Assembly: GCA_038858525.1 (NCBI GenBank)
Contig: JAWCFL010000035.1
Location: 1-16,951 of the forward strand
From: Candidatus Jordarchaeales archaeon
GTDB taxonomy: Archaea; Asgardarchaeota; Jordiarchaeia; Jordiarchaeales; Freyrarchaeaceae
Direction: 5' to 3'
Length of the DNA stretch: 16,951 nucleotides
Every line of letters starts with the position of its first letter. Within the stretch, counting starts at the first letter, position 1. Both the position numbers and the translations under genes were made by a program. Positions 1 to 16,951 of the stretch are shown here, one piece after another. The notes beneath the pieces were generated by a model. The model worked only from the letters and a program-made list of their open reading frames with translations, was not told the DNA's origin and did not search any database.

Positions 1-40
1 GAAGATTGCTGAGAGAGACATTGAGCTGAGTGAATCCTAA
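1..40 (+). CDS. Partial CDS, C-terminal end of an unidentified upstream gene (..KIAERDIELSES*)
   Basis: Frame 2 is open from the window edge to TAA at 38-40, followed by a structured UTR and U-tract. Frame 3 (RLLRETLS*, TGA 27-29) cannot be excluded. Confidence 0.4.
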   Translation, partial: KIAERDIELSES

Positions 41-49
41 ATTTTTCCA

Positions 50-99
50 GGGTTGGGATGACTCGTCTCCCAAAACGTTGCGGAGGCGGGAACCACCCC
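50..99 (+). promoter_or_regulatory. Putative SECIS element (eukaryote/Asgard type) in a 3' UTR
   Basis: AUGA (58-61), 10 nt, unpaired AAAA (72-75). CUCGUCUCC (62-70) pairs with GGAGGCGGG (82-90). GA at 90-91 is opposite the AUGA. Lower helix GGGUUGG (50-56) pairs with CCACCCC (93-99) with one mismatch. Lies between a stop codon and a U-tract. Confidence 0.5.
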
Positions 100-126
100 C
101 AGCAGGGGGATGCCCTCCTGAAAAAC

Positions 127-150
127 TTTTTCTTTCCCTTTTTTGTGTTT
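127..150 (+). terminator. Archaeal oligo-U terminator candidate
   Basis: TTTTTCTTTCCCTTTTTTGTGTTT downstream of the upstream CDS and hairpin, upstream of the comA promoter. Confidence 0.5.
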
Positions 151-175
151 GGGTGCCGTTTTACGGTCTTCGCTG

Positions 176-233
176 CATAAGCTTTTAAAGCGGTCCCTGT
201 TTGAACGTTAAGGGGAATTTGCCGGTTGGGTGA
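176..233 (+). promoter_or_regulatory. BRE/TATA promoter and SD for comA
   Basis: CATAAGC followed by TTTTAAAG (183-190); GGGTGA (228-233) 6 nt before ATG 240. Confidence 0.55.
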
Positions 234-239
234 ATATCT

Positions 240-1037
240 ATGTGTCCTCAGCTGTTTGAGCTTTCGCCTGTGGAGAGAGCGTTGAAGCCTAGGTTGTCAG
301 GTTTAACTTCCGTTATAGATCGAGGTATTAGCCCGTCCGGATTGCGTGAGCTGATGAATGTCGCCGGCGAGTACATTGACTTCTGGAAGTTCGGCTGGTG
401 CACTTGGCTCCTAATTCCTTTAAAGGCGGTTAAGGAGAAAATTGAGATTTGCAAGGAGTTTGACGTGAAAGTTATGCCTGGCGGCTCCAGCTTGGAAGCA
501 GCCTTCGCGAGGGGAAAGATCAAGGAGTTTTTAAGTTTCCTCAAAAAGCTCGGCTTCAGCTCGCTCGAGGTTTCTAATGGAATAATCGAAATGAACCTTG
601 AGGAGAAGCTCAAGCTTGTGCAAACCGCCAAGGACTTCGACTTCTACCCCGTAATCACCGAGGTTGGAAGGAAAAAGCCGGAGGAGGACGCCTCCCTCCC
701 CCTCTCAGAGAGAGTAGAGCTAATGAAGCGTGAGCTTGAGGCTGGAGCGGACTACGTCGTCGTTGAGGCTAGGGAGAGCGGGGTGGGGATAGGGCCCTAT
801 GACGCAAAGGGTGACGTTAAGAAGGACTTCGTCGAGTCCATAACACGAGAAATTCCGGTAGAAAAGATAATGTGGGAGGCTCCTTTAAAGTCTCAGCAGG
901 TTTGGCTGATAAAGCGTTTTGGTCCTAACGTTAACCTTGGAAACATTCAGCCTGACGAAGTTATTCCTCTGGAAACTCTTCGCCTCGGCCTTAGAGGCGA
1001 CACAATGCCAGACCTCCTCTTGAAGGTATCAAGATGA
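240..1037 (+). CDS. comA: Phosphosulfolactate synthase
   Basis: Motifs VIDRG, YIDFWKFGW, EVSNG, TEVGRK, VVEARESG, WEAP..QQVWLIKRFGPNVNLGN and LETLRLGLRGDT. Confidence 0.95.
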   Translation: MCPQLFELSPVERALKPRLSGLTSVIDRGISPSGLRELMNVAGEYIDFWKFGWCTWLLIPLKAVKEKIEICKEFDVKVMPGGSSLEAAFARGKIKEFLSFLKKLGFSSLEVSNGIIEMNLEEKLKLVQTAKDFDFYPVITEVGRKKPEEDASLPLSERVELMKRELEAGADYVVVEARESGVGIGPYDAKGDVKKDFVESITREIPVEKIMWEAPLKSQQVWLIKRFGPNVNLGNIQPDEVIPLETLRLGLRGDTMPDLLLKVSR

Positions 1038-1717
1038 TCGCTAGGCTAGCGTTTAGCTCAGAGGGTGCGCTCAGAGCAGCTATGAAGGGGCACACTGTAA
1101 TAGTGATTGACACCTTAAGGGCGAGCACCACCGTCACCACAATACTAGAAAACGGGGGAGTTGGGGTCGCCCCCGCCGCTACGGTGGAGGAAGCAAGGAG
1201 CAAGGCTAGAGAGCTCTCAGGGGCCTTCGGGGGAGACGTTATACTCGCAGGCGAGAGAGGCGGGTTAAGAATCCCCGGGTTTAACTTTGGGAACTCCCCT
1301 TTGGAGTTCACCCGGGAAGTGGTGGAGGGAAAAATCGTGGTTTTGACGACGACGAACTTCACGAAGGTGGTGCAACAGGCGATGAGAGCCCCACTAGTAA
1401 TTGCTGGATGCTTGAGGAACGCTGAAGCAGTTGCCAGCTTAGCTAGGCGTGAGTCGCTCAGGAGCGGCAGGAAGGTGACGGTTGTCCACTCCGGGAGAAG
1501 GGGGGAGTTCAGCCCAGAGGACTACGTGACAGCGTGCGTCATAAAGTGTCTTATTGAGGGCGTGGAGCCGCCCAGCCATGAGGAATGCGTTCTAAACTCG
1601 CCGAGCGCGAAGAACCTCGCGGAACTCGGCTTCTGGGAGGATGTGAAGTACTGCTCGCAGCTGAACGTAAGCGTCACAGTGCCCATCTTGAGGAACGGTA
1701 TCTTCGTCAAATCCTAG
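1034..1717 (+). CDS. comB: 2-phosphosulfolactate phosphatase
   Basis: Motifs VIDTLRASTT, LAGERGG, FGNSP, LTTTN, GCLRNA and ED; ATGA overlap with the comA stop (1034-1037). Confidence 0.93.
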   Translation: MIARLAFSSEGALRAAMKGHTVIVIDTLRASTTVTTILENGGVGVAPAATVEEARSKARELSGAFGGDVILAGERGGLRIPGFNFGNSPLEFTREVVEGKIVVLTTTNFTKVVQQAMRAPLVIAGCLRNAEAVASLARRESLRSGRKVTVVHSGRRGEFSPEDYVTACVIKCLIEGVEPPSHEECVLNSPSAKNLAELGFWEDVKYCSQLNVSVTVPILRNGIFVKS

Positions 1718-1719
1718 CC

Positions 1720-2448
1720 TTAGATGTTCTTTATCCAGATAACCCTCCTTTTATCGTATGGCTTGCCTTTAAGGTAGAAGACGCGCAAACCATACTCCCA
1801 CGCTAATTGCTGTAGAGCTGCAACGGTTACCCTTGTCCCATCAGTCACATCTATTATCGGCTCATACTTGAATATGAGCTTCTTCAAAGCATCCTCAGCT
1901 ATCCTGTAAATTTTCTCGTAGTCGTAAAGGACTTCGTCGTCAACCCATACAACCTCCGCCTCCTCTGCACGCCCCCCAATTTTTCCCTTCATCTTGTTCT
2001 CCGCTATGAAAACATACTTGCTTAGAGATATTCCCTCCTGCTCCTTCAAGCGCCACCCTATCTCCCTCATCAACAACGGCTCCGAGTCTAGGGCTGCAAG
2101 GCAAGAAATAGACGTGGAAGCGTTCAAATATCTCCTCACAGCCTGCAGCATTTTAGGGTTGATCTCAGCGTACTTAGTCTTCCAGTCCCTGTAACGCACG
2201 ATCAACCCGCTGTTTTCCAGCGCTTGAAGGTTAAAGTAAAGCTTTGCATCAGAAATAGACCTCGGGGAAACCCCTAATCTCTTAGCAAGCGCATACCTCA
2301 GCTCTATCCCAGTCTTCGGCCCCTCCAAAAGCTCTCTAAGTATTATTAAGCGCGCTTCAACCCCTCCCACAGCGCGCGCAACTACAGTAACAGCATCGCT
2401 CAAAGAGGACACCACAATAACTTTTCTAAACGGAAAAACATAAACCAA
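1720..2448 (-). CDS. Transcription regulator: N-terminal winged HTH (ArsR/PadR-like) plus C-terminal Csa3-like CARF domain
   Basis: wHTH at about aa 32-98 (RLIILRELLEGPKT..ISDAKLYFNLQALENSGLI). Rossmann-like beta/alpha pattern at aa 113-242 with CARF-like motifs CLAALDSEPLLMR and IIDVTDGTR. TTG start at 2448; alternative TTG at 2403 behind GGTG. Confidence 0.75.
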   Translation of the reverse strand: MVYVFPFRKVIVVSSLSDAVTVVARAVGGVEARLIILRELLEGPKTGIELRYALAKRLGVSPRSISDAKLYFNLQALENSGLIVRYRDWKTKYAEINPKMLQAVRRYLNASTSISCLAALDSEPLLMREIGWRLKEQEGISLSKYVFIAENKMKGKIGGRAEEAEVVWVDDEVLYDYEKIYRIAEDALKKLIFKYEPIIDVTDGTRVTVAALQQLAWEYGLRVFYLKGKPYDKRRVIWIKNI

Positions 2449-2468
2449 AATCTTACTATGAAGCCTCT

Positions 2469-2483
2469 AAAATAAACTTTTTT
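2469..2483 (-). promoter_or_regulatory. BRE/TATA promoter candidate for the HTH-CARF gene
   Basis: Minus strand AAAAAAG-TTTATTTT; first T of the box is 28 nt upstream of TTG 2448. Confidence 0.45.
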
Positions 2484-2537
2484 GCCTCCGGGACACAATG
2501 ATAACTTCATGGTAACCCATTACGGTGAGTAGCACCG

Positions 2538-2569
2538 AAATAAAAAGAAAGAAAAAAGAACAGAGAAAA
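2538..2569 (-). terminator. Oligo-U terminator candidate for the acyltransferase-like gene
   Basis: Minus strand TTTTCTCTGTTCTTTTTTCTTTCTTTTTATTT about 100 nt past the stop at 2673; adjacent 5-bp hairpin CGGTG-AGTAG-CACCG (2523-2537). Confidence 0.45.
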
Positions 2570-2672
2570 CTTAAGGAACGTGAGCGAGCTTCCTGATACA
2601 GAAACGCGAAATTCGTCCTGAAAGAAGAGTCTCATAAAACCTTGAATGGCACTAGTATGCTATGAGTTTTTA

Positions 2673-3578
2673 TTATTGTTGCTGAGCGGTCTCTTCTTTC
2701 TTTTGCGTGTTTTCCTCCTTTTCGTCGAGCTTTTTGACGAGCTTCACTGGTATTCCAACCCATACCGTGTTGCTCGGGAGTTTGGCCCCCTTCGGAACCA
2801 TGGAGTATGTTCCAATTATTACCCTGTCTCCGAGCTCAGCCCCCGGCCAGACTAGTGATCGGAATCCGAGCACGCAGTTCTTCCCTACCTTTGCGCGGGC
2901 GAAAAGTATTCTGTCCCCCTCTATCGCGTGCCCCGCAACGCAGCTGTAGGCGCCCATAGTTGTTCCGTCCCCGATCTCGACCATATATGGATCCAGTATT
3001 GTTGCGGGGAAGACGCCCCTCCCCAGCTTTGCGCCCAGAGCTTTATACATTAGGCGGCTCAGCTCCGCCCTAGCCCATGGCCCCTCGCCGAAGAAGCTCA
3101 GAAACGTGCCTGTTATCGTGGCATTCAGTAGGAACTGCCTCACGACAGGGTTAGCTGGAGTGTAAGGGTAGTATCCTTCAGGGATGGGCTTAACGAGGAT
3201 CTTAGCGAAGACTAGCAGGTAAAGGAAGTAGATGAATTTGGCGGACACGTGGATCACAGGTATCGCTGCTAGAGCCAACGCCAGTGAAGTTGGAGTCAAC
3301 GGAACGCTCAGCCCGGTTAATGTCAGGGTGGGGGCCCCAAGAATCCACCAGAGTCCGGGGTTAACTAAGTAGAACGCGTCAAGCATCCATTGTAGTATTT
3401 TGAGCGCGACGAAGATTAAGAGCGCGGCGGTCAGGAACGTCAGTACCGCTGGTGCGATCAGGAACAAGTTGTGTCTTGCTGCAAACCAAAGGCTTGCCTT
3501 TCTGAGAGCCTTAGTTTCTCTCTTCAGCTCCTCTCCAGTAAGTAGCTTTGCTCCTCCCTCAACAAGCTCACCGCTCAA
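2673..3578 (-). CDS. Membrane-anchored left-handed beta-helix (hexapeptide repeat) acyltransferase-like protein
   Basis: About three hydrophobic N-terminal segments, then LGAKLGRGV, EIGDGTTMG, KVGKNCVLG, ELGDRVIIG and WVGIP hexapeptide repeats; strong SD GGAGGTG before TTG 3578. Confidence 0.85.
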   Translation of the reverse strand: MSGELVEGGAKLLTGEELKRETKALRKASLWFAARHNLFLIAPAVLTFLTAALLIFVALKILQWMLDAFYLVNPGLWWILGAPTLTLTGLSVPLTPTSLALALAAIPVIHVSAKFIYFLYLLVFAKILVKPIPEGYYPYTPANPVVRQFLLNATITGTFLSFFGEGPWARAELSRLMYKALGAKLGRGVFPATILDPYMVEIGDGTTMGAYSCVAGHAIEGDRILFARAKVGKNCVLGFRSLVWPGAELGDRVIIGTYSMVPKGAKLPSNTVWVGIPVKLVKKLDEKEENTQKKEETAQQQ

Positions 3579-3751
3579 ACAACCACCTCCCTATGCGAAC
3601 GAAGAAGCAGAGCCCATAAGCCTTAGACCCTACTGTCAAACTTAACTTAAAAAACTTGTCATAACCCCACTCTTTTTTCTCAGCGTCGTATCGTTAGAGA
3701 GGTGGGAAGGCTATGCGTGTGTGGAATAACTGGTCTCTCGATAGGTTGAAG

Positions 3752-5152
3752 CTAGAGGCTCATTTTTCCCGGGTTAAGTATTCCTTGGGGATCGAATGCC
3801 TCCTTTATTTTCCTCATAATTCTGAGGGATGACCCGTGGATGCTCTCCATGTAGTCTGCTCTCAGTAGCCCTATTCCGTGCTCCCCACTTATGTTTCCTC
3901 CGAGCCTAACGGCGAGCTCGTAGATTTCCCTCGCCATCGCCCTCATCTTCTCCCACTCTTCTTGGCTGGTGGGGTCTATCATTATTCCCGAGTGGCAGTT
4001 TCCGTCCCCCGCGTGTCCATATATGCAAACCGGTATACCATACCTTTCCGAAATGCGATGCACCTCCTCGATGAAGCGGGGGAGCTGGGCGAGAGGGACG
4101 CAGACGTCCTCAGCCTCGTAGACCCTGACCCTTCTTCTGTCGACGTTCATTATGGCTCCCCCCACGATTTCCCTCCCCGCCAGAAGCCTCTCCTTCTCCT
4201 TCGGGTCACTTGTCCACTCGGTTTCCCCTCCATGCGTTCTGCAAGCGTCAATTATTACCTCGAGTTGCCTTTCAACCTCCTGCTCGCTTCCGTCAATCTC
4301 GAAGTAAAGGACCGCCCCGGCTTTAGGCAGGTTAAGTGATGGAACGTAGCGATTGACCGCCTCTATCGACCTTTCATCGAGAATCTCTATGGCTGAAGGT
4401 ATAACCTGTCTGAGGACGGCGTTAACTGCTTTGGCGGCTGACGCGCCATCCTTAAAGTAAGCTACCACCACCGCTGATCTTTCGGGGAGCGGAAGGATCC
4501 TTAAGATTGCCTCTGTCACTACTCCCAGCGTTCCCTCCGAGCCAACTATGAGTTGAATAAGGTCATAGCCCAGACACCTCTTTAGGACCTTCCCTCCAAG
4601 GCTCAGCACCTCCCCCGGGGGGATCACGACCTTTAGTCCGAGGACGAAGTTTCTAGTTACGCCGTACTTCACAGCGTGCATTCCGCCGGCGTTTGTAGCG
4701 ATCATACCCCCAATCGTGCACATCTTCTTGCTTCCAGGGCTCGGAGGGAAGAAGAATCCATGCTTCGCAAGCTCCTTGTTGAGCCTTTCAGGCGTGATTC
4801 CAGCTTCGACGGTTACACAGAAATTGTCGAGGTCGACCTCCAGTATTCTGCTCATTCCGCTTAGGTCAATCACTATTCCACCATGCACTGGGACTGCCCC
4901 GCCGCAGAGCCCTGTCCCGCCCCCTCTTGGCGTAACGGGGATGCGCTTCTCCGACGCTATCCTGATAACTTCAACTACTTGACTAGTGTTCTTAGGTGTG
5001 ACCACGACTTCGGGTAGCGAGCTGAACAGGGATGCGTCGGTGGAGTAGGCGTACCTCTCAACCACGTCGGTTTTTACGTTCCCCTCCCCCAGCGTCTCCA
5101 TAAGCCTGTTCAGAACTTCACTGTCAACCTTGCCGTAAATTCTCCCGCTCAT
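3752..5152 (-). CDS. FAD-linked 2-hydroxyacid oxidoreductase (GlcD / D-lactate dehydrogenase family)
   Basis: PRGGGTGLCGG, TIGGMIATNAGG, GSEGTLG, HAGDGNCH, SGEHGIG and FDPQGILNPGK motifs; ATG 5152 behind GGTG preferred over GTG 5161. Confidence 0.92.
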   Translation of the reverse strand: MSGRIYGKVDSEVLNRLMETLGEGNVKTDVVERYAYSTDASLFSSLPEVVVTPKNTSQVVEVIRIASEKRIPVTPRGGGTGLCGGAVPVHGGIVIDLSGMSRILEVDLDNFCVTVEAGITPERLNKELAKHGFFFPPSPGSKKMCTIGGMIATNAGGMHAVKYGVTRNFVLGLKVVIPPGEVLSLGGKVLKRCLGYDLIQLIVGSEGTLGVVTEAILRILPLPERSAVVVAYFKDGASAAKAVNAVLRQVIPSAIEILDERSIEAVNRYVPSLNLPKAGAVLYFEIDGSEQEVERQLEVIIDACRTHGGETEWTSDPKEKERLLAGREIVGGAIMNVDRRRVRVYEAEDVCVPLAQLPRFIEEVHRISERYGIPVCIYGHAGDGNCHSGIMIDPTSQEEWEKMRAMAREIYELAVRLGGNISGEHGIGLLRADYMESIHGSSLRIMRKIKEAFDPQGILNPGKMSL

Positions 5153-5168
5153 ACCGGACACCTTATCG

Positions 5169-8100
5169 TTAACAGAAGGCGAAGCGTTTCTCGACGTTTT
5201 TCAAGTTTTCGAGGTAATCATTCAAGGACTTTGCTGATAGCTCCTTACTTTTCCTAATGCTTTCGAGCGCCGCCACCAAGCTCTTAGCCATTTTGATGTT
5301 AGTGATTACTGGTATGTTGTACTCTGTCGCCTTCCGCCTTATCATGTACTCGTCTCTCATCATGTCAGCATACTTCTCAAGGGTGCCGGTTCTAGGTATA
5401 TTGATAACTAGGTCAATCTTTCTCTCAAGAATTAAGTCCCTTATATTGGGCTCCCTGTGAGGCTCGCTTATCTTGTAGACTACTTTCACGTCCCTTATTC
5501 CAGTTTCGGCAAGCGCCTCAGCGGTGTGCTCGGTGGCGTATATCTCGTAGCCCATATCCGCGAACTTCTTCGCTATAGGTGCTATTTCCTGCTTGAGCAT
5601 CCTGCCGCCGACAGTTACCAGTATGTTTCCTTTCTCTAGGGGAACTTCGAACTCGGCCGCTAGAAGCGCCTTTAAGAACGCCTCCTCTAGGGTATCGCCT
5701 AGACAGGCAACCTCACCCGTCGACATCATTTCTACACCGAGAACGGGGTCTGCCCCGTCAAGCCTCATGAATGAAAACTGAGGAACCTTAACTCCAAAGT
5801 GGGGAAGATGTCGTGGAGCGGCAACGTTAAGCTCCCTCAGCTTCTTTCCCAGCATGACCGGAACTGCTACATCCATCAAGTTGACTCCTATGGTCTTACT
5901 GACGTATGGCATAGAGCGGGACGCCCTCAAGTTACACTCTATAACGTACACCACTCCGTCCTTAACGAGGTACTGAATGTTAAATGGACCCTTTATTCTG
6001 AGGGATGAGGCTATTCTGCACGTGTAGTCCTCTATGGTTCTCTTCACGTTTTCAGTGAGGCTGAAGGGCGGTATAACCATTGTTGCATCTCCAGAGTGTA
6101 CGCCTGCATCCTCAACGTGCTCTATTATAGCGCCTATGAACGTGTCCTCCCCGTCGCTTACTCCGTCAACTTCGACTTCCCTAGCTCCCTCTATGAACTT
6201 CGAGATGACCACAGGGTGTTCAGGGGAAACCGATGAGGCTAAAACAAGGAAGTCTTCGAGTTGCTCCTCAGTGTATGCCACCCTCATTGCGGCGCCAGAC
6301 AAGACGTAGCTTGGACGCACAAGGACAGGGTATCCAACTTTTCTCGCGAACTCCTTTGCGTCATCCAGCGAGGCGAGCTTACTCCACGGTGGCTGCGGTA
6401 TACCGAGCGTCTCTAGGAGCGCGCTGAACTTGGCTCTATCCTCTGCGCGATCCACATCCTCCCCAGCTGTCCCCAGTATCCTAACACCAGTTTTGGCAAG
6501 CCTGTGAGCTATGTTATTCGGGATCTGTCCTCCAACTGAAACTATGACCCCCAACGGGTTCTCCTTCTCATAGATATCAAGAATCCTCTCAAAGGTCAAC
6601 TCCTCGAAGTAAAGTTTGTCACTTATGTCATAATCCGTGGACACTGTTTCCGGATTATAGTTTACAACTATAACCTTCTTCGCACCATTGTCTTTCAGGG
6701 CGAAGACGGTGTTAACGCAGCACCAGTCGAACTCAACAGAGCTCCCTATCCTATATGTACCAGCGCCCAAAACAATGACTTTTTCTTCTTCCTCCTCATC
6801 AAACACTCCGTCGTCCTCGTCTCCGCCGTATGTCACGTAGACATAGTTTGTCTTAGCAGGCCACTCAGCCGCTAACGTGTCAATCTGCTTAACTACGGGG
6901 ATTACCCCCAACCTCTTTCTGAGCTTTCTCACCTCAAGCTCTTCCATTCCAAAATAGGATGCTATCTGCTTGTCCGAGAAACCCAGCCTCTTAGCTCTTA
7001 AGATAAGGTCTTTCAATTCATCTTCGTCGAGGCGTTCTACTCCTACTTTGCCTGCTTCTTTCAGCTCCGCCTCCATGTTTATTACGTTCTTTATTTTATT
7101 GATGAACCACGGATCTATCCCGCTTAGCTCGTAAATTTTTTCAACGCTTAAACCATACTTTAAGGCTTTAACTATCTTGAAGAAGCGTTCATCAGTCGGG
7201 TTAGCGAGAACGTACTCTATGTGCTCTATTGGTTCAGGTTTTTCCTCGTCAATGTTCCCCACGAGACCGACTTTCCCTATGTCAAGCATTCTGACCGCTT
7301 TCTGTATTGCCTCTTCAAAGCAGCGCCCTATCGCCATAACCTCCCCGACGCTTTTCATCTGGGGCCCAATCTCGCGGCTCACATTGATGAACTTCTGTAA
7401 ATCCCAGCGGGGGAACTTCACGACAATATAGTCTAAGGCTGGCTCGAAACATGCTGTAGTAACCATGGTAACCTTGTTCATTAGCTCAGGCAACGTGTAA
7501 CCTATGGCCAGCTTAGCTGCTATGTATGCTAAGGGATATCCTGTAGCTTTCGACGCTAGAGCCGAGGAACGAGAGAGCCTAGCATTGATTTCTATAGCCC
7601 TAAACTCCTCGCTTCTAGGGTGAAGAGCATACTGAATATTGCACTCCCCAACTATTTGTAGATACCTCACCGCCTTTATCGAAGCCTCTCTTAGGAGGTG
7701 ATACTCCCTATTTGTGAGCGTCTGACTTGGTGCAACTACTATTGAGTCCCCTGTGTGTACCCCCATCGGGTCAACGTTCTCCATGTTGCACACTGTAATA
7801 CAGTTGTCCTCGTAATCCCTAACCACCTCATACTCTATCTCCTTCCACTTTCCAACATACTCCTCGATCAAGATCTGCCTGATCATGCTCTGTGCGAGTC
7901 CCCTGCTAGCTATCTCAACCAGCTCATCCGGGTTGTGCGCCACCCCTGAGCCCTTTCCTCCAAGCGTGTAGGCCACCCTCACTATAACAGGGTAACCTAT
8001 CTCCTCAGCTACTTTTAACGCCTCCTTAACTGACGTCGCAGGCGCGCTCTCTAAAACGGGCACACCAGCCTTTATCATGGCTCGCCTGAATAGTTCTCTA

Positions 8101-16526: not shown

Positions 16527-16645
16527 ACGTTGTTCCAAAGCAGGACTCACCGTTGTCGGATAGTTAACTTTTTATCACTATCCGTTCCACCTCGGCTAAA
16601 GCCTCATGGGTGGCTTTCGCCGCCAACGGTAAAGGACGGCACATC
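16527..16645 (-). ncRNA. Predicted TnpB omegaRNA (right-end RNA): scaffold about 16645-16547, guide about 16546-16527
   Basis: Nested inverted repeats: ACCGTTG 16549-16555 / CAACGGT 16624-16630; CGGATAGT 16557-16564 / ACTATCCG 16577-16584; CCACC 16587-16591 / GGTGG 16609-16613; GGCT 16594-16597 / AGCC 16600-16603. Overlaps the tnpB 3' end, as expected for omegaRNAs. Boundaries are approximate. Confidence 0.65.
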
Positions 16646-16951
16646 AAGAGCCTCATGGCGATGTTCCAAGCGGCGACAAAGTGTCTGTCCGCTTGAAAGC
16701 CGCACCACTTACACTTGAAGACATGCCCATTCGGCTTACTAATTTCGCCACACATCGGGCACGTCCTGGAAGTGTTCTTAGCGTCAACTATTTCAGGATT
16801 AAAGCCCAGCTCCATCGACTTATAAGAAATGTAAAGCTGGATTCTCCTGAATGGCATGCTGTGGAGCCTCCTATTCATCACCCTACCATACCGTATCCTC
16901 TCCCTTATGTGGGTGAGCTCCTCCATTACAGGCTTAACGTTTTCCTCGGCA
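16547..16951 (-). mobile_element. Right end of an IS200/IS605-derived element (or a domesticated remnant)
   Basis: tnpB 3' half plus structured right end. Left end and tnpA are not in the window, so mobility cannot be assessed. Confidence 0.6.
16564..16951 (-). CDS. tnpB: IS200/IS605-family TnpB, C-terminal part (runs off the window)
   Basis: Frame is open to the window edge (AEENVKPVMEELTHIR, RuvC-II). Contains LHSMPFRRIQLYISYKS, NTSRTCPMC..FKCKWC zinc ribbon and ADRHFVAAWNI (RuvC-III region). Confidence 0.93.
   Translation of the reverse strand, partial: AEENVKPVMEELTHIRERIRYGRVMNRRLHSMPFRRIQLYISYKSMELGFNPEIVDAKNTSRTCPMCGEISKPNGHVFKCKWCGFQADRHFVAAWNIAMRLLMCRPLPLAAKATHEALAEVERIVIKS

Follow-up and report, generated by a model that had tools for sequence, protein, structure and literature searches.

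The stretch of DNA analysed here (the window; 16,951 nucleotides) is the whole of contig C35 of the assembly of a Candidatus Jordarchaeales archaeon, and it starts at the first base of the contig, inside an open frame. Using the exact ComA protein (240–1034) as the query, six hot-spring metagenome contigs were obtained that overlap the window with 99.8–99.98% identity over up to 7 kb and reach further upstream. In these contigs, the window is preceded by a divergent hdrA, vhuD, vhuG, vhuA and vhuU, in that order. The vhuD of this operon is of the Cys type, and vhuA encodes a 440-residue large subunit with a TAG stop, after which a vhuU of 48 codons comes next. The closest large-subunit loci are those of Candidatus Jordarchaeum sp. 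LHC_1308 (92% identity) and Jordarchaeia QC4 (86%), followed by J. madagascariense (72%) and a Freyarchaeia chromosome (69%). In the assembly itself the vhu operon is broken: contig C39 ends within vhuG and 1.7 kb are absent before C35, so that vhuA is missing entirely, vhuG in part and vhuU for the most part. Directly after the operon, homologues of comA and comB (PF02679 and PF04029; comB encodes 2-phosphosulfolactate phosphatase) occupy 240–1717 on the plus strand; to our knowledge, the Asgard archaeon that hosts them is not known as a methanogen. The features are summarized in Table 1.

Table 1. Features of the vhuU 3′ region and related elements. Positions are those of the window unless a contig is named.
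Feature	Location	Strand	Basis
vhuU 3′ end: last 12 codons and TAA stop (38–40)	1–40	+	upstream contigs
vhuU, full ORF	metagenome contig L022, 9653–9801		identical in L023–L027
GGG, tentative 5′ strand of outer helix P1; partner CCC 113–115	50–52	+	RNAalifold (five orthologues), MFE of 38–150
UGG, 5′ strand of the 3-bp kink-turn C-stem; partner CCA 93–95	54–56	+	RNAalifold
Putative kink-turn bulge G57-A58-U59 with G60-A61; AUGA core (58–61) inside	57–61	+	sequence
Upper (non-canonical side) helix, 9 bp, 62–70/82–90	62–90	+	fold and RNAalifold
Apical loop, 11 nt, CAAAACGUUGC, begins CAAAA (A72–A75)	71–81	+	sequence, fold
AA facing G60-A61; proposed A61.A91 and G60.A92	91–92	+	orthologue alignment
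CCA, 3′ strand of the C-stem	93–95	+	RNAalifold
Side hairpin CCCCC-AGCA-GGGGG, 96–100/105–109	96–109	+	RNAalifold, MFE of 38–150
CCC, tentative 3′ strand of P1	113–115	+	RNAalifold, MFE of 38–150; weak
Oligo-T runs T5, T3 and T6, likely transcription stop of the vhu operon	127–144	+	read from sequence
comA (phosphosulfolactate synthase), next gene, context only	240–1037	+	PF02679
C20 SECIS, AUGA...GA; side hairpin UGGUGG/CCGCCA; outer helix GGGG/CCCC	~C20:23560–23640

The vhuU gene encodes a 48-residue [NiFeSe] hydrogenase peptide and reads M-V-E-V-D-P-K...R-A-Y-D-C-[TGA]-L-G-C-A-A-H...E-S-stop. The in-frame TGA is codon 22, which lies 45 nt upstream of the window start and 103 nt from the AUGA at 58–61. 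Comparison with an unsplit Cys-type homologue (YDC-U-LGCAAH here, YDPCLSCSTH in the homologue) aligns the TGA with the first Cys of the hydrogenase motif DPCxxCxxH, and the TGA thus stands for the first nickel-binding Cys, which is Sec in [NiFeSe] hydrogenases. The first-pass annotation of the window had proposed that a UGA-recoded selenoprotein gene ends just outside it; on metagenome contigs with 99.96–99.98% identity to the window, this gene proves to be vhuU, with its TGA at a Cys-homologous site.

The structured element begins at 50, 9 nt past the vhuU TAA, and is followed by oligo-T at 127–131 and 139–144, so the placement after a stop codon and before an oligo-U tract that had been described for it holds. 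The oligo-T region is likely, from its letters, to be the archaeal transcription stop of the operon. Within the element, AAAA (72–75) lies 10 nt downstream of the ATGA, and the AUGA, the AAAA loop and the 9-bp helix recognized at the outset are all present in the sequence; two of the helix pairs are G-U. The bulge GAU, the pairs G60.A92 and A61.A91 and the stem UGG/CCA fit a kink-turn by sequence and would form its core, in a geometry that we infer. On one side of this core would stand the 9-bp stem with its A-rich loop and on the other the C-stem, two pairs of which are invariant G-C and the third U-A in the alignment. The GC hairpin comes directly next, and the short P1, which possibly closes the element, is predicted to complete a three-way junction.

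Both vhuU and the element are found in four other Jordarchaeaceae and three Freyarchaeia-like genomes, and these seven orthologues, with compensatory changes in the upper helix, provide the conservation and covariation anticipated for a functional hairpin. In one congener (G002), the alignable part comprises window positions 1–116 only, and the remaining intergenic region has diverged. The AUGA core is kept in four of the five Jordarchaeaceae orthologues, the fifth having CUGA; over the wider set the core is AUGA, CUGA or UUGA, and the dinucleotide after the stem is AA or GA. Run unguided on the five close (Jordarchaeaceae) sequences, RNAalifold returned a short outer helix, the 3-bp stem, an unpaired G-AUGA, the 9-bp helix, an unpaired AA/GA and the side hairpin. 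Three pairs show compensatory changes, two of them in the upper helix. There, double changes that keep pairing affect two of the nine pairs (G-C to A-U twice, and U-A to C-G), and four of the nine vary on one side only. The apical loop ends in C or U throughout the five Jordarchaeaceae sequences (C81 here). The SECIS core (CUGA or UUGA) overlaps the vhuU stop in the sister genus and in the Freyarchaeia-like genomes, its UGA doubling as the stop codon, and the Freyarchaeia-like vhuU elements are of type II, with a CCC/GGG ministem after GAAA.

These alignments bear on how the element is drawn. It had initially been drawn as a single hairpin in which U63 is bulged, G90-A91 form tandem G.A pairs with the core and a 7-bp lower helix (50–56/93–99) closes the structure. 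In this one sequence G50–52/C97–99 and U54-G56/C93-A95 are indeed pairable, and the isolated segment 48–101 folds with part of the lower helix. However, U63-G89 is C-G in two of the five orthologues, so that U63 is paired rather than bulged. Two orthologues carry GA directly after a full 9-bp stem, in the same columns as A91-A92; because their G aligns with A91, it is A92 and A91 that face G60-A61 as partners, and the dinucleotide is A91-A92 instead of G90-A91. Of the lower helix, the three pairs 54–56/93–95 survive; beyond them, U53 and C96 are mismatched, and 96–99 belong to the conserved hairpin, in which 96–100 pair with 105–109 both in the minimum free energy fold of 38–150 and in the alignment fold. 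In addition, the SECIS of selD and of the C20 gene described below keep the 3-bp stem and the side hairpin without sequence to extend the lower helix. We therefore consider the single-hairpin drawing improbable.

The folding energy of the element is unexceptional. The isolated segment 48–101 folds modestly better than shuffles (z −2.2; 7 of 200 shuffles fold as well), and the segment 38–150 folds no better than shuffles (z −0.85). With such weak thermodynamics alone, the case rests on context and conservation. A check against eukaryotic covariance models, which had been suggested, gave no support: an Rfam scan of window positions 1–400 with E values up to 10 found no SECIS family and only two minus-strand chance matches. 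These observations, together with the oligo-T runs downstream, would suit a 3′ UTR structure of an ordinary kind, for stability or termination, that plays no part in recoding and whose AUGA/AA likeness is fortuitous. Against this, two families of the order share the core, the stem length and the A-rich loop despite divergence of the neighbouring intergenic sequence, and further copies of the design occur specifically downstream of genes that carry an in-frame TGA at Cys positions. The pattern is also nearly absent elsewhere in the genome. A strict lokiSECIS descriptor applied to both strands of the 2.09-Mb genome gave eight matches, compared with one in the reversed sequence; when the side hairpin was required as well, two matches remained, the window site among them, compared with none in the reversed sequence. 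With a covariance model based on the vhuU family, the window site reaches 91 bits; the model also recovers other SECIS in all 11 genomes of the order, and those of the C20-gene family in other genomes of the order. A fortuitous structure is accordingly very improbable.

The same design is present behind four other genes or gene ends of this genome: selD (C2), an ORF on C20, the end of hdrA on C1 and mvhD on C1. The C20 ORF encodes 113 residues (C20:23669–24010, minus strand; L128 270–611) and has a TGA in the context ..A-E-R-V-Y-S-U-R-S-S-R-I-E-V.. that is conserved in relatives. The protein matches no Pfam or NCBIfam family and is absent from the seven Asgard selenoprotein families of Huang, Xiao and Zhang 2024 (PMC11227280). 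A tandem of a second hdrA and a second-copy, Sec-type mvhD (V-V-G-U-H-V-G-E-C) occupies C1:83300–84940 on the plus strand, with a SECIS-like element after each (cores at ~84244 and ~84838); hdrA-vhuD pairs of Lokiarchaeota reportedly share one SECIS (Mariotti et al. 2016, PMC4989117).

The element belongs to the eukaryote-like class that earlier work has described in Asgard archaea; the initial call of a eukaryote/Asgard-type SECIS, distinct from the methanogen GAA/A form, was right and is not new. With the lokiSECIS of VhuU (Mariotti et al. 2016, PMC4989117) it shares a 3′ UTR position beside the stop codon of a VhuU that has ~50 residues and a single Sec, an AUGA before the stem, a stem of exactly 9 bp, an 11-nt loop with an A-rich start and an AA after the stem, the AA being a published variant of the Loki VhuU SECIS. 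The same text describes an overlap of the stop codon with the core in Loki VhuU.1, as in the sister genus and the Freyarchaeia-like genomes, whereas here the TAA is separate from the core. It also gives a conserved G at the last loop position, which is absent here, and A as the first loop base, which is C here; the Loki-specific G lies outside the broader Asgard model. That model, the type I eSECIS-like element of Huang et al. 2024 (PMC11227280), comprises a GA_[G/A]A core, a stem of 7–15 bp and a loop of 8–20 nt, all of which are found here. In addition, its frhA lower-stem motif [U/C]GG_C[C/U][A/G] corresponds to UGG_CCA in our sequence. The element carries every published structural feature of type I and of the lokiSECIS except the Loki-specific last-loop G. 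The supplementary alignments of PMC11227280 contain one Jordarchaeia genome with a Sec-type VhuU, and that survey reports that SECISearch3 failed on these elements too.

With the eukaryotic SECIS (RF00031, SECIS_1) the element shares the AUGA...AA...GA/AA kink-turn logic, the 3′ UTR position and the upstream UGA, but the eukaryotic stem is longer than the 9 bp here. Given this likeness and the lack of an RF00031 match at E 10, the element would have the function of a eukaryotic SECIS but falls outside that family by its model. The GAA_A SECIS of Methanococcales and Methanopyrus is likewise an archaeal 3′ UTR element that serves the orthologous vhuU, but it is built on a GAA/A asymmetric bulge below three consecutive G-C pairs, which is absent here. 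A GAA_A reading with G90-A91-A92 as the bulge could point to the GAA at 90–92, to the single A110 after the small hairpin and to the rare GAA_A-like folds that the survey (PMC11227280) noted downstream of Asgard SECIS, but its probability is close to nil, as no 3-bp GC stem directly follows the GAA, two orthologues have GGA or GGGGA at 90–92, the long lower stem would need 82–89, which covaries with 62–70, and the survey authors judge such folds probably non-functional.

On its anatomy, its gene context, the Cys-homologous TGA, the covariation and the recurrence behind other TGA genes, the segment 50–115 is very probably the SECIS of vhuU, the last gene of a vhuD-vhuG-vhuA-vhuU operon of Candidatus Jordarchaeum. 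Only the side hairpin adds to the Asgard SECIS descriptions in the main texts of the published accounts. The type I eSECIS-like model (PMC11227280) does not extend past the lower stem, Mariotti et al. 2016 (PMC4989117) make no mention of an adjacent side hairpin in the searchable text, and the words 'hairpin', 'junction', 'tetraloop' and 'GNRA' are absent from the searchable main text of both papers, one reference list aside.

Because the side hairpin is invariant among the five close vhuU orthologues, the decisive comparison is with other SECIS. The selD and vhuU SECIS were parsed by anchors in a script instead of a joint MAFFT alignment, and a hairpin was counted when it had at least 4 bp and started within 8 nt of the 3′ GA/AA of the core. 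An equivalent hairpin was found in 34 of 38 Asgard vhuU/selD SECIS, compared with 6.8 expected from dinucleotide shuffles of the same 45 nt, and it has 20 distinct stems; the 38 elements come from related genomes and these counts overstate their independence, but the compensatory changes are nonetheless plain, with 3–5 pair types at each of four inner positions. The selD 3′ UTR of this genome reads GAUGA, stem, GA, ACC and then CCCAC-AGCA-GUGGG, and the other selD of the order have side-hairpin stems CCCAU/GUGGG, CCACA/UGUGG and CCAUCC/GGGUGG. More distant Asgard families include stems such as GCUGC/GCAGC, GCUAC/GUAGC and GCCGU/GCGGC, with loops that end in GCA, GCAA, GCGA or GUGA. The 3-bp stem also covaries in selD SECIS (GGU/ACC, GGU/GCC and GGC/GCU). 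The outer helix P1 does not rise above chance (longest complementary run 4.9 nt, 4.3 nt in shuffles); it reaches 6–9 bp in some lineages and is only GGG/CCC here.

The arrangement recalls the k-junction, reportedly described by Wang and colleagues in 2014 as a kink-turn on a three-way junction, with the third helix beside the canonical stem on the non-bulged strand. An A.A pair at the 2b.2n position is also said to be a natural kink-turn variant. The element would resemble that structure in having a side hairpin beside the C-stem and an A.A pair; the outer helix is weak here. We tentatively propose that the functional unit of the Asgard SECIS is a kink-turn on a three-way junction, not the single hairpin of the published descriptions, and that the side hairpin, with its conserved GCA/GNRA-like loop, could dock a factor linking the SECIS to the Sec elongation factor; we regard this as plausible and short of probable. 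The hairpin may lend stability to the kinked junction or contribute to the binding surface.

Jordarchaeia is a published Sec-using class, and a selenocysteine machinery had been expected in this genome, which is 92.7% complete in 63 contigs. The expectation is borne out in part. The selD gene is of the Sec type, with a TGA at H-G-U-A-C-K (225 bits), and a PSTK-like gene matches the full-length PSTK model with 173 bits, below the curated cut-off, its Pfam match being KTI12. SepSecS and selB were not found in this assembly. A PF05889 match on C17 was rejected as SepSecS, being SepCysS-like by sequence reading, and the best selB match proved to be EF-1alpha. SepSecS scores above the cut-off in all five relatives searched, and selB does so in three; in a fourth, selB is truncated by the start of a contig. 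SepSecS and selB are neighbours in three relatives, and a fourth has both, at contig ends. In the relatives, selB-SepSecS lies ~21–25 kb from PSTK, and the PSTK contig of this genome (C18) ends 14 kb past PSTK. The missing selB and SepSecS are best read as an assembly gap, the genes being expected beyond the end of C18.

No tRNA-Sec was recognised in this genome or in the relatives. The Rfam model (RF01852) gave only sub-threshold matches in this genome and the five relatives, and these were rejected as a tRNA-Leu(UAA) with a D-loop intron and a tRNA-Met. Low-threshold aragorn produced about 1000 false calls, and the ten candidates that were checked matched no Rfam family. A tRNA-Sec has been reported in the congeneric MAG LHC_bin_1308 (Sun et al. 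2021). The genome contains 43 N runs of 92–100 nt, which were suspected of hiding tRNAs; the one checked (C18:24601–24699) is a scaffold gap, as its flanks are adjacent in four relatives. Aragorn finds only 11 tRNA genes in this genome, eight of them with introns. The tRNA-Leu(UAA) (C12:55570–55679, minus strand) has an insert in the D-loop region that is also present in three congeners. The tRNA genes of this lineage may therefore be rich in non-canonical introns.

The selD gene itself is interrupted, within the conserved S-D-V-Y|A-K-G, by an insert of 30 nt that includes an in-frame TAA (C2 ~6352–6386; L006 1747–1783). The insert is present in all 11 genomes of the order and is lacking in other Asgard selD. 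It folds like a bulge-helix-bulge intron in which GUGU/GCAU form the helix, ACA and AAG are the bulges and the inner hairpin covaries, and a cut after the second base of each bulge takes out exactly 30 nt and restores V-Y-A-K-G. In the only RNA run that contains selD of this organism, a contig halts exactly at the predicted 5′ cut (L006 1752) and continues with the letters of 1514–1543. The same run covers selD in pieces, with no cover of 1753–1856 and no contig spanning the insert or the spliced junction, and it gives only a weak hint of splicing; three DNA runs gave no cover.

In the proposed mechanism, the element would cause the UGA that lies 103 nt upstream to be decoded as selenocysteine, which would serve as the nickel ligand of the motif D-C-U-x-x-C-x-x-H. 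The kink-turn, as in the eukaryotic SECIS by analogy, may bring SelB with Sec-tRNA to a ribosome paused at the UGA, whether by direct contact or by way of an L7Ae-type adaptor. An adaptor other than SBP2 is proposed because, according to the literature, no SBP2 has been found in Asgard archaea.

As judged from its gene sequences, the vhu hydrogenase of the hot-spring Jordarchaeum is probably a [NiFeSe] enzyme, whose 48-codon vhuU would be missed or truncated by ordinary gene callers. If the side hairpin is needed for recoding, the published search models, which comprise the core, stem and loop only, would be incomplete, and the hairpin would offer a tangible starting point in the search for the archaeal SECIS-binding factor. 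With this element, the archaeal group closest to eukaryotes gains one more lineage-level example of a SECIS of the eukaryote-like kind.

Follow-up and report, generated by a model that had tools for sequence, protein, structure and literature searches.

A RuvC-III histidine TnpB on a multi-copy IS607-family insertion sequence of a Jordarchaeales-like archaeon

Described systems closest to the locus

The census of Altae-Tran et al. (2023, PNAS; PMC10691335) distinguishes six large TnpB branches with an altered RuvC-III, and it counts these rearranged branches as TnpBs. In the largest of them, RIIIr-4, the RuvC-III Asp is replaced by His, the zinc finger is lacking and there is a partial link to RHH/MazE genes; the catalogued Asp-to-His branches also include archaeal ones associated with serine recombinases. 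The rearranged branches Ser-6, MazE and RIIIr-6 are almost exclusively archaeal, and their authors deduced from conservation that activity is probably retained.

The stretch of DNA analysed here (the window, 16,951 nucleotides) is the entire contig C35 of an assembly (G000; 2.09 Mb, 63 contigs, 92.7% complete) from a Jordarchaeales-like (Asgard) archaeon, and it ends inside a tnpB gene. The TnpB family to which this gene belongs resembles RIIIr-4 and the archaeal Ser-6, RIIIr-6 and MazE branches in having His for the RuvC-III Asp, in keeping the RuvC-I Asp and the RuvC-II Glu, and in its archaeal hosts. Unlike RIIIr-4, it retains a C4 zinc ribbon and is paired with an IS607 serine recombinase. 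Judged by these sequence features, the family is not RIIIr-4 and is probably another of the six RuvC-III-altered branches.

Among solved proteins, AsCas12f (8J12/8DZJ) and ISDra2 TnpB (8H1J/8EXA) are the closest both as folds and as PDB sequence matches, and they are alike in domain order and zinc ribbon. An AF2 model (pLDDT 83.9, pTM 0.73) has the TnpB/Cas12f fold, with a TM in Foldseek of 0.67 against full-length AsCas12f, 0.55 against ISDra2 TnpB and 0.53 against ISFba1 TnpB; Fanzor2 is also among the top Foldseek matches, listed after AsCas12f. At RuvC-III, AsCas12f and ISDra2 TnpB have NAD/DRD, whereas the His family has DRH, and Cas12f is CRISPR-associated and dimeric, whereas the His-type protein is carried by an insertion sequence.

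Bacterial IS607 TnpBs with a RAGATH-18-derived reRNA (ISFba1, Ren et al. 2024, PMC11061315; ISXfa1) share with the present element the arrangement of a serine-recombinase tnpA, a tnpB and a guide RNA over the tnpB 3' end, as well as a GG-containing end, a pseudoknotted RNA and a tnpA that is often a pseudogene. ISFba1 TnpB has the canonical D194/E290/D371 triad and proven cleavage (PMC11061315). The window family differs from it in the RuvC-III His, in a scaffold that has no Rfam match and in a protein that is not detectably close in sequence, the ISFba1 TnpB entry 8IAZ not being among the HMM matches of our homologue profile to solved structures. TldRs (Wiegand et al., PMC10705468) are, for their part, TnpB-derived proteins with a substituted RuvC catalytic residue, as found in the window family. 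Unlike TldRs, the window family is multi-copy and transposon-borne, with variable guides predicted to derive from the flanks and with its other catalytic residues invariant.

A multi-copy IS607-family insertion sequence

The minus-strand frame at the end of the window is uninterrupted up to the window's last bases, with the translation ...VKPVMEELTHIR...TSRTCPMCGEISKPNGHVFKCKWCGFQADRHFVAAWNIAMRLL...ERIVIKS*; the final 387 bases (minus strand) read AEENVKPVMEELTHIR...NTSRTCPMCGEISKPNGHVFKCKWCGFQADRHFVAAWNIAMRLLMCRPLPLAAKATHEALAEVERIVIKS*. PF07282 (Cas12f1-like TNB) matches this fragment with an E value of 3.8e-16 in a Pfam search. An initial annotation, made from the letters of the window alone, had reported a retained RuvC-II Glu (VMEEL), four zinc cysteines and an open frame, and all of these are present in the 128 codons of the window. 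The missing 5' part of the gene is due to an assembly break inside a repeat and is not a biological truncation. Features of the window copy are collected in Table 1. An antisense ORF of 90 aa over the tnpB 3' region (window 16681-16950, plus strand) was also considered and was set aside as a chance frame, stops occurring in 19/20 homologous loci; the same antisense frame measures 115-116 aa in C6, another contig of the genome, and in the foreign locus L015.

Table 1. Coordinates of tnpB, insertion sequence and predicted guide RNA features in the window
Feature	Position	Strand	Basis
3' part of tnpB (last 128 codons; stop 16564-16566)	16564..16950	-	ORF list and Pfam PF07282
RuvC-II catalytic Glu codon (first E of VMEEL; E274 in full-length paralogue)	16921..16923	-	invariant column, two alignments
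C4 zinc ribbon CPMC ... CKWC, complete in window copy	16702..16761	-	translation
RuvC-III motif D-R-H (His 16681-16683; Asp two residues earlier, 16687-16689)	16681..16689	-	HMM alignment to Cas12f chains 9nzq, 8j3r
IS right end, ...GACAACGG(T)/flank	16549..16550	-	homology to other copies ends; blastn and alignment of 14 right ends
Predicted minimal omegaRNA/reRNA scaffold	16549..16641	-	covariation, alignment of 23 loci
Scaffold stem 1	16618-16641	-	covariation; found independently by RNAalifold
Scaffold small hairpin		-	covariation
Scaffold terminal hairpin, over stop codon	16557-16584	-	covariation
Pseudoknot, stem-1 loop ACCGUU with terminal AACGGU (contains GG core)	16625-16630 with 16549-16554	-	covariation
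Predicted guide segment (flank DNA 3' of scaffold)	16528..16548	-	in spacer past ABC ATPase gene end 16511

The last ~400 nt of the window recur at ten other places in the genome, most of them at contig ends, with 81-92% identity (blastn), and shorter or more diverged matches are found at several further places. With the one fully assembled copy (C6:44662->42806, 1,857 bp) as the query, blastn picked up some 14 left and some 14 right ends, their nucleotide identities lying between 85% and 95%. Both boundaries are sharp: on the left, flank/GGGTTTGCAG... (also written flank/GGGTTTGCAGCAGTTCCTGAATAG...), and on the right, ...GGATAGTTATAAAAAGTTAACTATCCGACAACGG(T)/flank. The 14 left ends begin with GGG and the 14 right ends finish in ...CAACGG(T), so that a short GG core is found at both ends, with no terminal inverted repeats and with unrelated flanks. 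Given 14 different flanks, it is very unlikely that the copies are assembly duplicates of a single locus.

Directly upstream of tnpB lies tnpA, which encodes a MerR-type HTH (N-terminal) fused to a serine-recombinase domain and forms a single unbroken tblastn match in 13/32 homologous loci of other genomes. An intact orthologue, the TnpA of L015, scores 224.7 bits against the IS607 transposase equivalog NF033518 (cut-off 110) and also matches PF00239 (Resolvase) and a MerR HTH. The full-length TnpB paralogue P0001 (391 aa) scores 116.8 bits against the NCBIfam model NF040570, guided_TnpB (cut-off 100), in a match that covers its residues 12-361 and profile positions 2-387/389. A Y1 (IS200/IS605) transposase was looked for as well, and PF01797 is absent from this 92.7% complete genome. 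The element is therefore an IS607-family insertion sequence, as TnpA and TnpB both clear their profiles and no Y1 transposase was found. As for a TAM, the left flanks of the 14 in-genome copies and of 13 foreign copies yielded no motif, and they have a weak T/A preference at position -1 before GGG.

The family is partly decaying in this genome. The tnpB gene is broken in five assembled pieces (C7, C9, C12, C27 and C40) and open in most others, and tnpA is broken, mostly by frameshifts, in most copies of which enough has been assembled. Such decay is common for IS607, 30% of TnpAs being pseudogenes (PMC11061315). One sub-lineage (C6:42825-43205, C29:277-654, C7:1174-1497 and C12:7126-7467, also found as protein cluster P0002) is without the first zinc-ribbon Cys, which was lost by a 3-nt deletion (TSRTCPMCG to TSRTS-MCG), the frame being otherwise open in C6 and C29. 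This loss may hint that the zinc ribbon is dispensable, or that those copies are on their way out.

The RuvC-III histidine

When a profile of 30 homologues is aligned with solved Cas12f chains, the segment 'adrhlvaawni' falls on 'ANADFNASQNI' / 'ANADYNAARNI'. By this alignment, the catalytic RuvC-III Asp has its counterpart in the His and the usual Asn in the Val, which bears out the replacement of both residues that had been read from the window. The window copy has ADRHFVAAWNI, and all paralogues in the genome have ADRH[F/L]VAAWNI; the RuvC-I motif GIDVNE is found in every paralogue with that region assembled (C6, C39, C45, C29 and C54).

Conservation of the His extends well beyond this genome. 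A database search gave 209 homologues with identities down to 58%, the closest of which (88-94% identity) are labelled Candidatus Jordarchaeales, while others come from Bathyarchaeia, Nitrososphaeria, Methanomethylicia, Korarchaeum cryptofilum, Culexarchaeum and Odinarchaeota. The motif can be read in 106 of the 121 sequences retrieved, and every one of these 106 has the His (106/106); the Asp two residues upstream is found in 102/106 and so is not strictly invariant. The His is likewise kept in every readable tnpB of 32 homologous loci from other genomes. Across the aligned homologues D185 (RuvC-I) and E274 (RuvC-II) are invariant, as are two of the zinc Cys columns, the other two being at least 90% conserved. 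The catalytic site of the family appears to consist of D185, E274 and H353 rather than of the canonical D-E-D triad. Among nine paralogues of the genome, compared over the 128 C-terminal codons, dN/dS is 0.156 at a dS of 0.34, indicating purifying selection.

Because every copy in the genome and 106/106 homologues carry the His, it is neither a chance nor a private mutation; the exchange is the fixed signature of the whole TnpB family. There is next to no probability that the His arose as a lesion in a pseudogene copy undergoing decay. The frameshifted tnpB paralogues and the mostly broken tnpA copies described above would fit such a reading, but the His is shared by homologues of many phyla, including loci with tnpA and tnpB both intact, the window's own 128 codons are open, dN/dS is low, and no Asp was found at the His position in the closest intact relatives. 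The suggestion of early decay, as far as the His itself is concerned, is thus excluded by its invariance and by the purifying selection. On these comparisons, the family is a long-lived, horizontally spread and autonomous insertion sequence, with purifying selection acting on its TnpB and the His fixed.

The homologue alignments, compared with a DRD-retaining sister TnpB, revealed no relocated acidic residue peculiar to the His clade. The invariant Glu of GIDVNE was a candidate for a compensatory acidic residue and was rejected, as the sister (C3:90590-91744) also has DINE. This sister TnpB, encoded outside the window at C3:90590-91766 of the same genome, has a canonical DRD (GYENDRDIIACLN), and over its C-terminal 122 residues it has 44% identity with the window fragment. 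Its last ~75 nt and those of the His family are 89% alike, including the terminal hairpin and the ...CGACAACGG right end, and no tnpA was seen upstream of it. This suggests that the guide-RNA/right-end modules of the DRD and His TnpB families are of common descent, or that this module was exchanged between the two.

Guide RNA, landing site and proposed function

The predicted guide RNA is structured: its scaffold lies over the 3' end of tnpB (the final ~100 nt of the gene) and runs up to the transposon right end, where it stops at the GG crossover core. In an alignment of 23 loci, the four-helix model (Table 1) has 90.2% of cells paired, versus 29-49% when the partners are shifted by 1-3 columns; in 12 pairs both members have changed, and 0/500 shuffles reach the observed values. 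In locus L030 the pseudoknot contains a compensatory C-G. The pairing is also visible in the protein, the tails MCRPLPLAAKA and MWGALPLPPKA alternating because GCCG...CGGC is swapped with GGGG...CCCC in the RNA; a second alternation is found between ...EVERIVIKC* and ...IEVRGKG*. At the 3' end of tnpB, the DNA is under tighter constraint than the protein, and residues 368-382, a tail that is modelled with low confidence, coincide with this region of 'translated RNA'. An Rfam scan of 16400-16951 found neither RAGATH-18 nor another relevant family, the one match being a chance one to Xist (E 0.68).

Further upstream, the KPNG codons at window 16727-16737 (minus strand; AAGCCGAATGG) are invariant, third positions included, in the 23 loci, the proteins of which are 58-94% identical. 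This suggests an additional constraint at the RNA level upstream of the scaffold, possibly from the 5' part of the guide RNA.

No two of the 14 right flanks are alike, and the predicted guides are accordingly derived from the flanks and variable. For the 22-mer predicted guide of the window copy, no second match beyond chance was found in the genome. Two other copies do have a second match in the same genome: the predicted guide at C29:673-693 matches C15:43593-43610 over 18/18 nt, and the one at C7:1516-1536 matches C40:7656-7676 over about 20/21 nt. Such matches may reflect duplication of the flanks, variation between strains or genuine second targets.

The window copy itself spans two contigs, its first ~304 nt having been assembled on C16 and its last ~403 nt on C35, and no contig covers the stretch between them, to which RuvC-I belongs. 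The tnpA of this copy appears to end after the HTH (C16). The copy lies 38 nt downstream of the stop codon of an ABC-transporter ATPase gene, in convergent orientation, and on the other side the convergent neighbour gene (C16:311-1802) abuts the left end at C16:304. In three related genomes (G003, with 85% identity, G002 and G004) the ABC-ATPase gene is directly followed by the conserved convergent gene with no element in between, which is the empty site of an insertion polymorphism. The ABC-transporter genes at window 12534-16511 (plus strand) are three, coding for proteins of 614 aa (with a C-terminal ATPase), 387 aa (a permease) and 325 aa (an ATPase); together with the convergent neighbour they are conserved in related genomes, and the insertion interrupts none of the three. 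A same-genus genome (L049, G001:C126, ~2715-2990) has a different insert of ~250 nt between the ABC ATPase gene and the convergent neighbour. This insert, at the start of which is an IS607-like right end of the same orientation (AACCGTTGTCGAGTAGG, the reverse complement of ...CCTACTCGACAACGGTT), may be a mini-element devoid of genes that sits at almost the same site.

The position beside transporter genes bears on the reading put forward in the initial annotation, that of an archaeal nuclease-dead regulator resembling TldRs, i.e. a single-copy, immobilised repressor with a fixed guide to the promoter of the neighbouring ABC-transporter genes. Linkage to genes for ABC-type transporters is described for some bacterial TldRs (DppD-TnpB; PMC10691335), and the closeness and convergent orientation of the two genes in the window speak in the same direction. 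A domesticated locus would be expected to lack transposon ends and a transposase, but about 14 dispersed copies with different flanks, sharp IS ends and a transposase gene of their own were found here. The would-be guide matches its own flank alone, the three relatives have the same ABC locus without the element, and neither a conserved syntenic position nor a guide complementary to a nearby promoter was seen. Such a repressor is highly improbable, being refuted by the copy number and the empty sites, and the ABC-transporter neighbourhood is no more than the landing site. The same annotation had named multiple dispersed copies, flank-derived guides and frameshifts as signs of an ordinary mobile or decaying element, and all three are present.

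We hold with good confidence that the window carries the right end of one copy of a multi-copy IS607 element of a Jordarchaeales-like (Asgard) archaeon, and that the TnpB of this element is probably a working RNA-guided enzyme with a D-E-H site. The 1.86-kb element carries a tnpA for a MerR-HTH serine recombinase, a tnpB of 391 aa and the guide-RNA scaffold, and the window copy has inserted into the spacer between the ABC-transporter ATPase gene and its convergent neighbour. The ribonucleoprotein with its flank-derived guide would recognise the rejoined empty donor site, and a cut at that site would lead to retention of the transposon, by analogy with canonical TnpBs, for which homing and retention by donor-site cleavage have been shown. 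In the D-E-H site, His would stand in for Asp as general base or as a ligand of the metal, as it does in other nucleases with the RNase H fold.

The His-type TnpB is probably an active, rearranged RNA-guided nuclease, because a dead site would let the remaining catalytic residues drift, and they do not. This option had been listed in the initial annotation too; it fits the data and matches the rearranged branches of Altae-Tran et al. 2023 (PMC10691335). A related precedent comes from Nety et al., who tested 59 orthologues: a TnpB with a rearranged RuvC-II cleaves DNA, and it is the only rearranged member reported active (PMC10278001).

It is unlikely that the family is instead nuclease-dead throughout and yet transposon-borne, its TnpB binding under RNA guidance without cutting, for example to mark donor or target for the serine recombinase, or to repress or stall at the empty site. 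Two active-site positions differ, the catalytic Asp and the neighbouring Asn both being replaced, our literature search found no published cleavage assay of a RuvC-III His-type TnpB, and some of the orthologues of Nety et al. process omegaRNA and give no signal in the TAM cleavage screen (PMC10278001). Set against this, known dead derivatives of TnpB are immobilised and losing catalytic residues (PMC10691335), whereas the His family is mobile. Its RuvC-I Asp, RuvC-II Glu and His are invariant in more than 100 sequences, down to 58% identity. His is also a frequent catalytic or metal-binding residue in nucleases with the RNase H fold, such as the RuvC domain of Cas9 (H983) and Argonaute (DEDH). 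It is quite unlikely, too, that the D-E-H TnpBs with a zinc finger, borne by IS607 elements of thermophilic archaea, are other than ordinary double-strand cutters, acting as nucleases dependent on Mn2+ or heat, as nickases or purely as RNA-guided binders, and would aid serine-recombinase transposition by a route other than homing by cleavage.

As TnpBs with Asp-to-His at RuvC-III have already been described, the window family is one more member of this set and an ordinary mobile element. It is a well-defined, widespread and thermophilic set of compact TnpBs (~390 aa) in which the D-E-H site is natural, the zinc ribbon is intact and the predicted guide-RNA scaffold is clearly bounded. Where a substitution is found throughout a clade and the gene belongs to a multi-copy transposon, the loss of the catalytic Asp from a fragment of TnpB does not testify to domestication.
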